Both the position numbers and the translations under genes were made by a program. The notes under the pieces were generated by a model that was given only the letters and a program-made list of their open reading frames with translations, had not been told where the DNA came from and made no database searches. Below are positions 1-64,000 of a stretch of 64,000 bases of DNA, in pieces (the first letter of the stretch is position 1; each line of letters opens with the position of its first letter). This stretch comes from Monocercomonoides exilis PA203 (taxonomy: Eukaryota > Protista > Preaxostyla). The stretch lies in contig LSRY02000049.1 in NCBI GenBank assembly GCA_001643675.2, positions 372,001 to 436,000 on the forward strand, read 5' to 3'.

Positions 1-2833
1 CTGTTGTTGCATCTGCTGTAGCTGCTGCATCTGGTGTGTCTGCTGTGAATGCGAAAGAGAAGTGATATTGTGTGAGTGCTGCTTCTGCTGGAAGAAGCTC
101 TGGAATTCAGAGGGAGACGAAGGCTGTGGTGAGTGCAAGTACAGCAAGGATTGCGTGTCTTCGTCGATTGGATTCATTCCTCGTGGCGATGGTGATTCTG
201 CTGATTGAGAGGAAGAAATGGAAGAAGATGTCTTCATTGAGTCAAAGGAAGAGAAGTCGTCGAAGGAGGAAGCGAGGCGAGGCAAGCGTGGCGGCACTGG
301 ACTGGCACGGTGCAATACATTTGAGTCGAAGGAGCCTTGATAAGAGGATGAAATAGAAGGTTCTGTGTATGATTTTATAGAAGAAGAAGAAGAAGAAGAA
401 GAGGAGGAGGAGGAGGAAGTAGGAGAGGAGGAAGAAGAAGCAGAGAACGAAAGAGGAGTCGAATCTGACACACGCATCTCAGAAGCAATGGATGATGCTG
501 TGTCTATCCCAGTCTGAGGCACATGGAATATGGATGAATCAGCAGAAGTCGCTGGATGCAACTGATGAGAGCCGGAAAGAGAAGGAGAGTGAGAAAACTG
601 ATAAGACAAGTTGGATGCAGTGGAAGGAGGCATTGCAGGAGAATGAGGGGGAGAAGGGGAAGGGGAAGGGGAAGGAGAAGGTGAAGACGAGGAAGAAGAA
701 GGAGAATGCAAACTTGTGCGTGAATTCGAAGGAGATTGCGCTTCATCCTTTGAATACAAAGCAGAAGCAGAGGAAGAGCCATTCATAGAAGAAGAAGAAG
801 AAGGAGGAGGAGGAGGTGAGCGATGTGAGTCAATGGCAGAGTAATAAGGAGACATAGCAGGAGGCGAGCGGAATCCGGGGTGTATGTTTGCTTGTAGCTG
901 AAAGGGCGCTTGAGAAGAGAAGGAAGAGAGTGAGACAGTCTCTGCTGTCACATCTGCTGCCTGGCTGCCTTCACTCAGCTCAGTCATCACACTATATGAG
1001 CTCTGAATATCTGGCTCGATTTGTTCAATGGAAGTGCTTGTGTGTTTTTTGTGGGATTTCTTCTTCTTCTTTGAGCGGGCGAGCTTGCCTTCTGCTGCTG
1101 CTCCATCATTATTCACTTTCTCTGACTTCTGCTTCTGCTTTTGTTTCTTCTTCTTTCTCTTCTTTTTCTTTGTTGTTGTCAATGTATTTATCTTTTCCTT
1201 CGGTGTTTCAAACTGTGTTATCCTACCAAATTCAATATTCTTCTCACTCTCAATAGAACTCAAAGAAGAAGCAGAAGAAGCAGAAGCAGCCACCTCATCA
1301 CCTCCTGCCTCTTTCTCTGAAGGCTCATGCAATGTTCCCAGCGTAGACTGATCTGATAGTGTTGCAGATGTGTTGGCCTTAGCTACACTTGCTTCTTCTT
1401 CATCTTCCACCTTTTCATCTTCGTCGTCCTCTCCTTCTTCTTCCTCACCGTCCTCTTCCTCTTCTCCCTCTTCTTCGCTCTCTTCTTCATATGACTCATC
1501 ACCTTCTTCTTCTTCATCTTCCATGCTTTCATATTCATCCTCGCTTTCTTCACCTGCTGCTCCTCTTTCGTTGTCAGATCCATCTTCAGATTCATCGTCA
1601 TAAGCCTTCACATTCATAAGCGATTCTTTCCCTTCTCCTTTCACCTCACTCGAATGCTGATAACTTGATTGGCTTTGCTTCTCAACTCCGCTGGTATTAA
1701 TCTCTGTATTATTATTATTATTGTTATTACTTTGTTCTGTTTGAGATAAAATGGATGTCTGAAGAACAGAAGGAGGCTCCTGTGAAGATGCTGCGATAGA
1801 CGAGACATCAGCAGAAGCTCCTGTGCAAAATGACGAGTGAGAAAGAGCTGCATCATTTGGCAGTCCAACTGGAGCAGATGGAGTCAAAGAACCTGAAGAC
1901 AGGGCTCCTACTGAAGGTGGTGTGATAACAAATGATGAAGAGTCATTGTAATGAGAAGAAGAAGATGATGATGGTGAAGGATGAGAAAGTGTGTTGAAAG
2001 AAGAAAAAAGAAGGTTCTGCTGGCGATTCGGGAGTGTTGGTGACATTAAATATGGCATCTCCATCAATGGAGATGGTGGTCTGCTTTGCAATTGCAGTTT
2101 CTTTTGAAGCTTTTTTTGGAGTTTTGCTTCTTTATTGATCTGTTTATAATGCTTTGCCATTTCAGTATGGACGTAAACTAAAAATACCAGCAACTCTTCA
2201 TCTGGAAGAGGCGCCACTCCTTTAGCATTTATTTCACCCACCATTTTCGTGTGAACAAGAAGATATGCATGAGAAAAATTTGGAAAAGCTTCCGGAAAAT
2301 TCTTAAACGGATCCTCAACAAAAGAAATGCGATGTCGCTCAATCGCCTGAACAAGAAACGCTGGTTCTGTAAATAGAAGAGTTGTATACGATGTAATCAA
2401 ATCATCGATCATTTTCTGCAGAGTTGAAAAGATATCAACAGTACTGATGAAGAAAATAATATAAATTAGAAAGCAAAAATTACATTAACTTCAACAAATA
2501 CATAAATTTGGAAGCAAACTATTGATTGTAATTGGGTTTAGGACCCAAAACAAACAGTACAACGTGCTTAAGCATTTCAACTTGAAGATTAAGATGTGGT
2601 ATTGAAGTTTCGTTGTCCGAGCCAGCCATAAAAAAGAAGTTTTCTGTTGAAAGGAAATGACATTTCCATTTGCCGAAAGTCATCTCTTTTATACCTCCGA
2701 GAGGGTCATCTTGAAGAACCATTTGAGCAATTTGAAGAACGTCGGTAATAACTGATAACTTTGGGTTATTCAAATATATTTGTTTTTGCTGATCGCCAAG
2801 ACATAGGTATGTTGTAATAGGATCTTTTGGCAT
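1..2833 (-). CDS. HPS1: HPS1-like (Mon1/HPS1/Fuzzy family) longin-domain protein with long Ser/Glu-rich region; 3' end runs off the window
   Basis: ATG at 2833. Intron 2444-2519 (GT..AG) joins ...NYNQY-TVDIF. Translation gives SYTTLLFTEPAFLVQAIER and HAYLLVHTKMV, resembling HPS1 TYSRLREQEQCFAVEALER and HAFLLVHSKLL. The frame stays open to position 1. Confidence 0.65.
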
Positions 2834-3056
2834 CAAACTCTTGGCGAGAAATCAAGATGAAAAGAAAAATGGAAAAACGAGTAAAGTTATGGTTATTCTT
2901 TGATCAAAAACATTGAAAACATTGAATTCATACAAAAGTGAAATACTTTAATCATATCACATATCATTATTAATTACAAAGCAAAGCATGAGATGATAAA
3001 AACAGAAAAATCGATAATTTTTTACACCAAAGCTGATAAAATAATTGTAATTTTTT

Positions 3057-6000
3057 CTAGTAATTTTTCTTTGGAGAGGAAGTTGTTCTTGGAAGAAGTG
3101 AGCGAGTAGATCTAGCAGAAGGTGATGAATATGAAGAAGACTGAGAAGAATTTGACAAAGGTGAGGAGGAATTTTTGGAAGTGAAAAAGGACGAAAGAGG
3201 AGAAGTGGAAGGCATGTCAGTCTCTGAGCGAGGGGTGGGCTTGATGATTGAGTCGAGCGGAGTCAGCTGGGCTCCGTCTGACTCGTCGAGCGACTTCGAC
3301 CGGAAAGAACTGAATAGCTCTTCCTCTTTCGTGGGTGCCGGCTGCTGCCGCGGCGGTGACTGCGATTGAACCAGCTTCTCTCTTTCTCTCTCCTTTTCTG
3401 CAAGTTTCCTCTTCTCTCGCTCTCTTTCAAGCTCTTTCTGTCTTTCCATTTCCATCCGTTTTGCTTCCTCTTCCTCTTCCCTTTGCCTCCTTTTCGCTTC
3501 CTCCGAATCTCCGAACATCTTCAGCGCTGAGCTCAACGAGTCAATATCTCTTTTCAATCGATTGACCACACTAATATCTGCTTTCTCCTTCAGCTTCTCA
3601 GCAACCTCAGCTCTATCTGCTTTGCCGGCAATAACTCCGCTCTGATCAATAGGAACAGTCGCTGCCACGTCGTGCAGCTCCACTTTGTCTGCTTTCAATG
3701 CCAGTTTGGAGTCCGTTTCTCTGCCAAGTGTCTGAAGATCGTTGTGGTTGTTTTGCACAGCCGATGAAACAGACAGAAGTAATTGTGAGTTATTGCTAAC
3801 ATCTCCCTCTAATTGTGCGTGCTGCTCTTCAAGCTTGCTTATCCTGTGTTCGTGCTCGCCAATTATATTCTGCTGCTTTTGGGTGATTTCGTTCATACCT
3901 ACAAGCGAAGTCTCCAATGCTGCAACAGTTCCTTTTGTCGTGTCTTCTTGTTCTCTGTGCTTTTCTTCTGCTTCTTTAATAGCTTCGTCCATCTCCTGCA
4001 CAATCGAAGATATTTCTGACAGTTCATGTGCTATGCTCTTCTTTATCTGGCCAAGCTCATTCTCCATGTTGGAATCTCTGGCTGCTGATTGCTCAAATCC
4101 ATTTGCTGTGTTACGATGCTGCTCCATCAACGCGGAAGACAAAGTGACTGCATCTTTTGAAAGTGCTTGGATGATTTTAGACATTGATCGCATCGAAGTT
4201 GGATTGCCGCTTTGTTCAAGTGAACGAATAAGCGATGGAGCAACAAGGGCTGGCGAAACAGCAGCGTCTGATGATGATGATGATGATGAGGAGGAGGAGG
4301 AGGAAGGTTGATATGATGAGCCATATAGAGGCTTTGATGTTGTTTGAGGATAAGCCGATGACGACGACGAAGAAGAAGAAGGAGCAGAAGACATTTGCGG
4401 TTGCGAGGAAGTGGATCGGTCAAACAACATTGACGCTGATGAAGGAGTTGCGAACTGTGGATCTAATTCTTCAAACTCTTCGCTTTCTCTTCCTTCAACA
4501 ATCATCAGCGTCTCTTTTGCCTTTTTCATCATCTCTTCTCTGAGTTCTTCATCTTTTTCATTCAACGCTTTCTTCAGCTCTTCTGCCACTTCATCAACAT
4601 AGTTCTTCACATCTCCCGTGCCCGCTCTCAGTTCATTCACAACATTCTGCACCTCCAATTTAAATGTATCCATCTTACCCACTTCTTCAGAACATTCGTT
4701 GAGCCTTTGCTTCTCCTTCTCACTTTCGTCCATCATTTTCTCGAATTCTCGTCCAAGTCTTTGCAATCTGTCTGAAATGGTTGAAAGATCCTGAGCAATC
4801 TCCATCTTCAGCTCGTCCTGCTTGCTGCCAAACAGCTCAGTCATCGACGCCTTCGCATCATTCACCATCTGCTGGGACGACTCAAGGCACTCCCGCGTTG
4901 ACTGCTTCATCACATTGATAGCCTCAGCCTGCTTCTCTGCTGACTGCTTCTGCGCCTTTTCGAGCATTGCCCCGAGCTCAGTGGTGCGCTGGAACTGCTG
5001 CTCGATCTCTTCGCGCGCTTTTGCAACTTCAGCTGAGTGCAGCATCACATTCTCGTTCACAGACCGAAGATTGGAGCTAACATCTTCATTCACTTTGTCA
5101 AGTGCCATTTTTGCAGATGCAACTTCTCGTCTGACAAGTTCCATCTCTTCTTTCCTTTCTTTGAGCGCATCACGATGCGCTGCATGAAGTGTGGTGTATG
5201 CTGTTATTGCGTCTTCTGCCTTGTCCATCCGCTGCTTTGTGAGGAACACTTCTGAATCCTGCTCTCTCAAGCGCCTCTGATCTTCCTTCACCTCTTCCTT
5301 CAGCTTCTGCACATCACGTGCAACATCACTGCTCTTCTCAGCCTCATCTTCGACCATTCGTTTCAGCTCTTCAACAGTAGTCGTCTCTTCCTCAATCTTT
5401 CGCTGCAGTCTGTTCAGATCCTTTTGCGTTCCTTTCGTTTTCACATCAATCTCCAAACGCTGCACGGCATCATCAACACGAGGCTTGAATTGTTCAAATT
5501 CCTTCATTTTGATCTTCAGCACTTCCACGTCGTGGAACAGCTGCACACTCGGCGAGTACTCAGCCTCTTGGCTGGCACCCAGTCTTGAAGGTGAAGGTGA
5601 TGCTGTCTGATACAGACGAGAAGGAGAAGTGCTTGACATTCGTGTCTTTTCTTTGGTGCTCATGCCTTCGTCAATACCAATATCGTCATCGCTGCTCAAT
5701 CCTTTGCTGCTTTGAAGTCTTCCTCTTCGAAGAGACGCCTTAGGAATCTGGCTCTGGTTCATTGTCTGCTGCAGCATATCAGTCGCTTTCAATGTGTCGC
5801 TCAGGACTGCGTCTTGTTCTTTCAATACTTCTTCAACATTCAGCACTCTTTCAGCAAGTATATTCAGCATTTCTGAATCGGTATTCGACCGATGTGCTCT
5901 CTCTTCATCGCTCATTGCCTCCTGAAGCCCTACCAATGCCATTCCTTGCATCTTCAGCTCACTCTTCACATCTTCTAATTGTTGGCTTGCCTGGTTGGCC

Positions 6001-6946
6001 GCTGAATGTGCAGTGATAATTTGCTCTTCACATGAACGAAGTGCTTCTGTATGCCTTCTGATGACATCACTCATGGATTGCGATTGTTGCCCTCTTTCTC
6101 CGAGTACGAAAGTTTCAAATTCAGTCCTTGGCACATATTTTGAAAGCGTTTCTTTCAATTTCTTCACATCTTCAATACCAGCTTTTTTGCTAAGAGTTTC
6201 TCGGATTTCAGAAAAATCTTCATGGCTGGGCAATTGATCTAAATCTGCTCTGTTTGCCTTAAATGCAAGGGAGTCTCTAAGCTGTTCAAGAGATGCTTTT
6301 GAAGCTACTTGCTCAGAAAGACTTGAAACAATTTCTCGAAGTGTTACTAAATCCTATATCAAAAAAGATGATAAATCATAATAGTAATTTGAAAAAATCA
6401 TAATAATGTCAAACTGCAATATCCTTTTCCTCCAACTTAGAATCCAGCACAAAAACAATGTCTCGAATTCCAGATTCAATTTCAGCCATACGCGTTTCAA
6501 AATTTGTTTGTGAATTTATTAGTTGGCTAAGATGAGGATCTCGAGAGAAATTTGGTGTTGAAATTGGCGAATTAGTAACTTTAGACTAAAATGCATTGCA
6601 AAAATTTTTTATAGAAATCAATCTGAGAAATAAATAACAATTTTTTCAAATACCTGAATTAACAGTTCTGTAAGCTTGGAATCAACATCTGTTTTCATTT
6701 TTTTCAAATCAGTTTGAAGCTATAATAATAATAAGTAAAATAAAAATATATTATCATTCAATAAATGCACACCATTTCGATTTGAAGATCTTTTGATGCA
6801 ACTTGTTGTTCCAGCTTTCTAATGGATGATTCTTGCTTTTCTATAGTCTGAACAATTTTTGGTAATATATCTTGAAGCACTGATGGTAAAAGTTTCCATT
6901 CTGATGTTGCTGGCTTGACAAAACTGCTAAGGGACGTTTCGAACAT
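3057..6946 (-). CDS. Large coiled-coil protein (>1100 aa), multi-exon, function unknown
   Basis: 1058-aa ORF 3057-6233 is heptad-rich with repeated KAD/KAN motifs. Short upstream exons (MFETSLSSFVKP..., first intron 6720-6772) are separated by AT-rich GT-AG introns. Confidence 0.75.
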
Positions 6947-7031
6947 TGTCAAGGATAAACTAAGGGTTATTTCTCTGATCACTTTTACCGTCATTTATTT
7001 TTATTTTATAATAGTTGCCAATTAATAGATT
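6947..7031. promoter_or_regulatory. Very short head-to-head intergenic region (putative bidirectional promoter)
   Basis: 85 bp between divergent ATGs at 6946 (-) and 7032 (+). Confidence 0.4.
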
Positions 7032-10000
7032 ATGTGGCCCTTTGATAATATAAATTGGGATGACCTACTTTCATTTCTCGATCCTAACAACATCAAAGGG
7101 GCTCTTTTATGGTGCAGTTTATCTCTATATATCATGTATTCAGTGATCTTTGACAAATCATTTCCTTTGCGCACTTTACCATCTGTCGGAGAACTACATA
7201 CACTTCTAACACCTTATTCTCTTCCTCCTGCGAGAAAGCTTACGTTGCAGGATGTATCAATTGGACTAAAGAATGACAAATATCAAAATATTGTTGTTCT
7301 CATGGGAGCGGGTTTACAGATTATTTTTTAAATATTTGTAAATTATTTTTGTTATACCTTCTAAACCCACATATATTCCGACACTTTCTGTTTTTTTTAC
7401 ATTTTTTAATTTGTTGTCGTTCTTTAGGAGTCTCATCATCAATGCTTCCTGATTTTCGCTCCCCTAAAACTGGTCTGTTTGATCAAATTGCAAGGGACCA
7501 TCTTCCACTTTTAACAGATCTACCAAATCCATACGCAATTTTTGATTTACGGTTTGTCATATTCGAATATTGATTTTTTAAAAAATAAAATTTATAATAA
7601 TTTATACAGTTATTTTTTGCAGAATCCGCTTCCATTTTTTGCATGTCTCCGGAAATACTTTGATCCAACGCCCCATCAGCCAACTTACACACATCAAGTT
7701 CTTAAACTACTTTCGGACCGAGGTGTAGTTCGACGAATTTATACACAAAATGCTGATGGACTTGAAAGGGCAGCTGGTATTCCAGAAGACAAAGTTGTTG
7801 AAGTTCATGGTTCCCTCAGAATGGCAACGTGCACAAACGAAGCGTGCAAGCATCAAATGAGAGGCGATGCTGTGATGAAGGAGGTTATGAGAGGCAGAGT
7901 GCCTCATTGCGAGAAATGTGGAAGAAAAAGAAAGAGGAGAACAAACAAGGAAAACAACAAAAATGAAAAAGAAGATCATAAATTTTTATTGAAAGAAAGA
8001 GAAAATGATAAAAATTTGGTTTATTCTGAATGCTTGTATGAAGAGAAAGACAGTGAAGCAAGTTCGATGGATGGCAACAGCGAGCCAATGAAAAGAAAAA
8101 ATCTAACAGAAAATTCCGAAGCAAACACTTTTGTTTTGTCACCCGAACAAGTACAAAAAATAAGTGAATTGGATTTTTTGCAGAATAAGAAGATGAAATC
8201 AAATAGTCCTGTTATAACGAGTAATGATGGCAAAGACGGCAAAGATGAGGTGAAGCAGGAATACGACAACGAAAAATCATCCATTGGGTCAAATTCACCA
8301 GCCTCGCCCACATTTTCCACGTGTTCCGACTCAGACAGCGACGAAGACAACGAATACACGCCAGAAGAGGCCGAAAGGGTGGAGAGGATCATTGCTGAGG
8401 ATGGGATCATTGACGAAGGAGAAGGAGGGATTATGAAGCCAGACATCGTCTTCTTTGGAGAGTCCATCAACCAGCGGTGCCTGCAGCTGTATGAGGAAGA
8501 TCTGAGATCATGCGACTTGCTGTTTATTTTGGGAACTTCTCTGAAGGTATGGATAAGCTTCTTAGTATAAGTTGATAAAGTTTCTTTTATCGTTTTTTTT
8601 TTTTTTTCCTTTTTTCTTCGATTTCTTTAAAATCCTTTTATTTAACATTATTTGATTTATCTGTTGTTCAATTAATTCTGTTGTTTGATAATTATTTTAA
8701 TTTCAGGTATACCCGTTCAACACATTTCCTGCTCTTGTTCCAGCAGGAACGCCCCGTCTGATTATCAACCGCGAAGAGCTTCCTCTTTTGGAAGCGCAAA
8801 ACAAGGAAGATGATGAAATTCCATCGTTGTTTGGCGGTGGAGACGAAGTTGAGGCAGCAGACGAGGAAGAAAACGATGAACTGGAGGCGATTCTGGATGA
8901 TGTGGATTGCCTAAGAGGTTCAGGGTGTGGCAGCTGTTCGAGCGATGAGGAGGAGTATGAGGATGAGGAGATGGACACAGGAAGCTCAGACACAGAGGAA
9001 GAAGAGAGCAATGATGGGGTTACTGTTGGAAGAGAAGGAAATTCAAAGGCAAAAGATGCATCGTTGTATGGATATTCGTATTCAGCAGGGCTGAGAGGAG
9101 GAGAAGAGAAGCAGCAACAGCAACAGCAGCAGAAGCAGCCGATGAGTGCGTATGAGCAGATGCAGCGATTGGCTATTCAAGGGGGCAATCCTTATGGCAA
9201 AGAAGAGAACAAAGAAGGGAAAGGAAGATTTAGAAGAATAAAGAAGCTGAAGAGGCTGAGGAAGAAAGTGAGGAACGAGAATGGGGTGTTTGAGGAAGGG
9301 TGGATTGTGGATGATTATCTGAGTGATGATGATGAAGATGATGAAGATGAGAGTGAAGAAAGCGAAGAGACAGAAAGTGAGACAGAAACAGAGGGAAGTC
9401 GTTTGTTGTTCTCACATGAGGGATATCTGAAAGAAAGGATGGGGAAAGAGAGAGAAAGAGAAAGAGAAAGGGAGAATGTTAAATATCCAAATGGAGATAT
9501 TGCTCAAAAGTACATAGAGATTGATCCATCATGTTCTGATGAACTGAAAAAGGGTAGCAGCAGTTTTGTGCTTGTGAAGTCAACTTCTTATCAATCACCA
9601 AAACATTCACCTTCTTCCTCTTCCTCTTCATCTGCTTCTGCCTCCTCCTCCTCCTCTTCTTCTTCTTCTTCTTCTTCTTCTTCTTCTTCTTCCTCTTCCT
9701 CTTCCTCTCCTTCATCCACCAATAAAAGCACCATTGTCTATACACATCACTCGTCCTCTGTTCCTCCTTCCTCTTCTTCTGCCTCTGTCTATCTGCGCCA
9801 TCGCACTTCACTCTCACCTGCACTCCCCCCTTATTCATGTCACAGCACACCACCTTATCTGCCTTCATCATCATCTTCTTCTTCCTCCTCTTCTTCTTCT
9901 CCTTCATTTCATTCATCTTTGATGCAATCTTCATCACCTCACATGAATTCTCCTTCTTCTTCTCTATTTGCTTCTCATCCACATGGAGTGAAGCCAAGCA

Positions 10001-12149
10001 CTTCATCATCATCGTCTTCGTCTTCTTCTTCTTCAATATATTCCTCTCTTCCATATCAATCCTCCTCCTCTCCCTCCTCTCCCTTCTCTTCATCCTTCCC
10101 CCATTCCTATTCCCCCTCCACCTCCACCCTCACCCACCGCGCAGCCAAAGCGCTGCGAGCTAAACGCCGTTTGGAGCGCCGGCAGCGTCGTGTGGCGCTG
10201 GCAGAGGCCGAACGAGAGGCCGATGAGAAGTTGGAGGCGGTGATGAAGAAAGTGGATGATGAAGGCGTGATGAGTGTGCTGGTGGATGAGCTGGGGCTGG
10301 ATTTCAAGAGGAGGTTCAGTGCAGACTCGTTCAATTCGCTCTACACGTTTTTTGGGCTGCTGAAGAGGAAGACGATGGAGAAAGGGTCGGAGATGGCGGG
10401 GAAGGTGATGAAGAAGATGGGGATGAATGCGAATGAGAGAGAGGGAGAAGGAGAAGGAGAAGGAGAAGAGGAAGAAGAAGATATAGATCCATCGAATTCA
10501 GATGATTATGAAGACACGCTTGATGAGGAAGAGAGAGAAAGGAGATGGAATGCGAAAGTGGCAGCCGCAAAGAGAAAACTGAGCGAGAAAGAATTCAAAA
10601 AATGGATGAAGAAAGCAGAGAGCGAGAAGAAGAAGAAAGAGGCACAGAGGAAGAAGAGGGAAGAGGCAGAGAGGAAGAAAGCGGAGAAAGAGAAGCAAAG
10701 GATGCTGAAGCAGATGATGAAAGAGCAGAAACTGAGGGAAGAGCAGATGAAGAAGGAGAGAGAGAGGGAAGAGAAGGAGAGGAGGATGATTGAGAAGCAG
10801 GAGAAGGAAAGGAAGGAAAGGGAAAGGAAAGCAGAGGAGGCGATGAAGAAGAGCTTGGAGAAGAAGAAAGAGGAAGAAAAGAAGAGGAAAGAGAAAGAAG
10901 AGAAAGAAGCAGCAGAGAAGAGGAAGAAAGAGGAAGAGAGAGTTCAGAAGGAGAGGGAGAAAGAGGAGAAGCTGAAGAAGGAGAAAGAAGAGAAAGAGAG
11001 GAAAGAAAACGAGAAGAGAGAAAGAGAAGAGCAGAAGCAGAAGCAGAAAGAGATGGAGAAAGCGAATGCGATGAGAAAGAAAGCAGAGGAGAGAGAAAGA
11101 GAACTGATGGAGTGTGCAGAGAAGGAGCAGATGTTGTTTGAGAAGGAGAGGAAGAGAAGAGAGGAAGAAGGGAAGGAAAGAGAAGGAAGAGAAAGAGAAG
11201 GAAAAGAAAAGAAAGAAAAGAAAGAAAAGAAAGAGGAAAAGGAAGAGAAAGAGGAGAAAGAAAGAAAAGGAGAAAGGAAAGGAGAGGAAGAGGAAACAAT
11301 TATGCAGAAGAAGGAGAAAGAAGAGAAGGAGAAGAAAGAAAAAGAAGAGAAAGAAAGGTTGAAGGCGGAGTTGAAGCTGAAGAAGGAGAAGGAGAAAGAA
11401 GAAGAAAGAATTCGAAAGGAGCAATTGAATGACGAGAAGACGAAAGAGAAAGAGAGGAAAGCGAAAGAGAAGCAAGAGAGGAAGATGAAAGAGGAGAAAG
11501 AGAAAGAAGAAAGAGAGAAGATAAAGAGAGAAAAAGAAGAGAAGGCGAAGGAGGAGAAAGAGAGGAAGAAGAGAGAGAAAGAAGAGAGGCAGCTGATGAC
11601 GCAGGCAGAAATCGAGCAGATGCAGATGATGAAGAAAGCAGAGAGGAAGGAGAAAGAGAGGAAAGAAAGGGAAGCGAAGAAGAAGGAAGGGAAGGCGAAG
11701 AAGGAGAGGGAAGAGAGAGAGAAGAAAGAGACAGAGATGATGGAGAGCTTTGACATGGTGCTGATAATCAAGCTGAGGGAGGAAGAGAAGATGAAAAGGG
11801 CGGAGGAAAGAGAGAGAAGGAGAAGAGAGAGAAAGAAGGAGAAAGAAGAAAGAAGACAATTGAAAATCCAACAGAGGCAGATGATGAAGAGAAAGAACGG
11901 ACCAAAGGGAGGTTTGTAATTGGTGCATTAAATTATGTTTAATTTAATTATTTAATTATTTATTTTTCCTTCTCTTTCTTTCTTATTTATTATCCATTTT
12001 ATTCTTTCTTAATAGGCGATCGTGATGTATTCCTTAAGACCGACTGTGATATTGGCATGAAGCAGCTGATTGAGCTGACTGGCTGGGACTTCAAACCAAA
12101 AGCAATCCATCCATCTTCTTCTTCTTTTATTAGCAGCATTCCGCCTTGA
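7032..12149 (+). CDS. SIRT2: NAD-dependent deacetylase, SIRT2/Hst2-like sirtuin, ~1559 aa with two large internal insertions
   Basis: Exons 7032-7311, 7428-7551, 7610-8546, 8707-11911 and 12016-12149 total 4680 nt in frame. Motifs: GAGVS, PDFRS, YTQNADGLE, VHGS, CTNEAC/CEKC zinc site, KPDIVFFGE, GTSLKVYPF, INRE, and final exon RDVFLKTDCDIGMKQLIELTGW. Confidence 0.9.
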
Positions 12150-12393
12150 ACACTCGAAATAACATGTTTTGTCGTTTTGCTCCTGTTGTTGCACATTTAA
12201 TGCTTTTCAAAGAATTTTTAAAAACTGGAGAATCAATTTCTATTTGGAAATGAAGATGCACCATGAAGATCGTTTTCAGTTCTTCCTTTTTCCTTTTTTA
12301 TATTTTGGTATTTTGTCACGTTGTTCAAGTGAATAGGAAAAGCATTTTTATATCTATGCAATCACTTCATTGGATATAATCATTTTTTTATTG

Positions 12394-12394
12394 G

Positions 12395-12425
<31 letters not shown>

Positions 12426-12426
12426 G
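12394..12426. repeat. (GTTTT)n microsatellite
   Basis: About six tandem GTTTT units. Confidence 0.7.
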
Positions 12427-14342
12427 TTTAATGTTTCTGGTTACGCCTACTTCAAAAAAGACTATTTTTCATTTCTTTTGGGTAATTTTTCAAATTTCTT
12501 TACTCACATATTTTGCAAATGACGCGATTTCTTTTCATTTATGAAAAAAAAAAAAACTGTGTTGTTCCAGAATTTTTCTCCGTTCATCCTTCAAAGTCTG
12601 ACATTCCCATGTATAGTAATAATCAAAATTAAAGAAAAAATGTGAAAAATCTCAGGAATGATTGAGTGGAACAAAATCCATAAAGCATTAAATTTCATCC
12701 CAGATTTTCTCAAAAACGGGGGAAAAAATCATGAAAGTGATTTTATTTGAGTTTAATTCAATAAAACTTGCAAAAAGGCAAATGCATTCATCATGTGCAT
12801 GGGAAATGGCTTTACAAAAAAAAAAGTTATCACGTTTCTTTGATCTGAAAACTCATATTTGCTTGGCCTTAAAGAGAATTTGAATTTGGGTTGCAATATA
12901 TTCCATTTCGGTAAGTGAAGCATTGCTAACGAATATTTCAATGTCCGAATAGCATATTGCTCACGCTATATCTTCTACTCAAGCGGAAAACAAAGAACAA
13001 AAACGTATTTCTTGGAGATAAATAGATCACCATCAGTCAGACCGGATTGAGGAGAAGTTTGTGATAATTGCACTGATATTTCCATGATGTATGAGAGCAA
13101 AAGTTTTGAAGGAAGCTCATGAACAAATAAGCGCTTCATTAAAACAGATCATTGATTCCAAATGAAAATCATTTTATTTACACATTTTTCTGTTGATGTA
13201 GATTTGTGTCATGTGTGTTTCTCGTTGGAATACAGAACTTGGTAGATTTTCGCTTAATCCTAAACAAATCCCTTTTTCGGTTTTCGTTCTTCTTTTTTTA
13301 TTTCTTGACGCATCTTGTTGGCCATTCTTTCGTGTTGAGGAAGCACTGGACCATTCAAGTTTCCATCTCTTTTCTCTTACTTCATCAACAGTTATTATCA
13401 TCTTTTACTGGCAACAAGCCTGTTTTTCTTTCAACGTGACATTTGCTTTTGCAACTTTCCTCAGATCCTCCTCTTCAAAATCCATTTTATCATTTCTATT
13501 TCCAGGGATCTAAACTTTAATCTGCACGGTTATCCTTTTTTATCTGACCTTTACCAATATTTTTCTTATAACATCAAATTTTTATAATATTAATCCTTTT
13601 TACTTCTGAAAAAACGAACTTCATCTTCAAATATAAAGAGTTTTTTCATTTTTTCAGTTATCTTTATGTTTTCATAAATTTTGTCTTTGTTAATATTTTA
13701 TAACTGTTTCTTTTAATGAAACATAAAACTTGAAATATCCATTATCGTCAAGAAGTTTAAATTCCTTGTCCAAATCTTTTCCAGAACATTCGTCAAAAGC
13801 AAATCTATATATTTTGTAAAGTCTTTCTTTTTCCAACTCATTTTCAGCAAAAGAAGATGTTGCTCATTAAAATTCACTGAAAATGAAACAAATTTCATTG
13901 ATCTTTCTCGGCTTATTATCTGTTGAAAGCATTTTCTTCTCAGTTTCCATTCAACGTTTTTTTAAACTAATTATCTGCAACTCTTTTCTTCAAATTTCAA
14001 GTTTCTCATTCTCATGCTCTTATTATCATAATGTGTTGGTATTCTTTAATGCAATTCCCACCTCTCTTTCAACGAATTGCTTTTCTCCAATTTTTTGTTT
14101 CGATCAAAAAATTATTATGGTGAGATTTAAAAAATCAATTCATCGATTATAGTGATTTCTTTGCATTTACTGCAAATTTCAACAGATTGAAACTAAATAA
14201 ATAAATTTGCAAAAACAATCAAGCATCCCATACTTGAAATTTTTGCAATTTGATTTATAATTAAGCATTCATGCTAGTGTCGAAAGTTTCAGATTTCAAA
14301 AAGGAATCTTCAAATTGTTTCATTAAGTTGGGTAGTTTAACA

Positions 14343-16243
14343 ATGGATGAAGAGTTTAGTTATTTGAATCGCGGTATTTATTTTTTGTCTTATCTTCGAA
14401 ACTTCAGACTTTTTTAACTAACAAATATTTATTTTTTTGCAACAGAAATCGGGAATAAAGAAATTGGCGAACTTGAGCCGTTATTGAGAGGATATTATCA
14501 TTTGATGAAATTATCTAAGCCAAAGTATTTTTACTTTTCCCTTGGTTATAAAGATAGGGAGATGATTGAAAAATTGAAAACCATCTGTGGAAGGATTCAA
14601 AGCCCTCGCGAAGTTTTGACAGCTCGAGTCCTTGGGGGAATGTCCAGACTTTTATGTCTTTCCCATTGTCGTGAAGGAGGAATGCATAGAATGGATATGG
14701 AAAATCTTTCTGAATCAGCAAAAAGACTGGTAAAGTCAATGTCTCTGTTCACTGGAGAGGAAAGATGTAATACTGTTGATGATGAGCTTGCTGATTTATG
14801 TGACTGTGATGACGAAGATACTTGCTTAAATACAATTGCTTATTACAGATTTGCTAGCATAGATTCCGGTGTTACATCTTTTAATAATCAGCGATCCTTT
14901 TTAATTTATGAAAACTATTTTTTAATTTATTTATTAATATATTTTTCTCAGGAGCAACTCCGTATATTGGTGAGGCTCTTCGTGCATTGGTTGGGAAATG
15001 GTTGTATGGTCTTTTGTCAAACAAAATTCACTCTGTTATTCTTGAAACATTAAAAATGACGACAAGATTATCAGCACTAAAAGTTTATTTGAAACTTGGT
15101 GATACAGTAAAAACGAACAGCATTTTAACTCTTGATTCGTTTATTCCAGATCCAAATGCATTCAATTCCAAGCCAGCGTCAATTGAATCGTCCAAATGCA
15201 ATTTTTCTGACTGGATTCCACCTATATACTCCCGAGGAGCAATTTGCAGCATCGCATTAAAAGCCTTCGAATGCTTGTGCGTGCTTTCAACTCAACATGC
15301 TAATGCATATGCTCATGTTTTCACTTGTCAGGAAAGAATTATGGAGAAAATCTTTTGTTATTTGTTTGGAAGTTGGAATGAAGAAGAATGGAAGGCTATT
15401 TTTCCTGGAAGCAAATTTTTTGGCGCAAATTGTTCTGATATTTATTCTTCTGGCGGGGCTAACTTCCAACGCATGATTGATGGACAATATTGTGAAGAGA
15501 AAAGCATCCAAAAAATGATCAAAAAGTTTCAGACTTGTGCTGTTATGTTCATCAGAAGTTGGCTTGAGAAGCAGACTAATGAATCAATCTCCCGATGCCT
15601 GAAAAGAGATGTTATGAGAAGAATAGCTTTTCTGTTGTGCGACTCTGATAACGATAAGATGAAATTGGAGGCAGCAAAGGTACTTTTGAATGGATGGGCC
15701 TGCTCGTCATCGGACGCTCGAATACGTCCACTTCAGGTGAATGTTTATGAAGAAGACGCCAGAAATTACTCATGCCTTTCCCAGTCTTTGTGCAGAGAGT
15801 TAAAAGCAATGTTGGCTGAAGCATGCGAAGAAGAAGGTGTTATTGACATGATGAATGCGCGCTTCGCTGACATTTTTACAGAAGATATTGTCAAAGCAAA
15901 GAAGCATGAACAAATAAAAAGAAGGATGAACGCAAAGTGTGATCCAAACATTTGTCCAGTTTGTGCCTTGTTATCAAATGCAGAAATCAATAATAAAGAA
16001 ATGGGAAAAGAAGATGAAAAAGAGAAAGAAAAGAAAGTTATCTATCCAAAGAATCCATTTATTCAATTTTTGAACTTGAAATTTCAAGGAGAGGAATTGT
16101 TTGCATTTCTGAAAAATTGTTTAGATGTAGGGGAAATGTCTTCAAATGATTATTCAATGTTTCAATATAATTGGGCGAATTATTATTTCGCGAATGATGA
16201 AGATGTTGAAGTCTTTAAAGAACCTGAAGATGAAGATGAATAG
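14343..16243 (+). CDS. Hypothetical helical (possibly ARM-like) protein, multi-exon
   Basis: ATG at 14343, intron near 14374-14445, second intron near 14870-14951, then a 418-aa ORF ending TAG at 16243. No recognised catalytic motif. Confidence 0.6.
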
Positions 16244-16799
16244 ACTGAATGGTGAAAAGAGTCGATATTTATCGTATTTATTTTTTGTTGAATTAAAAGA
16301 AAGATTAAGAATTTATATATGTATTTTTTTATTTCTATTGTTTGTGAGGCTTTTGAGAAACTCATTTTTGAAGATAATTTTTTTACAATTATGTATAGAA
16401 TTTTATTTTCATATTTTGAATAAAATCTTAATTTCAATTTTTCTTCTTCAACTTTTTCATCTTAGTTTTTTATTTGTTTACAGATGAATTTCAAATGGAA
16501 TTTTTCTTTTTAAATGAGCTCGTATAATTTGATTAAAGTGGGTTTTTCTTAAATGAAGTCATTTTATTTTAAATGTTTGAAGTTACACTTGTATAAAGTG
16601 CCGTACACTTAAATAAATAATTTATGAAAAGTTATGAACACTAATGATCATGTTTTTGAGTTTAATGTTTCAAATTATTAACAAAATCAAAATAAATATA
16701 TATTTAAAAATGAGATTTATAACAATTGAAGTTGATAAGTTGAGAAATGAATTTAGAAGCATTGACTAAACAAAGCCAGTGAGAAATGAATGAAAATAT

Positions 16800-17067
16800 G
16801 GGGGAAAATACGAGATTAAAAGCTTTTTTTGCACGAAGCATTAAATTTTTATTTCACTCAGAACTTCACAAAACGAACTCAGATTTTCAAGTAAATTGGA
16901 TTTTCTGATCCGAATACTAACGCAATTGACATTGCAACATTATGTTTTGTAACCTCATCCATTTGAATTAAAATGTTCCCATTTTGTTGATAATTTCTAT
17001 TCACAAAATTTAAATCAAAAATGCAAAATTTTTCAATGAAAATGCCTGAAGTTAAATATTTTGCCCC
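16800..17067. mobile_element. 268-bp MITE with GGGG termini and 4-bp TSD ATAT
   Basis: atat|GGGGGAAAATA ... TATTTTGCCCC|atat. A diverged copy of the same length lies at 44175-44442. Confidence 0.75.
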
Positions 17068-17100
17068 ATATCACTTTGTTTTCATTTCATATACCAAGTA

Positions 17101-18162
17101 TAATCATGGACAAAACCCGGGAAAGGGACAAAACCCGGACTTTTTCATAAAATTCATATTTTTCGACAAGCTTCAAAAATTAAATTATGATAATTCATCC
17201 ATTCATATATCAGCATATAACACATCTTACCATATCCAATTTTTTATTTGTTGTGCTGTATTTATGAAGAAATAAATAATTTTTATTCTTGAAAATTTGA
17301 CTTTTAATGAATTCTTCTATTTCAACTGAACGATTCAATTCATCTTCTGCACATGTAACTTATTTTTTCTTTGTTGCAAACTGTTCTGGCTATTTTTCAT
17401 TTTCGGCAATTTGCTATTTCTGAAGAAAAAAAAAACTATCATTTTTGAAAAATCTTTATCAATGGGACAACTTAAAAAATATTTTTTGCAAAACGCAAAA
17501 GCATCCAAGTGAATTTAACACATGCAATAATAAACATGATAATTATATAATATTTCCACAAAATTGTAATTAAAAATAATTCAGTTAAAATTTTATAAAT
17601 GAAATTTGTTTTTTTTTATTGATAATTTTGAGTTCATTTTTTTGAAATATGAATAATATTTATTATTTAAAATCTTCATTGAATTATTTTTAATTACAAT
17701 TTTGTGGAAATATTATATAATTATCATGTTTATTATTGCATGTGTTAAATTCACTTGGATGCTTTTGCGTTTTGCAAAAAATATTTTTTAAGTTGTCCCA
17801 TTGATAAAGATTTTTCAAAAATGATAGTTTTTTTTTTCTTCAGAAATAGCAAATTGCCGAAAATGAAAAATAGCCAGAACAGTTTGCAACAAAGAAAAAA
17901 TAAGTTACATGTGCAGAAGATGAATTGAATCGTTCAGTTGAAATAGAAGAATTCATTAAAAGTCAAATTTTCAAGAATAAAAATTATTTATTTCTTCATA
18001 AATACAGCACAACAAATAAAAAATTGGATATGGTAAGATGTGTTATATGCTGATATATGAATGGATGAATTATCATAATTTAATTTTTGAAGCTTGTCGA
18101 AAAATATGAATTTTATGAAAAAGTCCGGGTTTTGTCCCTTTCCCGGGTTTTGTCCATGATTA
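17101..18162. mobile_element. Foldback-type non-autonomous element with ~485-bp inverted arms, 96-bp spacer and TA flanks
   Basis: 17099-17583 is the reverse complement of 17680-18164, with no mismatch seen by eye. The termini carry two GGACAAAACCCGG direct repeats. TA lies at 17099-17100 and 18163-18164. Confidence 0.85.
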
Positions 18163-18267
18163 TATTTCTTTTTATTTTGCAATTTGATAATTGAATAATG
18201 AAATATCTTTTATAAAAATTTAAAGAAATTGATGTTCGTGGAGTTATCTCCTTCAATAAAGCCTATA

Positions 18268-18716
18268 CAGTCAAAACCGGATATAATCACATCGGTTTTT
18301 GCACAACATTTTGTGACTATATCCGATTGTGATTATGCACGATGCAACTTTACACAGAAGAAAATAAAAATTGATTTTTGAGATAATAAGTTTTGGGTCG
18401 ATTTTTTTATTTTTGGAAAATCAACACAAATAAACTTTTTTCACTTGTTTGAACAATTTTGATCACAAATACACATAATTTAGACTTATTTCAGCACATT
18501 TTTGAAAAAGTGAAAAATAAAAATTTTTGAACAAAAAATCGATTTTTCATTGAAAAATCCACCCATTATAATTTAAAATGTGATTATATATTTTCATCCC
18601 TGTGATTATATGCGATGAAAAATGAATGAAAACCAAGCAAAAAATGTCGGTGCATCGAAAATGTGACCATAGACGAATGTGATTTTATTCGATGTGATTA
18701 TATCCGGTTTTGACTG
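18268..18716. mobile_element. 449-bp pogo/Tigger-type (Tc1/mariner) MITE
   Basis: Perfect 27-bp TIR CAGTCAAAACCGGATATAATCACATCG, TA TSD on both sides, and several internal TGTGATTATA-like repeats. Confidence 0.9.
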
Positions 18717-18719
18717 TAT

Positions 18720-21700
18720 TTCTTATGTGCACAGATGAGTCTCCAAATATATGAAGCGTTCTCCTTCTCTTCTTTTTCCGAAAAGTGGATTCATTCAATT
18801 TTCATTTATCATTTTTTTTTTCAAGCTTCTTTTTATATATCTGCTCTGCCTTCCTTTCTGCCCTTCGCCACTGCCCCTCAGATTACGTCTCCATCGTCAC
18901 CATTTCAAATGCCTTCGGATCTTTTCGGATGTTATCATTCACAATCTCTAACAATTTTTCTGTTCCACTTTTTTGTTTCCTCCGTTGAACAATGAATATC
19001 GCTGCAATAATTAGAATAACAAGAAGAACAAATGTTATGATAATTACAATCAAAAGCCAATATGATTTTCCTTTTTTCTTCCTTCAAAGAGTTTTTCATC
19101 TTCTTTTGGATCAGATTCACCTATTCTTAAAATGAAGGAGTCAGTTGAAGAAGGAAAATCAATCTTTCCAAATAAGATCTTCAAAGATCCTTCTGTTGTT
19201 TTAGAAGCTATTGACACTATTAATGCTGGAATGACTACAAGAATTACAGTTTCATTTTCATAAAGTTGTGCTTGCAGCGGATATTTCTGAGCTTGTGGAG
19301 TGATTCATTGACAAAATCAATCTGGAGGAGTTTGTGCCAGGGAAGAAGCAAAGAGCCGATTAGATGAAGGGAAATGGCTTTGCCTTGCTTGCGAGATTTC
19401 GCTGATACAAACTGTATGATGAAGAATGGAGAAAATCTTCCTGAGTTAAACCTTCGAAGGTGTAATCATTATATATTAGACACATTGATATATTCGGAAG
19501 AAAGCCATCCCCATCTTTCAGACTTTGAATGTCCAGCAGCCCATGATCTGAACAGACGATGTTGTTCCTCATGGATGGATAGCCTGCTGCATTTGGATTA
19601 TTGTTGGCAAACAATCCAAATTGCACAGAAATGCTTCCACCTAACACAGACAACCCTCCTTTCAGTGAATTGAAGATTGTGGTGTCTTTCATTGCTCCTG
19701 AACAATAGAAAAGATCGATCATGGAGCCACTCCACTTGATAAAATCTTTGAATGAATTCATGTTGGATCTGGGCTGTTGTGGGAAAGTTTTTCCATCAAA
19801 TGAGCATGAAGATAAGTTAACATCAGCTAAATCTGCCAAAGTCACAATTCTCCCTTTATCTGAAGAAGATATTCATTTTTGGCTGGTGCAGTTCTCCAAT
19901 TCTAGCAATAAAGATGAAGATGAAGCAGTCAAGCAACACGGGCCAAACGAATCTCTGGTAATATTTCGATATGAAGACTGTTTTAACCTGAATATGGAAG
20001 CATTTGAAGCAATATTCACTGTACATCCATCTCCAAGCTTCGTGTTGCAAATGGCCAAGAAATTCATCTCAACATTTGCATCTTCGCATTCAACAAAAAG
20101 CAAAGAATTATTTGAAACGTGCGTATCATCGAATTCCAAGTGACTGCACTGGATGTTTGAACTGCCTTCTGAACCATCTGAACAAATGGCAATCATATTT
20201 GATCTGCATTCGGTTCCTCTCAACTGAACATACTGCAGCTTGGAACTTTTGCAGTTCTGAAAAATCATGGCAGATCGATCAAATATGCTGCTGGAAATAA
20301 GCACTTGCTGCACAGACAGGTTTGCTAGATTGTGGAAATCAAATAACTCTTTGCAATTCATATCAGAAATGTTCAAGTTCATAAACAAGCAATATCGTCC
20401 CCCTCTTGCTGCCACGCATGAAGAGCTAAGATGAAGGGAAGCAAAAGTGCATCCGTTGATCGATAGTCTGCCATTCTCCACAAGAATGATGGAGCAGTTC
20501 AATTTCATTTCAGAGTCTCCACTCCAATCTTCTTGAGCAAATGCTGTATCAACAATCGACAAGCTACCGTCACTCAGCAATAACAAGCTGGAATGCGAAG
20601 AAGAAAAAGCGCTTCCAAACAAAAACGAAAGAAATTCCATTTTCACTCTCGATGAACACAAAATGAGACTACCCGTCTTGCTGCCGATGCTGTTGTTCAG
20701 CACAATATTCCCTCTTTCTTCTTCTGCATCCAGCGACTTGATCGAAACATCATGGATGCTTGCTTCACCAGATACCAGAGAAATCTCGTCGATGAGCAAA
20801 TTGCTGTAAACAGAAGGAATGATGTGAGACAATGCAACATTCAAGGAAGAGCAGGGCGCATTGATAGCTCCGCACTGGCGTGAATCTGAGGTGTTGTCGG
20901 CTGAAGAAGAGGCAAATATCGTCTCGCTCTGATACACAACCACAAGCAGCAGCAGATCTTGCTCGTCCGAATAGTCTTGTGCGGTGCATCCCCAAATGGC
21001 GAGCTCCTGTTTGTATGGTGGACTGAAGTCCAGCTGGAAGAATTCGCTCCTTATTTGGGATTCCACGTTGGAGCATTTCACATATATGTCTCTTCCTCTG
21101 AAAGCCTTGTTCTCCAAGAATGTGATATTTTTGAAGATGAAAGGCAGCGTGCTATCGCTTGCAATTGATGAGCAATCCAGGAACATCGCGCCTCCCCTTC
21201 CAGTCGCTGAGCAGAAGCACTCCGAGATTGTGGATAAAGTGCAGTGAAACAATGCTTCTTCATTTAACTTCATGGTTATGCATCCGCCGCTCTCACTTTG
21301 GCTGCTTCCACAATTCTTGATCGACGTGTTTTGCACAGATACGCTGGAAGGCTTGCTGCTGGCGCAGCTGATGATGGACGGCTCAGATGGTGCATTTTGG
21401 AGAAGCGAATGGAGTGTGCAGCATTTCAGCCGAACTGTTTGACTGTCGCCTTCTTTTAATTTCTGAGACTCATCTCCCCACTCAGCCTGGGCCAGCACTG
21501 CCACAATGCTTTTGCCCATCAGCTCCATGTTGCTCATCCAAACATTTGTCAAGTCAATTTTGCTCCCACGCGAGGCTATCAGAATGGAAGTATTTCGTTT
21601 TTCACATTAAACCGAGCAGAATTACGTTTCTAATATTCCTATCAGGAAGGGAACGATGTTATAAGGAATGACTGTGCGAGAGCGCTGGTATATAGCAAGA
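18720..21700 (-). pseudogene. Truncated, decayed paralog of the 2752-aa membrane beta-helix/pseudokinase gene
   Basis: Aligns with ~46500-49400. TGC>TGA stop at 19873-19875 (TQK*ISSS versus TSQKCISSS), further frameshifts and stops downstream. Retains the TM segment and KDPKAFEMVTME. Lacks the N-terminal half and the kinase-like tail. Confidence 0.85.
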
Positions 21701-22372
21701 GAAAGAAAGTTGAATTTCATTCAATATTCAACGAAATTGTGCTGGTTTGGGACAAAATTGTTGCATTTATGGGGGGAAAATATATAAATAAATAAATAAA
21801 AATAAAAAAAAAAAAAAAAAAAAAAACAATTGTCACAAACTATATCTGCAATCGAATAATTTCAATTCTAACATTCCCATGCATAATAACAATGAAAAAT
21901 AAAAGAAAGACTGAGAAAAATATAAGAAAAAAATTTCATAAGACAACTTTAAGTGTACCTAAAAGATAAAATATAAGCTTTATGAAAAGGCAAAATGAAT
22001 TCAAAGGAACTTTCATCCACACTCTTTTTTGTTAATAATATGCGCAATCTTTCCCTCAATTCAAGCACTGAAATTAGATTTGAAAAAAAGTCTCGTAAAG
22101 CTTAAGACTTGAATAAAAAAACCATTCAATCATTTTAAGTTTTGATCAACTGGTAATTATTTGCCAAATGTATTTATTATATATAAACATTGTATTTTTT
22201 CACTATTTATTCATGTATTTAACGAAAAAAGCATGTACCCCCAAAGAAGCCTCTTGCCGAAACAATTGAGTGGAAAAAAATTCAAAAAGCAAAAAATATC
22301 TTCCCGAATCAAAATCCAGAATCGATCAGATAAATATTTTTTTCTTCAAATCTTTAAAATTAAACTGTTTCG

Positions 22373-23104
22373 ATGAGCGACAGCGAGGAAGATATTGACA
22401 CTGATGAGGAAGACACAGACAAAACAGAAGAAAGCGAAAACGATAGTTCTGATGATGATGAAGAGGATAATGATGAGGAAGAAGATAGTGATGATGATGA
22501 CGACGACGATGATGATAGCGATGATGACGAAAGTAATGATGATTCAGAAGATGATGACGACGATCAGGAGGAAGATGAAGATGAGAAATCAACGGAAAGA
22601 AGCTCAAAAAAATCAAAAAAAGACGAGAATGAATCCGATAAACCATCTGTTTCCTCTGTTTTGGCACAAGCTGGAACAACAATAACTGGAACCGGAATTA
22701 AAATCAATGATATAAAAAATACAATTGTGGAAATTGTGGAAGTTGGAGGGAGTCCCACGACTTCAGGCTCAACTGAAGCAGGCGAGTCAACTTTTATGCA
22801 TGTAAGAATAAGAGCAGCTTCCGCACCTCAGCATGCTGTTGATATAAAGATTGATGAAAAGCATGGATGCTCAATAACTCTAGCATCTGCATCTGAATCT
22901 ACAGCTTCACAAACGACATATAGCTCTCCATCTTCTTTTTCTTCATCACCATCTTCATCTCCAACTTTTACACGTCCGGCTGGGCCTCCACCTTTCCAAT
23001 TCGATCGATCTCGCGGACTCTCAGCGCAAATGGCAGAGTTGTTGCACACTCAACTTCCTCAAATGCCTCAGCCACTTCGATATCCTGGATATTTCTCTGG
23101 ATGA
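22373..23104 (+). CDS. Hypothetical protein with a highly acidic (Asp/Glu) N-terminus
   Basis: 243-aa ATG-initiated ORF, coding-like composition between AT-rich flanks. Confidence 0.6.
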   Translation: MSDSEEDIDTDEEDTDKTEESENDSSDDDEEDNDEEEDSDDDDDDDDDSDDDESNDDSEDDDDDQEEDEDEKSTERSSKKSKKDENESDKPSVSSVLAQAGTTITGTGIKINDIKNTIVEIVEVGGSPTTSGSTEAGESTFMHVRIRAASAPQHAVDIKIDEKHGCSITLASASESTASQTTYSSPSSFSSSPSSSPTFTRPAGPPPFQFDRSRGLSAQMAELLHTQLPQMPQPLRYPGYFSG

Positions 23105-23259
23105 AACTTTTTTAACTTTAATTTTATGAAATTTTTTCTTTAGCTCGATGTAGAATTATATCACTTTGTTTTTCCATTTCACATTTTAATTTATTTTTAT
23201 AGTTTGAGAATTTTTTGCTCTCAAATTTTAAATAATGATCAATTACCAATATTTGAAAC

Positions 23260-23868
23260 ATGTCAGAAATTACTGCTGAAGATTTCAAAAAGGCTGCTGC
23301 TTTATGTTCTGAAAGCTATTCTGCCACACCAGCAATGGATAGTGAAAATGAAAAAAAAGAAGATGATATGGCTTCTGCACCAGATTTTGATTCAGTTCCT
23401 TCTGTTGATTCAGAAGGTCCACAGCGCTGTATGAATTTCAACTATTATTTATAATAATATATTTAGGATTTATATAAATTTTATAACGCAATATTTATGT
23501 AAATTCTATTCTTAAAGCTGTTGAGGGATATATTGTGTTTGTTGGAAATTTAAATGAAGAAACTGTTGAGGAAGATGTTCGTGACGTCTTTAGTGAGTTT
23601 GGTCCGATTAAAAACCTTCAAATGAACATTGACAGGAAAACAGGATTTATGAAGGTAAAATTTTAATATTTTTTTTCATTATTAACGTAAAAATTTTTGT
23701 TCATTAATTTTCTTAAACTTTTCTACAAAGGGATACGCTCTTATTGAGTATGCAAATCTATCTGAAGCCCAGGATGCTGTTAAATATGGAAATGGGAAAA
23801 AACTTCATGATCATGATTTACTTGTTGATTTTGCTTTTAAAAAACCACCATCTCAAAACAAAAAATAA
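23260..23868 (+). CDS. RBM8A: Exon junction complex RRM protein Y14, 147 aa
   Basis: Introns 23429-23517 and 23655-23730. Spliced product GPQRSVEGYIVFVGNLNEET...NIDRKTGFMKGYALIEY...VDFAF matches the Y14 signature GPQRSVEGW...LDRRTGYLKGY. Confidence 0.93.
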
Positions 23869-24149
23869 TTTTTCAAGAAATGTATGAAGCTTGTTGTTTA
23901 TCAGCAACGATTGCCTTTAGCATTCACTATACGTAAAATGCGAAATCTTGATGTGCGATTTCTTATGCGCGAAAAAATGCAATTTTGAAGAGAAGAAAAA
24001 TTAAGATTCACTTCATTGATGAACAAGAAAAAGCAAAGCTCAAAAGTTGTCACAGAAAAAAATAAAAATTGAAGAAGAAGACTCGAAATGACGTGTTGAG
24101 AGCGTTTGCATCGCTGTTTTTTTTACAGTTTTAATTTTTGAAAAAATAA

Positions 24150-26586
24150 CTACTGGGTGTGTTCCATGTTATGTGACGTGTGGAGATGTGATGAAATTGG
24201 AGTGTGAAGGGCAGAAGAAGTGGATGTTGTTGACTTTGATGGAGGGTAGCACGAATTAGACAGGCAAGAAGAGGTGGTTTGCTGAAGCTGTATGCATAGA
24301 GAAAAATGAAAATAGTACATAGGAAAAAAAATAATAATTTTTATTATAATTTAAAATTTTTGTTTGGACAAATAAAGAATAAAAAATATCAGAAAATATC
24401 AAGAAAAAGAAAGCAAAAAAATTATGAAAGTTTAAAAAGCATACATAAGGTTCGTCAAAATAAAGATCATCAGAAAGTGCTCGTCGTGTCATAGGGGCTG
24501 TTCTAAAGAACAGATCATCCTCGTCAAAGAAGTGAAGTCTGTCTTCGTCTTCGTCTTCTTCGTCAAGCTCATCAAACGCATCGTAGTCGTCCATCAACCC
24601 CATTCCGCTATGCAGCCCAAGCAAGTCAAAATCATCGAGCGTCTGTTCGTTCTCCATCTCGCATTCTCCTGCATTTTCATCCTCTAAGCTTTCTCCACTC
24701 CCATCTTCAGAAAGGAGAATCGAGTCAAAATGGAACTTTCCTCCATCGCTTGATATCCTATCGCCTGCAGCATCATCAATCTTCATTCCCAGGTCTTCGT
24801 CTTCATCGTCAATGATCCGCCCTTCAATTCCAATTTGCCTTATTTCCTTTTCAACATCATCCACACCTATGATTTCCTCGTTTTCATTCGGCATTTGCTG
24901 CTGCCTGAATTGCTGAATGTCCTCTGTGCTCATGAAGTGCTCGTCTTGTTCATCGATCTCATCAAACAAGCGCTGTCTGAGTTCATTTTTCGTTTTTTCA
25001 TCATAAATGCATCCTGTGGACCCTCTTCTTTGTTGCTTCGATTTCCTTCCTTCTGCTCTTTTGTTGATATCTGCTCTTTTCTGCGCATATGGTCCATTCT
25101 CATATTTCTGCTTCCCCTTCTTTGCATTTCCATCTAAATCAATATCTTGCATTTCAGCCTTCGACAACATAGGGAAAGGTGCAGTTGATGCCATCATCGC
25201 TTTTTCTCTTTGCATCATTTTTTCCTTTCTTCTCATCAGCACCAGCATTTGCTTCTCATACTGCTTTCTCTTCTTTTGTTCCAGTTTTGCTCGTTTCTCT
25301 CGTCTAAGTCGTTCTCTCGCTTCCTTTCGGGCTTTCTTCTCCTCTTCAGTCAGTCGCTCGATGTTCATTCCCTGGAATCTGATCGATGATGGTGTGCAGA
25401 ATGCGTCATGAAACGTAGAACGCTGTTGAACACTTTCCTCTGTCTTAAATTCGTCTTTGGCTTCTTCCTTTCTTTCTTTTGAATTCTGCTGCTCTGAATC
25501 ATCTGTCGAGGCTTTTTCGTTATTATCGCTTTCCTTTTGTTCAGTTGATCCCTTTTCTAAATCTTCTCTTCTCTTCTTTCCACTTCCTGCAGGAGGCACG
25601 TGAATAAGAGTCAGAGGTGAATGCACTGGAGTGGATGTGTTTGGCGGAACTAAAATTGTGTGCGCATCGAAAATTGGAGTGGGTGGATGAAAGTCAATGT
25701 CTGTATTTTTAGGCGTGCTTCTTGCAGATCCCAAAGAAGAAGAAGGTGTTGAAGGAATGGGCTGAGTTGACGAATACTTTGAAAGAGAACTTGAATGAAT
25801 TGGTGTTTGAAGCATTGAAGATCCTTCTAAACGCTGAGGAGGAATTGACGAAGATGAATTGTTTAAAGTTGAAAACGTAGGAGGAGTTCGCTTTGGCGTC
25901 AGGCTTTTTATTTCTGCGAGAAGATGCATACGTCTCTCCTTCCAACCTTCTCCTCCAACTTTCAGTGCCTTTGCAAGACGAATAAGCTGTCTTTTTCTTT
26001 GTTTCCGAAATGCGAGAACAACCCTGAATTCATCATCATATTCATCTCTCTTTCGACGAAAAGCTTCCATTTCCTCTGGTGATCTTGCCTTTAAGCCAAA
26101 AATTCCTTTTGGTGCTTCTGATTCGAATTCATCTTGCGGAGATGCTGTTGCATCTTGTTGTACTTCATTTTGAGCAGAATTGTTGTCACTTGATGTTGAT
26201 AATGGTGATTCTAAATTTGTTCCGAAAAATGAAAACAAACAGCAATCATCAAAGCAATACAAGAAAATAAAAAAGATTCAAAATAAATGCAAGTCAAGCC
26301 TAAATGTTTCATTGGCCTTCCTGGTGTTTTTGGATCGTCTATTTGCATTGTTCCATATGGCGAACGCTTTTTCTCTTCCTGTTTGAATAAAAAAAAGTTC
26401 ATATAATTTCACGAGAAATTTTGTTTTTCATACCTCTATTTCTTTCAATTGCTTCATGTCAAACATTACGCGAAGTCCTTCTAAATGAATAAAACCCGAA
26501 TTCACAAAAGAAAAACTCATGTGAATTGCAAAAAATTGAATCAAACTTTTTGGTGTGTTTTTGGGTGTTTCATTTTTCTGTTCCAT
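24150..26586 (-). CDS. Hypothetical protein, charged and low-complexity, multi-exon
   Basis: Main exon lies in the 668-aa ORF 24256-26262. Small upstream exons start from ATG 26586 and a terminal exon ends TAG at 24150. Exon limits are approximate. Confidence 0.6.
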
Positions 26587-26752
26587 GAGTAGTAAGATAT
26601 GTTGTTGATAGTTATGATATTTTCAACAAAATACACAAATTACAAGTTTGAATGGATGATCTAAGATCACTTTTGTAACCAATATTAACTACTTACCTTA
26701 GAGTTTCTGCCATAACATATTATCGAAAATCCGGAAATGGATATGCATGGTA

Positions 26753-27830
26753 ATGAGCGAAACCGAAGGATTACTTTCACAAATTGCTGTGTGCTACCTT
26801 TTTCAATTTATGCGTTATTCTTTTGTTTATTGAATAAATATTTTTAAAAATTTGAAGGTACTTGAAGGAAATGTTAGAGAAGAGCAATTACAAGTTAATT
26901 CTGCAGAAATTAAATTTCAACAGCTTAACGAGGAATTGGAAGCACGTTTGCTTGGATTTTATAGGAGTATTGCTTTTATTTGTGAAAGTTAAACGAAAGA
27001 ATCAGGTATTGTTAGCATCAATCCAGAAAAACGAAGAACAGTTGATCATGAAAACTGAAAATGCACGAGATCTCGAAAGCCAACTAGGTCGCGAAGCAAT
27101 AATGGATGATAATCTCAGAACAGAAGTTGGAGCTTTGCAGGAAGTTGCTGATAAAAAATTAAAAATTAATGAAGCTAAAATGTGTGCTTAAATTTGGGGA
27201 TATTTTTTCTTAGATTCTTTTACGCTTATTCTAGAACAAATTTACGAACAAAATATGAGGAATATTCAAGTAAGGCAAGATCATATCACATGTTTTTCAT
27301 TCAGCAGCCATCTTATCAACCAATTGTAGCGCTCAAAGCAGAACTAGCATCACTTCAAATGGGTTTGTTGTTTTTTTGAGTATTTTTTCATTCATGAATC
27401 ATAACCGAACTTTATTTTTTGATGAAATTTTTAAATAAAGAAGATGACTTTACGAATGACACAACAAAACAAAACGTTATTGATGAACTTTCTGAAGAAT
27501 TAGCTTCTCTACAACGAGAAGTGAAAGAAAAAAAGGAACAGAGAGAAGAAAGAATGAAAGAACTTAAAATAAATCATTCTCTCATGGCAGAATCACAACA
27601 TGGCGAAGATATCCAAAGGTATGAGATGAGATAATTCGATTTAAGTTCATTTTTTGCTATCACTTAATCAAATCTCCAATTTAAAAATCAAATTTATTTG
27701 AATCAGATTATACGCCGAACTTTCAGAAATGCAAAGACAAAAAGAAAAGCTCATTCAAGAAGTTGAATCAATAAGCTCATGCCATTTTTGCGATCATCAT
27801 TCTGAAAGAGAAAATTTAAATTCAGCTTGA
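26753..27830 (+). CDS. Small multi-exon coiled-coil protein
   Basis: Short E/K/Q/L-rich exons (e.g. IQKNEEQLIMKTENARDLESQLGRE; ELSEELASLQREVKEKKEQREE) separated by T-rich GT-AG introns. Stop TGA at 27830. Confidence 0.5.
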
Positions 27831-27923
27831 TTTATTTTTTTGTGTTTTGTTTGTTATTTTATTTGAAGCTATCAATTTTTGACATGTAGCCATTATTTAT
27901 TCCAATTAAAAGTTGATCAGAAG

Positions 27924-29591
27924 ATGAATGATGAATTAGACAAAATTTTATTGCAACCATATATTAATGTAAATGAATTAAAACATATTGCACAAATTAA
28001 AGGTCTTGGTTCACATGAATACAGACGGATTATTTGGCCTTTGCTTCTGAATGTTTCTCTTTCAAACAACTTTTCTCCGCGTTCATCTGAAGAAAAAACA
28101 AACAAATCAATAAATTATCGTAATCAGGCAATTCAACAAGCACCAACCGAACAGTTACGGAAACAAATTCATCTTGATTCCATTCGAACCTTCGGTGATT
28201 TTCACTCAAATTCAATGATTAAATTTGCCTTAAGACGTGACCTGGAACTTCTCATGAATAGCATATTTGCTCTAAATCCGAAACTTCATTACTATCAAGG
28301 CTACAATGACATTTGTAGTGTTTTTCTTGTTATTTTTGGAAGAGATAATGCTCTGTCTCTTCTGCAGAGAATATCAACAACGTATCTTTTAGCTTTGCAC
28401 GAACCATCGTTTTCCACTGTTTCAAAGTTCATGGAACTTCAGTTTCCGCTCATATCTTTATATTCATCGGAATTATATAAATTCTTATATGATTCCACTG
28501 TTAGCGAAAATTATTCTTTGCCTTGCTTTCTGACGTGGTTTGTAAATTTCATAATTTATCAATTATTTGTTTGAAATTGTTTTTTTAATTTTAAATCTAG
28601 GTTTTCTCATTCATTTGCGGTTCCTCCCTATCAAATAGTTGCTCGAATTTTTGATTTAATAATTGCTAGTCATCCGTTGATGCCTATTTATCTGTCATCC
28701 TCTCTTTGTTTGCATCCACGTGTAATGCGCCCAATGATCAATACTCGTTTATCTTCCAGAGATGATTTGGACGATGGATCATCATCAATTTCTTCGCTTT
28801 CGTGTGAGCAAGGAATTGTATGTGATTTTGCCACGGCTCATGCGCATCTTTCTTCTTTTATATCGTCAACATCTCCATTATTTTCAACAACAGAAAAAGA
28901 GGACTCTCCTTCCCAAGCAGAACTTCAGCAGAGTCATAAGCACAAAAAAAAGATTGAAAAGATAAAAACTATATTCATTTCGCATCCTTCTAATATGTCT
29001 AATAATCTTCAATCAAATTCAGCTTCACCATCAGCTTCATCTTCAGAAATATCATCAAATTCTTCATCTCAGCATTCATTGTTTTCATCAACTGATTCAT
29101 CCACAGTTTCTGTATTTATAAAAGGCTCTCCATTTGAAAGCCAGAAGGAAACTCCGTTTTTCCGCTCTTTCTTGCATTCGGGTCTTCAGATGATGGAAGA
29201 TTTTCCGCCTTCGCTTTTTATCAACAGCTCGGACAATGCAGCCGGAGAAATGAAGCTGCCAAATAATAAGCAGTCAGCCTCCCAAGAAGAGCAGGAGTTT
29301 TTCTCAAAGCATGACGTATCAATAAGAGAAAGTGTGGTTGATTATTCAAACATTCTGAGAGCCAAACGGGAAGAAAAGCAAAAGCAAGCTAATAATTTGC
29401 AACAGAATGCGGATGAAGACAGCGATGTTAATCCGTTCTTTGATCCAAGCGATAAAAGAGAAGAATTCTTCAAAGAAATAAAAAAAAATTCATCAACCAT
29501 TTCAAACACTCAGCACACAGACTCTTCTCAGATGAATACTCATTCCGAGTTAGCTAATTCAACAGCTTCTTCTGCCACTCAGCTTTATGAT

Positions 29592-29629
<38 letters not shown>

Positions 29630-30962
29630 TTCTTCCGTCTCTTCCTCATTCCATTCAACCAGTTCAGATATTTCCTTTAGCCCAGTTGTTGTTCCGCCGA
29701 CTGTTACACTTCCCACTTCGCATCCATTCAGCCACTTTTATGACCTTCCATTTCACATCACATCGCCTGTGCCTGCAGAGCTGCTCAGAAAGCACAATCC
29801 TTTCTTTGATGATTGGCTAAGAAAGAAAGAGAGGGAAAGAGGGGAAATGAAGGAGAAAGAGAAAGAGAAAGAGAAAAATGAAGAGAAAGAGAGAGTGAAG
29901 GAGAGTGATAAGGTAGATGATATGAGAAACAAGAACGTTGAAAACCAATCTGCACAAAATACAAATGATGAAGTTTCATTTAATAATCAGTTGGATAGCA
30001 ATCATTCTATAACAACTGAAGCACACCATGATAAAGAATTATATGAAAAAGAAGAGAACAAAATAAAAGATAAGAATGAAGATGTGATGAAATGCAAAAT
30101 AGATGAGGAAGAGGAAGAGGAAGGAAGAGAAGAAGAAGAAGAAGAAGAAATGAGCAATGCGCTAATTCTGCCAAACTTAACAGAAGAGACATATGGAAGG
30201 CTTCCTCCTTCAGCTTATGCTTCAATTTCTAAGACAGGCAAAATAAAAGAAAAAGGAGGAGGAGAAGAAGAAGGCGAGGAAATGGAAGATGAAGATAATG
30301 GTATTTTGCTTGTTTTCAATCAAAACGACGACTCAAACATACCAGAATCTCGACGTATTCAAGACGATCACAGAGATCATGACCTTGATCCTGTCAAAAA
30401 AGAACTTGTGAATACTTCAAAAACTTCAAGCAGTTCTACCAACATAAGATCAGTTGCGGAATATCTAAAACAATATCCAGGCAGCTCTTCGGTCGGGTTT
30501 TCTCCAATTCGCTTTATTGTCCCTCCTTCTCCTTCTCCTCGTTCTTCTTCAACATCTTCTTCTTCTGCATCTTCTATGAATATTTCTTTATATGAATCGT
30601 CTGTTGCTTCACTGCCAGATCCTCTCCCGTCTTTTCTTCCTTTTCTTTGGGAAGAGGAAATATGCACAGAGAGAGAAAGGGAACTGAGAGAAAAAGAACG
30701 ACAACATCAAATATTTGAAAAAGCAAGAATTAAAGCTGAAAATGAAAAATTAAATAGCATCACGCGACAGAGGCGCGGAACAAGCAGAAAATCAAATATA
30801 GAAAAATATGTGAAAAGCGTACAAAAAAATCTTTCAAGCATAATCATTCCATCCAAACCTGATGTGACAAAATTAAAAGAACGCATAAAAACATTGCTTC
30901 TTACGTTCCCATTTTTACTTGTTATTATTGTTATACTTTGCATCAATTTGTGTCAACAGTAA
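27924..30962 (+). CDS. TBC1D20: TBC-domain Rab GAP, TBC1D20/Gyp8-like, with C-terminal membrane anchor (~991 aa)
   Basis: R-finger QIHLDSIRTF and Q-finger HYYQGYNDI. Intron 28538-28600 gives LTWFSHS...RIFDLIIASHPLMPIYLS. Hydrophobic C-terminus LLLTFPFLLVIIVILC. Confidence 0.85.
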
Positions 30963-31173
30963 TTTGTAATTTTTTGTTTGTGGTGTTTTTGTTCTATATA
31001 TTATCTATTGTTATTTATGAATATTTCATTAAAATTATTTGATTTATAAAAAATAGGAGGATATTTCGTTTTGTGAATTATAATTGTATTTTTGACGGTA
31101 ATAAAAATCATGTGAAACTTAATAAGATTATAATCTTCTTTTCCAGGTTGATCAATTAGTATAATAATTTCAT

Positions 31174-34100
31174 ATGTCAACGCTTCGCTTTGAAATTTCG
31201 TCTTTTTCAAGTGAAGATGAAACAAGGCCAGTTCAAAACCTCTGCAAAAAGCAGCAACAAAATCCTGGATGGCAATCAGAAAAGTTTAATTTTTCGAAAA
31301 AAATTTTTTGAGTGAATTTTTTTTTATTTGTAGAAATCCTTCTTACCCACAGGAAATTACTGTTAAGTTTCCTGATGGACCTGTGCATTTAACTTCTTTG
31401 CATTTACTTTCCCATGAAATAAAAATTCCTTCTAAAATTGAATTTCAGCTTGGACTACCAAAAAATGGCGAATTTGCTGAATCTATTGATGAATGCTTTG
31501 TATTTATTCTTGGGTTTGCATTTCTTGATGAGCATTTTCACAATTTAATATTTTTTGTCAGTCATATTCTTTTTGGAAGCAATGAGCAAAAAAATTATCA
31601 ATATTCAGAGCTAAAATCTCTTGACTTAAATACTTATGCCCAATACATCCGATTAGTAATTTATCCTTGCCATCAAAATGAAATGAATGTTTTTAAACAA
31701 GTAGGCCTTCGTGCTATAAAGTTCGAAGGAGAAACTGTTTCTGAAAGTCCAGTTTGTAAAAAAAATATTTTATCTTCGATATTTAAGCATCTAATCAGAT
31801 TTTACAAGCGCAAATGAGGCAATTTTTATATATTGCAAGTGGAGGGATGATTCAATATGGATCACCATATGCTGCTCAAACGAAAGTGACAAGCAAGCAA
31901 AATGAACCTTCAGCCAAATCACCTGAAACTTCTATGCAAGATACAGGCACTTCGATAGCAAATGATTTGACTCAATTGGATTCTTCAATTAGCAGCGTTA
32001 AAAAGAACGTGGCAAAAGTTGAAGCAATGAGCGCTGCAGAATGCAAAGCAAAGTGTGGAATTGATTGGCAATTAGACGAACAAACAGAAGCTACTCTTGT
32101 AGAACTTGTTCAAAAGAAAGAAGAAAGTTCGGAAAAAGATGACTTTGACACAGCACTGAGAATGAAGAATGCAATTGACATTGTTAAAAATGTGTGCAGT
32201 GTTTTAAAGACATCCTCGGAATTCACATTATTTTTTAATGTTGCCTTTTTAATTGCAACAGGTTTCAAAGCGATTAGCCCAACTGGAAGAAGAGAAAGCC
32301 AAAGCAAAGATAGTCGATGACTTTGAATCATGCAAACGTGCCAAGCGAGAAATAGATCGGATTCGTGAAGATATTCGACAGACAGCAGAAGGAACAGGTG
32401 ATTGGAGCAAAGACCAGGAAGCAGAAGAAGACGCAGCATTGCGAGACAAAAAGCAGCACAGGAAAGCAAGAATCGAAAGTGGGAGGCGAAGAAGAGGAAG
32501 AGAGTCTGAGCGCTCACTTTCACCTCCGACGTTGTCGAACTTCCAGACTTCTGAATCGTCAGCATACCCATCTGCTACACAGGAATCGCCTTTGGCCACG
32601 TCTCATCTTTTGGGAACAACACAGTCAACATTTCATCCTTCCTCATCGCAGTCTCCTGCTTCCCTGAGGGAAAGAGGAAGAGGAAGGTCTCAATCGCTGG
32701 AGAACGACCGCAGCCGAAGCGAGCTGGCTGAGTTAGAGCGAGCTGAAATGATAGAGAGAGAAAGGGAAATCGAAGAAACGGAACGCCGCAAAGTTAAAAA
32801 AATGGTGAATGGTGCTGATAAAATGACTGATGAGGAAAAAGAAGCATTTGGACTGCTACCAAAAGGATCGAGTCAGCTGAGAGAGAAAGAAGATAATTTC
32901 ATCTGGGGCAAAAACTCACAGAAAATAAAAGAAAGAGAAGCGGCTGAAGAAGGTGAGGCTGGTAAGTATATGGAAAGATCAGGCAGCACTTCTGATGTTG
33001 CAATAGGCAAAGGTGAGAATGAAACAGCCAGAGAAACAAATTATGATCAGAAGTCTGCAGTGGCAAAGAAATCTTCAGATGAAGCTGCAATCGAGTTTGA
33101 AAATCAACAGAAACAGATTGGAATTGAGGGTTTGCTTTCACCTTTCTTTATGTTTTTTGATCTAAAGATTATTCTTGAATGAATTTGTATTCTTTCAATT
33201 TTTATTTTTTATTATTTTATCAACAGAAGAAGATGCAAAGCCTTTGACTGAAGGAGAGAAAGATGAATATGCAGCTCTGATAGAAATTGTTGGTGAAATG
33301 ACCGTTGCACGTCTTCGCAGCGAAGAAGGAGTTTTTGTTCTGAAAGGGCTGAGCGATGTCCAGTCGCTTTTCAGCGATGAAAAGGGAGCCTCAAGGGAAG
33401 TTGACTGCAACCAATTTGCTCCGCTTATTTCAGGCTTTCTCCTCCGCCTGCAGCAAAAGAAGAACGCTTCTGTATCGCGTGATGCGCTTGCACTTTGCAA
33501 CGTGATTTCTCAACGTATCACATCTCCTCCGGTGCTTTCTGAATTCTGTGAAGAGCAGCTGCGGAGCGTTGTAGAACGGGTGAATGACTCCAACCGCGGA
33601 GTGAAGGAGAAAGCTGCTCTGTTTGTGCTATTTTGCTCCAAGGAAGAATGCTTGGGCTCTCATCGAGTAATTTCGATGCTTATCCCATCGAAGAATACAT
33701 TGAACTATTCCTCTTCAACTGCACAGCTTTCACCTGCCAAAGCAGCGCAAGCTGTAACAACCAACTATGCAATTACCAACTGGAGGCTTCACTTGGAAAG
33801 GCTTTTGCTTATGAAGAATGTTATTCAACGATGGATAGAGTCGAAGTCATCCACGTCTGCATCAGCTTCTTCTTCCACCACCAATTTAGCAAAACGCACT
33901 GTAAAGTTGGGGCAAGCTGTGCCTATTGATGCCCTGTTGAATTATCTCACTGTTCAGCTCACATCATCTTCTGCTGAAGTGAGAAATGTCTCTGTTGATG
34001 TGTTTGTGATGTGTGCAAAGGAAGAAGAGGCTGAAAAGGGAGGGAAACTTGATAAGTTGAATGTGAGACTATTGGAAAAAGAAGAGTACGGAATTATTCC

Positions 34101-35289
34101 TGCTATTATCAAGAAAATTAGAGAGAAGCTGAACTTGCCTCAGGCTCAAAAAGAAAGTAGTGTGATCAAATCTACTCCAAATCCGCAGCAGGCATCAACT
34201 GCTTCTTTAACGCCCAAACGGCCTGGCCAAGCAGCTGGAAAGGGATTAGCTGAAGCTACCAAAAGTTCAGCATCTCCGTCTTTAAATCATTCTCCTTCAA
34301 AGGCAACAGGCATACCTCGTGCTTCGGCTGTGCCGAAAGGTAATTCTAAAATTCCTTCACTTCAACCAAAGAAGCCTGCAGCTTCCGGCACTTCAAAACA
34401 GCCCAGTCATTCACCTCAGAATCAAAAGAGTGAACCATCAACCTCCGTTTCAACTGTTGGTGGTGCTACACCAGGAGTGCAAAATCGAGCTGGAGTGGAA
34501 GACGAAAATGCAGACGATGATGAAGAAGACTGGACATACTGCGAATATTGCCTTTTGTCAAATGGAAGCTGGACGCAGAAGGATGTGATGGAACATCAGA
34601 GAAAAGAATGCCCACTTCTTGTTGAATGTGTCGAATGTAGATCGATTGTGCGTGTGGATGAATTGACTGTCCATTTGCTTACGCAATGTGCTCCTGCTGT
34701 TGCACGAGGCTTATACACGGAGTGCCCTCGGTGCCATGAAGCCATTCGCTCAGACGAACTCCAGCAGCACCTGGAGAAAGCGCAATGCATCCCTTCAGCT
34801 GCTGACAATGTGAAAGATGGAGAAGATCCACCTCCCACAATTCGCTGCCCACTTTGCCACAAAGACATTTCTGCGGTCGACGATGGGTGGACAGTGCATC
34901 TTGGAAGGAAGCCTGGCTGCCCCCAAAATCCGAGATCTAAGTTTATCAAAGACGGACCGTTTACATTTGATCCTACCACCACATCTGCCATGTCAGCTTC
35001 TCCGATGGTGGCTCCTGTCAGCTCTTCTGGTTCTAATCTTCCGTCTTCTCTTGTTTCATCATCGTCTTCAACTTCGGTCATTTCAACACCGATAAAAGGA
35101 GCATCAATTTCGGGAGTCTCTTCTAAGTCAATTGCTTCTCCTTCATCTCTTCCTAAGGGTGCTAGTAAAATTCCAATCCTCACTTCAACTGGATCTAAGG
35201 CTTCAAAGCAAGTAATAGCTTCTCCTAAGGCCAACACGTCATTGCCGAATAATTTTAAAAGTCAAATTCCTCATTTAAAGAAAAAATGA
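31174..35289 (+). CDS. CEP104: Centrosomal/ciliary-tip protein CEP104 (FAP256), ~1267 aa
   Basis: Introns 31284-31333, 31514-31561, 31752-31798, 32192-32261 and 33130-33226 keep the frame. N-terminal jelly-roll (GWQSEKNPSYPQEI...LLSHEIKIPSKIE...ELKSL...CHQNEMNVFKQVG), coiled coils (DDFDTA, DDFESCK), TOG-like region, and C-terminal zinc fingers (CPLLVEC, CPRCHEAI, CPLCH, CPQNPR). Confidence 0.93.
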
Positions 35290-36001
35290 AATAATTAAAT
35301 GTCCCTTATATAATAAAATGTTATTCAAATTATTGAACTAGTAGTTAAAAAATTTTTTTGAAATTTCTTTTTGGTAGATTTGATTTTCATTTATGTTTTT
35401 GTCTTTTTTTTTTTAATTTATTAAAATAACAATAAGAATAAAATTAGCGTTTATGTTATCACTCCGCTTTTATGTGAATTAATACATCTTCGATAATCTG
35501 GTTTATAGGAACAATAAAAAATAATTCTGTTTTCAAAAAAATATGGCAAGACCGCATTATATGGGAATGGCCTATTTTCTGTGAAAATAATATATGAGGA
35601 ATGTTAATAATATATATCAAGTTTTCATGCAACAGAGATGTGCGGAAGTTGACAATAAAGTAAAAAACAAAAAATGAAAAATTGAGGAAAAAATGGGTGA
35701 ATGGATTTTCAAAATTTTCAATTTTAAATAATAAATAATTAATCAACTTCCATGGGGTCAAATTCTGATGCACTTGCACTGTCCCCAGCTCCAAGTGAAT
35801 CTGATTCTTCAAATTCTGTCATTTGAAGAATGTCATTTTCATCAAAAATATCAGATTCTAATTCTGATTCTGTCGAGTCACTTTCTTCACTTTCAGATTC
35901 TTCTAATTCGTTTTCTTTTCCCGTTAAATCAAAGACGATTTCCTTTATTAATTCCTCAAATTGAATTTGTAAATTGCTTCTGACAGACCACATAGATAAA
36001 T

Positions 36002-39000
36002 GGGTGATAATTTTTGAAAAATCACTTTTTTTTAGCCTGATCAGACCCACAAAAAATCAGATCGATATTTTTTGTTACCGTAATTTTTTCAAAATTAATT
36101 AAAGCACTCTTTTTTTTTACTAAGGAAGAGTTTGTCGTTTAATTATTAACAATACACTTTGTTAACACAAACTGATAATGTCAAAAATTGAAGATAATAT
36201 GTTTTCTTCTTCTTATTTGAATGAAACTCGCGCATTTGAATATTTCAAAATTTCTTCTTTAATGAGATGAGTTTTTCCTTTAAATTATTCGAGTTAAAAC
36301 ATTAATTATCATTTTCACCTCATTGAGAATACAAAATAATTAATTAATTTCATTGAATCTTTTTATTTTCACATATTTTTTTCCTAACAATTTTGCTTCT
36401 TTTGACGTTTTCTACGAATCAAAAATAGCATTAAAACAATATTGAAAGAATTTATTTGGTTTTGTGCTGAAAAGCAATATATAAAAACTTATTAAAGCCA
36501 AAAAAATAATATCTTTAGTAATTTTTGAATAATGTTCATTGTTATCTCATGTTCAATCAACACTTTTCATCGATTGGAAATAGCAGCGTTATTAACTTCC
36601 GTAAGTTTCATTGATTTCATCGAGAGGAACATACTAATTATGATATTTGAATCTAACGGATCGAAGAAAAATTGAAATAAGCCATTTCGTTGAGAGCATC
36701 AGTTATAACTGGATTCGACTCAGGAGTGGAGTCATCTGCTGCATAAGGGTGCAGACGCACAAGCGAAATGACACTCAAGGAGATGTTTTCAGTTTTGTGA
36801 GAAGTGCCACTTCCTTTGCTTTCAGCATTTATGGGAACGTCGTCGGGGAGTTGGTAAATTTTCTGGAGATTGATGTGAATGCGTTCCCTTTGATCTGCGA
36901 TATACTTGACTGGTTTCCAACGCAATCAGTGAAGAAGTGGATGGTATCGTAATTGCTAAAGTCGGAGAGCGTGGCAGTGTAACTGGACGACAAAGGCGGA
37001 TGAAGTGCAGATGCTGAGAGAGGCTTTCGGGAATAACGAGGCGATGATGGCGGAGCTTGCAGGGGAGAAGGAGGAGCTGTGTGGCGGATCCTGGAGCTAA
37101 AGGAGCAGCATAAGGAGGCTAAGCAAAAGATAAAGAAGAGACATTCGGAGTTCAACATGCTGTTGCAGAAGATCAGGGACAAAGAGCGGATCTCGAAGAT
37201 GACGAGCGGGCTGGCAGAGCAGCTGCAGGAGAAGGACAAAATCATCCGAATGCGGGAGAGGAAGATTCTGGAGCTGACCGAAAAGCACAACATAGAGGAG
37301 AAGGGATTGCAGGAGCAACTTGTTGCAATGAAGGAGAAGATGTCGTATGAAGAGACAGGGCAGTTATAGGCCGGAATGGTTTAGACACCGGAAGGGAAGG
37401 AGAAGCAGAAGAGAAATATGAGCATGGAGTGTATTTTTTGTAAAAATTGATTACGATAGTGAATCAGATGATAACAGTTTCTGGGTTGCTTAGGCAAGAA
37501 GAGTTCGAAACGGTGCATGTGCTTTGGATACCGATCACGTTGCATTCGTTTGTGAGGATGAAGCGTTTATTGAAGCCACTGAAGACAGAGCTTAAGTATT
37601 CGCTGGTATGGAAACTGTTAACGTCCAGTGGATATTCAGAGACTAATTCGCAGAAAATATAAGCAGGAGCAGAGAAGTGTGGTCAAAGGTGGCGGATCAG
37701 ACGCAGATGTTTTGGGGCTTTGGATTTATGTGGATGCGGAAGAAGCGCGAAATCCAGAAGAAGGGAGAGGCTAATCGATAGATGATGATATGCGAGGTGA
37801 ATCCATACCGGAAGGACTTTGTGGAGGTGTGGCTGTTTGGGAAGTTTGTATAAATGTTCTCAGGAGATTTGTTGTTGTTCAAACTGGTATTTAACAAGGC
37901 GCTTGAAATAGAATCGAAGATAAAAATATAAATGTTTTTTGTGGTGTTTCAATGGATTCATATAAAGAAGCGGGACAAAGATGTGTTGATATTACTGTAG
38001 TTTCTTGAGAACTACGTCATGGAAGAAGCAGCAAAGCGGAAGGAGGCGATAAAGGAGCAGTGCGATCAGATGCATAGAGGCTCTCCATTGACATTATCAT
38101 CATCGTCATCGGGAGCTGTGTGAAGAGACATCTTTTCAGATGAAATTGAGTCTTTCTGTGCGCATCATTAGCTGAGGCTTTAAGCGCTGTAGATGTCAAT
38201 CTTCCATGATACGAATTAACTGTCTGTGTTCTGTTTGCTATCATTTACGCCGGTGCTTGAGGTGTGCCAGCGCAATGCCTTCTTCGAGCTGCGCCTGCAT
38301 CTGCTGAATGTGTGTGACACTGCTGACCTGTGAATACCTCTGACGGCGTCTGAAAACTGAGCGGTTGTGAAGAATGTGAATCATAACTTTGCGCTGCAGA
38401 GTCAAAGCTGCACTGTCGCGTGCGGGTGCTTTAATGGGTTTTGGAGGGAGCAGGGATTGAAATCTGGTTGAAGCGTTCGATGAAGAATATGAAGAAGACT
38501 GTGAGGAAGAAAGAAGGGTGGAGGAGTTGTTCTTTATGTAGTGGCTGGTGACGGAGTTAATGGAGTTGGATGATTGAGGCAGAGGAAGCGAATGAGAAAA
38601 TGAGGGTGTTGATTGAAATGAAGTGAAAGGACGTAATCCAATATCATAAAGTGTGTTTCGAGAAATAATCAAAAAGAATCAGGAGAAGCTGTAAAAAATA
38701 GTTGCGCCTCTGATTGTGGAAGAGCGTTTGCTGCAGTGGCTGAAGTTTGTGAAGTCGGAAGAGTTGATTGCGATTCCTCCATATTTTCCAAATCAGCAGA
38801 AGGAGAATTTTTCATCTGAAAGAGAAAAATCAAATGGAAACGAACGCGATTCTGGAAGAGAGTAAAGAGAAGAAAATGTGGAGCGAATATGAACGAGAAT
38901 ATGAAATGGATGTTTGGAGTCAGATGGAGAATTGAAACATTTTGGATAAGGCATGGATGGAGAAGATATATGTGATTATGCAGCGATTGAGGCGGTTGTG

Positions 39001-40718
39001 CTCAGCAAAATTAACTTTTGTCTCTCTGTCACTATTATTGACATTTTCACATATGCCTTATCTTCCGCAGAGGCGCATCGAAATAGCTTCTGGAAACTTC
39101 CTCCTTCCGTGCCGCACCGGCGCTGCAGCTTTGCTCTCTTATTTTTGCAGTTGATTGAAGCATCGAGTCAGAGTAACGTGTTCCAATCGAAGAAGCCTGA
39201 TGTCGAGAAGATTTTGAAGGATCAGAATAAGACGAGGAAATGTACACAAACATTATCTCCACCATTATCTGCTTCGATTAAGTATTCTGCACATTAATCT
39301 AATTCTTTTTTCTTCCAGTAACTCTTAGATGATTCGTAATTGTTCTTTTCAGCCCATAAAAGATGCATTAGGATAGTTTAAAAGTTATTTCTTGAATTGA
39401 TAAGTGAAAATGATGAAGTATTGGAGATAAGTTTTGCTCACTTCATATTACTGACCTATTGTATGTAATTCTGAACATTTATTTGCTCTACGGAAAATGC
39501 TGTTTGTTTTGTGTGTCCGCTTCAAGAAAATATATACAGCCTGCATATGTGCATCTCTTCTGTTCCAGTGATCTCAAATAGCACTGAGTCTCGATAATTA
39601 TCACATGCAGAGTCATGCACAAGAGTGAGGTCATTGACAGTCAATGTTCCCATTGTTACAGAAAAAAAAGTCAAGCCAGCTTCTAATAATTCTGTTTACT
39701 CCGTTTTGTAAAAATTGCTTCTATCAGAAATTATGAATGTCCTCACACCATGGTTCACACTTGTTCATTTTGAAATAATTCTTGTGAGAATCACAATATT
39801 TTTTTCTAAGTTGGGGATCAGCTAAATTAAAAAATAACAAATAGAATTTAATAGATGGCTTTATTTCTTTCTGGTTGTTGTTGTTCTTTTCCAAATAAAT
39901 TCCTATGAAAAATAAGAATTACTCGAAATCTCACATTCATAGATGTTCAATGAGAATTTTTCATGACAATTTTTCATTGAATTTTACAATCATAAATGAT
40001 AAACTTTATCATATTGATTCTTGTCATATTCTTCAAATGTGCAGCTAAAAGTGCAGTCATCAATCTTTTCGCCTTTTAACTTTTATTTTAATAAAAAATG
40101 GCAGGAAGATTTGAAATCCATATTTGTAAATAAAGCAGTATCTCTCATCTTATCAGTCCAATCTTTCAGATGGAGTTTTGAGACTGGAAAGGTTAATATT
40201 GCTTGAGCAACAGACTTATGCTTGTGAAGCAAATTGACTTTCTTTGTGAATGAAATAGAGACGCAAAAATTTTTGAGAAACGCAGAAATCCCAATAATAG
40301 ATAGTGTACATTAAATTTTCATAACATGATTTAATAAATGTTCGATTTCCAAACCCTATGTTCAAATGTTGAATCCAAAAAGCGCACAAATTATAGATTG
40401 ATCATTAATGGAACAAATTTCGATTACCATGCTTCAAAACATCAATTTGTTTTTCGAAAGTGCTGTGGACAGTTTCATAACGATTATTTATATTAACCTG
40501 CATTCATTTATACTTGAAATAACAGATTTCATTCTGATCAAATACACAATATAAATCCAATATTTTCAAAACTTTTTTAATTCTCCTTAAAAGAATGCAT
40601 TTGTCAATTTAACATCGTTAATATGAACTTTATACATAAAAATTGAAGAAATTAAATCTGACTAAAAAATAGTGGTTCGAATTTTTGATATGTGGTGATT
40701 TTTCAAAAATTTTCACCC
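36002..40718. mobile_element. 4717-bp non-autonomous TIR element nested in Merlin and carrying gene fragments
   Basis: 24-bp TIR GGGTGAwAATTTTTGAAAAATCAC (one mismatch). 4-bp TSD AAAT at 35998-36001 and 40719-40722. No transposase motif recognised inside. Confidence 0.85.
39020..40300 (-). pseudogene. Decayed fragment of a beta-helix-type surface-protein gene carried inside the nested element; a further piece probably lies at ~36650-36930
   Basis: Reverse translation gives EAGLTFFSVTMGTLTVNDLTLVHDSACDNYRDSVLFEITGTEEMHICRL and QTAFSVEQINVQN, with stops and frameshifts. The alternating beta pattern recalls oxymonad multicopy surface proteins (recalled, not searched). Confidence 0.5.
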
Positions 40719-41781
40719 AAATAGTCCCCAAGACACTTTTCTCTGCATCCAGTTCTTGGAAAATATTTCCGAAAATTCATCCACAATCCTTCGACAGTGT
40801 TAGTGCAGGAATGTGTAATTTTGTTTTTGAATTCTCGCTTGTGACAGACAGTATCATGAGCGTAACCATAATCTTTCAATCTGGCATAAGCCTTCCTTTC
40901 ATCGCTCATAATCCGAGTTCCAGGAAGAATTTTGTCTCGTGTTATTGGAACCAATGTCTCAGCCTTCCTATTTGGCACAATCATCACAAAGTTCTTTCCC
41001 GCACCTCCATCTGGTTTCCTTTCCACAGCTCTAAATATCCAAATTTGTCTCTTCTTTTTCCCTCGCCCATACTTTCTGCGCCTCTAAACCGCTTCGTCGA
41101 TCTCCACAATTCTTCCCGTCCCTCCTCCAACAGCTTGATTTTTGTTCCAAATAGATGTGCATCTGACTCGAATAACGCTCGTCCAATAATGCATTGTGTT
41201 TTCACTTATTCCAAGCAGTTCACCAATGTGTGCGGCTAATATTCCAATGTCATTATACAATACAATCATCAAAAACTTTCTCAGTGGTATTTTCGATTTT
41301 TCCAAAGATGCGTTTTTAAAAGACTGTCAGTTTTTTGACAAATTTTCTGTATCTCCCGAACTTGTAATATTTGCCTCCGGATGAGAATATCATTTAGCAT
41401 TTATCATGTCTGCATTCAGGAGCTTCTCCTTCCAGCGCATTTTCGAAATACCATTTCCAAGCACTCATTTCATCCGAAAATATATTGTTGAGTTCACAAA
41501 TAGGTGTTTTTGTGAACATTCGTTGTGACAAAGACATTTGATGAATGTTTGATCAAACCCAAAAATACTTTAAAATAACCTTTTATCAAAAAATAAAAAC
41601 TATATAGAAGGTCACTTTCCGCAAGTTTTTTGGAGATAATAATTGCTTAATAATTTAAAATAAATCATCAAAAACGGAAAAAAACTTATTCCAGGTGTTC
41701 CCATATCTTCAGGTCTTGCCAAAAATATCCAAGAAAAATTCCACTGTCAATTTTCGGTTTTTTGAAAATATGAAAATATCA

Positions 41782-43326
41782 TTGTTGGTTGAAAACCTGG
41801 GAAAAAGAAGACAACCCGGGAAATTTTCTTTATGATCACACACTTTGTGTGTTGTTATGTGAAAACAACGAGAGAAATATAACCTTCGCAAATTTATATC
41901 TTTTCTTTCTTCGTCTGAATATAGAAAGAATTCAACAAGGCAGCTAAGAATCCTTAAAATAGTCCAAAAAATTGGTTTCAGAGCATCAGATGTATTCAAA
42001 GCAGGATTGATTTCGAAGGGTGCATACCACAGAGTTGTTAAGGCGAAAAATGAACATTGATATGTCGGAATAAATGGAAGACACTGGAAAATAAGAAAAA
42101 AGCATCGCGATGGAATATCAATGCAAATTAAAAATGATTCACACCATCTCAAAGGAACATCTGCAAAGCAATGCACAAAGGCGGTTTGAATGTTATTATT
42201 TCATTTTTTTAATTATTTTTTTATTATAAATAGGATCGTTTCATTTATTCTTCAAAAAAGAACGAATGCGTTAATAAAAAGGATGTGAATAAAAAGTGGA
42301 GTTATTCTGTTTCTTCCAAAATAAAAGGATATTCATTAAAAAAGACTTCAAAACTTCCAATAAATAGAATCAAACACTCAACAAAGCTCATTCTGCTTCC
42401 TTTTTTTTGAAGAGTTGTAAGAATTAAAAAAGAAGATAAAATATTCACTCCTGTTAATATTTAATCTTGATGAAACAAATATTCAAAGAGACACAACTGA
42501 ATGAACGAAGATAGTTCCTCTGCCGGATTGTCCCAGCCCAATTTCTCAAGAAGCACCTCTTCCTCCATCATTTTCCTTGCTTTAACTTATTTCTGCTTAC
42601 GGGGAACATTGTGAAAAACTTCTGTGATCAGTCATTCCACATCACTTCCTCAGGAATATGCACAGACCAACTCCGACAACTTTGTTTTTACTGCTTCTTC
42701 AAAGAAAGGAATGGATTCTTCTTTATTTTTTGACCTATTAAAATATGCAGTAGCTGATTCAATTGATAGAAGAAGAAAACTAATTGGATTATCAAACTTT
42801 CCTGCGTGAATGCATATGGATGGTGCAACAACCCACACGAGCAAAGATGTTTTGGAGCTGGCAAAGGAAAATAGGATCGATATTGTATTTCCTCCTTCGC
42901 ACACCTCGCACATCGTCCAGCCATAAGATAAATATGTCAATGCAAACATTAAGAGAATTATTTCCACTACTGAAACAGACTTTGTGCGAAGCAATGCCGC
43001 ATCAAACAGATCCAACTTCGTCAAAAAAACTTAAAGAAGCATTATCAGAAGTGTAAAAGACATCTGCCATCGTCGCATCTTTCAGGGATTCTGGTATTTG
43101 GCCCTTATAATCCTGAAGTTATACTGAAGAGCCTCTGTGAAACATCTCCTATTGAAGGTTGCGAAGCTTCCATCAACAAAACCAACTTGATAAATTACTC
43201 GAAGTGCAGAATTTTGACATTCGACTAAAGTTTTTTCAAATATTCACATTGAACATTTCATTGTATCTTTTTTTAATAACTGTTTTCTGTAAATAATAAT
43301 AATTTACTCGGGTTATCGACCAACTA
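41782..43326 (+). mobile_element. Degenerate pogo/Fot1-type (DDE_1) transposon with pseudogenised transposase
   Basis: IFNLDET (~42460), MDGATTH followed 35 codons later by PPSHTSHIVQP*D (D35D spacing), and SFRDSGIWP. Multiple stops. Degenerate TIR TwGTTGGTyGAwAACCyGrG with TA at 43327-43328. Confidence 0.8.
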
Positions 43327-44174
43327 TATGTGAAAAAGAAGATTAAAAATTCGGCAACACAAAAAAGATCCAATAAATTAAAAAGTGACAAAAATTAAAA
43401 GGCAAGAAATATCGTTCCATATGTATTATTTCTTCAGTTGTTTTCTTTATCTTTTTTTATTTTTTCATTTTTTTCCCCTTCAATTTATTTATTTATTTGT
43501 TTTTTTTTTGAAGATGGTTAGAATGCACCACAATTCAAAACCTTAAAAATCAAAAAGATGATTTCTTATAATCCATTTTCAAGAAGAAATTCCATCATCA
43601 AATCTCCGGGTTTTTGAGAAAAATATTTTCGAAAATTATGGGTTAGTATTAACTTTATTTGTGATGGACCCATTTTTGTTACAATGATGTCTCACATTTC
43701 AGATTACAAATCAAATATTTTTCTAAAACAATATTATTCCAAAATGCAAAAGCAACATGGAATTGGATAAAGAGGTTTATTCCATTTGCAGCGAACAGAA
43801 AATGAACAAATTTCAGTAAAATTTTCTCCAAAGAATCTCGAGATCGTTGCAGGAATAAAAAGTGATGCATGTGTTGTCAAAACAACTCATTGTTAAGTAT
43901 TACTCTTTTCAAAAAATTCAAAAATTCTTGTTGAGAGAAAAATTGTGATATTTTTTATGATTCTGGATAAAAAATTGAAATGAATCATTGCAGCTTGCTA
44001 ACTGATGTTTCTCGACAAACTACTGGCGATTTTTATTCCATTTTAAGAACAGGCATGGTTGATTGTGGAACACATTTTTTGAAAAGCTTGGTGGACCTGC
44101 AATGATCATCGAAATAAATGAAGCAATTCAACGAAAAAGAAATTTTTGAAAAAAAAGAAGAAAGAAAGAAATAT

Positions 44175-44442
44175 GGGGGAAAATACATACTTTTAAGCTT
44201 TTTTTGTTATAAGCACAAAAAAATTGCTTCACTCTCAACTTTATTTCACTTTCTTTAATTTCATGAGAAATCTGATTTTCATATCTGTAAACAGGCATCA
44301 TTGAAATCAATGCAAAAAGTTATCCAACATTTCACGAATGTCAAAAAATGGACCCATTTTTATTGTGTTTTTTGAAATGAAAAAGTTAATGAAAAGTGCA
44401 TAATTTTTCAATGAAAATGCCTGAAGCTAAATACTTTGTCCA
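44175..44442. mobile_element. Diverged second copy of the 268-bp GGGG MITE
   Basis: atat|GGGGGAAAATAC ... TTTTTCAATGAAAATGCCTGAAGCTAAATACTTTGTCCA|aaat. Same length as, and collinear with, 16800-17067. Confidence 0.65.
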
Positions 44443-44446
44443 AAAT

Positions 44447-44703
44447 GGGTGATTATATTTGAAATCCTATATTTTCTGTCATATTTTCCTTATTGAATTT
44501 TCGTCATTAATATTCATAAATTACCACTGAAAAGCGATAGAGCAATAATGTCACGTCTCTTCTTATTCTTCAGATCAAACAGTGGCTTTAGAAATAATAT
44601 AAAAACATTCAAAATATGCATGAAATTAAAAAGCAAATGACAATGAAATTACATAAAAATAAACACCCTAAAAATTTTTTTTTGATTTCAAAAAATATCA
44701 CCC
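44447..44703. mobile_element. 257-bp MITE with GGGTGAT termini related to the 4.7-kb nested element
   Basis: GGGTGATTATATTTGAAATC ... GATTTCAAAAAATATCACCC. Left flank AAAT, right flank ATTA (imperfect TSD). Confidence 0.65.
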
Positions 44704-45444
44704 ATTAATTTTTCAAGTGAAAAGTGATTTTTTTTTCCTTTTCTTTCTTTCTTTTTCTTTTTTCTTTTTTTCTAATCTTGTCTTATCTAATCTAATCTAA
44801 TCTTTTCTTTTTTCGAGTATTTTTCATCTAACAATCAAAATGAACATTTTTATTACTTTAAATAAAATGTGTAAATAATTTGTGAATCTTTTAGCAACAA
44901 CTGATGATTCAAAATGATTCAAAAATTCCTTCTCAATCAATTTATTTGTATGATGTGTATCGAAGATGATTTTGTTAAAAAAACAGAAAACTACATATTA
45001 ACATGAACGAAGAAATATGGAAAAGAATATAACAGAAACCAGTTGCATCGTGCTTGCTGGTGTTGTAAAAAAAAATTATGGTTAATATTCTCGGACGAGT
45101 AAAATAAAACTTTGCACACAAATGTTTCAAAAAACTAATCTGACTGAAAAAATGAAAGAAAATATAACTACTCAATTCTAAATAGTTCACATGATTAATA
45201 CATATTCACAGGACATCCACAAAACAACATACGCGAGCGTTATGAAATGTGATTGCTGGATTGTTACATATGAGCATATCAACAAAATGTTCAAGCAGCC
45301 ATTCGAACTTTTGCTTTGCTGTAATCTGAAAATCCCAAATGAAAAACTTCATTCAGCAACAAGCAATTAATGCTTTTAAATTATAATTGTGTTGTCTGTG
45401 CAATTATTGTCATTGTTCTTTTTTCTTTCCAATTTTATCTTCTT

Positions 45445-48400
45445 TCATTGATTTGATTCAGAGCAAGATGCAAGGAGTCGAAGCTCAGAAACATTCACAT
45501 TCGAATCTTCATCGTATGTGATCGCATCCGAAACGGTGAATATCACAGCCCCAGCCGGAAAGTGCTCCAACAGCTCCCGCTTCATCCCAATCAGCGTCGG
45601 CCTGGCTTTCTTGTCCTCTGAAAGCGCTGCCAGGATCACTTCGTCATACGACGAGTTCGCCTTCGAGCAGTTCGGCCTCTCCCCATTCAGAATCTTCTGC
45701 CCCGCCACCACTGCCTCATACTCCCCAAACGGGATCTTCAGCGTCACACACTCCCAGAGCATCATCCCAACAGAAAACACAACTGTCTTCTTCGATCCCT
45801 GGCTCTTTGTTCCATTCAGCAGCTCTGGCGCCTTCCACCTCATGCACTCGTTCTTGCTGTCTTCCTCATCCTCAAATGCTGATGAGGGCAGAGAGTCTCT
45901 GTCATCATCATCACTTGTTGATGTGACAACAGTTGACGAAGAGATGGAGGATGAATCTGGATCCGAGTCTGACGAGCAGTCTGAGTGCATCGCTATTGTG
46001 ATCACCATGTGCTCAGAGAACAGCACAATGTGGGGATTCAGATTTGTCAGCGATTGAAGTGGATTATCCATCTCGTCAAAGGAGTGAAGTGCCCCATTCG
46101 CCACCCAGAACAGGATCTGAGCAGCTGTCAACTCCCTCTCCTTCAATGATCCAATTGCCATTTCTTTCTTCTCATTCTTTCCATGAAGCAGCATAAACAG
46201 TGAATCCCTCAAGTCAACAATCAATTTCTCATGAGGAGATGAGCAAGCCATCGCATCCACCAGATTCGACATTGATGATGTGGTTGGACATAGATCCTCC
46301 CCTCGAACAAAAGTTGAATCAGAATCGGTCGTTGAAGTGGATGAGATGGATGGAGAAGGAGTTCTCTTTCTAATTTCTTCTTCTTCATCTTTCTCCAGAA
46401 TCCATTGAGGGATCTTGTCTGAATCTCTTCCAAGGATATATTCAGTCGATCCGCTCTCAGATAGAAGATGCTCTGATGATTCTGAATGCTGAAGGCTTTT
46501 CGCATATACCCTCTTCTTCATCCTTTCATCATTCTTCTTCTCTGCCTCCCTCTCTGCTCTCCTCCACTGCTCTTCTGGTGACATCTCCATCGTTACCATT
46601 TCAAACGCCTTCGGATCTTTCTTCACAGTCTCATTCACAATCTCTTCTAATTCCCTTGTTCTTCTCTTTTGCTTTTTCCATCGAACAACAAACAGAATAA
46701 ATCCAATGAGAACAATCAAAAACAAAACAGTTAATACAACAACAATAATTGTCCATATTGACTTTCCTTTCTTTCCTCCTTCGACAATCCTTTCATCTCC
46801 TTTTGATTCTGAGACACTCTTGTTTTTCAGAATGAATGACTCAGTTGCGGATGGCGAATCAGTTTTTCCAAACAGAATACATACCATCACTTCTGCTTCA
46901 CTTGGCACACCTTCAATTGTCTTGACAGGAACAGACCCATGCACCTCTTCTTCTGAAATCACACCATTTTCATCAAACAAATATTTCTCAACCACCTCTT
47001 CATCCACAACTGCTGCAACTGTTTCGAATGAGAGATTGCAAGGGAGGAGAAGTGATCCTCTGAACACAAGATTCACCTTCTCCCCTGACTTTTCAGCTGA
47101 CACACTCTCCACCTTCGGGATGAAAAAGGGAGATGCCCTTTCTCTGGCAATCCCTTCCAATGAACATCCTTCATCCAATATCCAAAGTGAGAGATTTGGC
47201 AATGTTCCATCTCCTCCTTTCAAACTCACAACATTCAGTTGTGAAGAGCCTTCACACAGGATGTTCCTTCTTGCTGATGGATAATTCTGAATAGATGGAT
47301 TGTTGTTCATGAACTCTCCTTTCTCAATCTCAACAGATCCACCTGACAATGAAAGTCCTCCGTTTTCTGAATTTGCCAGCATCGAATCCTTCATCAATCC
47401 GGAACAATTTTGAAGATCAACCATGGATCCATTCCACCAGCACAGATTTTCGAATGAATCTTCGTTTATTCCAAGCTGTTGCTCACCTTTTGCCCCATCA
47501 AATGAACATGAAGATAAGTTAACATCAGCCAAATCTGTCAAAGTCACAATTCTCCCTTTATCTGAAGAAGATATGCATTTTTGGCTGGTGCAGTTCTCCA
47601 ATTCTAGCAATAAAGATGAAGATGAAGCAGTCAAGCAACACGGGCCAAACGAATCTCTGGTAATATTTCGATATGAAGACTGCTTTAACCGGAATGTCGA
47701 CGCATTTGATGCCACACTCACTGCACATCCATCTCCAAGCTTCGCGTTGCAAATGGCCAAGAAATTCATCTCAACATTTGCATCTTCGCATTCAACAAAA
47801 AGCAAAGAATTATTTGAAACGTGCGTATCATCGAATTCCAAGTGACTGCACTGGATGTTTGAACTGCCTTCTGAACCATCTGAACAAATGGCTATCATAT
47901 TTGATCTGCATTCAGTTCCTCTCAACTGAACATACTGCAGCTTGGAACTTTTGCAGTTCTGAAAAATCATGGCAGATCGATCAAATATGCTGCTGGAAAT
48001 AAGCACTTGCTGCACAGACAGGTTTGCTAGATTGTGGAAATCAAATAACTCTTTGCAATTCATATCAGAAATGTTCAAGTTCATAAACAAGCAATATCGT
48101 CCCCCTCTTGCTGCCACGCATGAAGAGCTAAGATGAAGGGAAGCAAAAGTGCATCCGTTGATCGATAGTCTGCCATTCTCCACAAGAATGATGGAGCAGT
48201 TCAATTTCATTTCAGAGTCTCCACTCCAATCTTCTTGAGCAAATGCTGTATCAACAATCGACAAGCTACCGTCAGTCAGCAATAACAAGCTGGAATGCGA
48301 AGAAGAAAAAGCGCTTCCAAACAAAAACGAAAGAAATTCCATTTTCACTCTCGATGAACACAAAATGAGACTACCCGTCTTGCTGCCGATGCTGTTGTTC

Positions 48401-51400
48401 AGCACAATATTCCCTCTTTCTTCTTCTGCATCCAGCGACTTGATCGAAACATCATGGATGCTTGCTTCACCAGATACCAGAGAAATCTCGTCGATGAGCA
48501 AATTGCTGTAAACAGAAGGAATGATGTGAGACAATGCAACATTCAAGGAAGAGCAGGGCGCACTGATAGCTCCGCATTGGCGTGAATCCGAGGTGTTGTT
48601 GGCTGAAGAAGAGGCAAATATCGTCTCGCTCTGATACCCAACAATCAGCTCCAACAAATCTTCCTCGTCATAATAATTCTGTGCTGTGCATCCCCACATG
48701 GCACGATCCCGAACAAACGGAGGTCTGAAGTCGAGCTGGAAGAGCTCAATGCTGATTTGAGATCTGATATTTGTGCATCTCACATACAGATCTCGTCCTG
48801 TGAGCGCCTTGTTATTCATAAAAGTTGTGTTTTCCAAGAGGAAAGGCAGCGCGCTATCGCTTGCAATTGATGAGCAATCCAGAAATATCGCGCCTCCTCT
48901 GCCAGTCGCCGAGCAGAAGCATCCAGAGATCGAACAAAAGTTGCAGTGGAACAACGAGCCTTCGCTCAATTTCATGGCAATGCATCCGCCATTCTCACTC
49001 AGGCTGCTTCCGCTGCTCTTGATCGACGTGTTTTGGACAAGCACGCGGGAAGGCTCGCTTCCACAGCAGCTGATGATCGACGGCTCAGAAGGAGCACTTT
49101 GGCGAAGCGAGAAAAGCGTGCAGCATTTCAGCTCAACTCTTGGACTGTCGCCTTCATTCAACATCTGTGGCTCGCCTCGCAATTCTGCCTGCGCCAGCAC
49201 TGCCACAATGCTTTTGCCCATCAGCTCCATGTTGCTCATCGAAACATTCGTCCAGTCAATGCTGCTCCCATGCGAGGCTATCAGAATGTGACTTTCGGCT
49301 TTGATGGACTGGAACGAGCAGAATGACAATTCGCATGTTCCAGACAGGCAGGCAACGATGCAATAACGAATGGGGGTGTCGGAGGTGCTGGTGAAGGAGC
49401 AGCCTTGAGCGGCAAAGGAGCTGCCACCAGTGCTTATCAGCTTCGTCTGTTTCCACCCAGAGCCATCCCCGCAGCAGATCTCAATGTTCATCAAGGAGCA
49501 TTTTCCATTGTTTGCAAGCACACAATCGCTCTCTTCTTCCTTCCCGTTCTGAGGCGAAATGGCTGCTCCGAAAGTCAGGACAGGACGAGACTTGGCATCA
49601 ACCGAAGTCACAGTGACGTTTGTAATGTCCATCTCGCAGTTCACCTGAGCTTCATCGATGATCACGAAAGTGTTCATGCTTGGTAGCGCTGGATCTTCCA
49701 AAGCACGAAAATGCTTCTCCCCATACTCCATTGTTGCACACGGCTCTTCTCCACTCCCACACCGCAGAACATCCCACCCGCTGTTCTTGCTGAGATGGAT
49801 TTCTTGAGAAGAAAATTCAATCAGAAATCGGCACAGATCGAAGTTTGTTTTTGTGGGGTCGTTCCCTACGAGCAGATTTGTATCGCCTGCTGTCTCACTC
49901 ACTTCAAATGCCAATCTCTGCTTTGTGATCGAAACGTTCAGGCCTGACGAAAGAAAGAACATGTTTTTCCCATGCTTTGCAGAGCATTGATCGAAGACTA
50001 TCTGCTGGAAGGAGAATGCATTGGAAGCCGAGCAGTCGAAATAGATGCCTCCTCCCTTTCCACCTGTTTCATTTTCGGCACAGCATTTTGTAAATGTGGC
50101 ATTTTCCATCACAATCTGACCTTGTGTCTCAACAACAATTTTCATCGCACCTCCCTCCATGCTCTGGGCGCCTTTGGCATTCGTGACATTCCAGTACAAA
50201 CACTCAATATGGCTCGAAATTGAGGATGAAATCAACACAGCGTTGTTTGCATTGCCATTAGCTATCCCTGAAAAAGTGCATTGTGTAAGACAGACAGCCT
50301 CGTCACTCGTTGTGAAGTCGTTCAGCTGTTTAGATGTTAACGATGAAATCACACCGATGAGAGGCTGATCGCCAATGTCTGTGTTTTTCACATTCAATGA
50401 AATAATCGTTGTTGGAGCGCTGGCTGTGTTTTCGCTCACTGCGATAGGCGTATGCTGAAGATTCACTAAATCAATCTGACAGTTGTCCATATTGAGACTT
50501 CCTCCGCACATCTGAAACAGCCTGTAACCTATCTGGCTGACCTCGCCCTGCTGCATCTCGAATGCACACTCTGTCAGCGACAGGTTGCTCTCAGAAGTCA
50601 AGGATATTAACGTTTCGATCTCAGCATCAAAAGAAGAAGGAAGCAAAAAGCTGATTAACTCTATGGATGCATTCCCCGTGGCTGCCATCACTTTTCCAGT
50701 CAGAGCATTCAGCGATTTGGTACAGGTTATTCCAGCTCGTAAATCATCTGATGATCTCAAGATCAAATCGGGATGATTCAGTTCGCTCTCAATTATCGCT
50801 GATTTGACGATAGCAATTACATTTGCGCTCACCTCTTCCAGTCTTTTCATGCAACAGTCAACCGATTGGCACGGATAATCCGAGAACCCACACACCACAG
50901 TGTCAGCACCATCCTCGCTTCCAACATGGATTATGCTTCCAACTTCCTCCAGAAATAGAACCAACGGAATCGAGTGCTCATGATCATTTCCATCGAACCC
51001 ACGCAAACTGTCGAAGGAGCTGTGTCCAAGCGCATTAGCAAAAGGGAGCGTTTCGTTTGTAATCGATTCCTCGAGGTCTGGGGATTGAACAAACAAGTTG
51101 TTTCCATGCTTCGCTTTATTCGGCTTTTCTGATGAAAAAGAAGGATTTGTGATGGCAAATGCTGCATCTGAGTGCTCAAGATTCAGAAAGATCCCTCCCC
51201 CGAATCCCACCTGCGAATCGAAAGGTGCCTCGCATTCTTCGAAGGAACAACCAGAAATTGTTGCTGAGCATGTGTTTGGTAGCGAGAGGAACAGCGCCCC
51301 TCCTCCATTTCCATCACCAGAAACAACACAATGCTCAAAAGTGCATCCGCTTATTGAGGCAGTGCAGGCATCCTCAAACCCTTCTCTCCACACTGCATTC

Positions 51401-53703
51401 AGGCATCCGCCATTCTGCTCGCTCTCAACATCCCAGAAAGAAGCATTGGCAAGAGAGACAGTCTTGCAATCCGATAAAGCAACTATGTTGCATTGCGAAA
51501 ATGAAAATCCAGAGACATTCACAAATTTCATCGTCAATGAACCTTCTTCAATTTGAATCAAAGATTTTGTTGATGGCTGAATAGATTGTGTGCTTTTGGT
51601 GAAACTGCACAGCTCCAATCGAACTGAGCCTGAGGAGCCGATTGCAATTGCAGATCGGTTGAACACGCAAACAAAGGAAATATTCTTTGCATTCAGTGAA
51701 CCATTCCCAATGGAGATCAAGCAGCCATTTGACGAGGCTTCGTTGCACTTTATTGCTGATGCATTGTTCTCTGCTCCACTGAGAACGATATTTCTCCAGT
51801 CGATGTCAATCGTGTCTTCTTTGAATTCTTCGCTCAACATCAAAACATTCTGCCTCAAATATGAATTCCATCTTGTCACTCCATATCCCACAGTTTGGCA
51901 TTCTGAGCCTGTTCTTCCACAAGTGTCCACATTACTTCCAGAATTGCTGATGTAAATTTCTGACTGAGCGGTTGGCAGATATGAGTCAAATGCAGTTCCT
52001 CTATCTCCGCATTTTTCTGAAAGTTCAACGCATTGCACAACTTTTCTTGGAGCTATTGAAAGTGTAAAACTCTGCAATATCTGAACTGTGTTGTTTGTCA
52101 AGCTAAATCCCTTTCCAATAAAAATATCTGCTGCATGCATCAAATTCTGCACCGTATTATTTTCAAACAAACAAAATTGGATTATGGCGTTCTTCTCATT
52201 ATCATTTATGGACGCTTCAATTCCTCCTGCACCCTGTGGAGCATCTCCTTCAAACAAATAGCAATTTGACATCACAAAATCTTCTTTCTGATTATGAAAA
52301 AAGACAGCTCCAGCATAAAAACTATATGCTTTGTTGCCTTTGAAGACAGTGTTGTAAATTGATCCACTTCCTCCAACATACCATGCAACACCTCCTCCAT
52401 AGGCTGCTGAACAATTTTCAAAAGTACAGCATAAAATAGTAGCAAATTTATTTGTTATATGAGCAAATGCTCCTCCTATAGAACGATCTCCCATTCCTCT
52501 ACAATTATTAAATATTGAATTTTCAATGTTGCAATCGCTTCCATTGCTAAAAATAGCACCTCCATATCCATATATGTTTGGAAATGTATCAGTGCATTCA
52601 GAAAATGTGCATTTGTCAACAATGAGCTTTGCACTTTCGCTGACAGCTATTGCTCCACCATGAACAGCACTGCATTCAGTGAAGCTGCAATCTTCAAATT
52701 TGATTTTTCCATCTGAAAACGATTGCGCTTCATTCGTGAAGTTCTGGTGAGAAATTGTGTTTTTCGAACGAACGAAAGAAGTATTTGATGAGCAAAAACC
52801 ACATCCATGAGAGCCAGAAATGATCACTCCATAAAACGGGCAAACGCAATCAGCTACCATGCAGCCTTCCATTTTGCTCTCTTGCAAAGAATGATTTTGT
52901 TGAAAGTTTTTGTTGTTGCTCTGAACAGAAATATTGTTGAAGGCGCAAAAAGAAGCCGAAGCAAATGATAAATCCACATCTCCAATGAATGGATTCACAA
53001 GTGATGAACAAAATGACGAAAACGTGCAGCTCAAAATATGGACATGTCCTGTCAAAGGAAGTAAGCAGGAGCTTGATGAGACAAGAGATGGCCATGCCTG
53101 CTTCCGAAAAGTGCTTTGCATAGAAATATTCGTCAATATTATTGTTCCTCCAGCACAGTCAAAAGGAGATAAATCCGTCTCTGTCTTCACGCTTATGATG
53201 CAATCGCTTACAGATAATCTGGATAATTCATTTCTCACGGAAATGGCAGATGTGCATCTTTGGTCAATTTTTATTCGTTCAACGGCCAATGACGAGTTCA
53301 GAACCATCATCCTGCTGCAAATCCAGCTCCACTCATTCTTGCTATCATTGAATGCGCCTGCAACAGAGTTATGATTAAATTCCCTTTCTGAATCCTCCTG
53401 CAATCGTTTTATGCTCTTTTCTGAATTTTGCGTCCAACCAGATGAATCCAAATCCTGCAGCTCATTAGACTTCACCACATTGATTGCATTCATATCATAT
53501 GAGGAAAGCACATTTTTGTATGTCTCATAGATGTTTCCTAGCCTTCCAATGCAAAAATCTTGAAAATCAGCTTTTTTGAATACATCTGCTTTGTAGCTCG
53601 TTTCTTCATTGCAGTAAATTGCGTGCATAATTATAGAGACACTAAAAATTGTAAAAAGCATGGCTCCTGTTCTCCCTTTGCAACGCAACGACATGCATAT
53701 CAT
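45445..53703 (-). CDS. 2752-aa intronless type I membrane protein: beta-helix (GGAI/FxxC) ectodomain, single TM, C-terminal kinase C-lobe remnant (pseudokinase)
   Basis: Hydrophobic N-terminal segment. Many GGA(I/L/M) and FxxC motifs, and four CGxxxx(P/E)Cx(T/S) modules. TM IWTIIVVVLTVLFLIVLIGFILFVV then RWKKQKRR. Tail has MRWKAPELL, VVFSVGMMLWE, IPF and RPT but no GxGxxG, VAVK, HRD or DFG. Confidence 0.88.
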   Translation of the reverse strand: MICMSLRCKGRTGAMLFTIFSVSIIMHAIYCNEETSYKADVFKKADFQDFCIGRLGNIYETYKNVLSSYDMNAINVVKSNELQDLDSSGWTQNSEKSIKRLQEDSEREFNHNSVAGAFNDSKNEWSWICSRMMVLNSSLAVERIKIDQRCTSAISVRNELSRLSVSDCIISVKTETDLSPFDCAGGTIILTNISMQSTFRKQAWPSLVSSSSCLLPLTGHVHILSCTFSSFCSSLVNPFIGDVDLSFASASFCAFNNISVQSNNKNFQQNHSLQESKMEGCMVADCVCPFYGVIISGSHGCGFCSSNTSFVRSKNTISHQNFTNEAQSFSDGKIKFEDCSFTECSAVHGGAIAVSESAKLIVDKCTFSECTDTFPNIYGYGGAIFSNGSDCNIENSIFNNCRGMGDRSIGGAFAHITNKFATILCCTFENCSAAYGGGVAWYVGGSGSIYNTVFKGNKAYSFYAGAVFFHNQKEDFVMSNCYLFEGDAPQGAGGIEASINDNEKNAIIQFCLFENNTVQNLMHAADIFIGKGFSLTNNTVQILQSFTLSIAPRKVVQCVELSEKCGDRGTAFDSYLPTAQSEIYISNSGSNVDTCGRTGSECQTVGYGVTRWNSYLRQNVLMLSEEFKEDTIDIDWRNIVLSGAENNASAIKCNEASSNGCLISIGNGSLNAKNISFVCVFNRSAIAIGSSGSVRLELCSFTKSTQSIQPSTKSLIQIEEGSLTMKFVNVSGFSFSQCNIVALSDCKTVSLANASFWDVESEQNGGCLNAVWREGFEDACTASISGCTFEHCVVSGDGNGGGALFLSLPNTCSATISGCSFEECEAPFDSQVGFGGGIFLNLEHSDAAFAITNPSFSSEKPNKAKHGNNLFVQSPDLEESITNETLPFANALGHSSFDSLRGFDGNDHEHSIPLVLFLEEVGSIIHVGSEDGADTVVCGFSDYPCQSVDCCMKRLEEVSANVIAIVKSAIIESELNHPDLILRSSDDLRAGITCTKSLNALTGKVMAATGNASIELISFLLPSSFDAEIETLISLTSESNLSLTECAFEMQQGEVSQIGYRLFQMCGGSLNMDNCQIDLVNLQHTPIAVSENTASAPTTIISLNVKNTDIGDQPLIGVISSLTSKQLNDFTTSDEAVCLTQCTFSGIANGNANNAVLISSSISSHIECLYWNVTNAKGAQSMEGGAMKIVVETQGQIVMENATFTKCCAENETGGKGGGIYFDCSASNAFSFQQIVFDQCSAKHGKNMFFLSSGLNVSITKQRLAFEVSETAGDTNLLVGNDPTKTNFDLCRFLIEFSSQEIHLSKNSGWDVLRCGSGEEPCATMEYGEKHFRALEDPALPSMNTFVIIDEAQVNCEMDITNVTVTSVDAKSRPVLTFGAAISPQNGKEEESDCVLANNGKCSLMNIEICCGDGSGWKQTKLISTGGSSFAAQGCSFTSTSDTPIRYCIVACLSGTCELSFCSFQSIKAESHILIASHGSSIDWTNVSMSNMELMGKSIVAVLAQAELRGEPQMLNEGDSPRVELKCCTLFSLRQSAPSEPSIISCCGSEPSRVLVQNTSIKSSGSSLSENGGCIAMKLSEGSLFHCNFCSISGCFCSATGRGGAIFLDCSSIASDSALPFLLENTTFMNNKALTGRDLYVRCTNIRSQISIELFQLDFRPPFVRDRAMWGCTAQNYYDEEDLLELIVGYQSETIFASSSANNTSDSRQCGAISAPCSSLNVALSHIIPSVYSNLLIDEISLVSGEASIHDVSIKSLDAEEERGNIVLNNSIGSKTGSLILCSSRVKMEFLSFLFGSAFSSSHSSLLLLTDGSLSIVDTAFAQEDWSGDSEMKLNCSIILVENGRLSINGCTFASLHLSSSCVAARGGRYCLFMNLNISDMNCKELFDFHNLANLSVQQVLISSSIFDRSAMIFQNCKSSKLQYVQLRGTECRSNMIAICSDGSEGSSNIQCSHLEFDDTHVSNNSLLFVECEDANVEMNFLAICNAKLGDGCAVSVASNASTFRLKQSSYRNITRDSFGPCCLTASSSSLLLELENCTSQKCISSSDKGRIVTLTDLADVNLSSCSFDGAKGEQQLGINEDSFENLCWWNGSMVDLQNCSGLMKDSMLANSENGGLSLSGGSVEIEKGEFMNNNPSIQNYPSARRNILCEGSSQLNVVSLKGGDGTLPNLSLWILDEGCSLEGIARERASPFFIPKVESVSAEKSGEKVNLVFRGSLLLPCNLSFETVAAVVDEEVVEKYLFDENGVISEEEVHGSVPVKTIEGVPSEAEVMVCILFGKTDSPSATESFILKNKSVSESKGDERIVEGGKKGKSIWTIIVVVLTVLFLIVLIGFILFVVRWKKQKRRTRELEEIVNETVKKDPKAFEMVTMEMSPEEQWRRAEREAEKKNDERMKKRVYAKSLQHSESSEHLLSESGSTEYILGRDSDKIPQWILEKDEEEEIRKRTPSPSISSTSTTDSDSTFVRGEDLCPTTSSMSNLVDAMACSSPHEKLIVDLRDSLFMLLHGKNEKKEMAIGSLKERELTAAQILFWVANGALHSFDEMDNPLQSLTNLNPHIVLFSEHMVITIAMHSDCSSDSDPDSSSISSSTVVTSTSDDDDRDSLPSSAFEDEEDSKNECMRWKAPELLNGTKSQGSKKTVVFSVGMMLWECVTLKIPFGEYEAVVAGQKILNGERPNCSKANSSYDEVILAALSEDKKARPTLIGMKRELLEHFPAGAVIFTVSDAITYDEDSNVNVSELRLLASCSESNQ

Positions 53704-53935
53704 CTTGAATTTTTTATTTTATAACATTGATCAATAATTTCTGCTATGGGTTGTCATATTCAAAATTTCCCAAAAAAATTCATTTTTATTTTTAATGAAT
53801 TACAATACTTTGTTCACTTTTGTTGTTCATGTCTCAATGGAAAATGATGAGTTTGATAATTCTGTTCATTTCATTTTTTTTGTTTTCTTAACATTCATTC
53901 AATAAAACAAGTTGATAAAGAAACACAAAGTTCAA

Positions 53936-55459
53936 ATGAAAGCCCTCAAGCAGGAAGAAGAGGAAGAGGATGATGAAGGAGAAGAAAAGCTTTGCAGAGA
54001 GACATCATACACAACGGAAGAATGGCAAGTTTATGATTTTGTTCACTTCAACCCGAGAAAAGCCTTATGGTAATTCACAAACCTGGACTCATTTCAGCTC
54101 TAAGGGAGATGTTAGATTCTAGTCAATAATGAACATTCCAGAAGATATGCCTCCAGTTGACACTTCTGACAGTGCTTAAAGCAGTGCAGTGAAGTTGTAT
54201 GTGCATCGTGTGTTGATTACCGAGGAATTTGATGCATTTATCCCACAGCACTTGGAATTTGTGTGAGGTCTTGTGGATTCTGATGATCTTCAGCTAAATG
54301 TGTCTCGAGAGACATTGCAAGAGTCAAAGACGCTTCGGCAGATTGGGAGAAAAGTTGTTCGGAAGATTATCCAGATGATATCCGAGATGGCAGAAAGCAG
54401 AAAGCGAGGGAGGTTCATCATACGAGAAGTTCTATCGAGCATATCACAGGTTCCTGAAGATGGGTGTGATGGAAGACATTCCAAACAGACGACGTTTGGC
54501 GCGTATTCTTCACTTCAACACGACAAAATCAGAGAAGATACCCAATTTCTCTGGATGACTATTTGGAAAGAATGCGTCCTGGGCAGAGCGATTTCTTCTA
54601 CATTGCAGGCGATCCTGCAACCTCGAACATCCAACAGTCGCCATTTTTGATTCTGAACAAGAAAAGAGGATTGAAAGTGCTATTTTTGTCTGATCCGGTT
54701 GATGAGATGGTTGTGCGGGAGATGAAAGAATACATCAAAAAGCTGTTTATTTGTGTGATGCAGGTGGAAAAGAAATCTCTGACAACCGAGTTCGAATTTG
54801 AGCGCGAGAAATTGAAGCAGTGGAAGAAGAGGTTTAAGCCTCTTGTGAACTTCTTCAAGGAAGCACTTGGAGAGAAAGTTGAAAGAGTCGAAGTTTCAAC
54901 TCGTCTAGCTGCTGATGCACGGCCACCGTGTGTGCTGGCGCATGTTGAAGGATCAACCACAGTCGACATGGAAAGATACACAAGAACACAAAATAGAGCA
55001 GATCCGCGTTTTTATGTGCACGAATCGCACAAAGTGTTGGAGATTAACCCGACGAACAATCTGATCAAAAGAATGAATGTTGCTGTGCAGCAGGTTGAGA
55101 CGCAGGGCATTGATGTGACAGACTTTGATGAGGAACTGGAAGAGAGAGACGCTGCAGACAAAGAACTTGAAGGAAATCGGAAGAAGCTGGAGACGATGGC
55201 ACTTCTTTTGCATGATACAACTGTGTTTGAATCAGGCAATGTTATTAAAGATTCAAATGCATTTGCTGCAAATGTGTATGATGGGCTGACAAGAATGACA
55301 GGACTGCCAAATGCTCCGTCCAAATCAGATGAGCATCATGCAAAGGAGCAAGCAAAAGACGTGGATGACGTGCCAGAGAAGAAAGAAAGTACAAAGAAAG
55401 TTGAAGTGGAAGGAGAAGATGAAGAAGAGGAAGAGAAGAGCAAGAAGAGGCTCGCTTGA
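53936..55459 (+). pseudogene. HSP90-family (probably ER GRP94-type) pseudogene, middle and C-terminal domains only
   Basis: [64 protein letters not shown]. In-frame stops and frameshifts, no ATPase N-domain, no intron seen. Confidence 0.8.
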
Positions 55460-55633
55460 GAGAGGAGAGGAAGCAAAAGATGAAGAATGAAAGAAAAGGC
55501 AAATTGGTGAACCACGAGAATTAGAAAGAGAAAGAAGAATCAAATTTGGGCGAAAAAGATAAATGGAAACGAGAGAGAAAAGTAAAGAGAAGAAAGAACT
55601 CTTATCAGAAATAATCTACCTTATAATCTTTCA

Positions 55634-55638
<5 letters not shown>

Positions 55639-55668
<30 letters not shown>
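55639..55668. repeat. (CT)15 microsatellite
   Basis: Direct observation. Confidence 0.85.
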
Positions 55669-55675
<7 letters not shown>

Positions 55676-56000
55676 TCTTTCTTTCTTTCTCTTTCACTTA
55701 ATTATTTTATTATTGCATTATCATTTCCAACTTAGAGAAATATTTTTATTAACATATTTTTGATGAAGAATTTGAGCGAGGATAATTGAGAAAATGAAAA
55801 CGCTTTGTTGAGCTTTATAAAAATAGTAAATAATTGTGTATATTAATTTTCAATTAACTATGAATATTTAATAATAAGAATAATCGATTATATTCTTTTT
55901 ATTAATCATATTCAATTCTGAGAATAATGAATTTTTCAGATCTTAACCACAATAATTGTTGGCCAATAATACTGAGTTGAGGGGGATTCACTTCCTTCAA

Positions 56001-59000
56001 ATGGAAAATGAGGAAGCTTTTAATACTAGCTCGCCATCATTTTTCATATACATGACGTGTCCAAGTTTGCTTTTTAATTTTTTGCAACTTATTTAGATTG
56101 ATAAATATCATGCAGCAATTTATGGACCACAGTCAGGAATTCTCGTTATAACATGCATTATTTATTTTTTACTCTCGACTCTTTCATGTTATCGACTTAT
56201 CTCTAATTGCAGAAGAAAAAAATCTCAAAGAAACTGGAGTAAAATTCTTTTCTTTTTTTTTCTTAGCTTGTTTCTTGAACTCCAAAGCTTATTTATGACC
56301 GTTCCATTCCCCCATAATGTTAAAACTGCATCAGCATTATGTTCAGTTTTACCAAAGATAATTCTATTTATTCTTTGGCAGTTTTTGATTATCTTTTTGG
56401 TGTTTTCAATTATTATGAGGGATTTCCATCCAAAAATCAAATGGCTCATCGTAATTTTGCTACTAAGTCTTTGCGTTGCTGTCGTTGTGGCTTCAATATT
56501 TATATTATCACGGAATATAAATGATTTCATGGGATTTGAAAAAATTATGACATATCTCACAACAGTAATGTTTTTATTCATGAGCGCATCAATTTTCATT
56601 GTGACAATTCGCCTAGCATACATGACTTGTCTTATTCCTTCTGCTTCATCTGTTAAAAATCGAATAAGGCTTTATGTTGTCTTTTTTGCGATTCTTTCTT
56701 TAATATGGTTTTTAAGAAGCATATGGTCATTGTTGAATGCATATGGCATAAATCCGCTCAACATCAGAATAAAAAGATATGGAGAAGATTGTGGAAAATA
56801 TGATAAATGGTTTGAATAATTGTTATTCTTTCGATTATGATAATTTTCATTTTCTTAAACCTTAAAATATTAATTAAATCCATTTTGATAAATCATCAAC
56901 AAAATTTTTTACCCATTGAACAAAATTTGCGTTCAATTAAAAAATGAAAAGCGAAAAATATGCGTTGTCCATCTTTGGATTAGATTTGATATTTGATGAA
57001 CTTCCGTTTTTTCTGCTGCTTATTTTGTTTTCGCTTCCATCTGCTCATTCATCAAATGCGCGTAAACAAAAGGAAAACAGTCAATCTTACAGGCAAAGAA
57101 AACAGCAGCAGCAAAAGAACTCTACACAATCAACCGTCAGCAGCTTGCTGTCCTCAAACACTGTTACAAGCACATACATGTCATCTGAACAGAAAGACCT
57201 GAAAATCAACCACTCGTTGCTTTCTTCCACGACAAAGAACTCGACCATCTCGTCTGTTGACGGAAAGGGGATCAAGCACAAGGGATACGGTACTTCTGGG
57301 CATGATTCTGGTTATGTCTCCTATGCAAGTGCTGATGGGGCAGGAACAAAACCGGAAAAGATCTCGAATGCAGGAGCGCAAATACTAACATCATCTTTCT
57401 ATTCAGCCATCCCGACGACTGGAGCGTCTCTTTCAGACACGCAAAAGTCTTCGTCGTGGCGGAAAAAGAAGTCGCTGGGAAGAGCAAGTGCTTATGCCAC
57501 GCTCGTGTCCTCAGAGCAAAAACAGTATGAACTGGTGAGGAAAGCACATGCTGCGCAGAAGCCAGCAGTGAATCCAGTGAACGATGACAGCCTCAGCGAA
57601 AGAGACTCAACGAAGAAAGACGAGGCAGGAACTGGAGATTCAAATAATGTTGACATAAATTCAACTGAAGTTTTAACAACAGAAATAAGGAAAGATGATG
57701 AAAAAGAAGATGCTGAACAGCACGCTATGCGTCACCATCATCACCACCACAACAAATACAGCAAAGAACGAAACGCAGCAAGCCCTTCTCATCGCAAAGA
57801 AAAGCATCATTTTCACAAGAATGAATCAGAAGACGACAGCACAAACAAACAAACCGACACTCTGAAAACGCATCGTTTGAACAGCACACTCAAACAGCCA
57901 CATGAAAAGCAGCGCCATTCTCATAACCATCATCACCACCATCATCATCACCACCACAGATATGATGCTGATGTGATCTACCAGGCAAAGTCCTCTCATT
58001 CACGCTCCTCTTTTAGTAGCAGTTCGCTTTCTCTGTCGCCGTCTCTGTCGCCCTCTGCTTCCAAGTCTCCTTTCGTTCCTCTGGGATCAGCTTCACATTA
58101 CACAAAGAAAGCATCTCTAACTCCGCCTCCTGCACAGGCAGTCATTTCGGCTGACTCCACGTCTTCAAGCGCGCCTTCTCCAGCCACATCGCCTAGGCAT
58201 CTTTCTGCGAATGCCTCGTCTGCGTCTGTCTCCCCAGTGCATTCGAGGTCGCACTCTCAATCACATTCACATTCACACTCACATTCACATTCACGCTTCA
58301 TCTCACGCTCCCCCTTTCAGTCACACAGTTGCGTGTTTTCTGCTGAAGAACAGCGGAGGTCTTCCGCTGGAGCGTCTCCACAGCCAAGAGACGCCTCTTC
58401 AGACTCCTCTCACTCAAGCTCTGTGTCCTCGCTCGAGGGACACGCACATCGCCACTCCAATTCACCCAACGCCACTTCGTCGTATTCGCATTGCTCGTCG
58501 CGTTCCCGCTCGAATTCGGAGAATGCGTCGTCTTCTCCTTCCACTTCACTATACCGCTCATCCTCTTCTCGCTCCTCGCTGGAAGTGTTCTCCCAACAAG
58601 CTCATATCCTAAGTGCAATGAAAGGGAGAATGGCAAAGAAGAACAAAAAGAACAGGAAGGATAAGCAGAGCAGCTCAGTTACGCGCAGGTCGAGCGAAAT
58701 GCAACCGGAAGCGCTGTCGAATAGTCATCATCACCATCACCACAGGCACCTCCACAGTCACCGCCATTTGCACAGCAGCTTGCAGACTTGCCCTGATGCT
58801 GAAGATGATATAGACGCGGAGCAAACAGAAGAGAGAAGCAAAAGGAAAGAAGCGGAAAGAGGGAAAAGAGAGCAACGCAGGCGAGGGAGAAAGCAGCTTG
58901 CTGATGTTGGAGAAGAAGATGAAGAAGAACAACAACTTCTTTCAGAGTCAAAAAGCGATTCTCAATCACAAACATCATCTGATTCAGATGCCAAGAATAA

Positions 59001-59424
59001 AAAAATTGTAAGGAGAACAAAGAAAGATGAGGAGAAAAGAAAAAGTGATAACTATTCAACAAAGGAAAGTGTATATGACAATGGGGAAAACACGAAACTA
59101 TTCACTTTTAATCCATTTAGTTCAAAGAAAGTTTCGAAAAAAGAATTTGTAAAAGGAATTCAGAGTGAAGAAACACAAATTGATCAGATGGCGAAAGAAT
59201 CGCAAGGAAGAAATGATTTCTCATCATATTCATTTTTACAAATAGAAAAGAAAGACAAACACATTGAAAAGAAAAAAGAAAGAGAAAGATACGAAAAAGA
59301 GAAAGAGGAGAAAGAGAAGGCAGCGAAACGAGAAGCAGTGATCTTGTCAATAGCAGCTCCGTCTTCCGAAAAGAACAGCACAACATATCCAAATACTCGA
59401 ACGCTTTTGTCTGTACAGTTTTAA
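56001..59424 (+). CDS. Multi-pass (about 7 TM) membrane protein, GPR137/TOM1-THH1-like, with ~800-aa Ser/His-rich cytoplasmic tail
   Basis: Successive hydrophobic helices in 56100-56810. Intron ~56810-56951 leads to a last helix IFGLDLIFDELPFFLLLILF, then a long low-complexity tail. The first exon is uncertain. Confidence 0.6.
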
Positions 59425-61154
59425 TTTTGAAGTAAAGTTATTTTATAATCGTGTTTAGTTTTGGTCAATATTTATTTCACTGCTTATTTTGCGATGTACA
59501 TTCATTGTGGCAACCAAATACTGAGCAGCAACACACAGCTCACCTCACACTGTTTTATTCAGCCATTTTCACTGTAATTGTTCAATCGTTCCACCATCAT
59601 ACATTTTTCAGTCACACATTCTCAATCACACTATCTCAGTCGCCCACATTCACTTGCACGTTATCAAGAAATGGATTCTGCAGTGTTTCAATACAAATGC
59701 CTTATAAACAGCCTTATCGATTCAATAATGTTATTTGAGGCTGCTTGTTGGCCGAATATATACTCATTAAATGTTATTATTGTTTAATAGAAGTGTTATT
59801 TGAGTTGACTTGTTAGCAATTTGTATTTTCATCATATGCATTTGAATAAACACATATTTTTTTCTTTCTTGTTTCTTTTTAAGTTGAAGTCTATTGGATG
59901 CGTTTCTTGATTCTAAAATTTTCACAAAGAGTCTTTTTTTGTTTTTTAGAATATTTTTTTTGTTTATTATTCTTATTCAAATTCTTATTGTTATTTTATC
60001 TTTTTGTTTAACTTTTTTATTTCATTTAACTTTTATTTCCGCTTTCTTTGCTTTTTTTTTTAATGATTGCAAATACAATCAAATGTTTTTGGCTCGTTTT
60101 TTGAATTGTATTTATTTTTGTGTATATTTTTGCAAGTCTTTCAACTGCCTAGGAAATTTTACTTTATTTCATATATATTATGATTTTATACTTATATATT
60201 TTTATTCAAAAATCATTAAATTCGAGGTTCAGACACATTTCTATCATTATTTAAATCTTTTCCCTTCTGTTTTCTATCTTATTCTTTTTTTCTATTATTC
60301 TCTAATTCTTAATTCATTTTCTCTTGTTTGTCAAAACACGTGAACACATTTGCGAGGTTTTGATACTTGCTGATTTTCCTTTTTTGTTAAATTGTGCAGT
60401 TTTTGTTAATAGCTATGTAATGTTCTTTTTGTTTTTCTTATTTGTTTTCATTTGTCATTTTTCATTAAAAAAATCTTGAAAGAACTATTTTTTCCCCTTG
60501 CTTTTGTGATTATTTGCAAATATCGTGTTTATTACGAGCAAAATCCAGAGCATTTTGATTTTTTAGCTTCTTTATATCTGGTTGGGAGCAAATGCATGTT
60601 ACAATCTTCATCTGAAGTGGAATTTGCATCAATGAGCGATAAGTTCTTTTGATCACATCGGCCTTACTTTACACAGAAATCACATGAATAATAAATGCAG
60701 AACTTCTTGATAAGCATTGCAGGGAAGAAGAAATTGTTAATATTTTTACTAGTTTACTCATTTCCCTTGTTAAATTGTAATTATTACACTTTGATGAACT
60801 TATTTGATCAAATGATTTTGTGTCTTTTTGAATTTTTGATAGTAATTTGAAACATTTGTATATCTTTTCTTGAAAAAGAATTTTTTTTTTTTCATATTCA
60901 ATTTTTGAATCTTTTCTAGATTTGAGATTTATAACACTTTTTTTTTTTTTTGTTTTTTTAAAACTGAAAATGAATGACAAAGGAAAATGAAAATTTAACT
61001 TTAAACATGTTCCCAGAACTAAAACTAATTAAAAAAATAAAATTAAAAACAAAAGCCTATTGACAAAAAGGAAAAATTCTTAAAAATTTTGTAAGAGTCT
61101 GTGAATTATAAAAAACATGTTGGCTTGAAATAAAACTTATCATTTACAAAACTT

Positions 61155-63103
61155 TTATTTATCATTAACATTCTCCAGGCTTTCAATTAACACATTAAAG
61201 TCAGATAGAAACGCTCTGAAAACCCGAACATCTGCTTCTTCAGCGCTTGTAGAATGACATATGATACGATGGAGCATTTGATATACTACCCACTTTATTC
61301 CATTCGAAGCAATGCATATTAAAAGCGATGAAGAAAGAGTAAATTGTGAGCTGATAACATCAGACGCATTTTGAAGAGTTGACGACTCAAAATCAGATGG
61401 CTCAGGAACACAAGCAGAACTGGAACAAGAGCAATCCCTTTGCGACTGATTCGACTCCAAATCGGATTGAATATGATTTTTGAGTAAAATAAGCAGAATA
61501 CGTTTTAAATGGATGGCATGCGTCTCGTGCTGAGGCGAGAGACACGAAAGAAGACAGACAAGTTGAAGCTCATCCAGAAGCACTTGCACAATAAAAGGCA
61601 GAGAAGACTTGTCAATTTCGTGTAGAAGGGATGGAAACTGTGAAGAAGTAAGAACATGAAAAATATATCTTGTTTTTGAAGAAGTAAATTGGGGAAATTG
61701 TTCGATAATGATTGGCACAAAAAATGGAAAGAACGTTTGATTAAAAGGAGATGATGCAAATTCAAAAGCTGAACTTGGCAATTTCGCAGACGAAGGGCAT
61801 GCACATGCTGAAGAAGAAGAAGATGATGATGATGATGAGGATGAAACCATTAATTTATCATGACAGCATTCTTCTTCGAATGGAATAGAAAGTCCATTAA
61901 AGATATTCCAAAGTTTAAACAAGATATTTTCTCGTTCACAAGCAGCAAGATGTTCACAACTTTCCTTCTTTGTGATACCAAAGAAAGCAAACAATAGATA
62001 TAAAAGTTGATTGCACAAATTATTGTATTTCTCTGAATCTTTGCTTTTTCCTTTCTCTTCTTTTCCAGTCGATCTCCCGATGCTCCAATTTGGAAAACCT
62101 GCCTTTTGCTCCATTTCGCTCCATTCCCTTTCGATTCCACAGACTCTTTCAAAAAGACGAGCGATAAATGCTTCAGTGCGCTCAAGATATACTCTTTCGA
62201 TTCTGCTCTCAGGTTCGAGAACACTTTCTTTCTTCTCATCCAAATCGAGCGAAATATCACCAATAATTTTGCAAATTGATTGCATGAGAATGACTCTGCA
62301 ATGAAACACAGTCGAGTTTCCAGGATAATTATCTGTAATATCGTTAACCACATCAACGAGAAGAGGAAGATGTGAAGAAAATACATCCTTTCCAGCGCTT
62401 GTTAAAAGTTTAAGAAGACAAATAAAATGCTGTTGTAAATAATAATTATTCGATCCTCTATAATGGTTAAATTGTTTTCGATGAAAATGAATTTCAGAAT
62501 CGAAAATGTTATCAATGTTGCATAATCCCTCAGCTTGAGCTTCATTAAGAAGAGTGCATCTTCAAAAATAAAGAATCAAAAATTCATTCAGAAAAATTAA
62601 ACCAAACCGATATCCCCAGTACGTTGAACTTTTTGGGTGCATTGTAATTAGTGAAGCAGAAAAAAGGAGTTCTTGAATTAAATCAATTTTTCTTTGCCTA
62701 AAAAGCTGGAGTCGCTGACCAAGTGCTGCATGATCACCTTTCGTTATCATAAGTTTTGCTTTTGTTACTACATCAATTTGATTCTCGATCATCTCATTTT
62801 TTTGTGAACAGGCCGCTAATTTAGATATTTCATTTCTCAATTCAAAAACTGTGGATTCAAGAATTCCAAGTTTATGCTCAACGAGCATGAAACGAGGTGA
62901 AATGTATATTGAATCACTATCTTCATCATCACAGATATCAGCATATTCTTCGAGAGAAGAAATGAACGAAAACTCATCTCTAAAATTTTCAAATTAAAAG
63001 AAGCAATCCTAATCTTTATGAAAATAAATAAAATGACCCACATATAACGATCCCTATTAAATATGACAGCTAATTCATTTAAAGCGTCGAAGCGTTTCTC
63101 CAT
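61155..63103 (-). CDS. Hypothetical helical-repeat-like protein, multi-exon; may extend further 3'
   Basis: ATG at 63103 (MEKRFDALNELAVIFNRDR), exons in ORFs 62562-62888 and 61155-62351, Leu-rich helical pattern. Confidence 0.55.
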
Positions 63104-63159
63104 AAAATAATTATCTTGATGTCCCAACACAAAAATTACAAATTGTTGACCCACAATGA
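63104..63159. promoter_or_regulatory. 56-bp head-to-head intergenic region (putative bidirectional promoter)
   Basis: Divergent ATGs at 63103 (-) and 63160 (+). Confidence 0.4.
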
Positions 63160-64000
63160 ATGGAAGAAAGAAAAATTCAAACTGATTTTGTGTCGTGGGC
63201 AAAGCAAATAGGATATGTTTTTAAGACATACAAAGAAGAAGAAGCTTTTTCAAAGCAAATTCTTGAGTTAACAAGGAATGGTTTTGGCCCTACATTCCAG
63301 CACCTTATGCTTCATATAAAAACTCCAGAACTTGCTAGACAAACAGTTGAACAACAAAAACTTCGAAAAATTGAAATAAGCAATGCAGATTCTGACAAAA
63401 TTCGAAAAGTTCCGCTTCAAGACCCTTCTTTGCTTTCAAAAGGACTCGAAATTGAAAAACAGTGTGATGAACTTCAACAGGAGGTTGACAATTACAAACA
63501 AGAAATTATAATCAAAGAAAAAAAACAATCTGAAATTTCAGAAGCAATTTCAGAATTGAGGCAGAGACGCGTTTATCTTCTTGCTGCTAACAAAATGATT
63601 GAACGTGTAATCAACACATTGAAAGAAGTTTTTGAGTTTATTAAACAAGGCATAGAATCAGAAAAAAAGAGTTGTCCTCCTGATGATGAAAGAAACCATA
63701 TTGTGAATGAAACAAGTTCTCAACTTTCCTTTGCAATTTTGAGCGATGTTGAAGTATGAACATTGATATTTAAATCATTATTTTCTATTTTTTATTTTCA
63801 AAGAGGCAAAAAAACAAGATAAAAAGTTCGCCAGAAGCGGAAGATTCTGAAGGACCAGCTTCTATCCATGATGGAACGACAACTCTTCCAACAGGTTCTG
63901 TTCTGTCCTCCTTAATTGTGCTGACAGAAGAGGCAACAAAGACTGTTGAACTTCTTACAAAAGAATTGGAAGACAATCCAATCAGCACTAATCTTTCTTC
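63160..64000 (+). CDS. Coiled-coil protein, possibly augmin subunit HAUS5/AUG5; partial
   Basis: N-terminus WAKQIGY...ILELTRNGFGPTFQHLMLHIKTPE resembles AUG5 WLQKEMGY...[23 protein letters not shown], followed by a coiled coil. Intron starts at 63754 and the gene continues off the window. Confidence 0.4.

Follow-up and report, generated by a model that had tools for sequence, protein, structure and literature searches.

Merlin transposons are recognised by termini starting with GG, a target site duplication (TSD) of 8 or 9 bp and a DDE transposase of the IS1016/IS1595 kind. Merlin families F1-F7 with 8-bp TSDs have been published for Monocercomonoides sp. PA203 (Lopes et al., 2021; PMC8101967). 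These families, like the IS1595-IS1016 group, possess a DDE_Tnp_IS1595 domain, terminal inverted repeats (TIRs) of about 23 bp starting with GG and 8-bp TSDs without a consensus; many copies are pseudogenised with near-intact TIRs and TSDs (PMC8101967). The Merlin copy reported here, from the same species, agrees in all these points. It differs in being interrupted and dead.

Sola1 elements and their MITEs are reported to have 4-bp TSDs, A..T or AWWT-type targets and TIRs starting with GG (Bao et al., 2009, via PMC3845634 and PMC10741241); abundant short MITE derivatives exist beside elements of several kb (PMC3845634; PMC10741241), and an AWWT/AWDT target preference is reported as a hallmark (PMC3845634). 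The family inserted into our Merlin, here designated by its terminal GGGTGA, shares these properties. It differs in that no DDD transposase was seen in the elements examined, that the two middle letters of the TSD vary more widely (ACAT, AGGT, ATGT and ACTT are used too), and that the host is an oxymonad protist; a literature search found no description of Sola in oxymonads. A further likeness exists to Pack-MULE-type elements, i.e., TIR-bounded, transposase-less units present in dozens of copies, with a host-like gene interior which is decayed in most copies. Yet the TSD here is 4 bp long instead of 9-10 bp, the superfamily is a different one, and the cargo resembles one or two near-complete genes plus an upstream region rather than small exon fragments. 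With nested insertions in general, such as the maize intergenic nests or MITEs within MITEs, the locus has in common that a younger element sits in an older one, that both TSDs are kept and that cutting out the insert in silico recovers the host element; nothing of substance sets it apart.

The window is a stretch of 64,000 nucleotides from Monocercomonoides exilis PA203 (contig LSRY02000049.1, positions 372,001 to 436,000). It is virtually certain that it contains two nested elements, a 4.7-kb insert inside a Merlin. The outer ends, in window coordinates, are:

35537-35544, no strand, left 8-bp TSD of the outer Merlin, AAAAATAT, identical to 41721-41728
35545-35567, plus strand, left TIR of the outer Merlin, GGCAAGACC-N5-ATATGGGAA, read directly as one of an inverted-repeat pair
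41698-41720, minus strand, right TIR of the outer Merlin, reverse complement of GGCAAGACC-N5-ATATGGGAA, read directly as the other of the pair
41721-41728, no strand, right 8-bp TSD, AAAAATAT, read directly

The exact 8-bp duplication is as the first-pass annotation, a reading of the bare letters, had described it, and all other positions and sequences given there were likewise confirmed. Perfect 8-bp TSDs also surround eight sister copies, and their sequence differs from copy to copy. The outer terminal pattern has 46 genomic matches (22+24) compared with 0 for a reversed control, which greatly exceeds a chance level. Other pairs of these termini are spaced by about 1453-1456 bp; the pair in the window spans 6176 bp. 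The Merlin family comprises about 25 copies, across which the TIR pattern is conserved.

The insert has ends and a duplication of its own:

35998-36001, no strand, left 4-bp TSD, AAAT, a single AAAT in uninterrupted Merlin paralogs
36002-36025, plus strand, left TIR, GGGTGAtAATTTTTGAAAAATCAC, starting GGGTGA, of an inverted-repeat pair (25 nt, 96% complementary)
36002-40718, plus strand, the insert as a whole (4717 bp), a non-autonomous, cargo-carrying member of the GGGTGA family with 4-bp ANNT TSDs (Sola1-like), delimited by TIRs, TSDs and relatives
40695-40718, minus strand, right TIR, complement of GGGTGAtAATTTTTGAAAAATCAC with 1 mismatch in 24, an exact match to the family consensus
40719-40722, no strand, right 4-bp TSD, AAAT, read directly

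The AAAT flanks had likewise been proposed beforehand, and so had the consequence of excision. In-silico removal of 36002-40722 yields 1455 bp (about 1455 bp had been expected). A genome search suggested at the same time retrieved at least 14 uninterrupted copies with which the reconstruction aligns end to end at 82-92% identity. In these copies AAAT occurs once at the empty site, and their protein reads ...LGDYLSMWLVRRNLQIQ... across it. Excision joins ...CLGDY to LSMWSVRSNLQIQFEE... in one minus-strand frame, with the Tyr codon straddling the joint, and wherever the frame is readable the paralogs run on as ...LGDYLSMWLVRRNLQIQFEE, which bears out the continuation that had been predicted past the joint.

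The two Merlin arms carry the following parts of the transposase gene:

35545-36001, minus strand, left arm with the transposase gene's 3' end, colinear with positions 1-457 in copies that are uninterrupted
35739-35741, minus strand, transposase stop codon, from the translation; the left arm also contains untranslated sequence
35742-35999, minus strand, acidic C-terminal tail, from the translation
40706-41083, minus strand, DDE piece, DDE_Tnp_IS1595 (PF12762), E 4.8e-19
40723-41720, minus strand, right arm with the 5' three-quarters of the gene, from ORFs and translation
41087-41305, minus strand, HTH piece with a weak HTH_23 match and a premature stop at 41084-41086
between 41306 and 41393, minus strand, frameshift, placed by comparison with paralog ORFs
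41397-41537, minus strand, N-terminal piece with a premature stop at 41394-41396

The profile comparison proposed by the first-pass annotation was carried out. The value of the DDE piece in the window is matched by sister ORFs (E 3.5e-22 for a 323-aa ORF in L003 and 1.5e-20 in L006). GG-ended TIRs, an 8-bp TSD and an IS1595-type DDE domain are all present, and the Merlin identity originally assigned is correct. The gene itself is disrupted by two premature stops, one frameshift and the 4.7-kb insertion; this copy is a dead pseudogene. The loss concerns activity and not membership in Merlin. As the copy is a pseudogene, excision rejoins the frame at the joint and does not produce a working gene. 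In this respect the earlier claim that excision restores the transposase C-terminus stands for the frame at the joint, not for a functional gene. No complete transposase ORF exists in any of 15 sister copies; the longest has 328 aa.

The inner terminal pattern has 108 genomic matches (49+59, up to 3 mismatches) versus 0 in the control. The nearest copy of the 4.7-kb insert is located at C69:127925-132478 with the TSD ACTT, and another copy (C15) is flanked by AATT. Relatives in L062-L065 have arms and internal blocks in common, in the same order. The insert is further related to 240-bp and 256-bp MITEs, the latter type with roughly 1,600 copies. Each of the 11 complete family elements which could be read has a perfect 4-bp A-N-N-T TSD, namely ATAT (four times), AAAT (twice), AATT, ACAT, AGGT, ATGT and ACTT, and 7 of the 11 are AWWT. 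Single-end flanks of the family nearly all fit A-N-N-T as well. A transposase domain was absent from every ORF of the insert (Pfam on ten ORFs returned nothing significant), and neither a transposase nor an autonomous partner was found in the insert or in the family relatives examined. The constant duplication of a 4-bp A-N-N-T target in this family favours a Sola1-type enzyme. The mobilising enzyme is most likely a DDD transposase of this type, and we predict a Sola1 assignment with moderate confidence. As no Sola1 transposase was identified, the superfamily call draws on three features, the length of the TSD, its target pattern and the GGG at the termini. The assembly paper left 35% of the M. 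exilis genome as "unclassified repeats" (PMC8767320); the GGGTGA family is probably part of these.

What the insert does contain are remnants of genes:

36990-38396, plus strand, gene A remnant of a coiled-coil / low-complexity family, decayed and colinear with residues 230-353, 694-777 and 808-1080 of an intact 1385-aa paralog
38757-39001, plus strand, the internal block that is best conserved within the element family, 80-85% DNA identity to at least 9 members
39313-39697, minus strand, gene B remnant, a Chlamydia-Pmp-like beta-helix repeat protein, reading inward from the right end and homologous to ORFs in L062, L064 and L065

A tblastn search of the element with the gene A paralog (L067:5558-9712:-) gave matches in three frames with 42-78% amino-acid identity, and the gene A blocks have at least 35 genomic DNA matches. 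Pfam returned no match for the remnant or the intact 1385-aa paralog, and a word-based protein search with residues 60-400 retrieved nothing at E <= 0.001. For residues 690-1110 the ESM Atlas contains hypothetical eukaryotic clusters only, one with EF-hands. The sole intact copies of gene A (C41 and C42) are devoid of a TIR arm, and their homology to TIR-bearing copies begins 283 bp upstream of the ATG. They could be donor genes or, equally, 5'-truncated elements. The conserved block has 90.6% protein identity to L046 in its plus-strand frame, which exceeds the DNA identity. For gene B the fuller ORF in L064 has a weak Chlam_PMP match (E 0.066), and the ESM Atlas returns Chlam_PMP clusters with a score of 0.94. 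As in Pack-type elements, the interior is homologous to non-transposon genes and is free of a transposase.

Some positions within the Merlin were struck repeatedly. Positions 454-457 are occupied in the window copy and in C15, positions 546-549 in C36 and C15. In another Merlin copy (L013/L066) the same AAAT site holds a 254-bp MITE. Shared ancestry of the inserts at that site was considered and rejected because the one, of 4.7 kb, and the other, of 254 bp, are members of different families. Each Merlin has 90 AWWT sites, and with about 8 independent insertion events the estimated chance of one same-site coincidence is about one in four. Nested MITEs are present in six or more further copies of the Merlin family.

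Taken as a whole, the locus is very probably explained by two successive cut-and-paste insertions, both of which are now fossils. At first, a Merlin of about 1455 bp would have entered an AT-rich intergenic stretch and duplicated the 8-bp target AAAAATAT. Later, the 4.7-kb non-autonomous GGGTGA...TCACCC element would have entered AAAT, in a Tyr codon within the 3' portion of the Merlin's transposase gene, and duplicated these 4 bp. Since the insert is without a transposase of its own, it must have been moved by an enzyme with its gene at another place. Mobilisation in trans is thus inferred, and so are the succession of the insertions and their approximate timing. The divergences appear to fit the nesting order: the Merlin copy differs from the family majority consensus by 6.8% (K2P), and the insert from its nearest sister (C69) by a K2P distance of 0.068, or 6.8%, which corresponds to about 3.4% per lineage.

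It is possible, if on balance doubtful, that the nesting is real and the inner family is not Sola1, having been moved by a pogo-like DDE_1 enzyme or by an undescribed transposase which duplicates A-N-N-T. The lack of a Sola1 transposase in the insert and in the relatives examined speaks in its favour, as do at least 150 DDE_1 matches in the genome, many with open frames of 400-660 aa. However, of the 150 listed DDE_1 matches none falls between a pair of TIRs of the 4.7-kb family. A few are less than 3 kb from MITE-type termini, a frequency not above chance. Pogo and Tc1/mariner elements duplicate TA, which argues against a pogo driver. So does a pogo-like gene fragment (L020:3337-3996:-), in which a repeat of the GGGTGA type could not be recognised over 840 bp past the gene end, a stretch that covers one side of the element and may stop short of its true terminus. 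A 4-bp A-N-N-T target is a reported mark of Sola1 (PMC3845634). Alternatively, gene A or gene B might be an unrecognised transposase and the inner element autonomous. The same two inward-reading genes are indeed common to family members, and gene A has no relatives in Pfam or the word search. We consider this most improbable: gene A resembles a coiled-coil, low-complexity protein with hypothetical eukaryotic Atlas clusters as closest relatives, one of them EF-hand-bearing; gene B belongs with the beta-helix repeat proteins of the Pmp type; the sole intact gene A copies have no TIR arm; and at the DNA level gene A is absent from many TIR-bounded members of the family.

The nesting itself has been weighed against two further explanations. 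The entire 6.2-kb unit might be a single cargo-carrying Merlin, a 'Pack-Merlin'. We give this hardly any credence. The interior is bounded by 24-bp TIRs and a 4-bp duplication which are separate from those of the Merlin, it exists elsewhere without a surrounding Merlin (C69, flanks ACTT), and the flanking Merlin is exactly colinear with the uninterrupted 1455-bp copies without loss of sequence; in the genomic scan with the terminal pattern there were no further 6.2-kb copies with the same Merlin ends. Just as far-fetched is an assembly artefact, in which the Nanopore assembler would have joined a non-adjacent Merlin copy and a GGGTGA element. Both are multi-copy repeats, and the junctions were checked with Logan contigs, which stem from the same sample as the assembly; one run is dated 2016. 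None of the listed Logan contigs bridges the inner left junction. The inner right junction, on the other hand, is crossed from 40620 to 40840 without differences by a short-read-derived contig (run X2, record 16), and a contig of the 2016 run thus speaks against a false join. A chimera would neither yield exact 4-bp and 8-bp duplications nor leave Merlin halves which are exactly complementary. The published read N50 of the PA203 Nanopore assembly, 8.9 kb, is larger than the whole 6.2-kb structure (PMC8767320).

One may go further and regard the GGGTGA family as a gene-shuttling system. Complete host genes, namely gene A (1385 aa) together with its promoter region and the gene for a Pmp-like surface protein, would then have been copied to dozens of M. 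exilis loci, with some copies still intact and expressed; the driver would perhaps stand outside the described Sola1 clade, and the shared Merlin positions would be real target hot spots. We mention this as a speculation which is unlikely to hold.

The locus is a clean, textbook but ordinary case of nesting. Merlin in this species has already been published, nesting is common in the genome, and with nested insertions being routine the locus alone carries little weight. Its value is that of a clean, datable example, in which the empty site establishes both the 4-bp duplication and where exactly the elements of the GGGTGA family end. For annotation, it shows that the ORFs scattered from 35.5 to 41.7 kb are remains of transposons and not genes. 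The picture at the level of the family may merit study: thousands of Sola1-like MITEs together with gene-carrying members in an amitochondriate protist, of which this locus is one instance.

The nested arrangement described in the first-pass annotation is confirmed. All of its repeats and duplications are present at their places, as established by direct reading of 35400-36200 and 40500-41900 together with a repeat scan:

35537-35544 and 41721-41728: outer 8-bp duplication AAAAATAT (direct reading)
35545-35567 and, as complement, 41698-41720: outer inverted repeat GGCAAGACC-N5-ATATGGGAA (direct reading and repeat scan)
35998-36001 and 40719-40722: inner duplication AAAT (direct reading)
36002-36025 and 40695-40718: inner inverted repeat of 24 nt with GGGTGA start, 1 mismatch (direct reading and repeat scan)

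Deletion of 36002-40722 in silico leaves 1455 bp. On the minus strand the joint then reads ...REKCLGDY/LSMWSVRSNLQIQFEE... in a single frame and falls within a Tyr codon, i.e., excision fuses the transposase pieces in frame as had been claimed.

The outer element is a Merlin transposon. Lopes et al. (2021; PMC8101967) reported >100 Merlin copies in strain PA203, in at least 7 families, with TIRs of 23-29 bp and TSDs of 8 bp; many of the copies are pseudogenised. In kind and host alike, the outer element is thus already known. We searched the genome (82,301,135 bases, 101 contigs), which corresponds to the published Nanopore assembly of 101 contigs, ~82.3 Mbp and an N50 of 1,379,369 bp (PMC8767320). 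The outer terminal pattern has 22 + 24 genomic matches, the reversed control 0. Normal pairs are spaced 1452-1456 bp apart, the window pair 6176 bp. Eight Merlin copies have perfect 8-bp duplications, each of a different sequence. The Merlin right arm by itself matches 44 genomic places. When the 1455-bp reconstruction was aligned by BLAST against these loci, as the annotation had proposed, at least 14 uninterrupted copies matched from base 1 to 1455 with 82-92% identity. In a multiple alignment these copies carry ...CCACATAGATAAATAGTCCCCAAG..., with one AAAT exactly at the insertion point of the window. They are paralogous empty sites. Where the frame is readable, paralog proteins run ...REKYLGDYLSMWLVRRNLQIQFEE... 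across the site; the refuting outcome named in the annotation, Merlin transposases that do not continue past the joint, is therefore not observed.

The DDE piece at 40706-41083 (minus strand) matches Pfam DDE_Tnp_IS1595 with an E-value of 4.8e-19, bearing out the suggested profile check. The same profile is found in a 323-aa ORF of locus L003 (E 3.5e-22) and a 312-aa ORF of locus L006 (1.5e-20), both with a weak helix-turn-helix upstream of the DDE domain (L-numbers denote genomic loci cut out for comparison, C-numbers genome contigs). By eye, a putative Cys-rich N-terminal motif, which has no Pfam match, is apparent in the paralogs. Judged from its coding sequence the window copy is dead: compared with the paralogs, a Lys codon has become a stop at 41394-41396, the frame shifts once between 41306 and 41393, and a Trp codon has become a stop at 41084-41086, directly behind the motif of the first catalytic Asp. 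A complete transposase ORF is absent from all 15 full-length Merlin copies read.

Read support was taken from Logan contigs of four runs, from one study and the same sample as the assembly, placed on 35500-41499. The inner right junction is bridged by one 221-nt contig of a 2016 run (40620-40840) with zero differences; for the inner left junction there is no bridging piece among the Logan contigs listed. Loose ends at 40719 continue into uninterrupted Merlin paralog sequence, as expected of a multi-copy family.

The inner element belongs to a dispersed family. Its 24-nt terminus has 49 + 59 genomic matches at ≤3 mismatches (control 0), and about 35 terminus pairs are spaced 3.3-5.7 kb. A sister at C69:127925-132478 (K2P 0.068) is flanked differently and has a duplication of its own, ACTT; on C15, a relative of 5.7 kb has AATT. 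The GGGTGA start is common to two related MITE families of ~240 bp and ~256 bp. The 256-bp terminus has 1608 forward and 1598 reverse matches at ≤3 mismatches (control 0), hence roughly 1,600 copies, one per roughly 50 kb. In the loci read, all 11 complete GGGTGA-start elements, comprising the family of the insert and both MITE families, have perfect 4-bp duplications. All 11 are of the form A-N-N-T (ATAT four times, AAAT twice, AATT, ACAT, AGGT, ATGT and ACTT once each), and nearly all single ends agree; by our estimate roughly one site in ten would fit such an A...T frame by chance. Duplications of 4 bp with a preference for AWWT/AWDT targets are described as the hallmark of Sola1, and Sola1 MITEs also begin with GG (PMC3845634; PMC10741241). 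The GGGTGA family is therefore probably Sola1-like; this assignment is held at moderate confidence because no transposase was found for the family. Another MITE, 257 bp long and of the GGGTGATTAT... family, is located at 44447-44703, 2.7 kb downstream of Merlin; its flanks, AAAT and ATTA, indicate a decayed duplication.

None of the insert's ORFs matches a Pfam family significantly. The insert contains remnants of two genes. Using an intact 1385-aa paralog (L067:5558-9712, minus strand, C41) as tblastn query, a colinear, frame-broken remnant of gene A was detected at 36990-38396 on the plus strand, corresponding to residues 230-353, 694-777 and 808-1080. The intact ORF contains coiled coils as well as runs of Gly, Ser and Lys, and has a 98% duplicate in L068 (C42). 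Gene A has no Pfam family, a word-based protein search found no relatives, and its Atlas neighbours are hypothetical eukaryotic proteins only; at the DNA level it has at least 35 genomic matches. Its GC content is 60-65% where intact versus 40-52% in the insert, as expected of a decaying copy. Decayed gene A copies are carried in GGGTGA elements by the dozen. Toward the right end of the insert lies a gene B remnant (39313-39697, minus strand). Fuller relatives show gene B to be a beta-helix repeat protein of the Pmp type (E 0.066 for Pfam Chlam_PMP; a score of 0.94 to Chlam_PMP clusters in the Atlas). The blocks of the insert recur in unchanged order in L062-L065. Many other GGGTGA TIR pairs are without gene A at the DNA level, so interiors differ within the family. 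The intact copies on C41 and C42 have no TIR arm, and their homology to TIR-bearing copies (C6, C1, C91) starts 283 bp upstream of the start codon. This is consistent with capture of the whole gene including its upstream region; alternatively, the copies without TIR arm could be products of truncation.

Merlin copies elsewhere also harbor nested elements:

L023 (TSD AGGT), L024 and L027 (TSD ATAT): 240-bp MITEs
L028 (TSD ATGT), L017 and L013/L066: 256-bp-family MITEs
L021 (TSD ATTT): GGGGG-ended MITE of a distinct kind
L028, 1057-1501 (C36): 445-bp Tc1/mariner-type MITE with CAGT...ACTG-type termini and TA duplication, in the Merlin also holding a GGGTAA MITE

In L013/L066 (C15:174500-181000) a 254-bp GGGTGATTAT-family MITE occupies Merlin positions 454-457 (numbering of the 1455-bp reconstruction), exactly the AAAT hit in the window. 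It is from a family other than that of the window insert, hence the two hits are independent. L028 and L017 each have a 256-bp-family MITE at 546-549. Merlin has 90 AWWT sites; with ~8 independent events by our count, we estimate the chance of one same-site coincidence at roughly one in four. The shared positions may be local target hot spots, at an estimated level which is not significant at present numbers.

Rearranged Merlin copies were also seen. In L024/L025 (C11:223798-228367) two inverted partial copies (positions 1-1125) are joined at a 240-bp MITE, a ~2.5-kb palindrome with the MITE at its centre, which may be a genuine fold-back duplication or may have arisen in the assembly. In L005/L007 (C19:622166-627599) a full-length Merlin adjoins an inverted partial one (positions 471-1455) head to head. 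In L020 a partial pogo-like copy (3337-3996, minus strand) adjoins Merlin. Pogo-like DDE_1 has at least 150 genome matches (732 first-look candidates), many with stop-free open frames of 400-660 aa; such abundance and open frames suggest a large, possibly active population.

The order of events, Merlin first and then the insert, is fixed by the nesting itself. Merlin differs from its family majority consensus by 6.8% (K2P), compared with ~3.4% on each of the two lineages leading to the insert and its C69 sister; these figures agree with this order. Mechanistically, Merlin transposase cut with an 8-bp stagger at AAAAATAT, and the copy then decayed or was decaying already. A transposase acting in trans, recognising the GGGTGA ends of the 4.7-kb insert, would then have integrated that element with a 4-bp stagger at AAAT within the Merlin gene.

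In sum, the locus is a tidy and well-documented nested insertion of two transposons whose kinds are already known, and the protist genome around it is rich in repeats; 35% of the assembly are unclassified repeats and 4.5% DNA transposons (PMC8767320). The transposase of the GGGTGA family and its habit of carrying genes are a matter of the family, not of the window locus.

Follow-up and report, generated by a model that had tools for sequence, protein, structure and literature searches.

The 4,717-bp stretch at positions 36002-40718 of the window (the 64,000 nucleotides that we analyzed from a contig of the mitochondrion-less protist Monocercomonoides exilis) is, with a probability of about 0.8, a non-autonomous cut-and-paste transposon from a family with a Sola2 signature, whose interior is an inherited and decayed chimera of host genes. 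Its reading as a Pack-type element was supported by four properties: (i) terminal inverted repeats (TIRs) accompanied by a target-site duplication, (ii) the absence of transposase coding capacity, (iii) homology of the interior to host genes, and (iv) the presence of the loaded element at different sites. The initial annotation had described a transposase-less GGG...CCC element with host-like gene fragments, and this description held, as the pieces that we call A, B, and D are host-related and no transposase was found in the copies examined. The accompanying proposal of a gene-fragment-capturing transposon was correct in that the element carries fragments of at least three host genes, but the mosaic was inherited, and not captured by the copy in the window.

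The element begins and ends with 24-bp TIRs, as had been proposed, located at 36002-36025 (GGGTGATAATTTTTGAAAAATCAC, plus strand) and 40695-40718 (GGGTGAAAATTTTTGAAAAATCAC, as read on the minus strand). One mismatch separates the two ends, and a shuffled-sequence control gave 0 matches. The 4-bp duplication AAAT borders the element on either side (35998-36001 and 40719-40722). The suggestion that the unit sits within a transposase ORF and has its own duplication was confirmed: when the element and one AAAT were excised in silico, the open frame was regained, with ...GDYL running directly into SMWSVRSN in a minus-strand transposase of the IS1595/Merlin type (PF12762, E 7.5e-16). The genome was searched using two queries, the 24-nt TIR and the 36-nt reconstructed empty site, and the latter recovered the uninterrupted site with a single AAAT, as predicted, in two further Merlin copies (C11:225276 and C11:226854; control 0). 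The interrupted transposon spans 35545-41721 on the minus strand, measures ~1.46 kb without the insert that splits its transposase ORF, and carries TIRs of 23-24 bp (35545-35567 and 41699-41721) with the 8-bp duplication AAAAATAT at both sides. Having an IS1595-type DDE transposase, TIRs, and a duplication in the 8-9-bp class, it fits Merlin/IS1595, a group already published from Monocercomonoides (PMC8101967).

Genome-wide, the TIR query returned 108 termini at three or fewer mismatches, versus 0 for the control, and the family that they delimit includes at least 32 complete elements of 3.3-5.9 kb, the window element being one of some fifty related copies; for one element type (C6, at L037), a search over 6.4 kb did not reveal the right end. 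Perfect 4-bp duplications flanked 17 of 24 sampled elements, and five more had duplications with one mismatch. All 17 perfect duplications start with A and end with T, and 14 have W at the inner positions, yielding the family consensus A-W-W-T. Both this AT-rich 4-bp duplication and the short TIRs, here 24 bp, are Sola2 features, Sola2 elements being known for AWWT duplications (ATAT, AAAT, ATTT) and short TIRs (Bao and Jurka 2013, PMC3627910). The duplication pattern, taken together with TIR length, suggests that the family is Sola2-like.

A search of 61 loci for a transposase left every ORF of at least 200 aa accounted for, the interior ORFs gave no transposase match in Pfam, and the autonomous partner whose pursuit had been recommended was not found, the 24 elements examined containing no transposase. 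A link of the family, by way of PF00443 positions, to putative USP-bearing Sola2-like transposases was considered and abandoned for want of co-location, as none of the 900-1,200-aa ORFs bearing the UCH domain (PF00443), which are putative USP-Sola2 transposases, lay within 25 kb of the listed TIRs or was enclosed by them. Transposition would be supplied in trans by a Sola2-type enzyme whose gene lies at another genomic locus. Several superfamilies produce 4-bp duplications, and with no Sola2 transposase tied to the family TIRs, membership in a different one (piggyBac, Kolobok, Chapaev, Academ, or an undescribed superfamily) is a credible but unlikely alternative. The duplications, however, are of the form A-W-W-T and never TTAA in the 24 elements, making piggyBac and Kolobok less likely; the termini read 5'-GGG...CCC-3' rather than 5'-CCC...GGG-3'; and the AWWT set is identical to that published for Sola2 (PMC3627910).

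Within the presumptive Sola2-like ends, the interior has a GC content of 0.41-0.51, compared with 0.23-0.31 in the AT-rich subterminal parts (plus strand, 36026-36509 on the left, with ~70-73% identity to other family members, and 40661-40694 on the right, a region common to the family). From left to right, the interior contains piece D (36644-36949, plus strand), a decayed, IQCH-like ATP-grasp sequence that covers the first ~75 domain positions and is fused 5' of A; piece A1 (36986-37360, plus strand), the coiled-coil part of gene A (aa 230-353 of a 1,385-aa parent); piece A2 (37467-38451, plus strand), the central part and C-terminal conserved domain of the same gene (aa ~723-1099), with frameshifts and stops; a conserved non-coding block of ~190 nt (38747-38939, plus strand), which is the best-kept part of the subfamily; and piece B (39408-40136, minus strand), a decayed fragment of the N-terminal ectodomain of a giant receptor-type tyrosine-kinase family. 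The window copy has no long ORF, and it appears to be an inactive relic as regards coding. Decayed coding-like pieces in both orientations and of differing composition had thus been described rightly, as had the ends and the duplication, and the initial annotation erred in the strand of two of its four pieces. The Ser-rich minus-strand piece placed at ~38020-38700 is the antisense of gene A, whose aa 813-1080 correspond to 37719-38396 on the plus strand (tblastn E 3e-42), and of the two surface-protein-like pieces assigned to the minus strand, the one at ~39020-40300 persists as ~39408-40136 only, while that at ~36650-36930 is the plus-strand piece D.

Gene A is, as judged from sequence comparison, a host gene and not a transposase. 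Its only intact copy in M. exilis is an intronless ORF of 1,385 aa (C41; L059:5555-9712, minus strand) on a contig other than that of the window, with no TIR nearby. Against this parent, A1 matches nt 684-1038 at 83% identity by blastn (60-79% by tblastn), and A2 matches nt 2166-2567 and 2710-3296 by blastn. Homology between the intact gene and the TIR elements begins 283 bp upstream of the ATG and ends near codon 1235, the pattern expected of a captured gene, and we infer that this ORF was the donor of A rather than merely a surviving functional paralogue. Colinear orthologues occur in Streblomastix (KAA6384421) and Blattamonas (KAK2960802), with more remote relatives in oomycetes, which are stramenopiles, and in Platysulcus; the Blattamonas gene was found at one place, is spliced, and has housekeeping genes as neighbors. 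An exhaustive search with A returned 164 relatives, and a homologue search with residues 630-1090 returned none, low-complexity words having probably swamped the query. Our own early suspicion, raised by colinear conserved blocks, that the interior was a spliced transposase gene was dropped because these blocks follow, in the same order, a host ORF that lacks introns and is represented by orthologues in other organisms.

A related possibility is that A is the element's own protein, either an unrecognized transposase or an accessory factor, which would make the family a set of decayed autonomous elements instead of cargo carriers. Consistent with this, colinearity with A, along with stops, is seen in 21 of the 24 elements, A recurs at over 150 places in the genome and is interrupted by stops in most of them, as is typical for transposon genes, and no Pfam domain was detected in A, which leaves room for a novel enzyme. 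We nevertheless consider this possibility very unlikely: the orthologues in Streblomastix and Blattamonas, both oxymonads, and the distant ones in stramenopiles, the single spliced locus in Blattamonas, and the TIR-less intact copy, with the limits of its homology to the elements, all argue against it, as does the existence of elements with the same TIRs that lack A. Further, A is a coiled-coil protein whose feature-based look-alikes include weak EF-hand-bearing clusters and provide no catalytic-core match.

The remaining cargo also points to host genes. Piece B of the window was located by tblastn with the B ORFs of sister elements, one of which (L042) has an intact B ORF that matched more than 100 ORFs of ~2,600 aa at 56-70% identity and maps to approximately aa 130-500 in paralogues P0001-P0015; B is broken in almost every copy, and the spreading and shuffling of surface-protein modules envisaged in the initial annotation is a conjecture. 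The tyrosine-kinase family to which these paralogues belong is among the largest in the M. exilis genome (PMC8767320). At the DNA level, the window's piece D is homologous to D in four other copies (L042, L049, L033, and L038). D from other copies matches PF24923 (ATP-grasp_IQCH), and the window's own D, too decayed, has no Pfam match; a parent-like D ORF of 1,553 aa (C25:2069298-2070851) covers profile positions 1-73 and 170-264. For the closest B donors and for the parent ORFs of D and of C, a piece carried by other members of the family, host status was assigned from open-frame lengths and Pfam matches. At least 450 candidate copies of D and at least 115 copies of C are present in the genome, and as both are so highly repeated, they may have reached the TIR family by way of other transposons and not straight from genes. 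An interior consisting of a decayed transposase or other transposon sequence is at odds with the orthologues of A, the intact host ORFs matched by B, and the ATP-grasp_IQCH assignment of D.

That the element arrived as one cargo-laden unit, an option raised at the outset, is borne out by a sister copy (C69) that is 93.5% identical over the entire element (K2P 0.068) and yet has unrelated flanks and a different duplication, ACTT, indicating that the element moved already loaded. The cargo of the window copy is therefore inherited, and this copy captured nothing itself. When interiors and duplications were compared across the genomic TIR loci, as had been advised, the interiors differed by subfamily: between common TIRs, the cargo may be D+A, D+A+block+B, A by itself, or fragments of C, and no single non-host interior recurs throughout. 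A very improbable account of the mosaic is that D-, B-, and C-bearing transposons inserted later and independently into a simple TIR element, for although D and C are repeated very often in the genome and nesting is common here, the window element itself sitting in a Merlin, an inverted-repeat search of the window element found no internal termini or duplications bounding the cargo pieces, A and B are simply parts of genes and have no termini belonging to them, D and A share one open frame where copies are better preserved, and the order and junctions seen in the window are kept in ~14 copies down to 81% identity.

We also examined the conserved block, which BLAST placed at 14 genomic locations with 81-94% identity, all within TIR elements, with no further copies. 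Its predicted fold consists of a hairpin and a three-way junction; 90.7% of cells were paired, versus no more than 59% when the partners were slid, and compensatory changes were seen at eight pairs. The block is thus possibly a structured RNA, as modeled; an Rfam search of the whole element, block included, gave no match. The idea that it is coding sequence, or a part of A or B, was discarded, as it has no codon periodicity, no similarity to A or the orthologues of A, and no kinase-family match. Contigs from RNA libraries match the interior of the element exactly (84-375 nt, 0-1 differences) and do not match the termini; because these are metatranscriptome contigs without strand information, we have not taken them as evidence of transcription. 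One might speculate that the subfamily is kept as a small expression unit, in which the captured upstream part of D-A drives a transcript through the folded block into the antisense kinase-ectodomain fragment, giving antisense or small RNAs that could target the largest family of surface receptors in the genome; we regard this idea as a long shot.

Uptake of the cargo was probably stepwise: A would have been acquired first, D would have replaced the 5' part of A, and the block together with B would have replaced its 3' end. Each uptake might have occurred by template switching or gap repair, which are the capture routes proposed for plant Pack-MULEs. Read in this way, the family offers a concrete, datable series for the building of a mosaic, from the capture of a nearly whole gene A, through the swapping of its ends in the order suggested above, to the amplification of the resulting chimeras. 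The family also helps to explain a part of the "unclassified repeats" that make up 35% of the M. exilis genome, and their reported overlap with the tyrosine-kinase family (PMC8767320). For annotation, it carries a warning: many short "MONOS_" proteins are gene debris borne by transposons.

In plants, DNA transposons of the Pack kind, which carry gene fragments, have been documented extensively, and our literature search found no description of such elements in oxymonads, in other metamonads, or in the Sola2 group. The M. exilis element resembles plant Pack-MULEs and Pack-TYPE elements (of Mutator, CACTA, and other TIR groups) in combining TIRs and a duplication with the absence of a transposase, in carrying pieces from several host genes that are unrelated to one another and lie in either orientation, in forming chimeric frames (here D-A), and in amplifying when loaded, a likeness at the level of sequence. 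It differs in that the duplication is a Sola2-like 4-bp AWWT, as opposed to the 9-11 bp of MULEs, the host is an oxymonad protist, and A was at first an almost entire gene, preceded by 283 bp of its upstream DNA. Piggybac elements share the 4-bp duplication and the G/C-triplet termini, but have TTAA and 5'-CCC...GGG-3' where the present family has AWWT and 5'-GGG...CCC-3'. In dictyostelids, chimeric Sola2 elements (Bao and Jurka 2013, PMC3627910) are similar in their short TIRs (12-21 bp, compared with 24 bp in M. exilis), in their AWWT duplications, and in having one end region that is common to families whose interiors, there the 3' parts, are unrelated; in contrast, they encode Sola2 transposases or Fanzor genes, neither of which was found in the M. 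exilis family, where fragments of host genes are present instead. Our finding extends a known phenomenon rather than introducing a new principle, and with this family, plant Pack transposons have a counterpart in a protist.

The element at 36002-40718 is a unit bounded by terminal inverted repeats (TIRs) that lacks a transposase, inserts at AWWT sites with a 4-bp staggered-cut duplication, and has multiplied together with a cargo of host-gene sequence. Its left TIR is the 24-bp sequence GGGTGATAATTTTTGAAAAATCAC and its right end is the complement with one mismatch, a match absent from dinucleotide shuffles of the window. AAAT flanks it immediately on both sides. A transposase of the IS1595/Merlin type (PF12762, E = 7.5e-16) is split between the two flanks, on the minus strand, and its halves rejoin in frame (...GDYL/SMWSVRSN) when the element and one AAAT are removed. 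A genome search with a 36-nt pattern reconstructed from this empty site (control hits, 0) returned two other matches, C11:225276 and C11:226854, at 3 mismatches that all spare the junction. These are uninterrupted Merlin copies, and they directly support insertion with a 4-bp duplication, as the initial annotation had supposed in placing the element, with its own duplication, inside a transposase ORF. The interrupted Merlin (35545-41721) keeps its TIRs (35545-35567 and 41699-41721), is flanked by a perfect 8-bp duplication, AAAAATAT (35537-35544 and 41722-41729), and without the insert is only ~1.46 kb long. Merlin elements are known from Monocercomonoides (PMC8101967).

In the 82.3-Mb genome (101 contigs, the window being C46:372001-436000), the TIR occurs 108 times at three or fewer mismatches, versus 0 for the control. 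At least 32 head-to-head pairs lie 3.3-5.9 kb apart, along with a few longer pairs. The comparison of TIR loci, interiors and duplications that had been proposed was made on the window copy and 23 further complete elements (n = 24), all oriented as the window copy. The 4-bp duplication was perfect in 17 and carried one mismatch in 5 more; its first position was always A and its fourth always T, with mostly A/T between (AAAT, ATAT, ATTT, AATT, AAGT, ACAT and ACTT), and the interiors differed by subfamily. No transposase-like ORF was present in any of the 61 loci examined, and open frames in the window copy reach at most 183 codons, in agreement with the original description of a transposase-less unit.

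Two family members stand back to back, 262 bp apart, at C34:510450-515602 and C34:515865-519824, their facing ends at L032:5080-5103 and 5366-5389 (locus L032; C34:515579-515888). Elsewhere, a TIR variant, GGGTAATAATTTTTGAAAAGTCAC, forms two inverted copies only 240 bp apart (G000:C6:795385-795624), probably a miniature (MITE-like) derivative of this family or of a sister family. A sister variant, GGGTGATTCTTTTTGAAAAGTCAC / ...AATCAC, recurs at L033:192-215 and 436-459, C17:607792, C19:874952 and C53:8061, and is found twice in tandem, 244 bp apart, beside the element on C15; its recurrence suggests further related families.

Diverged copies of the element retain conserved, colinear interior blocks. 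A reading of these blocks as exons of a transposon gene was rejected, as they are colinear with an intact, intronless and conserved host ORF, gene A. Decayed A sequence is present in 21 of the 24 elements; by homology, the window copy holds amino acids 230-353 (36986-37360, plus strand) and 723-1099 (37467-38451, plus strand). The only intact, parent-like copy is a 1,385-aa ORF at L059:5555-9712 (minus strand; C41:8554-12711), and contig C42 bears a near-identical, frameshifted twin at its end (L060:3159-7124, plus strand). No family TIR was found near either. The C41 gene lies ~8-13 kb from the contig end and both copies point outward; the pair looks like a subtelomeric duplicated block. In the TIR elements that are least decayed (C6 type, L037), homology to gene A runs from 283 bp upstream of the ATG to about codon 1235.

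An exhaustive profile search identified colinear orthologues of gene A in Streblomastix strix (KAA6384421, 38-43% identity) and Blattamonas nauphoetae (KAK2960802), and distant relatives in Plasmopara and Platysulcus. The Blattamonas gene is spliced and was found at a single place, among genes for a RING protein, an Arf GTPase, a cathepsin and ribosomal protein S19e. The product is a coiled-coil protein without a Pfam domain match, and its feature-based look-alikes include weak EF-hand-bearing clusters. The TIR-less intact copy, the colinear orthologues and the single, spliced place of the Blattamonas gene among these neighbors together indicate that A is an ordinary conserved host gene, so that this part of the interior, as first proposed, appears to come from a host gene rather than from a decayed transposase.

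Upstream of A lies piece D (36644-36949, plus strand), recognizable in the window only by DNA homology to other element copies; in better-kept copies, it matches Pfam ATP-grasp_IQCH over the opening 33-46 positions of the profile. A genome scan for this domain gave many D-only fragments and, among the matches listed, one 1,553-aa frame carrying both ends of the IQCH-like domain (positions 1-73 and 170-264; G000:C25:2069298-2070851, minus strand), with a 758-aa twin (G000:C25:2045734-2047287, plus strand). At least 450 candidate copies of D (about the first 75 domain positions) are scattered genome-wide. Gene C, the cargo of L039/L047-type elements, has more than 115 decayed copies genome-wide and only one long frame, of 5,757 aa, matched by that cargo at G000:C25:1665150-1667513 (minus strand) among the listed matches; this frame may represent a giant repeated gene or element.

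Near the right end, piece B (39408-40136, minus strand), noted earlier as surface-protein-like, maps to the ectodomain (~aa 130-500) of a kinase family. The best-kept B ORF (296 aa, locus L042) has more than 100 genomic matches at 56-70% identity, which in the matches listed fall within uninterrupted frames of ~2,500-2,650 aa. The window itself also holds a distant paralogue: an uninterrupted 2,752-aa ORF (45445-53703, minus strand) belonging to the giant receptor-type kinase family. Its C-terminus gives a weak kinase hit, and it is 33% identical to the transposon-borne fragment over ~aa 250-520. Relatives of this ORF are annotated M. exilis proteins whose C-terminal part is a tyrosine-kinase domain; bacterial look-alikes of these contain beta-helix and PMP repeats. 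These kinases make up one of the biggest M. exilis gene families and overlap with unclassified repeats (PMC8767320).

Within the subfamily, conservation is highest in a 190-nt non-coding block between A and B (38747-38939, plus strand; also L035:4505-4697, L034:3076-3268, L042:2408-2600 and others). Its 14 genomic copies (81-94% identity) all lie within TIR elements, and it has neither codon periodicity nor similarity to A. For the plus strand, RNAalifold predicted a hairpin and a three-way junction. After two diverged members were included, 90.7% of cells pair, versus no more than 59% for slid partners; compensatory changes occur at 8 pairs, a count not reached by any of 500 shuffles; as the alignment was fitted to the model, this is only suggestive of a folded RNA.

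Type I elements (the window copy, a copy on C69 and ~12 others) carry D, A truncated near nt 3296-3416, the block and B. Type II elements carry D and A to ~nt 3790, with no B; the C6 type lacks D, carries A from -282 to nt 3705 and has 3 differences in its TIR; Type III (L039, L047) has only ~55 bp and 37 bp of termini in common with the others, and gene C fragments. The C69 copy is 93.5% identical to the window copy over the whole element (K2P 0.068). Deletions of 145 bp and 16 bp set it apart, its flanks are unrelated and its duplication is ACTT. The window element was therefore already loaded on arrival in the Merlin and itself captured nothing; of the two histories initially considered, loaded arrival stands and gain after insertion does not. 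RNA-library contigs X5-X7 match this very copy with 0-1 differences in portions of A, of the block and of B (36747-40212), and cover neither the AT-rich termini nor the Merlin flanks; these are unstranded metatranscriptome contigs from cultures, whose matches are no proof of transcription.

We postulate that a Sola2-type transposase mobilizes the element in trans and that cargo was taken up stepwise by template switching during gap repair, by analogy with Pack-MULEs. A search for the autonomous partner through PF00443-bearing ORFs gave ~25 candidates, 900-1,200 aa long; no listed TIR was within 25 kb of any of them. Sola2-type elements have AWWT duplications, with the same examples, and 12-21-bp TIRs, and some are chimeras with one end in common and the remainder different (Bao and Jurka 2013, PMC3627910). 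The window family fits Sola2 by duplication pattern and TIR length, although it lacks the transposase that defines the group. The lack of a TTAA duplication among the 24 elements and the opposite terminal triplets exclude piggyBac. With TIRs, no transposase, host-gene cargo and transposition in the loaded state, 36002-40718 has every operational hallmark of a Pack-type transposon, and the initial reading as such appears sound. Literature searches turned up no account of such cargo carriers in oxymonads. On present sequence comparisons, the window element would extend the known Pack-type kind to an oxymonad.
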